Source: Torpedo marmorata
Lineage: Eukaryota
Assembly: GCA_977017645.1 (NCBI GenBank)
Contig: OZ360241.1
Coordinates: forward strand, 56,172,001 to 56,236,000
DNA length: 64,000 bases
Direction: 5' to 3'
Part shown: positions 1-64,000 of the stretch, piece after piece
How positions within the stretch are numbered: position 1 is the stretch's first letter
Layout of the letters: each line of letters starts with the position of its first letter
Position numbers and translations under genes: made by a program
The notes under the pieces: model-generated
The model's database searches: none
What the model was told of the DNA's origin: nothing
The model's input: the letters and a program-made list of their open reading frames with translations, nothing else

Positions 1-39
1 TTAGATTGACCACAGTTGCTGTCAAATGTTTTTGTACAG

Positions 40-191
40 AACCTAATTTTATACACTTGGATGTGGTTCAAGAGAGTAAAGATGCTACCAACGAGGATGA
101 TGATAAGATCTACCTTTTCTTCAGTGAAACAGCTGTTGAGTTTGAATTCTACAATAAACTACTGGTTTCAAGAATTGCTCGAGTATGTAAG
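40..191 (+). CDS. Semaphorin-4 exon (Sema domain)
   Basis: tacag|AACCT...TGTAAG|gtaggt; [10 protein letters not shown]...[32 protein letters not shown]. Confidence 0.93.
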
Positions 192-3100
192 GTAGGTACA
201 GGCTATCCCCACTTTTGTGTGTGGGGGGAGGGGGGTTGCGGGTTTGCAATTGTGTTCCAAGAAAACTGGTTGTATCATTATTTTCTATAATGTGAAGCAG
301 TGACATCTAAATGTGTCAAGAAACGCAAGTTTAAAAATAAATTTTGTGTGGATTTATTTGGCTGCTTTTGCATAAGTTCTGTGTGAGCAAATTTTATTCC
401 ATATCTCCAATTTTAGGGTAATGATTTGTGAATTCTGTATGGGCAAATTTCTGTAACCCAATGGCCACAACATGGGGGTTGCCTGTATTCATTTTGCACT
501 TGGCTAAATTCTGCAGTTCTTCCAATTTTATTCTTAATGATAATGTAGGAGAGTTCTGCTGTGAGTTCCACAGTGAACTTCCACATCTGAGCATTAAGTT
601 CAAATCCTGCCCAGACAGATGAAATTAAAATATTTTTATGTGTGGAGGGACTCACAGCATTTAAACACGTCCAAATCAAATTTTAACACCAGTAAAACCA
701 ATAGGGACTATTAAGTAGGAAAAGGAGGGAGACAACTTGTATAAAGAACTGTGGCAAGTCATAGGATTTGAGTCTTATTCTGCACTTAATCTTATTTTAC
801 CAGAGCTGATTGTTGAAACTGGTCTCCTCTCAAACATTCGTGGTCTTCACACTAGTATAAAAAGGCTCTTAAAAATGTTTAGATAATGTTACAAATTCAA
901 ACCAGCAACGACAGAAAATGCAAAAGGAGTAAAATTGAAATTTATATTTATTAAAGACAATTAAACATATAATTTCTTAACAATTAACCCCACTATAAAC
1001 ATCTATAAAAACTATTCTTATCTAAAGAGTGTGTGAGTGTGTGTGTGTGTGTGTAAAGCCCAGACCGTTACAGTCTGTGCCCAACCCTCATGTAAAAATG
1101 GAAAACCTTCCCCAAAACCCCCAGGTCAGTCATAAAAATAAGTCAGTCCTAAAAATACAGTCCACAAAATTCACTCTCTATGTTCAGGGTCCAAATTCAG
1201 CTCTGTGCGCTGACACGAAGGACTTCTTAATGAACGTTGGAGAGAGAGACAATGACTGTTTAAGCTTACGAATGCTTGGTCTGCTTTTCTTCCCTGATGA
1301 CTTTCCCTTTTGGTAGGTGCACGAGGATTGCGATTCCAAATCAGTATACCACTGATTGAGCTGTATACTTGGATCTCACAGCCTGTCTCGCTGATCTCAT
1401 GCCTGTTCTCCACGAAAGTTGCTTTATATCAGGATTTTGCTGATACAAGAGGCCATGTGTTATTTTCCCAGTCTTTCTACTGGAATGCACAAGCCTGGTT
1501 TCTGGTGTTGTTGCTTCAGCCTTTTTCAACTCCAAACTGAATGCTTTTTGCAGAGGTTTGCACCTGCTTTTGCAAAAGGGCAACAAAGTATCTTTCCACC
1601 CTGTCTCTCTCTCTATGTGTCTCTCTCTCTGATCACAGCCAGTCCTGGGCAAGTTAACTCTTTCAGTACCTGGTCCCAGTGTTTACCCAAAAGGCGTCAT
1701 CCTTCCTGCTGACCGTCCGCAGTCCAAATGGTCAGTCATGGTCCATAACAATAAAAACACATCACATTTGTGGTATAACTCTCTGGTAGAATTACTATAC
1801 AGATTGGGTCACTGTTTTATTACATTTGCTGACAGTTCAGTAATTTTGTGATAGATTTGTGCGAGAGTGGGGAGGAAATAGTGAATGTGGTGAGTCTTGC
1901 CTCTTGGGAATACTACCTTGGGTTGCCAGTGGTTAACTAATTCTATATATTAAGGTCAATGAATAAGCATATGCGCTTGCCCATCCAGCTAAAGGAGACT
2001 GAAATGATAGCATGTATGAATGTGTTTCAAACCATCTTGGAAATCACTGGCCACTGCATACTGTTTTCAAATTAATTGTATTGACACATCAATCTAGATT
2101 AAAAATGTGTATTTTACACAAACAAAATATGAATCAGTTTCAAATGTATTTGAAATAAAAAAATCTTGGAATACTTACAGCAATATTTAGAGACAGAAAG
2201 AAACAGAATTAATTTTTCATATGTCTGACATTTTCACCAGGACCTTATCAACATTAATTTCCTTCCTCAACCATCCCCTACAGAATGGATTGGATAATCT
2301 ATGTGTGGAAGAGGATTTGTATTTTTTTGTTGGGAGAGGTGGAGTTAAACATCTCCAATCTATGGCATGACACTTGTTAATGTTTTAACAGAAATTGGAT
2401 ATATGGCATGCATGTACCTCAAAAATTGAAATTGGAAAGCTCAAGAATTCTAATGGTGACAAGAACCATAAGCATAGTAAGCTAGGAAAAAAGGAAAGAC
2501 TTGCATTAATTCAGGGCTTTTCATCATCTTGTGACATCATGCAATATCATAAAATTGAATCATTCCACTTGGTACCCTCTGCCATATCACTGCTAGAAGG
2601 CTAGCAGTTGGACAGATTCAGATTTATTACTAAAGCTATTGATAAGAACTTGAAGTGAGTTTCTGATTCTTGCCTATTTTTATCTCAGGGGGATCTAGGT
2701 GGCCAGCGAACTCTCCAAAGAAAGTGGACCACCTTTCTGAAAGCCAGCCTAATGTGTTCTGCTCCTGAGATAAACTTTCCATTTAATGTCATTCAAGATG
2801 TCTTTGTGTTGAGGGCTGCAAACTGGAGAGACAATATTTTTTATGCAGTTTTTACTCCACAGTGGTAAGAATAAACAGTGATTTACAAGCCAAGCAAATT
2901 GTGTTGCTCAGATTTGTGTAATTAAAGTTAAGGAATTAAAGGTTAATAGTTTCCTTGTTCTGTTTTTTAAAAATGTAGACATACAGCGCAGTAACAGGCC
3001 CTTTCGGCCCACGAGCCCGTGCTGCCCAATTACACTCAATTGACCTACAACCCCCAATACGTTTTGAAGGGTGGGAGGAAACCAGAGCCCCCGGGGAAAA

Positions 3101-3645
3101 CCCACGCAGACATGTGGGTTACAGACAGACAGCACGGGATTCGAACCCCGACCCGATTGCTGGCGCTGTAACAGTGTTGCACTAACCACTACACTAACCG
3201 TGCCGACCCTATTGTTTTTTTTCTTGCCTTAGATCCAGCCTTAACATATCACTTTTAACTCTTCAGAAGAATATTACAGTTGGCTGTACAGGACATTTAT
3301 GAAATTCTTGGTGTTTCACAATTTTATATGGATTTATTGTTTTATTGATAAAATGATGAGGAGATTTCTGCCAATCCCATCCCTTATTGTCTATGGGAGT
3401 ATGGTGATGAACCATCTTCTTGAATTGCTACAGTCCATGTGGCGAAGACACTCCCACGATGCTCACTCTTTTAGTCTGGGATACAGGCCTGGATTAACTA
3501 TTAAGCAAAATAAGCACGTGTTTAGGGTACTAAGGGAAGGGGGCACCACAGAGTTTTTTCCAGTGCCGGATTTACCATGGTGCAGCTGAACAAGGGCCCC
3601 ACAAAAAGGGGGCCCCCACAATAAATGAAAAAAAAACATATACCG

Positions 3646-3678
<33 letters not shown>

Positions 3679-6600
3679 GGTATATATATATATATATATA
3701 TATATACAGGTTATATTTAATATAGTTGTGGGGTCTGGCCTGGAAGAAAACTGAATTTTTAATCTATTATTTCACATTCAGCACTTATTGAGTCTTAATG
3801 TCTTGTCAGTTAGACATTGGAAAGGTCGAGGGAGAACCATTGTTGGGTTGTGCTTAGGGCATCAGTTGGCCTTAATCCGGCCCTGCTGGGATATGATTGT
3901 CGAAATGAACACTGTTTGTGTCGTGATCTTAGAACATTCTGTGTTACCAGAATTGATAAGAAAATTGTTAGACCAGATTGATAAACAAATTTGGTCCTAT
4001 TGTTACCCAAAATTCCCCAAAATGCTCTGTTTTTTAAAAAAAAAAAGGGTACTGAACAATAATCAATATCAGGAATTCTGTATTTACTTTTTGTTTCCAC
4101 TCTCACCCCTAAGATATTAATGACAATTTTAGTAGCCTAAATTCTATCCTGATTAAGGATAATTAATTCAGTACAACTAGAGAATGGAATATGAAATCAA
4201 GTCTCTTGGATTGATTGAGACTGAACACTGAAAAGGAATTGTAGATTGTTTTTGATGTGGGATGGGATGTATGTTGACAGAATCTTCATTTGGGAAGGGA
4301 AGAAGGTAAACAAGCAGAATGCCTATGAATCAGGAAACAAGGGTAAACAAAGGTGTACTGGGGATTGGGTGGACAACAAAGATTTGAGGTTGAAGGACTG
4401 ATAGGCAAAGAAGAGGAAGATGCAGGTTAAATTACATTAAAAAAAAAAAAATTATTTACAGAATGGTAAAAGCCGATTCTGGCCATTTAAACTCGTGCCT
4501 CCCAATTACACCCAAATTAACCTACAGCCACATATGTTTTGGAGGGTGGGAAGAAACCGGAGCACCCAGGGAAAACCCATGCAGACACGGGGAGAATGTA
4601 CAAACTCCTTACAGACAGCGCCAGATTCAAACCCAGGTCGCTGCCGCTGTAATAGCTGAATACTAACCATGCTGCCCAGGTGTGGGGGTACTTTCATTGT
4701 GGGGGACAGCAATAGGATGAGGAAAGAAACATTGCAGCAGTGCAGTTCTATTCGTCCGTGTGATGATGGGTGACCTTAGCACAATGTGAACCAAATACCC
4801 CTGTGAAGCACATCGTGGTAAGTGCTCAGTTGGATTTGATGCAAAAAGAACCAAAAATGGCCATTACTTTCTATCACTGAGATAAAGAATAATTTTTCTA
4901 TTGAATGATGCTGAAAAAATTAAGTTATTGAATTTTCAATCAAATAAATGCATCTGAAGTTGTGGAGTGCCAAGGGCCAATGACTAATAAAACTAGAACA
5001 GTTAATATATATCAATGATCTAGATGATGGGGTGGTAAACTGGATTAGTAAATATGCAGATGATACTAAGATAGGTGGAATAGTGGATAATGAAGAAGGT
5101 TTTCAAGGATTGCAGAGGGATTTGGGCTGCTTAGAAAGGTGAGCTGAAAAATGGCAGATGGAGTTTAATGCTGATAAGTGTGAGGTGCTTCATTTTGGTA
5201 AGAAGAATCAGAACAGGACATATGTAGTAAATGGGAGAGCATTGATGAATACAGAAGAGCAGAAAGATTTAGGAATAACGGTGCATCGTTCCCTGAAGGT
5301 GGAAACTCATGTGAATAGGGTGGTGAAGAAGGCTTTTAGTATGCTGGCCTTTATCAATCATTGCATAGAATATAGGAGTTGGGAAGTGATGTTGAGATTA
5401 TATAAGGCTTTGGTGCGGCCTAATTTAGAGTTCTGTGTGCAGTTCTGGTCGCCAAATTATAGGAAGGATATCAACAAAGTGGAGAGAGTGCAGAGAAGGT
5501 TTACCAGAATGTTACCTGGGTTTAAGAATCTAGAGTACAAGGAGAGATTGAGCATATTAGGTCTTTATTCTTTGGAGCGTAGAAGGTTGAGAGGGGATTT
5601 GATAGAGGTATTTAAAATTATGAAAGGGATAGACAGAGTGGATGTGGATAGACTATTTCCATTAAGAGTAGGAGAGATTGAAACAAGAGGACATGAGCTA
5701 AGAGTTAAGGGGCAGAGGTTTAGAGGTAACATGAGGGGGAACTTCTTTACTCAGAGAGTGGTAGCGGTGTGGAATGAGCTTCCGGGAGAAGTAGTGGCGG
5801 CAGAGTCAATTTTATTATTTAAGAAAAAGTTGGACAAGTATATGGATGAGAAGGAAGTGGAGGGTTATGGGCAGGGTGCAGGTAGGTTGGACTAGATAGG
5901 AATGTTTGGTTTGGTGCGGACTAGAAGGGCCTAATGGCCTGTTTCCGTGCTGTAATTGTTATATGGTTATATAATATCACTGAAGAGAAAATACTTGGGA
6001 ATTGAAGATTACCAAATCCTCATATGGATCCCCAGGGTTCGAAAAGAGGTGACTGAGGAAATAGTAAAGGATGAGCAAACATTTTCCAAAATTCATCAGG
6101 TTCTATAATAATTCCTTTAATATTTTGAAAATTTAAGAGAAAGGGAGATAATTTGCAAAAAAAAAAGGATTTAACGAGGATTAAGGGGAACGATTGAATA
6201 TGGTATATCTGGATTTTGAAAAGGCTTTTAGTAAGCTACTAAAATAATATTACTGCATAAAATGTCTCACATATTGATGTAATATATTAACATGGATAGC
6301 AGTTAAAGGGAAAAAATAGAGAAGGAATAACTGGGTCATTTTCAGGCTGGCAAGCTGTGATTAATGAAGAGCCATAGGGCTCAACTAATCACAATATATT
6401 GTCATGACACAGCTGAAAAGACAGTGTAACTTAAAAGTTGGATGATACAAAGTTAGATGGAAAATGAGATGTGAGAAAATACAGAGACTGCAAAAGAATA
6501 CAGAGTGAGTAAACGAGGAAGAGATAAATGGAGGAATAGAACCCTATTTAAAAATAAATAAAACTAGCAATTATACAGTGGAATTGAGCATGTAGAACAA

Positions 6601-9600
6601 ATAATTAGAATAGCGAATAGCATAAGCCTTTATTGCAAGGGAGTTAAAGTATAAGAGAAAGAAACTCTGAATGCAACTTTTTGGGGATTTGCTGTGGTGA
6701 ATCAGACTGGAAGCCCTGGTTGGTGACTTAAATTTTCCTTCCAATAAAAATGAGTACAATTACAATGTCCCACTTGTTAGATCAGTTAAACAGCACCAAC
6801 CAGGAATTATGACTGCTTTCCAACTTTTTGTTCTTTTTTCAGCTGTCCAGCATTTGCAGTATTTTATAATTTGTTACTTTGCTCTTCTTGTCTCTTAATC
6901 ATTTATTTTATTGCAGCATTATTTTTACTTTGCAAATGCCAATTTACTTTGTCAGTGTTGACTTTTTCATCTTTCAGCAAGGAACCGGTCAGACCAAACG
7001 TGCCTGGAGAACATGTTGCAGTGTGTTTGTGCTGGTTGTTCTCTTTTGTTGGGGGGTGGGGAAAGAGTGTGACTTGAGTGGAGAGAAAAAAAATAACTAT
7101 TTTGCATTTATCTCACTGAATCAATAAAGTTCAGAATTATCTAATTTCATCGTTATATTAACAATGAGATAAATGATTGGTGTTTTAAAATTGAATAAAG
7201 TCTGTCAGCAATTAATAATAGGGATAATATAGAGAAAATTGTGTTCATCAGGAATTGTCCTATGATAAAGCTATAATGTAACACTTGATTGTTTAGGGGA
7301 AAACAGGACATTTCTGCAGTTTGTGCCTTCAGAATGTCAAAAATTCAGGAGGTGTTCAATGAAGGAAAATTCAAGTCACCTATAACAGTGGAACAATCTC
7401 GCGTCAAGTGGATGATGTACAGTGGAACAATTCCTGTCCCTCGGCCAGGTGCTGTAAGTATTAAAACTTTCCTTGAATGGAAATACATCTTTATAGTAAT
7501 TTAAGAGCTGGAGTATTTTTCCATGCTTTTCCACATTATACTGGATGTTTATTTTTTCATTCTACAAGGAATAATTTTGAATTCATCTGCAAGGCGATTT
7601 GAATGAGTTCAGGTATTGAGTTATTGCACTGCTGAATACTTGGGATGCTTTCCCAGGAATGAAGGCATGAATGGAATCAAACACCAAAAGGGGCCATTAT
7701 ATCTTTATACCAGATTCCAGCATCTGCATTCTTTTATCTCCATTTGGTATGTGCACTTCATAGGCCAGGGTATTGAGTGCAAGAGTTGGGATGTCATGTT
7801 ACAGCTGCACAAAATATTGGTTTGATGGTATTTGGAGTATTATGTATAGTTCTGGACACCACACTACAGGAAGAATATGATAGTAGTAGAGAGGGTGCAG
7901 AGAGAGATTCACCAGGATGTTTTCTGCAATGGAGAGCTTAGATAAGTTTTTTTTTTCACACTGGAATGCAGAAGTTGAGAGATGTGATCTTTATAGAGGT
8001 TTGTAAAATTTCGAGGAGCATAGATAGATGGTTGGAGTCTTTTTCAAAGGGCAGTGATGTTTAGAACTCGAGGGCACAGGTCCAAGATGAAAGGAGAAGA
8101 AAGTTAAAGGAGATCTGAGTGGTAACTTTTGCCTCACAAAGGTGGTGTTTATCTGAAACAGGCTGCCAGTGCAGGTAGTAGAAGCATGCATTTTCAACAT
8201 TTAAAATGCATTTGGACAGGTGCTTAGATAAGAAAGGTATGGAATAATGAGGACCTAATGCAGACAAATTGAATTTGACATCATGGTCAGCATGGACAAA
8301 GTGGACAGAGTGTGTCTGTGCTTATAATTTTATGATTCTATGGTAACAAGCTGAACTGAGAGTGGAGATGGCAATTTTCATCATATCCAATAGGCAGTGA
8401 TGAGCCAGATGGATGATAGGATCTAGTCAAACTACAACATGTGGAGCCGGTGCTGCCTGCATCCAGCATTGGATACACTAACAGTGCTGGCCATAATGAA
8501 GCCCAGAGTCCTGCATCTGAGCATTGATTGACTGCACCACTCACCAGCCTGCCGAATAACAGCCCTCACAGGCAACTCTCCATACCCATCCTAGGGCAGT
8601 TCATTACTAGGGGGAGAGCCAGATCCCCATTACCATGTTCCTGGCACAACAATGTGCAGCAACAAAAAGGAAGAGGTTTGTTCCGGGTTTATAACACAGA
8701 AGTGCACAACCTGAGAGGATGCCTTTTTTTAAAAAGAAGTACAAAGGGATATATGCCAATAAGTGTTTGGACTGGAGGACCAAGAGTGTTGCATCGAATC
8801 CGTGCTCTGTTGGGAAATATTAAGCAGGGTCTTGATTCACTGTGATATAAATGGTTATAAATTTGGGTTGATCATGAGCACTGACCTGAAAGTTCACATT
8901 CAGATCCATTGAAGTCACTGAACGTCATGTGGGAGTTCAACCTGTGACTGATTATCTGGCACTTTTTTAACACAAATTACCAAAGACTAATATGTATCCT
9001 ATAAACTTTTTTTTCTTCTCATTTTCTATTTGAGCAGATGAACTGATCCATGGCAAGTACAACTTCACAAAAGATTGACTCAACCAGCCAATCCTCATTT
9101 ACAACTTTGAGTAAACGTTCATTGCATACATACCAATCCAGGATCTTTTTTCAAATGTGTTTCTGTGCAATGCATTCCAGCATACCAGTGATTAGTTGTC
9201 AGAACTGTAGCCCTGGTGCTTTACTACTGTGTCAAATGTGATAGTTTATTTGATTTCTCATATCATTAATTCAGCAGAAATCAACCATCTCAGACAGATC
9301 ACAAAAACTGGAATCTTTTTATAAAGTTCTGAAATAATAACTTGTCTTACATCCCAAATAACAAAAAGAGGTTTCTATGTTCTGTGTTGATTATCTAGAG
9401 TAATTTTCTGTCCAGCTGCATTTTGGCAATTTGTGCTATTAAATCAAACCTGAGCATTTAAGCCACAAAATTGAATATGTAAAATAAAACAAATGTATTT
9501 TGATCATTAATCATTTTAGCAAACTTCACTAAAATGTCTAAAATATGAAGAATATCAGTGAAGTAGCTTGAGCATGAAATGTCATATACACAGGTACAAT

Positions 9601-12600
9601 GTACAGATGCAATGAAATTCTTGCTGCAGCCAAACAGGTAAATACGATACACAACTACAATAGTAAAAATTAAATTACCACAATATGCTAAGACAGAAAA
9701 AAGATAATAAATATCAAAGGATTGATACATAATATTCATAGTTGTAATTAGTGCAAGTAAAGAAAGTGACATTTCAGTAGAGCAGACAGATCTTTTGGTG
9801 ATATACCGAACTGTAAAGACCAGAAAAGTTATTCAGGATTGATCACAGACATTTTCAAGTTGTGACAAGGGTACCTTCCATTTTGTCTCAAGCTCCTTTG
9901 ATTTGGATTGGGGAAATTCATTTGTGTTTTCCACACCTGAACACTCACTGACTCTTAACTTTGAGCTCAGATGTGTGATTGTTGAGTACAGTAAGATAAC
10001 TGCTTAGCTCTGATTCCACAGAAGAAGCCAGGCAACATTCATTTCTCAGATTCTTACAAGAACCACTGCTCGCCCACATGACAATCCTCTAATTTGAGCC
10101 AGCACGTTCAATAGATGAGAATGCTTTACTATAGTACAAAGAGAAAAAAGGATTGTATCCAACAATACCAACTCTATCTAATTTTTACAAATAATGTGTG
10201 TATATTATCTTAAGGATTTTAAGTTTGTAACAATTGAAGGCTCAACTAATCCGGCAACTTTTCTGTTTTTCCCATAGTGTATCAACAGTAATATCCGTAA
10301 GAGTGGCTTCAAGACATCCCTAGATCTGCCAGACAAAACACTCCAGTTTGTTAGAGATCACCCTTTAATGGATGATTTAGTGACCCCCATAAACAATCGA
10401 CCCAAATTAATGAAGCAAGGTGTAAAGTACACCCAGATAGCTGTGGATAGAGTTATGGCTGCAAACCTGAAAGAATATGATGTTATTTTTCTGGGAACAG
10501 GTAAATTATTTACTGTGCAAGTAAGTTATTTTCTGCGGAAATACTATACTGCCAATCCGGTTTTACAGCGTTAAACTGACATTTTCATTTTAATTGTTCA
10601 TCAGAAAATGCTACCTTACTATGGATTAATTGCCTCCTTGGAGAATGACTTACAGAAGATTTGAAACTAGTTTACTCAGAAAATTTGCCTAATATTGAGA
10701 CCTGTATTATGCATAATATTGACTAACACTGGACTTCATGTATTGATTCAATTAAATTATGATAATGAGTTTATTGTCATGTACATTGTACAATGCATAT
10801 GTGCACAAAAATTCTTGCTGCAACCAAACAGGTACTTTATTTAAAAAACTACAATATAAAACACAATTTGAATTAAAATGAGGCAATAAATACAAAAGGT
10901 AATAAATGATAAACATTCAGTCATTGTAGTGCAAGAAAAATGTGACTTTGCAGTAGTGCAGATAGTCCTTTTGTGGTGTTGGAGAAGATCATGATTAGTG
11001 TAATAGAAGGAGGATCAAGAGCCTGATAGCTGTTGGAAATAAACCATTCTTGAACCTGGAGGATCTGGTCTTCAGGGTTCTGTACCTTCTGCCTGAAGGT
11101 AGCAATGAGAAGAGGTTGTGACCAGTGAGATGGAAGCCCTTTATGATGATGGCTGCCTTCCTGAGGCAGCGCCTCATGTAGATATCTTCAATGGATGGGA
11201 GGTCAAAGCCTGTGATGGGCCTGCATTGATTGAAGAGTGTACGTCTTGACATTTGGGTAGTAATTCTCATCTAAGCTTGCTGTACTACCACTAATCAAAA
11301 TAAATGTTACAAAATTATATCTCATTTTTTTCCATGTATATTTAGCAATAACCAATTTGCCTCCATTAAGCCAAGTTTAGAATGGGTTGCATGTAGAACA
11401 TGGCTCGTGCTACACCACTTTAGTGCTTAATTCTCTTGTGTAAACCAAATTAAATGTATTTGTCATTTTACTGATGAATCACTAATGCTGTGGGTAGCTT
11501 TTTGATAACTTCTTGTGGACTCATTCATTTTCTATTGTCTGTGTTTTTGATTGCATAATTGATTTTTTTAAACTGCTCCTTTTTACTCAAAAAGGACTGC
11601 AATTATCTGCTGTGTAAGTACAGCCAAGTGTCAGTGGGGACTACACAAGTTTGACTCCTGAGTTTTCCAAGTGGGAATCTCTGGGAACTGATTAGAGATG
11701 GTCCTAACCAGTAATTGTACTTGTTCCATAATGCAAAACAATATCTCTGACATATAATAGGAATATGACACAAATCTTTTCTATTGACTTTAATGAAATC
11801 CTTTAATTAAAGGATTAAATTAATTTATGAAACCTGGTTTCAGATTTAAGAGAGCATGTTAATCATTTATTTAGGCTTGGGTAGAACAACATTAAAACAG
11901 ATTATTATGTCACTATTATATAGTTCTATGTGGTAACTTTGCACAAATTGAATGCTGCATTTCCTTCATTACAATAATGACTGCACTTATAGAATGTATT
12001 GGAATGTTCTGCAATGGATGTGAAAGACACTGCAGAAATGCAGTTTCTTCCTAAATCAAGTAGTTGCATTGCAAAACTGTGCTCAAATTCCCTATGAGAT
12101 TGGATGGTTAAGGTCACTGGCAAGTGGAAGGAAGCTGTAAAGGGTCCCATAGAAGGAATTTGGCTAAAGTTTCTGTTAGTAACTTGAAAATAAGTTCCTC
12201 CTGGAAAGTGTATGCAAAGATTAAAACAGTGTTCTTTGTAAAATTGTGCTATATTGTGCCTAATACAGGTGCCTAACCTTTTATCCGAAAACCTTGGGAC
12301 CGGACACTTTTCGGAATTCGGATTTTTTTGGATTATAGAATTATTTTAACGGCAGTACTTTTAAATAATTGCGTTGCTTCAGATTCGTGCAAAACAAAGA
12401 CACACTCCAACTAGAAGGGTTTCTGGGTGGCGGCGTTGGATGGTGGGGGGTTGCGGTGGCGCTGGACAGGGGTGTTCGCGATGGCGCTGGACGGGGGTGT
12501 TCGCGGCGGCGCTGGACAGGGGTGTTCGCGGAGGTGCTACACGGGGTGTTCTCGGCGGCGCTGGACGGGGGTGTTCGCGGCGGCGCTGGGTCGCGGTGGC

Positions 12601-15600
12601 CCTGGACGGGGGGGGGGGGGTTCTCTGCGGTGCTGGATGGGGGGGTTGCAGCGGCGCTAAAAGGGGGTGTTCACGGCAGCAATGGATGGGGGTGTTTGCA
12701 GCGGCGTTCTCGGCGGCGCTGGACAGGTGTGTTCACGGGGGTGTTCACGGCGGCGTTCGCCACGGCGCTGCACAGGCGTATTCATGGTGGCACTGGATGG
12801 TGGTGTTTGCGGCGGCGCTGGACGGGGGGTTCGCTGTGGTGCTGGATGGGGGGGTTGCAGCGGCGCTATACGGGGGTGTTCGCGGCGGCAATGGTCAGGG
12901 GTGTTCGCGGCGGCGGTGCACAGGTGTGTTCACGGTGGCGCTTGCCGGGGGTGTTCACGGCGGCACTGGACGAGGGGGTTGCAGCGGCGCTGGAAGGGGG
13001 TGTTCGCAGCGGAGCTGGACGGGGGGGGGGGGGTGGTAAATGAAGTGAGATAAAGATAGACCATAAAATTACTAGCGTACTTTTTATTTTTAAGTAAAAC
13101 ATACAGTAAAACTTCAAACATTAACTGGCTCAAACTAAGCTAAACACCTGAAAATATACTGGAAAAAATGTTTGGTTTTCGGAATTTCGGATAAAAGATT
13201 GGGCACCTGTAATGCATTCTGTTTCACCCAGAAGCTATGTAACCTCTCAGGATCTGTGAAAAAAGGGATCATTAAGAAAAAAAAATCTTGAAAATTCCTT
13301 ACCTTCTGCTCAGGTGATCAAAACTTGTCCAGGAGAAAACTTTAGCTGTGATAAATATTATATAATTCCTGCCCCTATATTGGGAGATCTCTATCCAGCC
13401 AGAAAGAGATCAGGTCTCACTTGAAGGAACTTAAAAACTGTGTTTGCCGTGGGTCCACTAATCTCTTGCAAAATAAGTACCTTCTGGCATTGAACAAAAT
13501 TTGAGAATAGGACCCTGACTTTTTTCCTGGCCTATCTGTATAAAATAATTTGTCTACACAAATCTGATCAAATCCTTTCATGACATTAAGTCCTGCACGT
13601 TTATTGAAAACAGGATTGCCATTTGTATCTGCTGCCCATGATAAAGATTCACATGGGATAAGTTCATGTATTTAAAACTAACTACCACAGTACTGTAAAT
13701 TTTCTTTTCTTGTTCTTTGCACTTTAGTTCCTCCTTTTTGGCAGAAAAGAGACCAACTCATGGGCAGGTGATTGGCAAAGAAATTACCATGAGGCCCAAG
13801 ATTTGTTGATTTCATTAAATTGAGTATAATACCCTACCTTGTTGAAAAGAAGCAGGTAAATGTCACCCATTAGACCAAATCCAGTTTTGTGGCAGTACAT
13901 GGGCCTCATTACTTCTGGTTTGAGTTTTACAAAGGTTCAGTGGAGTGAATTATAATTTTTGGGATACATCAGAAGGATTCAATTATGAGGATGTATTTCT
14001 TCATGATCATATTCAAAATCTGCATGTTAATGTACCTGTGTTCTTTTCCAGATAATGGATACCTACATAAAGCCCTGAGCTTGGAAAGTGAAATGTTTAT
14101 TATCGAGGAGGTGCAGCTATTTCTTTCTGAAGAGCCAGTACAAAACTTACAAATTTCTTCAAAAAGGGTATAACAAGAACAGTCAAATATTTTTGCTTTT
14201 GTGGTGTTCTACTTTGAATATGGATTTCATTTAACAATGTATCAATTTCACAACTTTCATTTGTCTCCAAGGGTCAGTTGTACGTTGGGTCCCCATCACT
14301 GGTGGTACAAGTGCCTGTTGCCATTTGTACTCATCATCTCAATTGTTGGGACTGTGTACTGTCGAGAGACCCTTACTGTGGATGGAATAAAACTACAAGC
14401 CAATGTGTTTACATTTCAAAGAAAAGTATTGATAGCAAGTGAGTAAATCATGTAAGACTATGAATATTTTGTGCCAGATTTTTAAATTAATTTGTCATCA
14501 TTTGGAGGTGTAAACCTGCGCATTGATAAGGTCAGGACTACTTAAATGAAGAACTTTTTTTATTTGTGGGTGCAGTGTTTTTTGTATAGAGGGTTTTGTT
14601 TTAATATTTGTTTTTATCTTTAGGAACATAGTTCAGAATATAGAGAATGGAGATCCGTCAAAATGTCCTAGCCTTGGTACGTTCCGTAGCTATATGGTAT
14701 GCTCCATAGATATGGCTTAAATTCTGTGTTGTCGTCTTTTTCCATAGCCTTGTCTTCCACCTCTCTGCCTCATCAACCTCATCCACACCTGGAGCTCCCT
14801 GGGCTATTTCCTCAAAATTTCAAAAGTTGTGTATATTTAATATTGTACATTTCAGGAGGTTTGCCAAAGTAGTGACATAATCCTGCAAACAAAATGATGT
14901 TAAGTAACAGATGTATTAAAATGGCCCATTTAACTACAGTTCAGAGTCTTGCTCAACAGAAATCAGTTTTTCCCTGTATTGAGCCTTCAACTTGGACATG
15001 GGTTTATGCTAGGTGGTCCAGTTTCCTTCCAAAGAAATGCTGGCAGGTTAATTGCCAACTGTAATTTGCACTTGGGTGTAGATATGAAGCAACAACAAAA
15101 AAACAAAACAAAAAGAGAAGTGTATGGACATAAGAAAGACAAAATATTCCAGTGCTATAAGGAAATAGGATGATAAAGATTGCTCTGCTCGGAGCTGGCA
15201 GGGACCCAAGTGGTTGAATTGCCAATGCCTTTGTAACATTAACACTAGCTTGATTGATCTATGTTCTGTGAAAAGAGGTTCTATGGTAGTGGCAGCAAGA
15301 AGGCAGGTGGAGGTAAGGGACTTAACACACCCAGAAGGAAGGTGGTATCTTCCTTGATCCTGGATGTGTTATGTGCCCTACCCTCACAGGGAATCCATGT
15401 CATGAAGTATAGTCTTGGCAGTACAAAATGAAGAATTGGCAGGAAGTGAGAGGGCAAGTCATTCTGCACTATTTTTTTGCTATTTTACAAGTTTCAATGA
15501 GCAGATATGAACTTGTGTGCAGATTCACCCCTTCAACAAATGCTGCATTTCCCAAATGCTGGCAAATGAATTGTTGGGGAATAATTTGTTAAAATTAAAA

Positions 15601-16982
15601 TAATGTAAATCAAATTGACAAGTTAGTCTGTGTGGATTAATTTATCATTAAGCCTGCATGCAATGTTAGAAATTGCATATCTTTTAAAAATTATTCTTAA
15701 TTAATGAGTAATACTAAATGTACACCACCATTTTGCTTATCCAGTTTATTTTACTGGCTCCTTCATCAGAGTAACAAATTAGATTGTTCTGTCAGTAAAC
15801 CATCTCATGTGCAGTTAGTTATTGGGCTAAGATTTCACAATTTGCAACATTAAAAGGGCCAAAATCCAGCAAAATCTTGAGACACTAGTTCTGTATCTTT
15901 TAGCCCAGAAAGGATAGAATCAGATGGGATTCTGCAACTGAGTGTTACTCAGTATTCCATGTTGCAAAGTGCATCTGTGATATCCAGACCTGACTGGAGT
16001 GTGGTGTATGTAAAATAATATAGTATACAGTACAATTGAGATCTGCACATTAAAAAGGCACATTTGTCAAAAGATTCAATTGCACTATATTTGTTAGAAT
16101 TTTTACCCATGTCGAAGTAATTTTTCATAATTTTTAAAATGATTTACCCATGCTAATTTGCTGATATTAATTTTAACACAAATATTCTCTTGTTCAGAAA
16201 TATATAAAGTGGAAAAACAAATAATTATTCCTGGAAACAACATGGTTTTGAATTGTTACCCTACGTCTAACTTGGCTCAAATGCAATGGTTACACGAAAG
16301 TAGAAAAATTCCAACAGATTCAAGATACCTTCGCTTCAGTGACGCATTATTAATACTGAATATTTCTGCAGAAGATGAAGGACGGTATGATTGCCTCTCT
16401 GTTGAATCAGTGGCTGGGAAAATACTTTCACAGATAACAGCAAGCTATTTTCTTCACTATTCGTATAAACATAGATTAGATAAAAATCCACTTCTAACAA
16501 AGATGCATTTTGGTGTGAAATCTGCCAGTGAGCCAACCTCACCAGGCAATAGTGTTCGCATGGGTAACTTACCAATAATACAAAATTATCTTCAAACAGA
16601 ATTAACATTGAAAGGTTTCCTGGTACTCTTTATCATGATGTTCATACTTCTTCTCGCATGGAATATTTATAAAGGTCATGTACCGACACTATTGCGGCCA
16701 TCTGGAAATGGAAATACAATAAGAGCATCGGCCATCATTTTGAACAACTCGATGCCACAGCTGGAGGAGAAAACATCAATGTCAGAAGGTATTCAACTAA
16801 AGGGTTCACTGAGTAATGTTGATCTCTCACTTACAAGTTTCACCAATACAAATTCACTTGAGAAGAACAGCAACAATAATTCTACACCACTAGAGAATCC
16901 TAACTCCAGCTGTGCGAGGCCATTGCTTGTTCTTGATGAATTGGAATACATTGATGCTGATCAGACTGAATCAAAAGCATGA
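40..16982 (+). CDS. Class-4 semaphorin (SEMA4D/SEMA4E-like), 5'-partial; join(40..191,2689..2864,7297..7453,10278..10500,14052..14167,14272..14438,14624..14676,16198..16982)
   Basis: Eight AG/GT-bounded exons with compatible phases give Sema domain ([45 protein letters not shown]), PSI ([14 protein letters not shown]), Ig domain, TM helix and cytoplasmic tail. Paralogue identity (4D vs 4E) cannot be fixed by eye. Confidence 0.93.
887..1750 (-). mobile_element. Solo LTR of the Gmr1-like family (diverged copy)
   Basis: Reverse-complement homologue of the LTRs at 52130 and 57114; TGTTA...TAACA ends; 4-bp TSD ATAA. Confidence 0.9.
2689..2864 (+). CDS. Semaphorin-4 exon (Sema domain)
   Basis: ctcag|GGGGAT...CAGTG|gtaaga; [24 protein letters not shown]...FYAVFTPQW; not in the ORF track. 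Confidence 0.94.
2965..3209 (-). mobile_element. tRNA-derived V-SINE (HE1-like)
   Basis: tRNA-like head with A/B boxes, V-domain GTCTGCGTGGGTTTTCCCCGGG..GGTTTCCTCCCAC, CR1-like 3' tail. Confidence 0.85.
3484..3885. mobile_element. hAT-type MITE containing a (TA)n microsatellite
   Basis: TIRs CAGGCCTGGATTAA / TTAATCCGGCCCTG; 8-bp TSD CTGGGATA on both sides; (TA)n at ~3648-3706. Confidence 0.85.
4440..4678 (-). mobile_element. V-SINE (HE1-like)
   Basis: V-domain and tRNA-like head, homologous to the other copies. Confidence 0.8.
5005..5972 (+). mobile_element. CR1 LINE, 5'-truncated (RT C-terminus and 3' UTR)
   Basis: YINDL...KYADDTK, then ORF 5158..5895 ([44 protein letters not shown]); in-frame TGA near 5140. 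Confidence 0.93.
6020..6720 (+). mobile_element. Old degenerate CR1 fragment
   Basis: Remnants of YLDF.KAF, DDTKL and IARG motifs with many indels. Confidence 0.55.
7297..7453 (+). CDS. Semaphorin-4 exon (Sema domain)
   Basis: tttag|G...GCT|gtaagt; [11 protein letters not shown]...IPVPRPGA. Confidence 0.93.
7752..8335 (+). mobile_element. Degenerate CR1 3' fragment
   Basis: [32 protein letters not shown]1 3' tail. Confidence 0.75.
10278..10500 (+). CDS. Semaphorin-4 exon (Sema domain)
   Basis: catag|TGT...ACAG|gtaaat; [33 protein letters not shown]...YDVIFLGT. Confidence 0.93.
10745..11225 (-). mobile_element. Rex1/Babar-type LINE 3' fragment
   Basis: [16 protein letters not shown]...[23 protein letters not shown]; tail CATGACAATAAA; a related tail-only copy lies at ~9575-9800. 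Confidence 0.8.
12266..13209. mobile_element. Tc1/mariner (Tigger-like) non-autonomous element
   Basis: TIRs CAGGTGCCTAACCTTTTATCCGAAA / TTTCGGATAAAAGATTGGGCACCTG; TA on both flanks. Confidence 0.85.
12425..13035. repeat. G-rich CpG-rich minisatellite, ~25-26 bp unit (GCGGCGGCGCTGGACGGGGGTGTTC)
   Basis: About 20 or more degenerate tandem units inside the MITE. Confidence 0.9.
14052..14167 (+). CDS. Semaphorin-4 exon (end of Sema domain)
   Basis: tccag|AT...AGG|gtataa; [24 protein letters not shown]...SSKR. Confidence 0.88.
14272..14438 (+). CDS. Semaphorin-4 exon (PSI domain)
   Basis: ccaag|GGT...AGCAA|gtgagt; GQLYVGS...[27 protein letters not shown]. Confidence 0.92.
14624..14676 (+). CDS. 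Semaphorin-4 small exon (end of PSI)
   Basis: tttag|G...CTTG|gtacgt; [17 protein letters not shown]; phases match both neighbouring exons. Confidence 0.88.
16198..16982 (+). CDS. Semaphorin-4 last coding exon (Ig domain, TM, cytoplasmic tail)
   Basis: ttcag|AA; Ig motifs LNC...W...[16 protein letters not shown]; [21 protein letters not shown]; stop TGA 16980-16982. Confidence 0.92.
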
Positions 16983-17608
16983 GCCTAAGTAAATGTTATT
17001 GATGCTTTGGAAAATCCACGTCATGAATATTGGATAATGCAATGTAGCCCTTTCCATCCTGCCTCTGACCCCCCCCCCCCCCAATTCGCTCCTATCACCC
17101 ACATAGATGTTCTTGTCAGAGAGGCTGTTTTATCTGGACTAACTTTAACGTGGAAGAGAAAGCCATATGATGCATTCAGTAATGGAGTGTACGTTGTAAG
17201 TCCTATAAAAGGGCTGAGTAATCTGTTATGTATATTTCACCCTGGGAGAAAAGTAATGATTATTTGATCTCTATTTTTTAAAAAACCCTACAACTTAAAA
17301 ATGGGCTTTGAATAGAGAGGTACTATTGGGTTAGCACATTGTTCATATAGTCCCAACATGGTCGAAAGACTATGGATTGTCAAAAAGAATACAGTTGCCT
17401 TAATTCTTATACACGTGGTGAGTTTCGCTGATCCCTTGGAGTGTGGAATCACTTAATTTCTCTTTGTGTTTTATGAAAATATTTATTATACTGTGATTGA
17501 ATCTTCTGTTTTTCTTAAGTTTGTGTCCTTCCATGAAGTATTGGAATGTATGTGATTAATGTTTAACATCCATATTATCAGTGAATACACATTTATCAAA
17601 CTTAGTTT

Positions 17609-17853
17609 TAAAGGTAAAGGTTCCATTATTGTCACGTAATACTACATTTAGAATGTAACATACATGAAATTCTTTAATTTTTATCTACCGTAAGGCAGAC
17701 AGAGGGTCGCTACTTTGTCCAGAGCCCCTCACAGAAACCTACAGCACCTGGTGTTCCTTGGCAGTCTCCCCTCCAAGTACTGACCAATCCTGTGCCTGCT
17801 TAGCTTCCGAGATCAGACAATCCCAGTCGTATTCAGGCTATTGGTGCTAAGGC
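17609..17853 (-). mobile_element. 5S rRNA-derived SINE (SINE3-type), near full length
   Basis: Minus strand reads GCCT..CCTGAA..GTCTGATCTCGGAAGCTAAGCAGG..TGGTCAGTACTTGGAGGGGAGAC..CCAGGTGCTGTAGG (5S head with box A, IE, box C), then a ~120-nt unrelated body and CCTTTA repeat tail. Confidence 0.9.
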
Positions 17854-19351
17854 TTGGCACAATACCCAATACGATCATTAAGAAATGGAGAAAATCATTG
17901 CTTAACACACCTATTCAATCCCCAGTGTCTTATCACATATCCCAATGGATTTTTCCCATACCCTCATCACCCTTGTTTCTATTTTCAATAATGTTCTCGA
18001 TAAATTCCCTGATTGTCCACCTCTCCCTTTCTTTAACATGAATGTTTAAAAACTTAGCTTTCCCTGAAAATATTTATGCTTACTGTCAAAATTTGTTTGC
18101 TAACACCAGTTGAGCAGATTAGATCTGTTCAAAGCCCAAAGTCAACGGTAGTTACTTTGTTGTTGTCCTTTGTTTGGTCCTGCAAAGTTGTCTTGAAAAT
18201 ACATAGCAAAATGTTTTTTTTAAATGCAACGTCATTTGTTTTTCCTTGAAAGAGGATTAACCGGTTGTTACTAAGTTCACATTTGATGTATATATTCTGG
18301 CTGACAGCTGTCACACTGTTTTTAGTAGATAATATGTACCTGATGAATCCACAAATTCTTTATTGTACAGACTTTTATTTTTATACAGGTGAATTTTGAT
18401 GGTTTCACATGCCTACATATAGTATGTAAATGTGAACTTGAGTGCCAATTTAGTTATGTATCCTGGAAAACCACTGAAGGTCAACATTTGACAAACTCCA
18501 CCAATATTTTTAAGATGACATTTCTCATTGAAGATTTATGATGCTGTAGATCTCTGGGATGCTACAGCTGCCTTAGTTAAATATATTTTGATTCTGTTCT
18601 TGCTGATGTGTTCTACTATTATAGTTAGGGTGTTATTTGTGCCATCCTTCTCCCTCGCTACTCTGCTGTTACTCTCAGTAAATGTGCTGTTGCGTGTTTT
18701 CTGCTGGTCTCCAATCTTTGGCATTACATGTTATGGGATGTTGACAGAGTTGGCACACAGTGCTTTCCTTTCAATTCCATTGCTCCATAATAAGATGATG
18801 AAGGTAGCAGACGAGCAGGCAGTCCAAGCATTCAATGTGCAGATAGAAGAGAATTAACAACTTGTAAACTTTTGACCAAAGGTATGTTTTTCTTTCCTTT
18901 CTCTTCCTGGGAGGGCGTGTCTAGCCTGTACTGTCTCAGCAGCATGATTGAAATCAGGAATTAGAACTTGTAAGATCAGCCACAGCCATGGTGCAACGTA
19001 TTTTGTGAATAATGTGATAACCTTGTTCAAATGGTTTCTTTGCGACTAGTTCACATCACATCTTTTTCTGTATTAACAAGTGAGAAGATAATGAAGGCTT
19101 TTAAGTAGTGGGGCATAATGTATCCTTTTTGTATATTACAGCTCTGTAAATGGGTGGCCAATGTGACAAATACTGTAAGGAAAAGGCTGTTGGCTGGAAT
19201 AAGTTCCTGTGGTCTCCTTTAACAAGCGGGAGAAAAGCACAAAATTTGCAATACAATCTATTAACTACACTGGGAGAGAATACCCACAAACCAAGTTATA
19301 TTATTGTGATAGGTTTTATTATTGCAGCTTTTACTTTGTATATATTGCATT

Positions 19352-19357
19352 AATAAA
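19352..19357 (+). promoter_or_regulatory. Candidate polyadenylation signal of the semaphorin 3' UTR
   Basis: AATAAA after a U-rich TTTGTATATA context about 2.4 kb past the stop; other AATAAA hexamers exist, so tentative. Confidence 0.3.
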
Positions 19358-20535
19358 ACCTATACAGTTTAATGTCTATAATCGAAACCATATACATGGG
19401 CCTCTCATGAAAATTAAAAACACCTACATTTGTCCTTGCTTCAATCCTATGAAAACATAGTCCCACATTATTAGTTTAGATTTGACAAGTAATACTTGAA
19501 GAGCATGAACGAATTGGATTGTGGTAAACAATATTTTTCACCATCTACTGCAGGGAGTTACTGTTTTAGGGGAATCAAAATGACCACTCGTATTGGTCAC
19601 TTGCAAAACTTTTTCTTTGGCTTTTAATAGGCAAATGTCACAACTTAGAATACCAGTGAATCCAAGGCCAGAGGTGTTGTTGGTTTCTGCATCTCCATGT
19701 CCAGGGAAGTAATGGCAAATGATTTGAAGATCTTATCTCTTGGGATGGCGACAAGGCTAATTTGATTACAATGTCAATATGGTGAATGGAACCAAAGCAC
19801 ATCAGAGAAATTATTTCGTAATGCAGCACAAAGAGCTGTGCTTATGGAAGTGCTTCCCAATAGAGTTCAGGAGCAGATGGGGTGAGTGTGGAGGGCAGGA
19901 TGAAGAGAGAGAACTAGTTAGGAAAAGAGAAAGTTACACATATCAGCATTGTGTAATACCCAAGGAAAGAAAATACTACACAAATAAGAATATATTGTAA
20001 ATGAGCATGAGATCACAATAAAAATTGACACGCTGGCCTCGTTTTCTCATCTTTTCGCTGACTTTCTGTGAAAAGCCATTTTGAAATCACAATTTTAAAA
20101 AAAACTACTCTGCTTTGTAAATACTTTAATCAAAATGTTAGTTGTTTTCAAATTAGTATCTTCAATATGCAAGCAATTCTTGCATGAAAAATGGATTTAA
20201 ACAAAAATATATATTTTGATTTTGTTGGGTTCATGTCTGCAAAGATAGTGGCTTCCTTTTAAAATAACTTCACTATTGGACAAATATTAAAGTATAAATA
20301 TTTTGAAAGAACGTTTTAAATGAAACATTTCTGGAATAAAGTGAAAAATTTGTAATCTTGAAGAATTGCTACATCAACATATTTTTAAACATCTTATATC
20401 TCTGACATTCTTTACTGAATGCTATTTACTAATTTAACCTTGTTTAAAAGTTCACTTTATTTTGGGTATTCTACCAAACACAATTTTTGTAAAATTCTTG
20501 TATAAAGATTGTGATTAAATGGGACTTTAACGTTT

Positions 20536-21078
20536 AGAATCAGAATCAATCAGAATCAGAATTTATTGTCATGAACAAGTCATGAAATTCGGTGTTTTGT
20601 GGCAGCATCATAGTGCAAACATTCATATTATGAACCATCTTACAATAATATAAAAAAATAAAAATAGTAGTGCATAAAAAGTAAGGCAGTGTCTTTGGTT
20701 CATTGATTATTTAGGAATCTGATGGCAGCGGGGAAGAAGCTGACATTGTGCCGCTAAGTGCTCGTCTTTAGGCTCCTGTACCTTTTCCCCGATGGTAGCA
20801 GAGTAAAGGGGGCATGGCCTGGGTGGTGGGGGTCTTTGAGGATAGAGGCTGCTTTTTTAAGACACCACCTCATGTAGATGTCCTCGATGGAGTGGAGTCT
20901 GGTGCCTATAATGTCGCAGGCCGCGTTAACAACCCTCTGGAGTTTTTTCTTGTCCTGAGATTTGGCGCCTCCATACCAGACAGTGATGCAACCAGCCAGA
21001 ATGCTCTCCACGGTACACCTGTAGAAGTTTTCGAGAGTCTTCGGTGACATACCGAATCTCCTCAAGCACCTCACAAAG
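20536..21078 (-). mobile_element. Rex1/Babar-type LINE 3' fragment
   Basis: [32 protein letters not shown]...LLPSGKRYRSLKT; tail CATGACAATAAA(TTCTGA)n. Confidence 0.88.
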
Positions 21079-21119
21079 CCCTTTGCCACATGTTTTTTCC
21101 ATTTTGTAGCCCGTCCAAA

Positions 21120-21567
21120 CATAAGATCATATGAGAAGCAGGAAAAACTGTTCAGCCCCTCACACCTGCTCTGCAATTCAGTAAGATCATGGCTAATCTT
21201 TTACCTCTGTGCTTCTTTCTTACACTAACCTTTGATTCTCTATCTAAAAATTCATTTATCTTTATCTTGAATATAGTCAGTGACTGAACCTCCACAAACT
21301 TCCTGGTCGAAAATTCCAAAGATTCTCCACTTTCTGGATGAAGGACTTTCATTTCTTATCTAATGTGAAATGTTGCATCCACCCTGTCAAGTCCTTAGGA
21401 ATTTGGCATCTTTCACAAGAATGTTGGGCCAGACATATGGCACACTAACTGCACGCTCTCTATTGCAAATATATTCTTCTTTAATTAGGTAGAGCAGACC
21501 TGAAGTCATATTCCAGATGCAGTGTTACAACCCTATAAAATTGGAGCAAGATGTCTCTTGTGCTCAA
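21120..21567 (-). mobile_element. Degenerate CR1 3' fragment, interrupted by a Penelope-like insertion
   Basis: CR1 tail CATAAGA..., continues after 22282. Confidence 0.65.
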
Positions 21568-22268
21568 GAAGTAAAACACAAAAGTCTGCAGACACCGTAG
21601 TTGATGTAAAAGCACAATGCTGGAGAATCTCAGCAGGTCAAACAGTGTACTTTATATAGCAAAGATAAAGATACATAACCAACGTTTGGGCTTGAGCCCT
21701 TCATCAAGGTATGGTAAAATGTTGGCAGGTGCCCGAACAAAATGGTAAGGGGAGGAGCACGGTCTCAAAGGCAGGAGGTAATAGGTGGATAAGGGAGGGA
21801 GGGCACGGCAGGAAGCAGGGGGAGGAGGGATGGCTCTGTGAATAAAGAGGGAAGGGGTGGAGAGCTAAGGAAAAGAAGACAAGGGGAAAAGGGAGGAAGA
21901 ATGGAGAGTAGGTTAGCAGAAACCGGAGAAGTCGATGTTAATGCCATCCGGTTGGAGAGTGCCCAGGTGGAAAATCAAGTGTTGTTCCTCCAATTTACGG
22001 GTGGTTTTGGTGGGATAGTAAAAGAGGCCATGGACAGAAATGTCAGCGCGGAATTGAAATGGTTGGTCACTGGGAGATCCCTGTCACTGATGCAGACAGA
22101 GCGAAGGTGCTCAGCGAAGCGATCTCCCAGTCTGCGCCCAGTCTCTCCGATGTCGAGAAGGCCACAAAGGGAGCACCGGATGCAGTAGATCACTCCCGCA
22201 GATACACAAGTGAAGTGTTGCCTTCACTTGAAAGGACTGTTTGGGGCCCTGAATTGCGGTGAGGTTTT
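21568..22268 (-). mobile_element. Penelope-like element 3' fragment (GIY-YIG endonuclease plus pLTR with hammerhead-like motif)
   Basis: [31 protein letters not shown]; 14-bp TSD TCTCTTGTGCTCAA (21554-21567 / 22269-22282). Confidence 0.88.
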
Positions 22269-22509
22269 TCTCTTGTGCTCAAATTCTTTTGTAATAAAGG
22301 CCAATGTACTGCCTTCCTAATTGCTTTGTCTTTTTTATTCAGAAACTTTAATTGCCTTACCTATTATTTAGTCACAATTTGATCTGCTTACTTTGGTTGT
22401 GTTCCAATTTACTTGTTTATTCACTTTGTCAAATTGGCAGACATTCATTTCTTTCACAGATTGACAGCAATTGTTGCAAATGAGATCATTTTTACAGCTT
22501 TAGCAAATA

Positions 22510-22728
22510 CAGGTAAACCCCGCTTTACGAATACTCAAATTACAAATATTCGCTTATACGAAGAAACCCGTGTTCGCTTTTACGAAGAAATTATAATGGA
22601 TTTATAATGGGTTTTTGCTTTTACGAAAATTGCCTCCAATAGTAGTCATTGGGTCTTTGCTTAACGAATTTTCGGTTTACAAACGGTTTCTCAGGAACGC
22701 TCTACCTTCGTAAAGCAGGGTATACCTG
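22510..22728. mobile_element. Tigger-like MITE
   Basis: TIRs CAGGTAAACCCCGCTTTACGAA / TTCGTAAAGCAGGGTATACCTG; TA flanks. Confidence 0.88.
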
Positions 22729-22734
22729 TAATGA

Positions 22735-22880
22735 GAAGCTGGAGGAACACACAAGGTCAGACAGCATCGATTAAAGAGTCCTGACCTGAAACATTCTACC
22801 CATGGATGTTGCCTGACACATTTAGTTCCTCCAGCTCAATGTTTGCTTAAGATTCCAGTGTCAGCAGTTTTTGTGTTTCT
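22735..22880 (+). mobile_element. Penelope pLTR-derived short inverted-repeat element (degenerate)
   Basis: GCTGGAGGAAC...GTTCCTCCAGC arms and tail resembling the pLTR of 21568..22268; similar copies at ~28880-29000 and ~31930-32070. Confidence 0.6.
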
Positions 22881-24562
22881 CATTCTTACAGCTTCCAGGT
22901 CTAAAATCACAATGAACAGTCTCAAGTATCTTCAGGATTCTCGGTCCTGAATAATATCTACTGATTTTTACCGGAGAGGTAGTGTGTGTGTGTTTGTTAA
23001 AAGTGCGTCATGTGAACAAGATTTGGGTTTAGTTGTGATGCCAACATTTTTAATAAGTAATTGACATATTATTTAGGCTACATTACAGATAAAGATAATT
23101 CTGGCAAGGGAGGCAGTGGAACAGTATCCCTACAGGAGTCAGTGCCTTTATCTTTTTGAAAGTATTGAGTAGGCTTAAAGTGAATCACCAATGACTTCAG
23201 TAACTTGAACAAAACTGGGAAGAGGATATCTTGGTTATATTGCTTTGATGAAACATGTATTATCAAATTACACCAGCTTCAATGTATTTTGGTTCAGAGG
23301 AAATATTAATACGTGAGCTCCATTGCTAATTCTGCCTTTTATATCAGAACAAGATGTCACACAGCTCTCCAGATACCAGCATTTGGAGGAGGAGCACACA
23401 TTAAATAAAACCAGCACTAGAAAATGTCAATTTACAGAAAAAGAAATTTACTGCCACCTGGTAGTTTAATGGACAATTTTTCAAATTTCCCAAATTCCTG
23501 ATAGGATAATCTGTTTATTATTACTGCAACAAAATATGTAAGTGGTATCAACAAAAGCTAATTAACCACTCATCAAGAAGGAAGGAAACTACATTTACCT
23601 TACAACACCTTTGATAATATTGAAGTACCACAGTGTTTTCATAGTTGTTGGGAAGCATGGCAACTGTTGTGTGCTCAGAGGTGCACGATAATAACCAGAT
23701 AATTAGATGAAGGTTAAAGGAAATATTACTGACGGCCATTAGGGAGAATTCCTTTGATTTGAGTAGTGGTGAAACACTCAGTATCCACATTAGATAATCT
23801 CCATTTAATATCTCATATCAAAGGTAGATTAACATCCCCTTGGAATTGCAGTGAATGTTGGCCTGGATTGTTTTCAAATCTTGGACTGAGACTTGAAAAT
23901 TTCATAGAAGGAACTCAGTTTATTGTTTATTGCGGTGAGCAATATGGTGTTTTAAAGTTATTGGAGTGGTAACTGGACTTCTCGATTATAGGGTTCAAAT
24001 CTCATCGTGCCCAGTAAGGAATTTTAAAATTAAGTAGACCTTTTGGCAGAACAGGGTAATCAAGGCAAAAGAGATGAAAATCCCAAAGGAGTGCAGGGTC
24101 GACCTTTAGGTTCAGCATATGGGCATGTCTTAACATAAAAGTATAATTTTTGACCATGCTAATTCATTAACACTGTCAAAAAGTCCAAAACTGGTATAAC
24201 ATGGCTGTTTAATCCCACTCCCATAGTAGTCTGCTCGCTAAGATCAAAAGCTTTTGTTTGCAGTTTCATGACAATTCTAAGATGGGATGCTGAACATTGA
24301 GAAAGATGAATAAGCTTCATTTCAAAAGGTCTCTTTTCTTTTGAAATTCTAGTAAACATTCCTGAGGCAATTTCTATACCAGAACAAAGTCTAACATAGA
24401 CATGCTATTGTGCCAAAATTGATTGAATTGGTCTGAAGTTAACAAATGATATTCTAAACCAAGATAGAATATTCTTGTCTCGTGTTCCTTCAGTGTATTT
24501 GAAATATACTTGGTTTAGTTGCTAGTCAGGTGGTTGTCAAAGGAAATTAATCCAATAACCTT

Positions 24563-25450
24563 TGTTATGGACCATGACTGACCATTTGGACTGCGGACGG
24601 TCAGCAGGAAGGATGAATTCTTTTGGAGTATACACTGGGGCCAGGTACTGAAAGAGTTAACTTCCCCAGCTACTTGGTGTACCCAGACAAGATACATTGT
24701 TGCACTCTTGGTGTACCCAGACAGAGAGAGACCAGAGAGAGACTGGATAAGATACATTTGTTTCACTTCTGCAAAAAGCAGGGACAGATCTCTGCAAAGC
24801 AGACACAGTTGTGAGTTGCAAGGCTACAAGACACAGCCAAATCCAGGCGTGTGCAAAAGTCAAGAGAAAGACTGACAGAATAGCACATGGCCTCCTGTCT
24901 CAGAGAAATTCTGAGAAAAAGCAACTTCTGTGGAGAACAGGCGTGAGATCAGCGAGACTAGCTGTGAGATTCAAGCATACGCCTAAATCAGTGGTATACT
25001 GATCTGGAACTTGCAATCCTTATGAACCTACAAGAAGGGGACGTCATCAGAGAAGAAAACAAGTATTTGTAAGCATAACAGTCATTGTCTCTCTCCAACG
25101 TTCATTCAGAAGTACTTCTACCAGACCCAGAGCTGAATTGAAGCCTGAACTTAGAGAGTGAATCTTGTGGACTGAATTATTCTTTTGTTTTTTTGACTGA
25201 CTTGTTTTTTATGACTGACCTGGGGTTTTTGTGGAAAGTTTTTCCATTTTTACATAAGGGTTGGGCACAGACTGTAATGGTCTGGGCTTTACACACACAC
25301 ACACACCTTTTAGATAAGAATAGAGTTTATAGACGTTTATAGTGGGGTTAATTGTGAAATTATATGTTTACTTGTGTTTAATAAATAATAATTTCAATTT
25401 TACCCCTTTTGCATTGCGTCTTCTGTCGTTGCTGGTTTGATTTTGTAACA
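24563..25450 (+). mobile_element. Solo LTR of the Gmr1-like family
   Basis: Highly similar to 52130..52988; TGTTA...TAACA; 4-bp TSD CCTT. Confidence 0.93.
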
Positions 25451-26359
25451 CCTTGAGCAATGCTCTAGGGAAATAATGCATTTTTGAAGATGTTGTCTTA
25501 GGGAATGAAATGTTAAAGTCAGGTGGACAAATGATTCATGAGGACATTAAAGACTACAAAAAGGCATTTAAAGACCAGTTCTCCAGTAAAACATCCATCC
25601 GCATTTAAGCAGGAAATGTTTTTAGACACTATAATTTTAAATCATCTTTAACACCATTTTGAAAATTACCTGAAGCACTTTACCACCAAATGAAATAAAT
25701 TTGGTGTAGTCACAATGTAGAATAGCCCACCTGTAAACACAGGGCTCCCAAAAAGGGCATTGTGATCACCTGTTTTGTGCAATTGAGAGATAATATTTGG
25801 TCAAAATTATAAGAGTAAGTTCCCTTGCTTTATCTCTGGAACAATGTCATGGCATTTGTTTACTTCTGCTTTAATTGTATAAAGTGCTTCAGCCCAATAA
25901 AACAGATTTTGCCAAACAACTGGCCACCTTCTCCTATTCCACTTTTTATTTCATAGTACAGTCTGAAGCCCAGCTCCCACTATTTTAGCCTGGCTGAGAG
26001 CAACATAAAGACTGTCACAATATAGGCAACTAATAAGGCCCTACCCTCAAACTCATGGGCTATTAAAGCTGGCACTAGATTGGGACCATGAAATAATTCA
26101 TAAGCATTCAGTACCACTCAGGATGTTAAAAATGTAAAATACTTTTCAAAAATTGTTCAAGGAGTGTAGATCTGGATTTTGTGCTCAAGTTCTTTGATTT
26201 CACTTTCTAAACCACAGCCAAGATATCCATGCCACACATAAAACATATTCTTTTGAGATTTCATCAAAATATTTCTCAATTATGCAATATTATTTTGTAG
26301 ATTTTATCCTTGATTTCAGATCTCTCCACTACTTTGCATCTCCCAGGAAAAAAAAATAT

Positions 26360-26830
26360 CAGAAAGAGGAGCAGGAGCAGACTCTGTTGCTGATGTAATC
26401 TTGGCCTCAACTGCACTTTACTGCTGTTGCTCGTAACCTTTGATTCCACAATTGTCTGAAAATATATCTTTCAGCCTTATAGTCAATGACAGTTTATGGT
26501 GTAAAAATACTCCAAACATTCAAAGCTCTGAGAAAATATTCCTCCTTATTTCCATCTTAAATGGTGACTCATTTTTATGAAATTAATTCCTCTACTAGAT
26601 TTTCCAGGAAGGGAAGCATCCATTCAACATTTATCTTGTCAACTCTTGTGTTTTATTAAGACCACATAAACTTTTAAACTCTAATGAGTATGTTCCTCAT
26701 GAAGCAACCCCTTCATGGAAAAGAAATCAATTGAGTGAACTTTTTCAGAATCTCCTCCAATACAGGTATATCTTTTTCCAAGTAAGGAAATTAAAATCGC
26801 ATTGTTAAGTATGGTCTCGCTAACTCCCTT
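26360..26830 (-). mobile_element. Old degenerate CR1 3' fragment
   Basis: Weak similarity to the CR1 at 62735-63300. Confidence 0.5.
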
Positions 26831-27984
26831 CATTTGCACTCCATCCACAACTCTGAAATCTCCTCCAGCCATACAGTACAGGTACAAAATGACAAAGCAG
26901 GACAAATCCTATTTAAAGTAAAATGCCTCACCCAGCCAACCTTACTTACAGATGAGGTTTTATCCGTGATAGTTTGAGGTGTGGAAGGCCTTTTCCTGAT
27001 TATAAGTTCTCAGTTTCTTGTTTATTCCGGCAACATTCGATTTTCGCCCCTCACACTCTCCTGATGTAGGGATGGGAGGAGGCGGCAGAGATTGGGGGAA
27101 CGGGCACTTGTGTTGCACCATGGCTAGCTACGTAATACTGGTGAAAAATGATCAGGCCCCTGCAGCTCATTGAGCAGGGAAGTTTCTACCAACAGTAGTT
27201 AGATCAAGTGAGTGACCTAACTGCAATGCATAATTAAATAACCACATGGAACAGGGGATTTAATCAGAGAGAAGGGTGCTTGCGCTGAGATGGGATCTAT
27301 GCCTGCTGCTGCTCTCTTGTTCCCATTGATGGAGGCAGATATCAGGGCTTGGCTATCACTTGCACAAATGGTGTTCCATTATTCAACAGGGGAAATCCTT
27401 ATGTCAAGACTAGATTCACTATAAAAAGGGGTGGAATCTGATCTGATTGGTATCTGACCAACATTACATCTGTTGAGACAATGCTTTGTAATCACTCAAA
27501 GCAAAAGCACTGCAAAAGCCTTAAATCCAGAAAACTGTTCGAGAAAAATCAAGATCGAACGAGCAAGATTGATACCAGCAATATCAAGCAGTATCTGAAA
27601 TAAGAAAAATAATGTTAATGCTTCAGATCACCAAAGTTTTCAAAATGCCTTTTGTATTTTTTGGGACATTTTTATTATACCTGCCTAAAACATTACAGGT
27701 TACGATCTGAGGCATTAATTTGGGAGGATTAAGCTCCCCTTTTCGTTCAATAAGTGTTTGCTTATTATTCTGTTCACAGGTGTTCTCACTTGGAATTAGC
27801 GTTTGGAATGAGCAACAAGGGTTCTTCCTGGAACGAAATGTTCCCCGTGTCCAAACGTGCTGTCTCTTTGAGCGAGTCCCTCGAGGGATGTGTCTGTGGA
27901 GAGTGACGGGACCAATGTTGTTCCATCATCCCTGCACAGTGTTTTCTGCTCCTTCTGACAACGTGCTTTGGCCGACTGAGCGAG

Positions 27985-28095
27985 CCTTTTCAAGCATGCG
28001 CAGAGCAGCAGGCGAGTTTCTGCACGCGGGACTTCCGGCGCCACGTGTTCTGCGCCTGCGCACTGGAAAGAGTAAGCTGGGCAAGATGGCGGCGA
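27985..28095 (+). promoter_or_regulatory. COPE CpG-rich TATA-less housekeeping promoter
   Basis: NRF1-like GCATGCGCA (~27994) and TGCGCCTGCGCA (28051-28062), ETS/GABP ACTTCCGG (28031-28038), E-box CACGTG (28042-28047), YY1-type AAGATGGCGGC overlapping the ATG. Confidence 0.75.
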
Positions 28096-28190
28096 TGCAA
28101 CAGGGAGAGGGCGATCAATTATTCGATGTGAAGAACAGTTTCTATATCGGCAGCTACCAGCAGTGTATCAACGAAGCGCAAAAGCTTAAG
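28086..28190 (+). CDS. COPE: COPE exon 1
   Basis: [35 protein letters not shown]|gtgagg. Confidence 0.95.
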
Positions 28191-31100
28191 GTGAGGTGAT
28201 GGAGCAGTCTGTCACTGGAGGAGAAAACAAACAGCGGCAGGCGCGGAGGTCTGTGGCTTGGGGAAAGGTGGAGAGAGCCCAGGGCGATAGGGAACCGGCT
28301 GCTGAGGGGTTGTGGGTGAAGTTCAAGTTCGGGACCCAGTGGGTTCTTCGTGTCAGTTCAGTCTGACATCATCTGAACCAATTTTCAAATGGTTAATTGT
28401 AGACCATGGTGTGGAAATATTGAATCTAAAACGAAATTGGATTCATATTATAAGCAAATCTTTTCGTTGTCTTTTATTGCTACAACACAACCCAAGCCCA
28501 TCTAAGCACAATAAAATACATTTACAAATGCCAAAGTGAATTTCCCCAAATAAAATTACTATTTGTCCTTTTGTCAAAACTTCTCCACAGAATGACAGTG
28601 ATCCATTAATATGTATTTTCACCGCCTTATTGACTATTTCCCTAATAGTGTGACGATCACTTTAAAACGTAATCACTTAATTATTGGGTGGTCTGTAGAT
28701 AAAGGTGCTCTTCGATGTGGAATGCACCCAAGAAACTGAGGTTTAATCTTGGTTCAACTGTGATCGCTGGTGTTAACCAGAAGTGTCATTTAAGGACAAT
28801 CCAAGCAACTTCAAAAAGCAAGGGAGAAAGTTAATGAATGCCCTCACTATCCTACTGGAAGAATGTGAACTTGATCACAAGTTAAACACAATTTGCTGGA
28901 GGAACTCACCGGTTGAGCAGCAACAATGGGAGAAAAATACTTCCTCCAGCAGATTGTGTTTAGTTTCAGATCCCAGCGACTGCAGTCTCTCGTGCATCTC
29001 AGTTGAACTTGATAAGTTTGATGCTGCCAGGTCAAGACATTTGCAAAATTACTGTCGAGAGATTAATGCACGAAGAATGGGCTTTAAAAGACACTCAGCA
29101 GCTTTGGAGCTACGTGCCAGGAAGCTATGCTTTCTTTGGGAGAATGGAGCCAAGGGTTTTATTTTTAATTATCTATCGTTCCTGTTGTTTGTTTTTGTTG
29201 TAGTAACTGGCTGATTTTTTTTCCAGCTCTCTAGTCCTGAGAAGGAAGTGGAACGTGACGTTTTCCTTTATAGAGCTTATATTGCACAGGTATGGACAAT
29301 GTTCATTATAATTATAATATTTCTTCTAGTTATAAAGGTTAGTATGTGTGTTCCGCTTGACTTCCTCATCGGAAGACCACGGTCAGAGCAGATCGGTAAC
29401 AACATTTCCTCCTCACTGACAAATCAACACGGGCGCACCTCAAGGATGTGTGCTTAAGCCCACTGCTCTACTCTCTCTACATCCGATGCAAATGTGACTG
29501 TGTAATGAGGCACAATTCAAATGCCATTTACAAATTTGCCGATGACACCACTGTTGTCAGCAGAATCACAGACGGCAATGAGGAAGCGTACAGGAGTGAG
29601 ATAGATCAGCTAATTGAGTGGTGTCACAACAACAACAACAACCTTGCACTCAATGTCAACAAAACCAAGGAACTGATTTTGGACTTCAAGAAGGGGAAGC
29701 CAGGAGAAAGCAAACCAGTCCTCATCAAGGGGTCAGCAGTGGAGAGAGTAAGGAACGTCAGATTCCTGGGTGTCGACATCTTTGAAGACCTATCCTGGGA
29801 CCATCGTGTCGATGCAATTATGAAGAGGGCACGCCAGCGGCTGTATTTCGTTAGGAGTTTGAGGAGATTTGGTATGTCACCAAGGACGTGCAAATGTCTA
29901 CAGGTGTACCGTGGAGAGCATTCTGACTGGTTGCATCACATTCTGGTATAGAGGTGCCAATGCACAGGACAGGAAAGGTGACATAGGAGTCGTAGAGCTA
30001 TTGAAGAGATGGAGGGCATGTGAGGTATCGCGGATGTAGGTGGGGAGGGATTGGACCAGGGGAGAAAAGATAGAGTGAAGGTAAGATAAAACTAGTTCGG
30101 TGGGACAAGAGCAAGCAGAAACAATAGGTCTACCCGGATGATTTGGTTTGTGTTTGATGTAGGTGACATAGAGTTGTAAACTCTGCCAGCCCACCATGGG
30201 CATTAGTCTTCCTTCCATTAATAACATCTTTAAAAGGCAGTGCATCAAGAAATCAGCATCTATTGTCAAGGACCCTCACCACCATGCCCTTTTCTCACTG
30301 CTACCATCAGGGAGCTTGAAGACACACACTCAACATTACAAAAACAGCTTCTTCCCCTCCACCATCAGATTTCTGAACAGACAATGAACCTATGGACATG
30401 AACTCACTTTTTCTCTATTTTGCACTACTTTTTAAAAAAAATCTTGTATTTATGTAATTGTAATTTTATAGTAATTTTTGCACCTTGTTCTGCACCATAC
30501 TGCTGACACAAAACAATAAATTTCATGAAACATGTCCCTGACAATAAACCTGATTTTTGATTCTGATTCATGTCCTCTCATTTTCGAGAAGCATAGATTA
30601 TGAGTCATAATTGGAATTCATTGGGCTACCAGTACAAAAGCATTCAGGTAGGTCAAGGCGGCACGGTTAGCGAGGCAACACAGTTAGCGTAGCTGTTAGT
30701 GCAGCGCTGTTACAATGCCAGTGATTGGGACCAGGGTTCAAATCCCATGCTGTCTAAGGTGTTTGTACGTTCTCCCCGTGTCTGCGTGGGTTTTCCCCGG
30801 GGGCTCTGGTTTCCTCCCCCGTTCAAAACGTACCGGGGGTTGTAGGTCAATTGGGTGTAATTGGGTGGCACGGGCTCGTGGGCCGAAAGGGCCTGTTACT
30901 GTGCTGTATGTCTAAAATCTAAAATTAAATCTAAAATATAAAAAAAAAGGCTCATGCTTCCGTGGCTTTTCACTTCCCATAGAGAATGTTCTGGCATTTA
31001 CAGGCTTCTTCTTTGCATGTCACAAACCAAGTTATTTATCTCCTCAAGCTGATACTGTCTTTGAGTTGAATCATGGCTGATCATTTTCTAGTTCTCTATC

Positions 31101-34100
31101 TCTCAATATCTATCAATGTCTCTTTGAAATGTGAAATTGACCCCTATTTTATTGGAGTTGCCAAAACCACTTGTGAAGGGCTTGGGTCTTTATTTTTTAT
31201 CCACTTCTCTGATAGGAAAAAATAGTTCTGAACACATTGTCAAATCTGGCGCTCATTTTAAAAACCTCTTGTTCACAATTCTAAATACCGTAATTAAAAT
31301 AAGTGGAAGTATAATCTGTGCAAACTCTTTTAGTCCCCATATTATGCCTGTGAACATAAGCTTCTTGACATGTGAAATGTAGTATGTTGAATGGGCAGCG
31401 CTGTTGGCCTGAAAGTTTGGTATTCTCTATTAAAAAAATGTTTAATTGGCTAGATTTACTGTGGCATGAAGTAATGCAATATAATGACAACCACGTCAGT
31501 ATAATAGATTGGTTGGTAGACATATTTCTGGAAGTCCAGAGCTGATATCGGGTTAATCCTCATCTGTCAAGTTCAGCATGTGCCGTTAACCAAGCTTTTA
31601 CTGTAACATAGTTCACTAGTACTTTTAAAACTTCTTGTGAATATTGCTTTACTAGTTTATTCCATTCAGTGTATGTAATCAATTGCAATCTGAAATCCCT
31701 TTTACTTAGCTCTGGTTGTGTATAAAAGGAACACTCAATTTTAGAGTAATTGACGTCTGCTGACAGCTAGTTATACTCTGCAATTATATCGATTTTCCTG
31801 AAAGAACTTTCCACATTTTTGATGAGGTGATTTTGTGTGTTTCAGGAAATAAGTTATTTGTCTGTTTTTTGTGAGCTGATTTCTCAGTTTGAGCTGCTGG
31901 GTCCTGCACAGTTATAATAGAATTAAGAAGCAAAACACAAACTATTGGAGGAACTGATCTAAAATGTTGACCATCCCTCTTCCTCAACAGATGCACCCTG
32001 ATCCATTGACTTCCTCCAGCAGTTTAGTTTTTCCTCCAGATTTCAGCATCCGTAGTCTCTTATGCTTCAACAGTAGAATTAAACTACAGTACAACCCCTG
32101 GTGTCCGGAATTCAAGCAACCGGCAGCCTCAAGCAATGGGCAAAAAAAAAAATCAAGGAAAATAAATTGTAAAAATTAAAATAAATAAGAATAAAATAAT
32201 AGGTAAAAAATACGCAAGTTTAAGTTGTAAGGGTAAAAGTTCTCTGAAGTAACACGTAAACCTTTGGTGAAGATGGGAACAAATATTCAGCCAGCGGGGT
32301 GCCTTGGTTGTGCCTTGCTCGTAGCAGCTGTTCAAAGTTGTGAAACAGCAATGCTGTTGCCCAGGATGAAGAGCTGGTTGATGCTGCCCGCCGTTGGGGT
32401 GACTCTCTTAATGTGTCTCCTTATCCCTACTTAGTAAGAGTCGCCCCAGTTAGAGGCTTTATCTGTAAACTTTGGGGGGGGGGGGGGTTAATTATCTATA
32501 ATGTTATTGTTCGTCTTTCGGGCGGCTCCGTGGAGGGGGAGAAACCTGCAGATGCAGCGAGGGTTAAATGTTTTCAAAGAATGTGACTGAAAATAAAGTA
32601 CAGTAAAATGCTTTAAGGTTTATATATTCATGCAAGTGAAGTTTGTTCAGTGTAAGTATAGTATTTTTATCTTTTGTCTTTTAAACTTTATTCTTAATGC
32701 AGGTGTATTAGTTAGGCATTGTAAGAGTTAGTCTCAAGTAACCAGAAAATACACTTATGCGGCATCTACTAATCTCTGTAGGTGCTGGATACCAGGAGTT
32801 TTACTGTACAATTTAAACTCACCCATGCTTCAGTTCAGGCTTCTTTCACATTGATTTAGTGCAGCTTTAATGAAGTGAGAGTATCTTCAGCTGATTAAAT
32901 GTCAAAACTTGATGAAAGATGAAATTGGACAGTTCGCTTCCAATTCCTTAGGGATATAAACTTCCAGCATAAAACTATCAGTACAGACTATCAGTGCAGA
33001 CAAATCCTGTATTATGGAGGGAGGGGGTTGTAATCTTCGGAAATGATCTGTATTTTCTGTAATGCAAGGCTTTGTCATCCACAAATTTTACTCTGTCGTA
33101 TATGACTGTGGAGTGATACGAGAATTTTCTAAGGTCAAATTTCTTGTTGCCCAAGCAGCTGTGAAAAAATATATATAATTGAAGAAGAAAGGGGCAGCAC
33201 AGTTAGCGTAGCGGTTAGTGCCATGCTGATACAGCGCCAGCGACACGGGTTTGAATCTAGCGTTGTCTGTAAGGAGTTTGTACGTTCTCCCTGTGTCTGC
33301 ATGGGTTTCCTCCGGGTGCTCTGGTTTCCTCCCACCATTCAAAACGTACGTACGGGGGTTGTAGGTCAATTGGTGTAATTGGACGGCACGGGCTTGGGCG
33401 GCCGAAAGGGCCTGTTACCGAGCTGTATGTTTAAATTTAATTTAAAGAATATTGTGTTAGATCTAACTGGGAATGTTTCATTTTGCTTTTCAATGAGAAC
33501 CTAAGCAAAACCACTGAATTTGAATTCTAACTGGTCAGAAACAAACTTACTATTTTTATCTTTCTATTTAGCGAAAGTATGGAGTTGTATTGGATGATAT
33601 CAAACCAGGAGCACCCCCTGAGTTACAGGCTGTAAAAATGTTTGCTGAATATTTGTCCAGTGAGGATCAAAGGTAAGAGGTCATAGTTTAATCCATATTT
33701 ATTTCTTGGTCATAGAGTGGGAATCTCTTCCTAATCTGTGCTGAATAAACCCATCTCACCTTTGCAATGTTATGGTTGACCTTGAAGCAATCAGCCTCAA
33801 TAAGCAGCGAAACACGAAAATCTGCAGACGGTGTGATTGTAGTAAAAAGACAGAAATGCTGGAGGAACTCAGCAGGTCTCACAGCATCCATAGGAGGTAA
33901 AGATATTATTGCGACTATCTTCCTTTATAATCGCCTGGAGAGACTTGAATGTCGTTGTTTATGACTCGTTCAAACAAATAGTCCGTACTAAAGTTGAGTT
34001 TATTAAACCTTATATATCAGTAACTACATTATTACAACTTTGTTATACGGTACTAAAACTATGATAAAACAATTAAAAGATGATTAAAACGGTCAATAAA

Positions 34101-37100
34101 AGTTTTCAGACCGCTTCAAGTCTTTCCATAAATATGAAGGGACAGAGAAATCCAAAACTGACCGTTATCTTAAACATGCAGAGAGAGAGACCTTGGCTAA
34201 GAACACGTTTCTATGGAGACACTCAAAGAATGTAAACATCTTCACAGACTGCTTGCAAAATCTGCTTGCAACTTGCATTTTAACCCTTACAGATATATTA
34301 CTGACATTTCGGGGCTGAGCCCTTCCTCAAGATATGAGTAAAAAAACAGAAAGTGCCTGTATTAAAAGGCTGGGGAAAAGGGAAGAATGGGAGGGGGAGG
34401 AGTATAGACCTACAGACGAAAGGTGTTTACTGGATAGAAGAGAGGAATGATGAGAATTGGGGGAGAGGGGCTTTGTTTTTGGCTCTGTGAAAGGATACAG
34501 AGGGAAAAGGGAAGAGAGAGAGAGACACACACACACACAGAGGACAGAGCCAGAGGAAAGGAGACGTACAGAAAGATTGGGAGGGGGCAGGAGCTAACGG
34601 AAACTAGAGTTGGTGTTAATGCAAAGCAGTTGGAGGGCCCCCAGACGGAATATGAAGTTTTTTCGGAATATGAAGTGTTAATCCTCCAATTTGCGGGTGG
34701 TCTCAGTCTGGCAGTACATGAGGCCATGGACAGGCATGTCAGCAAGGGAATGGGGTGAGGAATTGAAATGGGTGACCACTGGGAAATCCACACGATTGCT
34801 GCGGACAGAGCCGAGGTGGTCAATGAAGTGATCTCCCAGTCTGCGTCCAGTCTCTGCGATGTAGAGGATACCACAACGGGAGCACTGGATGCAGTAGATG
34901 ACCCCTGAAGATTATTCACTTGGAAGGACTGTTTGGTGCGCGAATGGTGGTGAAGGTGGTGGTGTGGGTGCAAGTGGAGAACCTAATAAGCATCCTAGCT
35001 TTCCACATCTAATATCAAGTACAATATGCGGATATTGGTGTAAATGTGATCAGGTTTGGTTGTGCTCCAAATGCTCATTGAGAGGCTACAGATGCTTTGG
35101 AACTCCTTACCTTCTGTTAATTTGCCCAAGTAGCTGTGATTCAAACAAGGGCAATATTGTCAACTGCTATTTTCACACATTGACTTTTCAACTAAATGGA
35201 ATTGCTTAAAGCCAGACCAGTATAAGTGCATAATATTTCTTGAGTAAAGTAAAGCAGTTGATTTTTTTTTACAACAATGCAGAAATTTTGTGACCAATAT
35301 TACTGGCTTTATTAATAGATAATTAACAGAATTTAAGATCTCCAGTTCCTGCAGCAATGTTTGATCTTGTATCTCTGGATAATTATTCTTAACCTGTAAT
35401 AGATCCAGTGTACAATATACGCGATGCTAATTGTGTGCTTGCAAATTGTCAGGTTATGTGTCTGTAGACATTACATCCAGACCCAATTGCATCATTATCT
35501 AATTTTTTTTAAAGAACATATCACTGGATAACAATCTGGAATGGGATTTATGTCTTTCTATCCTCTAGATCAGCCATTCTCAACCTTTTTTTTGGCTATG
35601 CCCCCCCCACCCAGGACTCTGCTCAAAGTTTATGGGTCCCCTTCCCTGTGAAGCAGTCAAGTTTTGGTTTCTTCCGTACTTCTCTCCTACCGACTACATA
35701 AAAAATATTTATGTTTCGCGAGGTGAAATGAAAACAAGGCTTTTACTTAAATGTGCTGTGGCCCCTGTTGAGAATGGCTGCTCTAGATAATGATCTCGAG
35801 CAGTGGTTTTCAAACTTTTTCTTTCCACTCACATACCACCTTAAGTAATCCCTATGCCATAGGTGCTCTGTGATTAGTAAGGGATTACTTAAGGTGGTAT
35901 GTGAGTGGGAAGGGAAGGTTGAGAACCACTGCTCTAGACCTAATTGTTACTGAAATATTTTGCTTGAGAAAAATTGTCATTGGCCCATTTCCTTTGGAGT
36001 TATGAAACCGTGCACATAACGAGTCAATTAGGTACGATTAAAACAGTGGTTTTTAAACTTTTTATTTCCACTCACATACCACCTTAAGTAATCCTTTACT
36101 AATCACAGAGCACCTATAGCATAGGGATTACTTAAGGTGGTATGTGAGTGGAAAGAAAAAGTTTGAAAACCACTGGTGTGCCCTGGCTGTTGTGATCTAA
36201 TTTGGGATGGAGAATTAATTAATACATTAGTCACTTCATAAAAATCAGAGTTGGTCTTTAACACCAAAGTAATTGTGTAAGATAAAATGAGAATTCTTCC
36301 ACACATCCTTTTCAGAGATACCACAGTTTCGAAGTTGGAGAAGAAGATGGCAAAGAATGTTGATGTGAGCAACACAACATTCTTGTTGATGGCAGCCTCG
36401 ATCTATTTACATGAACAAAATACTGATGCGGCCCTGCGTACATTGCACCAAGGAGAAAGTCTGGAATGGTGAGTAGGAATGTGCGGATTCTGCCGGCTAC
36501 ATTTCTTTCATGTATCTATATTGTAAACAGTGACTTATCTCAAAGTTCTGTCAGCAGACATGAAGCAGAAATGAGACCATTTTACTCAAATTGCAACTTG
36601 TAAATTTGAGTAAAACGCTCTCGTATCCATCTGTCTTGTTGTTATAGTGCCTCAGTATCAGTGCTCAGATATTCCAGTGTCATGCTTTAGTCAGGAAGAA
36701 GATTGTATGCACAAGAAATGGCGTGTTGCAATTTTTCCCAAATTGGACGCCCGAAATAGCAGTAGTGATAGAACATTCCCAGAATTTTGTATGTGTGGAT
36801 ATTTTCTCAGATGGCATTGGAACTGCTACATGCTGAAAAATATCTGTTTTCTTTGGATTCTTGGAGTATATTTGCACCCTTGTATAGAATGCCTGTTTTT
36901 CATAATGCAGAATAATTTTGATCTCTTTTGTCTCTACAGCATGGCCATGTCAATACAGACCTTTTTGAAACTCGACAGGCTGGATTTGGCTCGGTAAATA
37001 CATTGTTAAAATAACAATTCAAAAGAAAATATGTTACATCTGCACAACGGAGTCCAAACCTTTGCGGAGATAAATCATTGATTGAGGGTGAACCATCACC

Positions 37101-40100
37101 TTTTTCAAACATTTCCCTGTAACCCACCGCAATGACTTAAAATGTTAATGTTAAAGATTTGCGAGACATTTTCTAATTGTCCTATATTTACCAATCTAAT
37201 TTGCTCAATTACTTCTAAGAACGGTTTGTTTCCTATAAGTAGGAATGCTGCTTAAAATCTTTTCTTTCCAGTGACTATCAGTGCATTTCCAAAATTGCCA
37301 ATGATGTCCGTATTCAAATGATAACTCAAGAACAAGATGCAAGATAATCAATTTCCTCACCTATTTTGCTTGCCCTGATTCATCCAACCACCTCAATGTG
37401 GTGAGCAACTAAATCTACGCTGCAAAACATTAATTAAACACCATTATAATTTTAAATAAATTCTGTTTTAACCAAATCCCAGTTATGAAATTGAGATACA
37501 GTAAAACCCCTGGTATCCGGCACCTACAGGGATTGGTAGATGCCGGATATGCAAATTTTCTAATTGCTTGAGACTCACTCTTACAATGCCTAACTAATAC
37601 ACCATCAATAAGAATAAACAGTTTAAAAGACAAAAGACAGTGCAAAATGGAAAATAATTTGGAAAAAAATCAGTTTATTGTTGTCCTTAATTATGTAAAG
37701 TTTACTTTAATCAGGTAACTCCCGTAACTTACAAAATTTAAATTCGAAACCCGGTTGCTGGCGCTGTAACAGCGTTGCGCTGACCACTACGCTAACCATG
37801 CCGCCATCATAGTTAACCCCCCCCTCCCTCAAGTTTACAGATAAAGCCTTACTAATCTACTTAATAATATACTAATAAAGATAAAGACTTACTAAGAAGG
37901 AATAAGGAGACACTTTAAAAGAGTCACCCCAACGGCAAGCAGCATCAACTGGCTCTTCATCCTGGGCAAAGCCATTTTATTGAAACATAACTTTATTCAA
38001 ACAGCTGCTACGAGCAAAGCACGACCAAGGCACTCCGCTGGCTGAATATTTGCTCCCATCTTCACCAAAGCTTTATGTGTTACTTCAGAGAACATTTACT
38101 GTTACAATGTAAAACTTTTACTTACATATTTATTTATTCTTATTTATTTAAATTTTTTATTTATTTTCCTTTTTTTTTGCCGGTTGCTCGAATTCCGGAT
38201 AACAGGGGTTTTACCGTACTACCTTAATAGTGCAAATGCAGAATTAACCTTACTTTAAGTGGTTATTACCCTCATTTGAAGCAGCTGCCAATTAATTGGA
38301 TAATAATTTGGCTCCCTCTTGTGGCAAAGTTCAATAGCAAAAAACACAAAAGCTGGAGAACTCAGCAGGTCAAACAGTGTCTTTTATGTAGCAAAGGTAG
38401 AAATACATAACCGACGTTTCAGGCTTGAGCCCTTCATCAAAGTATGAGAAAATGCCGGCAGCCGGCATTTTCTCATACTTTGATGAAGGGCTCAAGCCTG
38501 AAACGTCGGTTATGTATTTCTACCTTTGCTACATAAAAGACACTGTTTGACCTGCTGAGTTCTCCAGCTTTTGTGTTTTTTACTTCAACCACGGTGTCTA
38601 CAGATTTTCATGTTTACTTTTAAAGTTCAATAGCAGTCTGGCCATTTTTCAGAAAAGTAGTACCTGTAATTGTGCCAACATGAAGCTTGAACAACAGACG
38701 CATAGATTAGTGAATGTAGTACAGATACTCCCCGACTTACGACCATCCGTACATACGACCGAAAAAAATACTGTATAAATTTTTTTTTAAAAAGAAAAAA
38801 TATATGTAATTATAAAAATTACGCTTGGTCGTACGTCCACCAGTGCTAACGGCTGCATGCGTACAATAGTGACCGTCAGACGATATCCCGGCATTGTGTA
38901 CATCACAGCATCTTTCTCAGGATAAAAGAATGCTGTACAGGTACAGCGGGCTGTTGGGAGAGCGCGGGGCAGTGGGATCAGTGTGGGGACTTATAGCGGG
39001 CTGTCGGGTGAGCGCAGGGCAGTGGGATCAGTGTGGGGACTGATAGCAGGCTGTCGGGAGAGCGCGGGGCAGTGGGATCAGTGTGGGGACTGATAGCGTG
39101 GGGACTACATGCCATGCTAACATATTTCCGACTTACGTCCATTTCGAGATACGACCGGTCGGTCAGAATGGAACTCGGACGTATGTCGGGGAGTATCTGT
39201 ACTTTATTTTGATGAACAATTTTAGTTTAATTTTGTAGGCTTCTTCTCTCCCTTATCCTTTTAACTCTAGGCCCTTTTATAGTGCAAAAAAAGCAATTGT
39301 AAAGACAGAATATTTCTGTCTTTAAATCGCTTCACTTACCTCCATAAAAGGTCCGATGGCGGATTGGCTAGTTGAACTCCGATCTGCCTAGGGGGGTATA
39401 CACAGAGGTGGAGAGAATCTCTCCACCTCCTCCATTAAATGAAAGCCACTGAAAGCGGCTACAAAGGGGAGGGCTGATGACGTTGCGATGATGCCGTCAT
39501 CCCGCGACCCAGGAGCGCGATTTCTAAATAACCTGTAGAGCTAATTACGCTGTGCAGGAGATCTGTCTGAGTCCTAAGGCTGCCTGCACAGATCTCCACC
39601 AGCGCTCTTACCTGCTCTTCGGTTGCCATTTCGGGTATAGGCTGCTTTCCCTTCTCGGCGCATAAGTTTGGCGTCATGGTGGTGGGCGGCGCTACTGCAC
39701 CACTTGCCCCGCCTCCCTCAGATCGAGAAGCCGGCTCCCGACGCAGCTCAGCATAAAGACAACAGAGGAAACGCCATATAGGTCATCACCATAAAAAGTA
39801 ATTTCACTTTTTTTTTCCTTGAGCTGGCTCTAATGCAGGGTTGCAACCATAAAAAGGGTTATAGAGTAGCTGGTGATGAAAATATGTAGCTTCTACATCA
39901 GTCCCAGTTTCCTGAATTTGCATGAATTAGTTTTACTTGAGAATAAACCTAGTAAGTGGGTCTGTTTTATTTTCTGTGATCAGTTTTGAATATTCTCTGA
40001 TGGTCACCTGGAATGTGTGAACAGGGAAAAGGCTACTTGGCTGACTGAACTTCATCCCTGTTCAAATATCTTGTCCAGTGGGATCATATGGGTTATGAAT

Positions 40101-43100
40101 ATTGTTTGAAGAGTCTATAATGTTTAAAAAATAATTTTAACTTGATATTTTCATCTTGGAACACTATCCTTTAAAATGACATTTTAGATCCTAATTACAA
40201 TTCTGCCAACTTTCTTTACAGAACTGAGTTAAGCTAATCTTTTATTTAATTAGTAGCATTCTTGCCCTCATTTATTCGAGCCAAATTCTGCAGATAGAAG
40301 CAAAAACTACAAGAGCAATAAACTGCAAGAGCAATATACAAACTTGCTGGTGAAACTTAGAAGGGCACGCAACATCGATGGGAAGTAAAGGGTAACCAAT
40401 GTTCAGCCTGTTTTTGCTCATACCTTGACAAAGGTCTCAGGCCTGAAACATTGGTTACCCTTTACTTTCTCTTGATGCTGCATGACCTGCTGAGTTTCAA
40501 CAGCACATTTGTGCATTGTATTTCCCCAGCAAGAGGTTTGATCCAAACTAGACTTGGTTCTTTGCCGAATAAACACTGATCAATGTTGTGGAACCCTTGT
40601 AGAAGAAATTATTTGCACTCTTTTGGTGGTGCTAGTACATTGCATTTGGAACTTTTTAAGGTATCTTTCATCACTTTTCCAAATCTATTCAATTTAGAAA
40701 AGAATTGAAGAAGATGCATGACCAGGATGAAGATGCCACCCTGACACAGTTGTCAACAGCCTGGGTGAACCTGGCTATGGTTAGTGAGGATCCATATTAT
40801 GACATTAGGGCGGCACGGTTAGCATATCACTGTTACAATGCCAGTGACCGGGGTTCAAATCCATTTCTGTCTGTAATGAGTTTGTACGTTCTCCCCGTGT
40901 CTGCCTGGGTTTCCTCCGGTAGCTCCAGTTTCCTCCTACGTTCCGAAGACGTACAGGATTAGTACGTATTTGGTCACATGGGTGTATTTGGGCTGTGTGG
41001 GCTCATGGGCCAGAAAAGCCTGTTACCGTGCTGTATCTCTGAATTTTAAAAAAAAAAAGTAAATTAACAACCTGGGTAAAGTTGCTGGTGAAGGGTGTGT
41101 TGATAGATGGTTTGCGAAGGAAAGAGAAAGATGAAGCAAAATTTCAACTTGGCTGGAATCTACTGGATTTGTATTAAGGATTGATCTCTGGGAATGTCCC
41201 CAACATTCCAAATCTTGATATCCCAGTTACTACCATATTTCTTCTTGTTCCATCAGCATCTTCTATTCTATCCATTCCTATTGTCCAGTAATGTTGCCTT
41301 TTATTTATTGCCTCTTGTATGCTTTAATCATCCTAATTCCTGAACTACTTTATCATTACTCCATTACCTCCTACCTTCCTGCTGGAGCTTCAGGAGTGAG
41401 GTGCTCTTCTTTGCACCTGTACCTCATTTGGCATTCACTGAATTCTGCATTGCTTTATTTAGAGCTGTCCCTGAGCAAGCAAAAATCTCCTTCCTCTTCT
41501 CAACTAATCTTTCCAACGACCTTGTCCAATCAGTGTGATTTTCACCAATCTTTTGACATAATTATCCTCTTGGAATTTGCCAGCAAATCAAACGTCATAT
41601 TCCTCTTTTTGTCCTGGGCAAAAAAAGTGCAGAAAAACTGGTGCCAAGTTTAGCACAAGGACCCTGAATGGCCTATACATGCTCCCACTTGTCTTCCTGC
41701 ATCTTTTGCATTCATGCTACTATTTCTGAATGTTTCCAAGAAGAATCCTGCTTTTAATTTTCTGGTTTACTTTAGTTAGCTCCGCTTTCACTCCCTCACA
41801 GTCACACGGTCTTTTCTCCTTCAAGATAAATTCATTAATATTATGATCACTGTTGCCAAGGGGTATATTCACAATGAAGTCCTGAATTAATCCTATCTCA
41901 TTGTACCATGCCAGGTATCGTATAACCTGCTCTCAGGTTAGGGCTCCAGGAACATGCTCAATATATCCTCATCTTGTTGATTAAAATTCTCCATGTTATT
42001 ATTTTATCTTTCCAGTGAGTGCCCATAATTTTGTCCTTTGTTCTGTTGTTACTGTTGGGGGAGAGGGGGAATCTAATGGGGAATAATGAGGGGGGCATAA
42101 AGAGCTTCTAATTTTAGCATTTAATTATTATTGTTGTAGTCTGTAGCATTATCTACTGATTCATTCTTACTTCCCATTCCATCTGTCATTTCCATGTTAA
42201 ACCCTTTCGCTCCAGTTTCATCTCCACACAGGTTTACTGCGCCATAAGAGATTGGAGCAGAATTAGGCCATTCAGTCAGCGCCGCCATTTGAATCATGAC
42301 TGATATATTCTTCCTTTCAACCCAATTTTTCTGCCTTGTCGCCATAACCTTTGAGTCCCTTACTAATCAAGAACCTAGCAACCGCTTTAAATATACCAAT
42401 GACTTTGCCTCCATATCTGTGCGTGGCAATGAATTCCACAGATTCACCACCCTCTGCCTGAAGAAATGTCTTCTCTGTTCTCAAGGGATGTCCTTTTATT
42501 CTGAAGCAGTTATCTCTGGTCCTAGACTCTCCTGTTGCTGGAAACATCTCCACCACTCTATCCACCCCTTTCAATATTCAGTATGTTTCAATGAGATCTG
42601 CTCCCCCACCCCTCCTTTCTAAACTCTGGCGAGTACAGGCCCAGAGCCATCAAATGGTCCTCGTGCATTACGGGATCATTCTCATAAACCTTTAGACTCA
42701 CTCCAAACCCAGCACATCCTTCCTTAGGTATGGGATCCAAATCTGCTCCAAATGTGGTCTGTCCAATACCTTATAAAACCTCAGCATTACATCTTTGCTT
42801 TTATATTCTAGTCCCTGTTGTGGATACACGCAGGCGCGGTACACAAGCCGGTGTATGACGTCATAACACATATATATTGTGTGGCGCGGGAAACCATTTT
42901 TAGATTAGTAATAAAGAATGAATGAAGCACCACGTCTCCGTGTGCTAGTGTACTTCTAAATCTAGAATACACAACAGATTGGTGACGAGGATCGAAATGA
43001 ACTTCCTCTATGCTCCGAACATCAGAGAGAAGATTTAAAGAGGAAACGCAAGGCTACCACAGCAGTGAGCTCCACAGGCTCAAACACAGAGAACAAAGGA

Positions 43101-46100
43101 AAAGACGCGGGAAAAACAACTCAAAATGGCAGAAGGGCTTTTTGGAGAGTACAAGGACTCAGAAGACTGGTATGACTACATTGAAAGATTCAATATGTAC
43201 TGTCTGGCCCACAATATAACAGATACATCGAGAGTAAAAAGGAAACAAGCATTGTTTCTAAGTGAAGTGGGAAGCAAGATGTTTAAACTTATGAAGTCCC
43301 CTTTGGCACTTGAAAGACCAAGTGCTAAGTCTTATGGGGAGTTGTGCGTGGTAATAGGGAAACACCTTTCCCCCAAACCAGTAATAATTGCAGAACGACA
43401 CAAGTTTTATTCCAGAAAGCAAAAGGCAGGCGAACCCGTAAGCGAATATTTAACTGAATTACGCAGGCTGTCAGAACGTTGTGATTTCGGAGAATTCTTG
43501 AACGAATCATTAAGGGACAGATTGGTCATGGGTTTGGCTTACCGCAACGCCCAACAACGATTGCTAAGTAAGAAAGATTTAGACATTAAGTCTGCGTATG
43601 CTACAGCATTGAGTTTCGAAATGGCCAGCCAAAATATGGATATCATACAAGGAGAGCCATCCGCAGTGGGGTTAGTTACAAACGTAAACCGACAAGAATG
43701 TTTCCGTTGCGGGAAAAGCAACCACAGCCTAGATAATTGTTACTTTAAAAAGGCCAAATATGTGACAAGGAGGGACACATCAAGTTCAGATGTCCAAGGA
43801 GAAAAGAAAACAAGCTAAAAGAGAAAAAAACAGAAACCAAGATACAACAAAGAGGCGCCCAAAGGGAAAAATGTGGAAGAGAAGGATGAAACCCCTAGCG
43901 GTGAATCTAATGACTCCGAGGGGGAAAAGGCAATGGATGTAATGCATGTCTGCAGTGTGGGGGATTAGAAATCTGAAATTTATGTTGGTGATTCTAATGC
44001 CAAAAACTGAAAGCACGACTATTGCCCGACCTTACCATGAAACAGTCAGACATGGTGTTGAAAACGGTCACAGGGGAGAAAGTCAAGGTGATTGGTAAAT
44101 GCAAAGTAAACGTCGAACATAAAGGAAAGATTGTGAAAGATTTACCCCTCGTCATCGTTGACACAAAGGGACATGCGTTGTTCGGAAGAAACTGGTTATC
44201 GCACATCCAATTGGATTGGATGGAAATTGGGTCAGTACTGAAGATGTAAAGGTAAAGGATCCATTATTGTCACGTAATACTACATTTAGAATGTAACAGT
44301 GTACCGTAAGGCAGACAGAGGGTCGCTATTTTGTCCAGCGCCCCTCACAGAAACCTACAGCACCTGGTGTTCCTTGGCGGTCTCCCCTCCAAGTACTGAC
44401 CAGTCCTGTGCCTGCTTAGCTTCCGAGATCAGACAATCTCAGTCTGTCTACTGAGAATGAACCAAAATCAAAGCTGACACAGGTGCTTAAGAAGTATCAA
44501 ACGGTTTTCGAAAAAGGCCTGGGGAAAATCAAAGGAGTCCAGGCAAAGTTACAATTGAAACCTAGAGCTGAACCCAAGTTCTATAAGCCAAGGACAGTAC
44601 CTTTTGCAATAAAAGGAAAGATTGAATCAGAACTCAACAGATTGGAAAACAAAGGAATCATTGAAAAACTTCAATATAGTGATTGGGCAGCTCCCATCGT
44701 GCCAGTCCTAAAACCCAATGGAGAAATTCGAATTTGTGGGGATTACAAAGTCACCATTAATCAAGCTCTGCAAATACCTGAACATTCCATGCCTAGAGCA
44801 GAGGAGTTATTTCAATCCCTAAATGGCGGGAAAAAGTTCACGAAACTAGATTTATCACAGCGTATCAGCAAATCAAATTGGATGAGGCATCAAAAAAGCA
44901 TGTGGCAATCAATACTCACTTGGGGTTATTCACATATACTAGAATGCCATACGGAATATCAGCAGCTCCTGCAGTTATGGACAAATTACTGCACGGTATA
45001 TATATGGGATGCTACCTGGATGATATCATCATTACAGGATGGAACGACGCAGAGCATCTATCGAACCTGGAAAAAGTCTAACCCGACTACAACAAGCAGA
45101 TGTCCGGCTACGCCAAGACAAATGTGTATTTATGGTACCCTCAGTAACATATCTAGGGTTTACAATTAATAGTGAAGGAATCCGAATGGATACAGCAGGT
45201 ACCGAAGCCGTCCGCAGAGCACCTTGCCCATCAAACAGAGCCGAATTACAATCATTCTTAGGTTTGGTCAACCATTATCGAAAGCACATCCCAAACATGT
45301 CCACGCTGTGCAACCCACTGAACCAGTTGCTAAAAAAAGACCTGAAATGGTGCTGGAATACAAAAAGAAATGACACATTCAACCGCTTAAAAGAGCTGTT
45401 GACCTCAAGCGATAATGTGCTCATCCACTACGACCCAGACAAAGAAGTGACTCTAGCGGTTGATACCTCGCCAGTAGGTTTGGGTGCGGTATTGTCACCA
45501 GTCACGGAAAAAGGAGAACAACCGGTGGCTTATGCGTCCCGCTCGTTGACGGCTTGTGAACGTAATTATGCACAACTGGAGAAAGAAGGACTGGCCATAA
45601 TATTTGGAATCAAAAGATTTCACTAATACTTGTATGGTAGGAAATTCACCTTAGTAACCGACAACAAACCACTGAGATTGATCTTGGGTCCTAAAAAGGG
45701 CATTCCGGTGCTAGCAGCGACAAGAATTCAGAGGTGGGCCATGGTGCTCGCCGCTTACGATTATGACTTGAAACATAACAAAACAAAACGGACATGCCGA
45801 TGCTTTATCACGCTTGCCCCTACCTGAGACTGAACAGACAGAAGATATAATTAACTGGACGGCGGAAGCGACGGCTATTAACCAAGAACAACTTCTTCAC
45901 CTACCGATTACAGCAAAAACCACCAGCAAAGAAGTAAGGAACAAACCGACACTGTCAAAAGTCCTATATTTCACATTGAATGGATGGCCAGAAGGAGACG
46001 CTGTTTCTCCAGAACTGAAGCCTTACTATACGCGACGCAATGAAATAACTATCGAAGAAGGTTGTTTATTGTGGGGAGCCAGGACAATCATTCCAAAAAA

Positions 46101-49100
46101 ATGGCAAACGGCCATGTTAACAACTCCACGTCAATCATCCAGGGTTGGTCCGAAATGAAAGCTCTGGCACGAATGCATGTTTGGTGGCCATCAATGGACA
46201 TCGATATTGAACAAATACAGTAAGAAGATGTTGCATTTGTCAAGAAATGCAACCCAAGGCACCACAAGCTGAAGCGAACCCATGGAAATGGTCATCACGA
46301 CTATGGCACAGAATTCACGTGGACTTCGCAGGTCCATTCATGGGGGAAAATTTCCTTATTGTTGTCGATGCACACTCCAAATGGCCAGTGGTATCACACG
46401 TGTACAACAACAACAATCCAGACAATTGAAAGACTACGAAGTATGTTTGCGTCATATGGATTACCTATAGAACTTGTCTCCGATAATGGACCTCAGTTTG
46501 TATCAGATGCTTTTAAGGTGTTTCTACGTAACAACGGTATACGACACGTGTTCTCCGCACCTTACTAATGGAGAGGCTGAACGTTTTGTACAGACATTTA
46601 AAAAAGCCATGAAAACTAAGAAATCACGAAACATTTCTTGGAATCATAAAATCGCAAATTTTCTCGTAGTATACAGAAATACTTCTCACTCAACAACAAA
46701 AAGAACGCCGGCAGAATTGATGTTTGGACGCAATTTAAGGACCCGACTCTCTGCGATATACCCAGACATCGGCCTCCGTATCGAACAATCCACTTCTCCA
46801 AGTAAACCAACTAGATCACTGGAAGTGGGAGAACGAGTACTTGTGCGAGACTACAGAGACAATAAAGAGTCTTGGATAAGAGGCGTCATCATTAAACTAA
46901 GCCCCTGTTCGTATTCTATACAAGTGGGAACTAACATATGGAAGCGGCACATCGACCAATTGAGAGTAGTAGATGATCCAATCGTGAATACAGACGATTC
47001 CCGAGACTTTCCAGTTTTGGCCGACGACGACGTTCCTGAGGTAATATCAATGGATGAGACACCATCAACATCAGCTGCTTGGGAGAGCCGTGAAAACAGT
47101 ACAGCCCAAATTCCGAATAGTGCTCATCGGAAACCAAGCTCCCAGTCTCTCCAACCCGAGAAGGAGGAGGAGGTCTTTCCCGACAAGGCAAAGAGTCCTG
47201 AGAAGCCGCAAAGTATCCCGACAGACTTGGCCTCGCCAAGAAGATCAAAAAGGCAACGACGTCCTCCGGAACGTCTGAGGGACTATGTACCATGACTTGG
47301 CCACTTGGCATGTTATATTTACATTGCGAATTAACACAATCAATATATATACTCCTTAGTTACTGTAGTTCAGTCCCAATATATATATATATATACTCCT
47401 TAGTCACTGTAGTTCAGCATACTTATTACTATGGGCATGTTTAATGACATTTATTCTGTGGGGGGGAAAGAGCCGGCGTATGACGTCACAACACATATAT
47501 ATTGTGTGGCGCGGAAACCATTTTTAGATTAGTAATAAAGAATGAATGCAGCACCACGTCTCCGTGTGCTAGTGTACTTCTAAATCTAGAATACACAACA
47601 GTCCCCTTGAAATGAATGCGAATATAGCATTTGCCTCACTTTACTACTGACTCAACCTGCAAGTTAACCTTGGAGCAATCCTGCACTCGGACACACAAGT
47701 CCCTTTGGACCTCCACTTTCTGATTTCTCCCCCCCTCCCACCCCACCCATTTAGAAAATAGTCTGCACCTTTATTCCTTCTACCAAAGGACATTACCATA
47801 TTTTTCCCTCCGCTGTTTTCCATCTGCCACTTTTTTTTACCCATTTTCCCAACCTGTCCAAGCCCCTCTGCAGACTCCCTGCTTCCTCAACACTACCCAC
47901 CACTCCACTAATCTTTGTATCATCAGCAAACATGGCCACAAAGCCATCAATTCCATTATTTACAGACGTGAAAAGTATGTAACACTGTTACATACTCAGC
48001 ACTGTAAAAGTACCCAACACTGACCCCTGTGGAACACCACTGGTCACCGACAGCCAGCCAGAAAATACCCCCTTTATTCCCACTATGCCTTCTGAGAAAA
48101 AGTTCCTTTTAGTCCCACTCTGCCTTCTGCCTGCCATGCTAGTATCTTTCCCGTAATAAATGCACTCCTATTTTATTTAGCAGCCTACTTCATAATTACT
48201 TCTGAACATCAGTTTAAAGGTTCTGAGTATCAACACAAGATTTCTAAGACTGAACTTTGAGTTGACTTTTCAGAATTGTGCCTAAACTGTAATGGTTTGT
48301 GTAATCCCCACACACATATACATCTGCGCATAGTTGGGTTAAGTTTAGATTTAAGTAAGATTTTATATTATTAATAAAAATTATTGTTTTAAGATACCAT
48401 TGTCTTGGTGAATTTCTATCGCTGCTGGTCTATGACGTAACAATCACAAAATTAAGAGGAACTTAAAATAGTAATAATCTCTGAATTATTACCCATGCCA
48501 TGTACAAGTTGGCATTGGGCAAATGAGATTAGAGAAATATACATTGGCTCAAGAACTAGTGCAAAAGAGGGTTTTGGTTTGTTGGGTCAGGCACTAGTAA
48601 TGAGGAAAATAGGAGCTGTACTGTGGGAACAGTCTAAGCCTGAACCGTGCTGGGACCAGTGTTCTAGTTAACTGCATAAAAAAGACAATATGGAGGATTT
48701 TAAAACTAAATAGTGGGGCAAGGCATAAAAGTTTGAAGTACCCAAATGTCAGTGGTAGTCAAGTTTCTGTTCATTATGAAGGATAAGGTTTTGGGTTCTT
48801 GAAAAGTACAAGATAAAATAGACCAAAGTCAGCATCATTTCCTTAAGGGGACACTTTGCTTGACCAATCTGTTGGCGTTTTTGAGGAAGTAACGAGCAGG
48901 ACAGAAAGGACAGTCAGTGGATGTTGTTCATTTAGATTTGTCACAACTCCCCTCTTCCTTGCGTAGGGGTTACGAAACTTGTGACTTCCACGATGCGTTG
49001 CTTCCTCGATCCCAGGCAAGGGTTAAACGAAATGACCATTAGAATAGTCACGAACCAAATACAAGTTTGATCCTGTCAGTACCACTGCTTTCCCTTGACA

Positions 49101-52100
49101 AGGAGAAGCAGCAGAAGTGACCATCTTCCCCGAAGTCACTTTAATTCTGTCTCCAGATGACTTCCTGATGAACTAAAATGCTGCTTTTTCAAGTATCTTA
49201 ATCACATGACTTGCTTCATCAATACTGGTTCTTCAGTTTCAATTTCTCAAAAACCTGAGTCATGTGGCGGGTGGCCTTCTGTTTGAACAGATGTCTTCCT
49301 TAGTAAACATTCATTGTCTCAGTCTTTCAATTGAGAACAATAAGGCTGGTTTTATGGCTTTGAATTAGGTGCCAGCTGTCTGTTCAAAATGTTGTTATCT
49401 GTAGCTTCTTTCACATTGGCTAACCAGTAAATTGGCCGTTCATTGTCCTGGTTAAAGAAGCCGTTTTTGCTGTTCACACTGGGCCACTGTTAACCGGGAC
49501 ACTATGTCCTTTCACATTCACCACAAGGCATCCCCGGGGATAGGAGAGTCTTTCTTCTACCGGAATCCCTGGACAGTAAGTGTCCCTTTCACACTGGGCT
49601 AATCGGCACGCAGACGCCGGGGATGAGAGTAGGGGCCGAGGCCGTCCATCCCCGGCGTGATTTGACGCCGGCGTGCCGATTAATTCGCTTTCACACTGGA
49701 CCCTTAAACGGTAAATCGGCTGTCAATTACTAGGACAAGGTGCCAGTGTGAAAGGGGCTTGTGAGTGTCTTTCCCTGTTCCAACCCCCAGAGTAACTTTA
49801 CTAAAAAAATAACAGAAGCTTGCAAGTGATTAACTCCTGATCGTCATTATTTCTCTCCAATGTCGTTAATTCTAAAATGTTCGTGTGTATTTAAATCCTT
49901 GATGCACAAAATGTTGTCAAGGGGTGGGCAGAGATGAGTTGTCACATGATCTATTATTTATGTTCTTAAGTGTCCTGTAAGCACTTAGGATGTTATTGCT
50001 AACTGTTGGCATTGATAGGGAGCAACCACTCAATTGTTGGAATAACAATAGCCAGCAAATGTTCTGTGAATTAATGCTGTGCTGTACAATTGCTGTTCCT
50101 CTGGTGAATCTATTTTATTGACTGCTCTCCGCAGGGTGGGGACAAACTACAGGATGCTTTTTATATTTTCCAAGAAATGGCAGATAAATACACAGGAACC
50201 TTGTTGCTCCTAAATGGACAAGCTGCTTGCCAGATGGCACAGGGCAAGTGGGATGATGCCGAAGGAGTTCTGCAGGAGGCACTGGATAAGGTAGGAAGAT
50301 TCTTAAGGTAGTTGAGTGGCGGCAAAAGACAAAACAAGTTTTCAACTTGGCAAATTGGGCCATTGCGTCTGCAGTGGCACTTGGCTAGGTAAATTCATGA
50401 CTAATCTCATTTCCTCATGTCCATCACTCTTCACTTGAAATATTTATTTAATGTTCCCTGAAGAGATCAAATGGTTTTGGATCCAATGCACAAATTAAAG
50501 AAAAGCTGGACTCTTCTCATGCTCATTGATTTTAAATGAACGACCCTTTCCCAACAGCTCCCCAAATCAGAAGAAACAATATTTTCCTTTTCATCAAAAC
50601 CCTTACTGGGGAAAAAAAACACCCTTCCAATGGAAATGATCTCCACATCTCAGGCTTTACCGAATTATAGTTTCCACTGATTGTCACCCTGGTGAATCAA
50701 AGCTATATACTGTAGGCTTTCAGATCCTTCATGGCAAAGTCTAAACTATGAACATAGTGAACAGTGTTCCAGAAGTGCTGTTCATAATAATCTATTTTTG
50801 GGGGAAGCCAGGAGGAGAGGTTGTTTGTTGAGGATTGTGGCGTCGTATTTATAGATGGTTCAGAGACCTTACACTGAGGTATCTTATTGGTCACGCAGAC
50901 CAAAAGGTCCAAAGTTCCTGACTTTGTGCTATCAGTTGATCTCCACTCAAGGTAGGAAATTGAACCTTGGATACCTGAGCGTGGGAGGGGAGAATCAGAC
51001 AGAATTCCTGCTCTGCTCCTGCAATGAATTAGGCCCAACTGATCTTGGGCTTAACTGGTCGGGTTTTCATCACCAGCAAGGTGACTGTATTCCGGAGAAC
51101 ACTGAGAAGTGGAATGGGGTTGTGGTGCAGGTGAATTTTCAGTGTGCTGCTTATGGTTACATTAGAAGAAGGCTGATGCAACCATAAAATGTGTTGTTTA
51201 TGTCATCTATAAATCAGTGACTTTACTATTTAAAAATAGACCATGATGTAACATGATTGTGTAGGCCTGACTTCATAATGTACAACAGGAAGTTTGGTGC
51301 CACCTAGTGATATTGAAATGAAGGAATTTGAATTAATCTGGCTTGTCATAGAATCATATTGTCACCAAGTCGTTGGAAAATTCCACAATGTGATTTCAAG
51401 TGAGAGGTGGTCCAAATCTTTCAATGTCCACTTATTAAAATTGTATCATTAATTCATCATGTCAGTTCTACTTCATCAAACCCCTTCATAAAAAAAACTT
51501 TATCTCAACTTTTACCTAATAATTATAATTTCCAATCGTAGTCACTGCTGTGAATTAAAGATGTTTATTCAATGCTTTCAGTGTTCTTTAAAATGAGATC
51601 CTATGTAGGATCTCATTTTAACGAACATTGAAAGCATTAAATATTAACTGAGCATTTCTCTGAACAGTTGCTGCATAGAAGGGAGTATGCACACTCTGTG
51701 AATTTAGAGACAAGCAAAATTATTCATGATCCATGGTGCATCTGAGAAGCCATGCTTAAAATGTAGTGTCTTGAGCAGCTACAATGTAGGATTAGAGTGC
51801 TCTGAATAGGAAGAGACAAAAACAGATTAAACATGGAAAGTGATAAATCATCTAAGCAATAAAACAAAGTGGACCTCTGAACGGATAAATTTCTGGGTCC
51901 TGATGGATTTCATGCTCATGTCTGAAGAGAAATTGGTTTTAATTTTTCATAATTTTCCAGTTTTGGAGGAAGATTTCAGAAGATTAGAAAATATTAGAAG
52001 TAACTTCTTTATTCAAAAAAGGATGGAAACAGATTTCAATTAAAGTAAAGGCCAATTAACTCTGACATGAGGGAAATATTACAAGCAATTCATAAAAATG

Positions 52101-55100
52101 CTATAGCAGAATGCTTAAAAGGTTGAGGTTGTTATGGACCATGACTGACCATTTGGACTGCGGATGGTCAGCAGGAAGGATGAAGTCTTTTGGAGTACAC
52201 ACTGGGGCCAGGTACTGAAAGAGTTAACTTCCCCAGGACTTGGTGAACCCAGAGAGAGAGAGAGAGAGAGAGCAGAGAGAGACAGACTGTGGAAAAGATA
52301 CATTGTTGCACTTTTGCAAAAAGCAGGGGCAGATCTCTGCAAAGCAGACACAGTTGTGAGTTGCAAAGGCTACAGGACACAGCCAAATCCAGGCGTGTGC
52401 AAGTCAGAGAAAAGACTGACAGGATAGCACATGGCCTCCTGTCTCAGAGAGAAATTCTGAGAAAAAGCAACTTCTGTGGAGAACAGGCGTGAGATCAGCG
52501 AGACTAGCTGTGAGATTCAAGCATACGCCTAAATCAGTGGTATGCTGATCTGGAACTTGCAATCCTTATGAACCTACAAGAAGGGGACGTCATCAGAGAA
52601 GAAAACAAGTATTTGTAAGCATAAACAGTCATTGTCTCTCTCCAACGTTCATTCAGAAGTACTTCTACCAGACACAGAGCTGTATTGAAGCCTGAACTTA
52701 GAGAGTGGATCTTGTGGACTATTATTCTCTTTTTTTTGACTGACTTGTTTTTTTATGACTGACGGGTTTTTGGGGAAAGTTTTTCCATTTTTACATAAGG
52801 GTTGGGCACAGACTGTAATGGTCTGGGCTTTACACACACACCTTTTAGATAAGAATAGAGTTTATAGATGTTTATAGTGGGGTTAATTGTTGTGGAATTA
52901 TATGTTTACTTGTGTTTAATAAATAATAATTTAAATTTTACCCCTTTTGCATTGCGTCTTCTGTCGTTGCAGGTTTGAATTTGTAACAAATTGGGGGCTC
53001 GTTGCGGGATTTGAATCAAAATCCATCTTGGTAATTGAAGGAATCCCAGTTTGGTTTAAGGCATTCCTTTTGGTAAAGCTAATTAAAAGCTAGTGTGTGT
53101 GTAACAAAAAACCAGCAACAATGGATGTAGAACATTTTTTGGAATCACCTGAACCTGATACTTTAAAAAAGGCGAAAAAGGAACAGTTAGTGGCTATAGC
53201 AACAGAGTTGGGCATTGTTTCTGTAAAACCATCTATGAAAAAGGCAGAGATTGGGAGAAAAATTGTCAAATACTATATAAAAGAAAAAAAATTGGAGTGT
53301 TAGAGCAGTTTCCCAAGGGTAAACCTTCTGAAAACATACAGTTGGAATTAAAGAAATTGGAATTGGAGGAAGCCAGAGAACAAAAGAAATTAGAATTGGA
53401 GGCAGACAGAGAACAAAAGAAATTAGAATTGGAGTTGGAACAAAAGAAATTAGACATGGAATTGGAAATAAAGAGACACGAGAACGATGAGAGAAATAGG
53501 AGATATATGCTGGAAAAGATAAAGTTGGAAAATGAGAGGAGACAAGAAGAGCGCCAAGATCAAATTCGTCATCCTGCTGAGGGGTTTTTGGCTAGTAGAG
53601 AAGTTAGGTTGGTTCCTCCATTTGAGGAGGCAGAAATAGATAAGTACTTCCAACATTTTGAGAAGGTGGCTGTGAAATTAAAATGGCTACAAGACCAATG
53701 GTCTCTTATGTTGCAAAGTGTAATAAAAGGAAAAGCTCAGCAAGCTTATTCTACTCTCACCACATAGCAAGCTCCTGATTATGAAACAGTGAAAAAGGCT
53801 ATACTCCAGGCTTATGAATTAGTTCCAGAGGCTTATAGACAGAAGTTTAGAAATTTAAAAAGATCAGCAACCCAATCTTATACAGAGTTTGCCTATGAAA
53901 AAGTTGTGTGTTTTGACAGGTGGTGTACATCTAAGGAAGTAAACAATGATTACAATCAATTGAGAGAATTGATAATAATCGAGGAGATAAAAAGGTGTGT
54001 TCCTGAGGATATTAAAGCATACTTAGATGAAAAGGAGGTGAAAACTTGGCAAAATTCAGCTAAGTTAGCAGATGAATATGCTTTAACCCACAAGCCTAAG
54101 TGGACGTCAGGTAGAATTTTCCAAAAGGTCACGGTGGATAATCAGAAGCAAGTGGAAAGTAAATTTGGAAGTGGTGTTAAGGAAAGGGATGAAGGAAAGT
54201 GGAAAAGGGAAAACAATTCAGGTCCCATTTGCCACTACTGTAGGAAGGCTGGTCATATGCTAGCAAGCTGTCCAGTGTTGAAAAAGAAGAGAGAAAAGGA
54301 TGCAACACCTAATGCTTGTATTCAGAGTGAGAAGATGCATAACACCCAGGAAGGAGATAAATTTACTGACAAAGTTAAAGATGTATTTAAACCTTTTGTG
54401 ACTGATGGTTTTGTTTCAGTTAAGGCAGGATCAAAACAAGTTCCAGTGAAAATCTTGCGAGAATACTGGAGCTGCTCAGTCACATGTGTTAGATAGTATC
54501 TTGGAATTTTGTGAAGCTACTGACACTGGTGACATAAATTTAATTAAAGGAATTGGTGGTGAGGTAGAGTCCATTCCTTTGCACAAAATAGTATTGGACT
54601 CAGACTTGGTGGAAGGACCAGTTATAATAGGAGTGAGATCAGAGTTGCCAGTAGAAGGAGTCTCACTGTTGTTAGGCAATGACTTGGCCAAGGGTAAAGT
54701 AGTTCCTGCAGTGCGAATGACCACTAAGCCAGTCATTGATAAGTCAGAGAAAGACTCTGATATTTATCCGGCATGTGCCATAACCAGGGCCATGTCTAAG
54801 AAAAATGTCACTGTAGAGAAGGCAGTGGAAAATAACTTGGTAAAAGAAAAAGAAACTGATAATCAAGAAAACCTGGAAAAGGTTGAGCAATCTCCTATGT
54901 TACACCCATCCACTGATAAGACACCTAAAGGCACAGATTTGTCACTATCCCGACAGGAGTTAATAGCAAGGCAAAAGGACGATCCTGATCTTGTTGAGGT
55001 GAGGGGTAAGGTTCTCTCTGAACAGGAGATTAAAAAGGTGCCAGTAGGTTATTATGAAAAAGATGGGGTGTTGATGAGAAAGTGGAGACCATGTGATGTT

Positions 55101-58100
55101 CCTGCCAATGAAGAATGGGCAGTAGTGCAGCAGGTTGTGATCCCTAAAGTATATAGGGATGCAATAATAACTTTGGCTCATAGTACACCCTTAGGTGGTC
55201 ATCTTGGGGTGAAGAAAACTATAAGGAAGATAATGAAACAATTTTATTGGCCCAGTTTGAGAAGGGAGGTTGTAAGCTTTTGCCGGGCCTGTCACACTTG
55301 TCAGGTGGTGGGTAAACCTAATCAGGGTCCCCCAGTGGCACTCTTGCAACCTATCCCTGCTTTCAGTGAGCCTTTCTCGAGAGTAATTGTGGACTGTGTT
55401 GGCCCATTGCCCAAAACCAAAGCGGGGAATGAATATTTGTTAACAATTATGTGTGCAGCCACCAGATTTCCAGAGGCCATTCATCTGAGAAACATAAAAG
55501 CAAAGTCAATTGTAAAGGCTATGGTAAAGTTTTTCACCTTGGTAGGTTTGCCAAGGGAAATTCAATCAGTTCAGGGCAGTAATTTCATGTCAGGCGTTTT
55601 CCAACAAGTGGTTGATGGACTAGGAGTTAAACAGATTGTATCCTCTGTGTACCATCCAGAAAGTCAAGGGGCCTTGGAGAGGTTCCATTCGACTTTGAAA
55701 ACCATGATTAGAACCTATTGTTGTGAGAAGGAAAAGGATTGGGATGAGGGGGTTCAGTTGTTGTTATTTGCAGCGAGGGAGTCTGTCCAAGATTTACTTG
55801 GTTTTAGTCCATTCGAGTTAGTTTTCGGACATGAGGTGAGAGGTCCTTTAAGATTATTAAAAGAACAGTGGATTAATCGTGATGTGCATTTAAATCTGTT
55901 AGATTATGTTTCCAAATTTAAGGATCGGTTACATAGAGCTTGTGAGATGGCAAAGGAGAATTTAAAGGCCACTCAACAGAGAATGAAGGTTTGGTATGAT
56001 CGAAAGGCGAAGATGAGAACTTTTAAACCTGGTGAGAACGTATTAGTTCTGTTTCCCATCCATTCAAATCCTCTTAGGGCTAGATTTTCAGGACCCTATA
56101 GAGTTAAGTCAAAAATTAATGAGGTCACCTATGTCATAGAAACACCTAATCGCAGACGAGACACACAGGTCTGTCATGTGAATATGATTAAGCCATATTT
56201 TGAACAGGTGCCACACAAAGGGACTGAAAATTTACCAGAGGTACTGGTTATTGACAGGGGTAAGGAGGAGACAGACAAAACCAGTTTCAGAGAGGGTCAT
56301 GGGACTGTTAATTCTCTGAGTTATGTAGTAGGTCAGGGGCAGTTGGCGCCAGTAGAGGCAAAGGTTGTCGCTATTTCCGAGTTCCCTGTTCCAACTGGTA
56401 AGAAAACTCTGAGGAGGTTCCTGGGAATGATTGGCTACTACCGCAAGTTCTGTAAAAACTTTGCTGATCTTGCGCTCCCTCTCACAAATTTGCTTAGAAA
56501 GAAAGAAAAATTTGTATGGTCAACAGGTTGTCAGGAAGCATTTGTCAAATTGAAAGCCATGTTATGCCACCAACCTGTGCTTAAGTCACCTAATTTAGAA
56601 CAGTCGTTTTCTTTAGCCGTGGATGCGAGCGATGAAGCTGTGGGTGCGGTGCTGTTACAGAAGAAGAACGAAGAGGACATTGACCATCCGGTATCCTACT
56701 TCTCGAAGAAGTTCAATGATCATCAAAGGAATTATTCAACTATAGAGAAAGAGTTGTTGGCTCTTGTGTTGGCTCTACAACACTTTGATGTGTATATCTG
56801 TACAGCTCAAAAACCACTCATAGTGTATACTGACCATAATCCATTGGTTTTTCTTTGTAAAATGAAAAATAAGAATCGACGGTTGTTGAATTGGAGTCTA
56901 ATTTTGCAAGAGTATAATTTGGTAATCACTCATATAAAAGGGAAAGATAATGTAATTGCTGATTGTCTTTCTAGATGTTAAACTTTATCAATGAAAATAG
57001 TTCATATTTTGTATTTGTGGATGAACATTGTAGATTTTGTTTATATTCTGACACCTCAATTACTTTCCTAAATTTTGTTCTTGCAGACCAAAATTTCCTT
57101 TGTGGGTGGGAGGTGTTATGGACCATGACTGACCATTTGGACTGCGGACGGTCAGCAGGAAGGATGAAGTCTTTTGGAGTACACACGGGCCAGGTACTGA
57201 AAAAGTTAACTTCCCCAGGACTTGGTGAACCCAGAGAGAGAGAGCAGAGAGAGACAGACTGTGGAAAAGATACATTGTTGCACTTTTGCAAAAAGCAGGG
57301 GCAGATCTCTGCAAAGCAGACACAGTTGTGAGTTGCAAAGGCTACAGGACACAGCCAAATCCAGGCGTGTGCAAGTCAGAGAAAAGACTGACAGGATAGC
57401 ACATGGCCTCCTGTCTCAGAGAGAAATTCTGAGAAAAAGCAACTTCTGTGGAGAACAGGCGTGAGATCAGCGAGACTAGCTGTGAGATTCAAGCATACGC
57501 CTAAATCAGTGGTATACTGATCTGGAACTTGCAATCCTTATGAACCTACAAGAAGGGGACGTCATCAGAGAAGAAAACAAGTATTTGTAAGCATAAACAG
57601 TCATTGTCTCTCTCCAACGATCATTCAGAAGTACTTCTACCAGACACAGAGCTGTATTGAAGCCTGAACTTAGAGAGTGGATCTTGTGGACTGTATTATT
57701 CTCTTTTTTTTGACTGACTTGTTTTTTTATGACTGACCTGGGGTTTTTGGGGAAAGTTTTTCCATTTTTACATAAGGGTTGGGCACAGACTGTAATGGTC
57801 TGGGCTTTACACACACACCTTTTAGATAAGAATAGAGTTTATAGACGTTTATAGTGGGGTTAATTGTTGTGGAATTATATGTTTACTTGTGTTTAATAAA
57901 TAATAATTTAAATTTTACCCCTTTTGCATTGCGTCTTCTGTCGTTGCTGGTTTGGATTTGTAACAAGGTAAACAGGCAAAGACACGAGAAATTATGTTAA
58001 AGGAATACTGGTGGATGCATTTTACTTCGGTTTCCAGAAAAAATTTAGTGACTAACTGTTTCAAACACAATGCAGAAAATAAAAGCTTATGGTGTGGGAG

Positions 58101-60928
58101 GTAATATTGGTGTGATTGGAAGATTCACTGGCAAACGGAACAAGAAATAGGCAAAAATGGTAGGCAAGATGCAACGAGTGGTATAAACAGGAATTGTTGC
58201 AATAACTTGGATGAAAGAACATAAGTTGCTGAGTTTGTTGATGGCACAAAGGTAGGTAGTAAGGAAAGTTATGAAGAGGACATAAAAAGACTACAAAGGC
58301 AAGTAGATTAAACAATTGACCAACGATCTGGCAAATGGAGAGTAATGTGGGAAAATTATGAAATTGTCCAATTTGTTGGGAAAAAGAAAGAAAATTACAT
58401 GGTGAGTGCTTGAGAAGTGTGAGATGTGGAGAGATCTGAATGTCCTTGTGGCTGCTCTGCAAAAATTAAGAGTTCAGGAACAGAAAGTAATTCGGAGAAC
58501 TAACAATATATTGATTGTTGCTCAGGAAATTGAATAAAATATAATGAGGTTAGACTTTAGTTATATTGAGAACGCATCTGGAGTATTGTGTATGATATTT
58601 ATTTCCTTATTTAAGAAAGGATATTAATGTGTTGGAAGCAGTTGAGAGAAATTTTACTCGACTCTTACCAGGAATGGGCAAGGTGTCTGCGGAGGACAGG
58701 CTAGCTTATTTCTGCTGGAGTTTAAGTGAGAGTGGACATGCTTGAAAAGTACAAGATCTAGAGGGTTCTTTACAGGGTGGATGTGGGGAGGATGTTTCCT
58801 CTCGTGCAAGGGTCTAGAACCAGGAGTTACTGTTTAAAAATATGAGCTTGCCCATTTCAGGTGAATACGGTGATTTTATTTTCTCTGATGGTTACAAGTC
58901 TTTGGTGCTTTCTTCCTCAAAAGATAGTTGAAGCAGTCTTTGAACATTTTTAAGACAGAGATAAATATTTGATGAAAATATCAAAGGTGGTGAAAGCTGA
59001 CTGCCAGTAGATGGGAATGCAGAGTTACAGTTACAGTCAGATGAGTCATGATCTAATTAAATGGTGAAGCAGTCACAAAGAATCATGCAGATTTAGAAAC
59101 ACGTAAGAGACTGCAGATGCTGGAATTTGGAGAAAATTAAAGGTGTAACCATGGGCACTCGCATGGGTATGCCTGGCTTTTTGTTCGTTACCCCACCAGC
59201 CTCCTTATTCAGCACATCATTCTTCGTCGATCCACCAGCTGCAACTAGATCCCACCACCAGCCATGTGTACTCCTCCCCACTCCATTTTTGCCTTCTGTG
59301 ACTCCCTTGTTCCTCCCACTTGCATGTACCAGGAGCTTATTCACAGAATATTGATCATGCGTACAATGTTCTCTTTGGCACAGCTGTGATTAATCGGTGG
59401 AATAGGGTTGATTTAACATGACACTTAAAAGTAACACAGGGTGAAACAAGAAAGACTGCAGGCATTGTGATTGTAGTAAATGCACAAAAGTGCTGGTACA
59501 GCAGTGTCCAAACGATGCAAAGATATATAACTAACGTTACCTTGACGAAAGGCTCAGGCCCGAAATGTTGGTTATTTATCTGTGATTTTTTTCTGCTTTA
59601 GCTTAACCTTCTTGTATGTGAAATAAGCTGGTTTCAAGCTTCAATCTTACAACAGGCTGGAGATGTACGCCCTTGTATTGAATGTTAAGCAGATCCATTT
59701 TGTATGGGTGCTGCTGCAGCTTGATTTCTTTTGGCCCCACTGTTTCATTCTTCAGCCTATATGAGTCGTATGTTTTTTGTGCTTTGCAGCTACACTCCCT
59801 TGCATTGCAAGTCGTGCTTGTGATCCACTTTGCACGTTAAATGATTATTGCATAATTTCAATTCCCATAGGACAGCAATCATCCAGAAACTCTCATCAAT
59901 CTGATTGTACTCTCTCAGCACTTGGGCAAGGCTCCTGAGGTAAGGCTTCTGAAAAATCTGATTAGTTGGCTTTCACTAGATCTCTCTGTGTGTCAGTGAG
60001 AAAATCATTTATGGATTGTGGAAATGGCTCTGACACGAACTGACCCATATTGAAATCCCCAGCTCCTCTGAACAAAATCACATCAGCCATGAGTAAACTA
60101 TGGAGCACTGAAATTGGTCTTTGCATCCCTGATAGAGAGAGATCATGTTGGAGTTGGCTGTGGGAAGGGTTGCCAAATTGTCCTGAATATATTTGTACCA
60201 TGTGAACCAGATTCTGTATTCAGAGTCCCTTCCTCTTCCACAGTCGCTTATCCCAATCACTACTATAAGCTACCACAGCTGTCAAATGCACTTGCTCCAC
60301 CTTAATCATATTAAGCAACATGGTGTTTTAGAACAATTGAACCAGTTGTTCACACATTCCACCGAGTTTTTTTTGCCTATTTGTCAGCTAGTTTCAGTGA
60401 AACATTAGAACAGAATTTTCAGTGTTGTGATCGTCTGAGCCTTCAAGGCTCTAGGCATGAGTATTGGCATATGTAATTCTCTCCACAGGACAACACCGAT
60501 GTGAAGTAAAATGTGTCTCATGCTTACCTTGTGATGGAACCAGACAGCTTTAGTCACAGCTGCTGACTCCATTAAGGAGTGTGTAATTGTTGATGCTGGG
60601 TACATGGCCAGAATTGACTTTGGTAAATAGCCTGTGCAGGTACACCAAATGAACCTGTGCTGCAATAATAAATTTGTCACCTGCTGGTACAAGTTCTCAT
60701 TTTGAATTTCTCTGCTGTTTTTAACTGCTCTTATGGGTTTCTTGTGCAATTGTCTGCGTTGCTACGATAAATGCATTCAACATTGAGATTTCACATGCAA
60801 TCTATCACTGTTGATGTATCTTCGTGCTAAAATGCGCTGTTTTTCACAAACAGGTTAGTAACCGCTACCTCTCTCAGCTGAAAGATGGACATAGAGGGCA
60901 CCCTTTTGTTAAAGAATATATGGCCAAG
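28086..60928 (+). CDS. COPE: Coatomer subunit epsilon, 3'-partial; join(28086..28190,29227..29289,33572..33672,36316..36468,36940..36993,40698..40779,50135..50290,59871..59939,60854..60928)
   Basis: Nine phase-compatible GT-AG exons spell a continuous epsilon-COP sequence from [21 protein letters not shown] to [10 protein letters not shown]; final exon not found in the window. Confidence 0.97.
29227..29289 (+). CDS. COPE: COPE exon 2
   Basis: tccag|[21 protein letters not shown]|gtatgg. Confidence 0.95.
29350..30570 (+). mobile_element. Rex1/Babar-type LINE, 5'-truncated, with a Penelope RT fragment inserted
   Basis: [49 protein letters not shown]; tail TGACAATAAA..(TTCTGA)n. Confidence 0.9.
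29987..30160 (-). mobile_element. Internal Penelope-like RT fragment
   Basis: [44 protein letters not shown]; flanked by 11-bp direct repeat AGGTGACATAG. Confidence 0.85.
30657..30935 (+). mobile_element. V-SINE (HE1-like)
   Basis: tRNA-like head (partly duplicated), V-domain, tail GGGCCGAAAGGGCCTGTTACTGTGCTGTAT. Confidence 0.85.
32087..32806 (+). mobile_element. Tigger-like non-autonomous DNA transposon, copy 1
   Basis: TIRs CAGTACAACCCCTGGTGTCCGG / CTGGATACCAGGAGTTTTACTG; TA flanks; inverted homologue at 37499..38216. Confidence 0.87.
33191..33445 (+). mobile_element. V-SINE (HE1-like)
   Basis: Clear V-domain GGAGTTTGTACGTTCTCCCTGTGTCTGCATGGGTTTCCTCCGGGTGCTCTGGTTTCCTCCCAC. Confidence 0.88.
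33572..33672 (+). CDS. COPE: COPE exon 3
   Basis: tttag|[34 protein letters not shown]|gtaaga. Confidence 0.95.
33807..34984 (-). mobile_element. Penelope-like element 3' fragment (GIY-YIG plus pLTR), split by a solo LTR
   Basis: Homologous to 21568..22268 ([24 protein letters not shown]); AATAAGCA direct repeat at both ends. Confidence 0.8.
33907..34291 (-). mobile_element. Solo LTR of a third family
   Basis: Minus strand starts TGTAAGGG and contains AATAAA; 5-bp TSD GATAT (33902-33906 / 34292-34296); removing it restores the Penelope pLTR. Confidence 0.7.
35571..35780. mobile_element. hAT (Charlie-like) MITE
   Basis: TIRs CAGCCATTCTCAAC / GTTGAGAATGGCTG; 8-bp TSD CTCTAGAT. Confidence 0.92.
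35801..36175. mobile_element. Composite hAT-type element made of two palindromic modules
   Basis: Modules 35801..35931 and 36044..36175, each CAGTGGTT...AACCACTG and inverted relative to each other. Confidence 0.8.
36316..36468 (+). CDS. COPE: COPE exon 4
   Basis: ttcag|[11 protein letters not shown]...[12 protein letters not shown]...[13 protein letters not shown]|gtgagt. Confidence 0.95.
36940..36993 (+). CDS. COPE: COPE exon 5
   Basis: tacag|[18 protein letters not shown]|gtaaat. Confidence 0.95.
37499..38216 (-). mobile_element. Tigger-like non-autonomous DNA transposon, copy 2 (contains a V-SINE fragment at ~37730-37805)
   Basis: TIRs CAGTAAAACCCCTGGTATCCGG / CCGGATAACAGGGGTTTTACCG; TA flanks; reverse complement of copy 1. 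Confidence 0.87.
38340..38621. mobile_element. Penelope pLTR-derived fold-back element (perfect palindrome)
   Basis: Arms 38339..38459 and 38461..38581 are exact reverse complements; 14-bp TSD AAAGTTCAATAGCA (38326-38339 / 38622-38635). Confidence 0.9.
38474..38514 (+). ncRNA. Minimal type-I hammerhead-ribozyme-like motif (U3 variant)
   Basis: CAUACU-UUGAUGA-A-GGGC(UCAA)GCCU-GAAA-CG-UC^GGUUAUG: stem I, core, stem II, palindromic ACGU stem III, GUC triplet; mirror copy on the - strand at 38406..38446. Confidence 0.65.
38722..39199. mobile_element. Tigger-like MITE with an internal 50-bp tandem repeat
   Basis: TIRs CAGATACTCCCCGACTTACG / CGTATGTCGGGGAGTATCTG; TA flanks. Confidence 0.9.
38945..39094. 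repeat. 3 x 50-bp G-rich tandem repeat
   Basis: Units start at 38945, 38995 and 39045 (AGCGGGCTGTCGGGAGAGCGCGGGGCAGTGGGATCAGTGTGGGGACTGAT). Confidence 0.92.
39270..39860. mobile_element. Possible non-autonomous DNA transposon (Harbinger-like ends)
   Basis: Imperfect TIR GGCCCTTTTATAGTGCAA / TTGCAACCATAAAAAGGGTT around a CpG-rich core. Confidence 0.45.
40330..40520. mobile_element. Older Penelope pLTR-derived fold-back element
   Basis: Imperfect inverted arms (AAGTAAAGGGTAACCAATGTT / AACATTGGTTACCCTTTACTT) with a decayed hammerhead-like motif. Confidence 0.7.
40698..40779 (+). CDS. COPE: COPE exon 6
   Basis: tttag|[27 protein letters not shown]|gttagt. Confidence 0.95.
40808..41050 (+). mobile_element. 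V-SINE (HE1-like)
   Basis: Head, V-domain and tail, about 30 bp downstream of COPE exon 6. Confidence 0.82.
43126..47295 (+). pseudogene. Disrupted gag-pol of the Gypsy element
   Basis: Consecutive ORF fragments in shifting frames, a stop at ~45624, no protease D(T/S)G motif found, SINE insertion. Confidence 0.9.
44248..44444 (-). mobile_element. 5S rRNA-derived SINE, 5'-truncated copy inside Gypsy pol
   Basis: Near-identical to 17609..17830 apart from an internal deletion; TGT duplicated on both flanks; removal restores [21 protein letters not shown]. Confidence 0.9.
48195..48442 (+). mobile_element. 3' part of an LTR distantly related to the Gmr1-like LTRs
   Basis: ACTGTAATGGT..(CA)n..AATAAA..GCTGCTGGT..GTAACA layout mirrors the family LTR end. 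Confidence 0.55.
49458..49760. mobile_element. Harbinger-like MITE with reiterated CTTTCACACTGG motifs
   Basis: Right end CCAGTGTGAAAGGGGCTT; four internal TTCACA(C/T)T(G) motifs; degenerate left TIR. Confidence 0.55.
50135..50290 (+). CDS. COPE: COPE exon 7
   Basis: cgcag|[19 protein letters not shown]...LLLNGQAAC...[11 protein letters not shown]|gtagga. Confidence 0.96.
51571..51638. repeat. 68-nt near-perfect hairpin
   Basis: 33-bp arms with 2 differences around a 2-nt spacer. Confidence 0.85.
52130..57965 (+). mobile_element. Gmr1-like Gypsy LTR retrotransposon (PR-IN-RT-RH order), RT-deleted
   Basis: LTRs 52130..52988 and 57114..57965; 4-bp TSD AGGT; tRNA-Pro-like PBS TGGGGGCTCG..CGGGATTTGAA from 52992; PPT GGGTGGGAGG before the 3' LTR; integrase precedes RNase H. 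Confidence 0.96.
53121..56981 (+). pseudogene. Disrupted gag(SCAN-like)-PR-IN-(deltaRT)-RNaseH polyprotein
   Basis: Frameshift ~53290, TAG at 53765, +1 insertion in the RDTG protease motif at ~54462; ORF 54486..56981 has the HHCC finger, rve core, GPY motif, RT thumb ([14 protein letters not shown]) and RNase H ([27 protein letters not shown]) but no YxDD. Confidence 0.92.
57970..59075 (+). mobile_element. Old degenerate CR1 fragment (likely host of the Gmr1-like insertion)
   Basis: Remnants WIEDWL, WQME.NVGK, HLEYCV, LEAV.R.FTR and a CR1 tail. Confidence 0.7.
59095..59585. mobile_element. Penelope-like fragments (pLTR pieces, RT motif GVTMGTRMG, decayed hammerhead-like motif at 59538-59574)
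   Basis: Similarity to the other pLTR copies; CCTTGACGAAAGGCTCAGGCCCGAAATGTTGG. Confidence 0.65.
59871..59939 (+). CDS. COPE: COPE exon 8
   Basis: catag|[23 protein letters not shown]|gtaagg. Confidence 0.96.
60854..60928 (+). CDS. COPE: COPE exon 9
   Basis: aacag|[25 protein letters not shown]|gtaagt. Confidence 0.96.
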
Positions 60929-61394
60929 GTAAGTGAGGATATCTTATAATTCATACCTGCATTATTGTGGACTGCAAATTTAATAAAGATTTTTCATTTT
61001 AAAAATGAATATTTTAGTGGAAAGTTAGGAAGTCTCTGGTTTGATCTCAAATCTTTAAATAGAAATTATCTTAGATTTCTCAAATCACTCTTCTACCCAT
61101 GATGAATGATGGATTTAAGTCTTGCTGGAAATCTTAGAAGTGTGAGAAGCATTCTTATTTGTTATTCAGGACTCCCCATAGTAACAAATCCTTTCTGTAC
61201 TCTCGTAAGGAAAATAGATGGTTATGGGCTGTGAGGTTGGGATTGATGATGGAATAGGTTGTCACAACATCGTGGGCTGAAGGGCTGTACTGTGCCGTAC
61301 TGTTCTATGTTCCACAGCAAGTTACAATTTAAAAAACTCACTACCAGGTGCTTACTATTCTGGCTCATGGTATAATTATAGATGAACAGATGTA

Positions 61395-62170
61395 TCAAGA
61401 TTCAATTTATTGTCATGCAATAAAACAGTGTCATATTACACAAAATTCCTTTTGCCTGCTGTAAGGCAGACAGATTCGCTATCGGCAGAAATTGCCTGAA
61501 GCGCCTCTTACAGTCAGAGAAAGAGAAGCAAAAGAGAGTCCCCCCAGAGTCACCCAGTGTTCGTAGATTTGCCTCCGCAGCCACACAGAGTCCAGTCCAA
61601 ACCATTGGCAACCCGTGCTCCAGATCCGAACCTCCGACACGGTCAGGAACCCTTCAGCGCCTTTGGCACCCCCTCGCATCCCAGTTCCAATACCCGGTAT
61701 CCCTTCAGCCAGTTCGAGCCAATCTCCAGCAGTCTGCAGCCCGGCGCGTGTCTCCCGACAGCAGTCTCCAACAGCCCACAGCCTCCGCGGGTTCCTTGCC
61801 TCGAGTTGCCAGCAGCCCGCCGCATGCATTGGTCTTCCAGCCACAGAGCCCCTCACCGGTCCGCCGCCGTGGTCACCATCCTGTGGGTCGTCTCCTCTGC
61901 TTCTCCTTCTCAGACGGGGAATGGTCTCCCCGTTTTCTGGTGCCCTGCGCCAGTCCTCCACTCCCCTGGAGTCTGCAACCCCTCGTGGCTGCTGCCGATC
62001 AGAGGCGCTGTCATCTTGGGCGCAGACCCCGCGGTTGCGGGATTTTAAATAAAACCACCGTCGGCTCCTTTAACGAGCCGTTCAAAGCCCGTGCGAAGCT
62101 GATGGCAGACGACTGGGCGGTTGGACCCCGCGGAAGCGCTGTATCTCCGCTCCTCGCTCCATCTTCTCAT
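61395..62170 (-). mobile_element. GC-rich non-autonomous retroelement with a Rex1-like 3' tail
   Basis: CpG-rich ~770 bp; minus strand ends CATGACAATAAATTGAATCTTGA; last ~110 nt resemble the 5S-SINE body. Confidence 0.65.
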
Positions 62171-62733
62171 GTTGTGCCTTTATGAATGTAGCTAAGCATT
62201 CCGCTAAACTGTGGGACCTCTGCTTGTAGTGTCTTTGATTGCATCAAGATTGGTTTATTCGAAATGTCCTTGTGGCCATCTTGGATCTATCCATGTCTCG
62301 GCGCAAAATGCAATAATGTACTTAATAATTAAGAACACTAATTTACTCGTCACCTTTCACAACCGTTAGACATTCTGATATTCTTCACTTTGCAAGTACT
62401 TCATTAGTTTTACAGTCACTAGCAGGGGAAGGAAATTCAGGAGGCAATTTCATTAGATAAGAACTAGATTATTTATTTTTGGTGATGCTAACCAAGAGGC
62501 ACAGCCACTTATTCAGGAAATCAATAGAATTTTGGTAGAGGGTATTTTCCCTACTGGTGTAACTTGCTGTAACTGACCTACTGGGGAACTTTAGGTAGGA
62601 TTCTAGCGACAATGTTTGTCAGACTGAATGAATGGAATTGAAAATGTGATTATTTATGTAATTGGTCTGTGTTTATTGACCAAACTTTGCGATTCTGTAG
62701 CTGAATGTGGAGCCAAGTGCAGACACCTTATTC

Positions 62734-64000
62734 ATAAGAACATAAGAAATTAGGAACAGGAGTAGGCCAACCGGCCCATCGAGCCTGCTCCACCATTCAA
62801 TAAGATCATGGCTGATCTGATCAATGACCTAACTCCACCTACCTGCCCTTTCCCCATATCCCCTAATTCCTTTTTTATGTAAAAATCTATCCAACTGAAC
62901 CTTAAATATGTTCAATGAAGCAGCCTCAACTGCTTCCCTGGGTAGAGAATTCCACAAATTCACCACTCTCTGTGAAAAACTGTTTTTCCTCATCTCTGTC
63001 CTAAATCTACTCCCCTGAATCTTGAGGCTGTGTCCCCTAGTTTTGGTCTCACCTGCCAGTGAAAAAAACCTTCCTACCTCTATCCTATCCATCCCCTTCA
63101 TAATTCTGTATGTTTCTATAAGATCTCCTCTCATTCTTCTGAACTCAAGCGAGTATAATCCCAGACGATTTAATCTTTCATCATAAGTCAACCCCTTCAT
63201 CTCAGGGATCAACCTAATAAACCTCCTGGACTGCCTCCAAGGCCAGTATATCCTTCCTCAAATATGGAGACCAGAACTGCACACAGTACTCCAGGTGCGG
63301 TCTCACCAGTACCTTGTACAGTTGCAACATTACCTCCTTGCTCCTGAATTCAATTCCTCTAGCGATGAAGGCCAACATTCCATTTGCCTTCTTAATAACC
63401 TGCTGCACCTGCAACCCAACTTTTTGCGATTTGTGCACAAGCACTCCCAAGTCCTTCTGCACAACAGCATGCTGCAGTTTTTCACCACTTAAATAATACT
63501 CTGCTCTTTTATTTTTCTTGCCAAAGTGGATAACCTCGCACTTACTAACATTGTACTCCATCTGCCAGACCTTTGCCCACTCACCTAACTTAACTATATC
63601 CCTCTGCAGCCTCTCCACATCCTCAGTACAATTTGCTCTTTCACTCAATTTAGTATCATCCGCAAACTTGGCTACACCACATTTTGTCCCCTCCTCCAAA
63701 TCATCAATGTAAATGATGAACAGTTGTGGGCCCAGCACCGACCCCTGCGGCATCCCACTTACCACTGTCTGCCAATCAGAGAAACACCCATTTATCCCGA
63801 CTCTCTGCCTCCTTTCAGACAACCAATCCTCAATCCATGCCAATATACTTCCCTGGACTCCATTCACCTGTAACTTACTGATAAGTCTCTTGTGCGGCAC
63901 CTTATCAAACGCTTTCTGGAAATCCAAATATACAACATCAACCTGTTCTCCTCTATCTACCGCACCCATTATGTCCTCAAAGAACTCTTAACAAGTTTGT
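62734..64000 (-). mobile_element. CR1 LINE (RT and 3' UTR), runs off the window
   Basis: YLDFQKAFDKVPH, PQGSVLGP, KFADDTK, RPHLEYCVQFWSP; one frameshift at ~63213; tail repeat CATAAGAA. Confidence 0.95.

Follow-up and report, generated by a model that had tools for sequence, protein, structure and literature searches.

Insertions of Penelope-like elements (PLEs) show a described shape that combines an inverted 5′-truncated copy, a one-sided tail of 30–40 nt, and a TSD (PMC3846280, PMC8557442, PMC8969392; all articles are cited here for their accessible parts); tails of this length are given in PMC3846280, PMC8557442, and PMC11167929. In the Pen2/Pen2a elements of Adineta, the inverted copy lies head to head with the direct one, and a palindrome is found at the junction (PMC3846280). 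As to the origin of the inverted pLTRs and of the one-sided tail, self-priming is proposed in PMC3846280, and PMC11167929 leaves the later steps unvalidated. According to the latter work, the protein of the Anolis PLE Poseidon_Ac (PAc) cuts and extends both strands in vitro, two internal start sites bound the tail, and priming works in vitro without hammerhead cleavage. Metazoan PLEs carry minimal type I hammerheads in their pLTRs; minimal motifs taken singly showed no cleavage in vitro, and dimers cleaved weakly (PMC4209133). The Anolis motif required a protein for cleavage (PMC11167929).

The insertion analysed here, located in an intron of the COPE gene of Torpedo marmorata, shares with Pen2/Pen2a the head-to-head inverted 5′-truncated copy, the one-sided tail (40 nt, in agreement with the published lengths), the TSD, and the junction palindrome. 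Unlike the Adineta elements as described in PMC3846280, it is a miniature without an ORF, its TSD is about 14 bp instead of 8–10 bp, and at least 840 such junctions are present in one genome. Most probably, the insert consists of two 5′-truncated 3′ ends of a young Neptune-type PLE, placed head to head in a 14-bp TSD, and it likely arose in a single event in which both nicked strands primed on uncleaved RNA. The COPE locus itself is a common insertion scar of little weight; the value lies at the family level, in the rules of the arm ends and in the U3•G8 core of the hammerhead-like motif.

Architecture of the Insertion

The window, that is, the whole 64-kb stretch of DNA analysed, contains the following features of the locus.

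36994–40697, plus strand: COPE intron 5 (GT...AG; coding exon 5 at 36940–36993, exon 6 from 40698)
38326–38339, no strand: left TSD, 14 bp, AAAGTTCAATAGCA
38339–38460, minus strand: short arm, an inverted 5′-truncated copy of the element 3′ end (q-1 to q121) without the tail
38413–38440, minus strand: second minimal hammerhead-like core, judged from the sequence
38455–38466, no strand: head-to-head junction with the GCCGGC hexamer, which is self-complementary and recurs as a joining site in the family
38461–38581, plus strand: paired part of the long arm, a direct 5′-truncated copy of the element 3′ end (pLTR segment, q1–121)
38474–38514, plus strand: minimal type I hammerhead-like motif, judged from its sequence
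38582–38621, plus strand: one-sided 40-nt tail of element sequence, which only the long arm has
38622–38635, no strand: right TSD, 14 bp

The initial annotation described two exact 121-bp arms around base 38460, bounded by a 14-bp TSD and each carrying the motif. The segments 38339–38459 and 38461–38581 are indeed exact reverse complements over 121 bp, centred on A38460, and no second exact palindrome with arms longer than 27 bp occurs in the 64-kb window. The motif is found in both arms, at 38480–38507 (plus strand) and 38440–38413 (minus strand). The TSD was also confirmed as a perfect 14-bp direct repeat (38326–38339 and 38622–38635), but it does not adjoin the right arm: an unpaired 40-nt tail (38582–38621) separates them, on this side only. 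The insert is 296 bp long. In the element coordinates used below, q1 is window position 38461 and q161 is 38621. The central A38460 is a templated base, since the left arm extends further 5′ into the element, by about two bases, than the right arm does.

The COPE gene lies on the plus strand, and the Pfam profile PF04733 matches four of its exons. Coding exons 2, 3, 5, 8, and 9 were placed by translation with short peptide motifs that we take to be those of COPE; intron numbers count coding exons. The exon matches and the translation agree with the annotated position in intron 5, where the insert is 1.3 kb away from the donor and 2.1 kb away from the acceptor.

In sequencing runs X2 and X6, which come from other organisms (~90–92% alike), one contig each covers 38206–38339 and ends at the TSD. 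Differences at 38664–38690 carry the same depths as the X2 and X6 contigs (27.3 and 8.8). Only 102 bases are left on that side, so the X6 contig must skip the 296-bp insert. From the matching depths, the X2 and X6 contigs appear to carry the empty site.

Two MITE-like repeats are located near the insert, at 37497–38218 and 38713–39208; their terminal inverted repeats measure 24 and 32 nt. In related sequencing runs, both occur at high copy number, and the repeat at 38713–39208 contains three 50-nt direct repeats. In addition, an imperfect hairpin in COPE intron 3 (~36030–36170) gives miRNA-shape matches in Rfam. The insert itself was rejected as a miRNA precursor, as the hairpin-driven matches are far under the cut-offs (MIR821, 149.5 vs. 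249); the Rfam miRNA and snoRNA matches are shape- or box-driven and under cut-off. A 27-bp exact hairpin lies inside a simple repeat at 3647–3707.

The Source Element

The right arm and the tail represent the 3′ end of a young repeat family of the 6.2-Gb genome. In the family sample (30 loci fetched, 40 scored, 349 candidates), 30 loci match q1–159/161 at 98.8–100%; their 3′ end is common, and the 5′ truncation varies. Long copies extend upstream into a frame encoding RT and a GIY-YIG-type domain. The copy at locus L031 contains a 1,277-codon open frame (3994–7824; 1,276 aa from the ATG), in which RVT_1 was detected with an E-value of 5e-8 together with the YIDD motif. The GIY-YIG-type domain follows RT at the C-terminus of the same ORF; its match (E-value 0.014) is under the Pfam curated cut-off, and the GLIY...YIG motif was recognized by eye. 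A Pfam search with the C-terminal 442 aa of the ORF gave no match at an E-value of 0.001, and the full ORF gave RVT_1. Between RT and GIY-YIG, there is a CX4CxxC linker (CARRRCNTC).

A partial tandem arrangement, as in a pLTR, can be noted in L031, where q100–161 precedes the ORF; in such a tandem copy the tail sequence sits 36 nt ahead of the ATG. Loci L020 and L027 continue from the pLTR into the ORF start. The Penelope origin and the inverted pLTR copy proposed in the initial annotation agree with these long copies, with the pLTR, and with the inverted 5′-truncated copy and its 40-nt one-sided tail. By the features described in the accessible parts of PMC8557442, the sequences identify the element as an endonuclease-bearing PLE of the Neptune or Nematis type. 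Its linker corresponds to the CX2–5CxxC linker located between RT and GIY-YIG in the Neptune clade; Nematis has this linker too, and the assignment to Neptune relies on one motif. Unlike the Neptune-clade PLEs described there, the element has a long ORF (1,276 aa) with an N-terminal repeat and a proline-rich region.

Locus L031 (3899–8158; G000:C1:308.527–308.532 Mb) contains a full-length copy, whose ORF has an N-terminal repeat of ~19 aa and a proline-rich stretch. From its sequence, it is a candidate active source element.

A non-LTR retrozyme was rejected as the source of the COPE insert, as the two copies at this locus are inverted and tandem units are missing. Tandem units were observed elsewhere. 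A 95-nt unit (q1–91 and four A) that holds the whole hammerhead motif forms 8, 3, and 1 junctions in three insertions on G000:C2, at 310.247 Mb (L100), 311.085 Mb (L153), and 312.70 Mb (L101). Their flanks are unrelated, they are less than 2.5 Mb apart, and the unit was found nowhere else in the genome by exact pattern. The arrangement is retrozyme-like and suggests a local source element with tandem motifs.

The Hammerhead-like Motif

The motif has the sequence UUGAUGA-A-GGGC/UCAA/GCCU-GAAA-CGUC. Stem I (38474–79/38508–14) has one bulge and a U•G closing pair; the core UUGAUGA (38480–86) is followed by an extra A, stem II (38488–99), GAAA, and the palindromic ACGU at stem III. The predicted cut is after C38507 (q47). 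The initial annotation spoke of a hammerhead-ribozyme-like motif and noted that PLEs carry minimal type I hammerheads with a palindromic stem III. The layout and the ACGU fit such hammerheads, and the 3–8 pair does not. Compared with the core CUGANGA...GAAA...UH with a C3–G8 or U3–A8 pair, the motif deviates in having U3 opposite G8, while the remaining core positions correspond. Stems I and II can be formed, positions 15.2–16.2 are palindromic, and pairing is kept in 84% of cells across 20 copies. The covariation score (0.141 vs. 0.129 in shuffled alignments, with 123 of 500 as high) gives the stems no clear support; it comes from a small sample of 20 copies, which are related, decayed, and partly misaligned at the edges. 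A search with hammerhead models had been suggested as a check; at E-values up to 10, no Rfam hammerhead model matched in the 5-kb region, in the arm taken by itself, or in the tandem array, and a motif without stem III may lie outside these models.

Like the PLE motifs of PMC4209133, the motif is located in the pLTR, has an extra base after A9 and palindromic positions 15.2–16.2, and lacks stem III as a monomer. Unlike them, it has U3•G8 instead of C3–G8 or U3–A8, its stem II is 4 bp (7–8 bp in the Schistosoma motif), and the COPE copy has G•U at 10.1–11.1, the closing pair of stem II, where most of its own family has G–C. The U3•G8 core is found in 98% of about 124,000 motif copies and in older relatives as well. 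The accessible literature mentions a natural U3 core with an insertion (PMC7151607) and reports U3–A8 (PMC3088659); no direct activity measurement for a U3•G8 core was found in it, and the figures or supplement of PMC4209133 might show such a variant.

The following fold figures are secondary-structure estimates that leave aside tertiary contacts and protein. In the best predicted fold of q14–54, the 5′ core is paired with the cleavage site (−9.9 kcal/mol vs. −5.8 kcal/mol for the hammerhead-type fold). Even in the prediction without the antisense arm, the probability of the hammerhead-type fold is ~0.0007, and that of a sequestered core is ~0.99. A double hammerhead is predicted at −8.5 kcal/mol, versus −19.8 kcal/mol for two misfolded monomers. 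In layout, the motif is like a minimal hammerhead; the 3–8 pair places it outside that class, and self-cleavage is putative. The motif would be carried along by the pLTR as a passenger, and little or no activity is predicted for it unless the protein of the element is present. The U3•G8 core may be regarded as a natural test of the need of PLEs for RNA cleavage.

At locus L161, a motif has a C3 core, and its stem I differs (GCATCC ... GGATGC); judging from its sequence, it probably belongs to another PLE family.

Abundance, Junctions, and 5′ Ends

The exact 25-nt motif pattern with U at position 3 has 121,851 copies in the genome, and the C3 version has 2,448. Head-to-head junctions just 5′ of the motif were found for the young subfamily in at least 840 places, and the reversed-pattern controls gave 0. 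Among the matches listed, 31 of 50 junctions have one of three lengths, counted by hand from the coordinates: 30 nt (11 junctions), 34 nt (8), and 52 nt (12). All three common lengths centre on self-complementary sequence, and the GCCGGC hexamer is the exact fusion point in 11 of the 50 junctions listed. Two of 15 other loci repeat the COPE junction: L099, and L103 with an additional base.

For 19 of the first 24 junction loci among the matches listed, the structure was compared. The TSD is estimated at 13–15 bp in 14 of these 19 loci, and in 11 of them the arms are identical over their overlap, so the perfect palindrome is the usual state of these stubs. The COPE insert is a real, young, and ordinary Penelope insertion stub of an already described shape. 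Hundreds of near-perfect 120-bp inverted repeats are a possible, putative source of intronic double-stranded RNA. Palindromic copies at a spacing of ~11.5 kb were also observed inside a large tandem repeat, at G000:C52 89.63–89.67 Mb, at C41 135.5 Mb, and on several small contigs.

The points where copies stop were studied in 30 loci chosen on q96–161 from 346 candidates, with the COPE locus left out; all are 100% identical to the query, and many overlap with the q1–161 family sample. Thirteen of 29 5′ ends fall in q-24 to +29 and three in q30–95. This clustering has a P-value of 1.5e-4 in a scan against a constant hazard, the 54-nt window having been chosen after looking. Only one of the 29 5′ ends is near the predicted cut (q47), and the idea of short copies beginning at the cleavage site found no support. 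The cluster could reflect the start of the transcript, stalling of the RT, or joining by microhomology, and does not fit the use of cleaved RNA. An Inr-like TCACTCC can be seen by eye at about q-21 to -15, in keeping with a possible transcription start.

Independent direct duplications ending at q54 and joined to a copy from q0 or q15 were noted in L030 (1444–1661) and L116 (1379–1566). The q54 position is the last base of stem I, and 5 of 30 5′ ends fall on q14–16, its first bases. This hints that the hammerhead fold may shape template jumps.

Arm Rules and the Mechanism of Insertion

One long and one short arm are present in all 34 other junction-selected loci (15/15 selected by junction region and 19/19 by junction pattern). 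The long arm ends at q148–161, and the other arm ends at q127 or earlier, in 17 of 19 loci at q117–127. In L110, L112, and L034, the short arms end at q88–93 instead, which may be a possible third, minor start site.

In 30 head-to-head pairs, 8 of 81 non-CpG polymorphic cells are discordant within a locus, compared with 34% between loci; over all positions, 0.9% differ between the arms of one locus and 2.1% between loci. Judging from these sequences, the two arms mostly come from one source or were converted later, with exceptions such as L037, and arm-to-arm gene conversion could also account for the concordance. Clearly discordant arms occur in L037 (7 differences in q-38 to -14), L176 (7), L167 (8), and L178 (13), and a single template is therefore not universal. 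At four loci, the tail-less arm reaches further 5′ than the tail arm, by 1,585 nt in L016, 1,023 nt in L024, 824 nt in L036, and 431 nt in L037, which leaves no way for one arm to have been copied from the other.

The long-plus-short rule, these four loci, and the 5′ ends located just before the motif favour coordinated two-ended priming on uncleaved RNA. Family membership, the long-plus-short rule, the TSD, and the copy numbers are observed directly, and the two-ended priming is deduced from the patterns of end points. The GIY-YIG endonuclease would nick both target strands ~14 nt apart. One 3′ end would prime at the distal start site (q149–161), yielding the tail, and the other at the proximal start site (q117–127). 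Both cDNAs would halt close to the hammerhead motif's 5′ border and would be joined via short self-complementary sequences such as GCCGGC, and repair would fill the remainder. This scheme resembles PAc (PMC11167929) in the two start sites bounding the tail, in the cutting and extension of both strands, and in the dispensable cleavage. Unlike PAc, the element belongs to a different clade, and its long ORF starts ~170 nt downstream of the core, whereas the PAc ATG is inside the hammerhead.

With hundreds of young stubs that follow a fixed long/short rule, the two-ended model can be assessed by counting. It is also reminiscent of L1 twin priming, in which, as Ostertag and Kazazian reportedly described in 2001, both target strands prime cDNA and an inversion arises inside the TSD. 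L1 inversions are not known to duplicate the 3′ end; here, one sequence is covered by both arms, and there is a fixed second start site. Tentatively, and with somewhat less than even confidence, we propose that head-to-head insertions record an obligatory asymmetric twin priming, with one distal and one proximal start, mostly on the same RNA, and with both cDNAs stopping at the 5′ border of the hammerhead. Given the prevalent U3•G8 core and the lack of a cluster of ends at the cut site, this very successful PLE lineage would largely have abandoned cleavage and retained the hammerhead for a structural or protein-binding role.

Alternative Explanations and the COPE Host

A fold-back origin, which comes near the self-priming interpretation by Arkhipova et al. 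2013 (PMC3846280), would have one cDNA self-prime at a self-complementary site and be copied back, the endonuclease resolving the second end at q117–127. The self-complementary centres of 31 of the 50 junctions listed are in line with this, as are the 11 of 19 loci with arms identical over the overlap, where both arms have the same 2–5 differences from the reference copy. At symmetric loci, including COPE, it would give the same sequence. However, it cannot yield the longer tail-less arms of L016, L024, L036, and L037 or the arms with different subfamily alleles in L037, and annealing at these palindromic sites would be expected of two converging cDNAs too; we regard it as unlikely. The palindrome might instead spread whole as a non-autonomous, MITE- or retrozyme-like unit, a view to which the identical 30-nt junction in 11 of the 50 junctions listed and the 95-nt tandem unit common to three insertions on one contig lend some colour. 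Such a unit is extremely improbable, as the junctions vary widely, the arms range from ~45 bp to more than 1.5 kb, solo copies have the same 3′ end, recurrence is expected from GCCGGC microhomology, and just two of 15 loci (L099 and, with one base more, L103) have the COPE junction. Perfect palindromes are a known class of assembly artefact, and the contigs of the sequencing runs show no piece across this one; no spanning read or contig was seen. An assembly fold-back can nevertheless be given almost no credence, because the 14-bp TSD and the one-sided tail make the structure asymmetric, the same architecture is present at hundreds of loci with different flanks, and, as indirect evidence, the flanks appear joined across a single TSD copy in contigs of other organisms.

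As to the host gene, the initial annotation suggested that masking of the ribozyme by its antisense arm could explain how an essential gene tolerates the insert, with the duplex as a potential ADAR/Dicer substrate; taken in full, this reading has the ribozyme active and the duplex exerting a regulatory effect. The geometric part of this suggestion holds: in COPE pre-mRNA the antisense arm is made first, and the predicted fold of the transcript 38301–38660 contains a very stable 121-bp duplex (−240.6 kcal/mol). Any head-to-head insertion, on whichever strand, shares this geometry, which is not peculiar to COPE. Retrozymes are reported, in the accessible part of bioRxiv 2026.07.22.740005, to be depleted from Xenopus introns, so intronic hammerheads may be selected against, which speaks for masking. 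The explanation itself found no support: the motif has a U3•G8 core, and misfolding is predicted for it even when no antisense arm is present; in vitro, isolated minimal motifs showed no cleavage (PMC4209133); copies do not have their 5′ ends concentrated at the cut site; and the insert looks lineage-specific. Moreover, two older sense-strand relatives without an antisense arm are present in the same gene, at 40408–40525 (intron 5) and 59538–59582 (intron 7), with cores that have now decayed. Since the motif is probably weak, the insert lies deep in the intron, and unmasked sense relatives exist in introns 5 and 7, masking is not needed for tolerance; with 121,851 motif copies and 840 like junctions genome-wide, the COPE copy needs no special explanation of this kind. 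We consider a masked ribozyme very improbable. Most likely, the insert sits in the intron as a neutral passenger, and nothing indicates a special role of the palindrome in COPE.

In total, five older pLTR relatives are present in the window, at 21574–21725, 33810–33903, and 34288–34342 on the minus strand and at 40408–40525 and 59538–59582 on the plus strand, and four of them sit within COPE introns. A search with window positions 34180–34400 returned mostly an unrelated repeat. Elsewhere in the genome, two abutting PF04733 matches (profile positions 195–290, with one stop) were found at G000:C2:1606929–1607208 on the minus strand; they likely represent a fragment of a processed COPE pseudogene.
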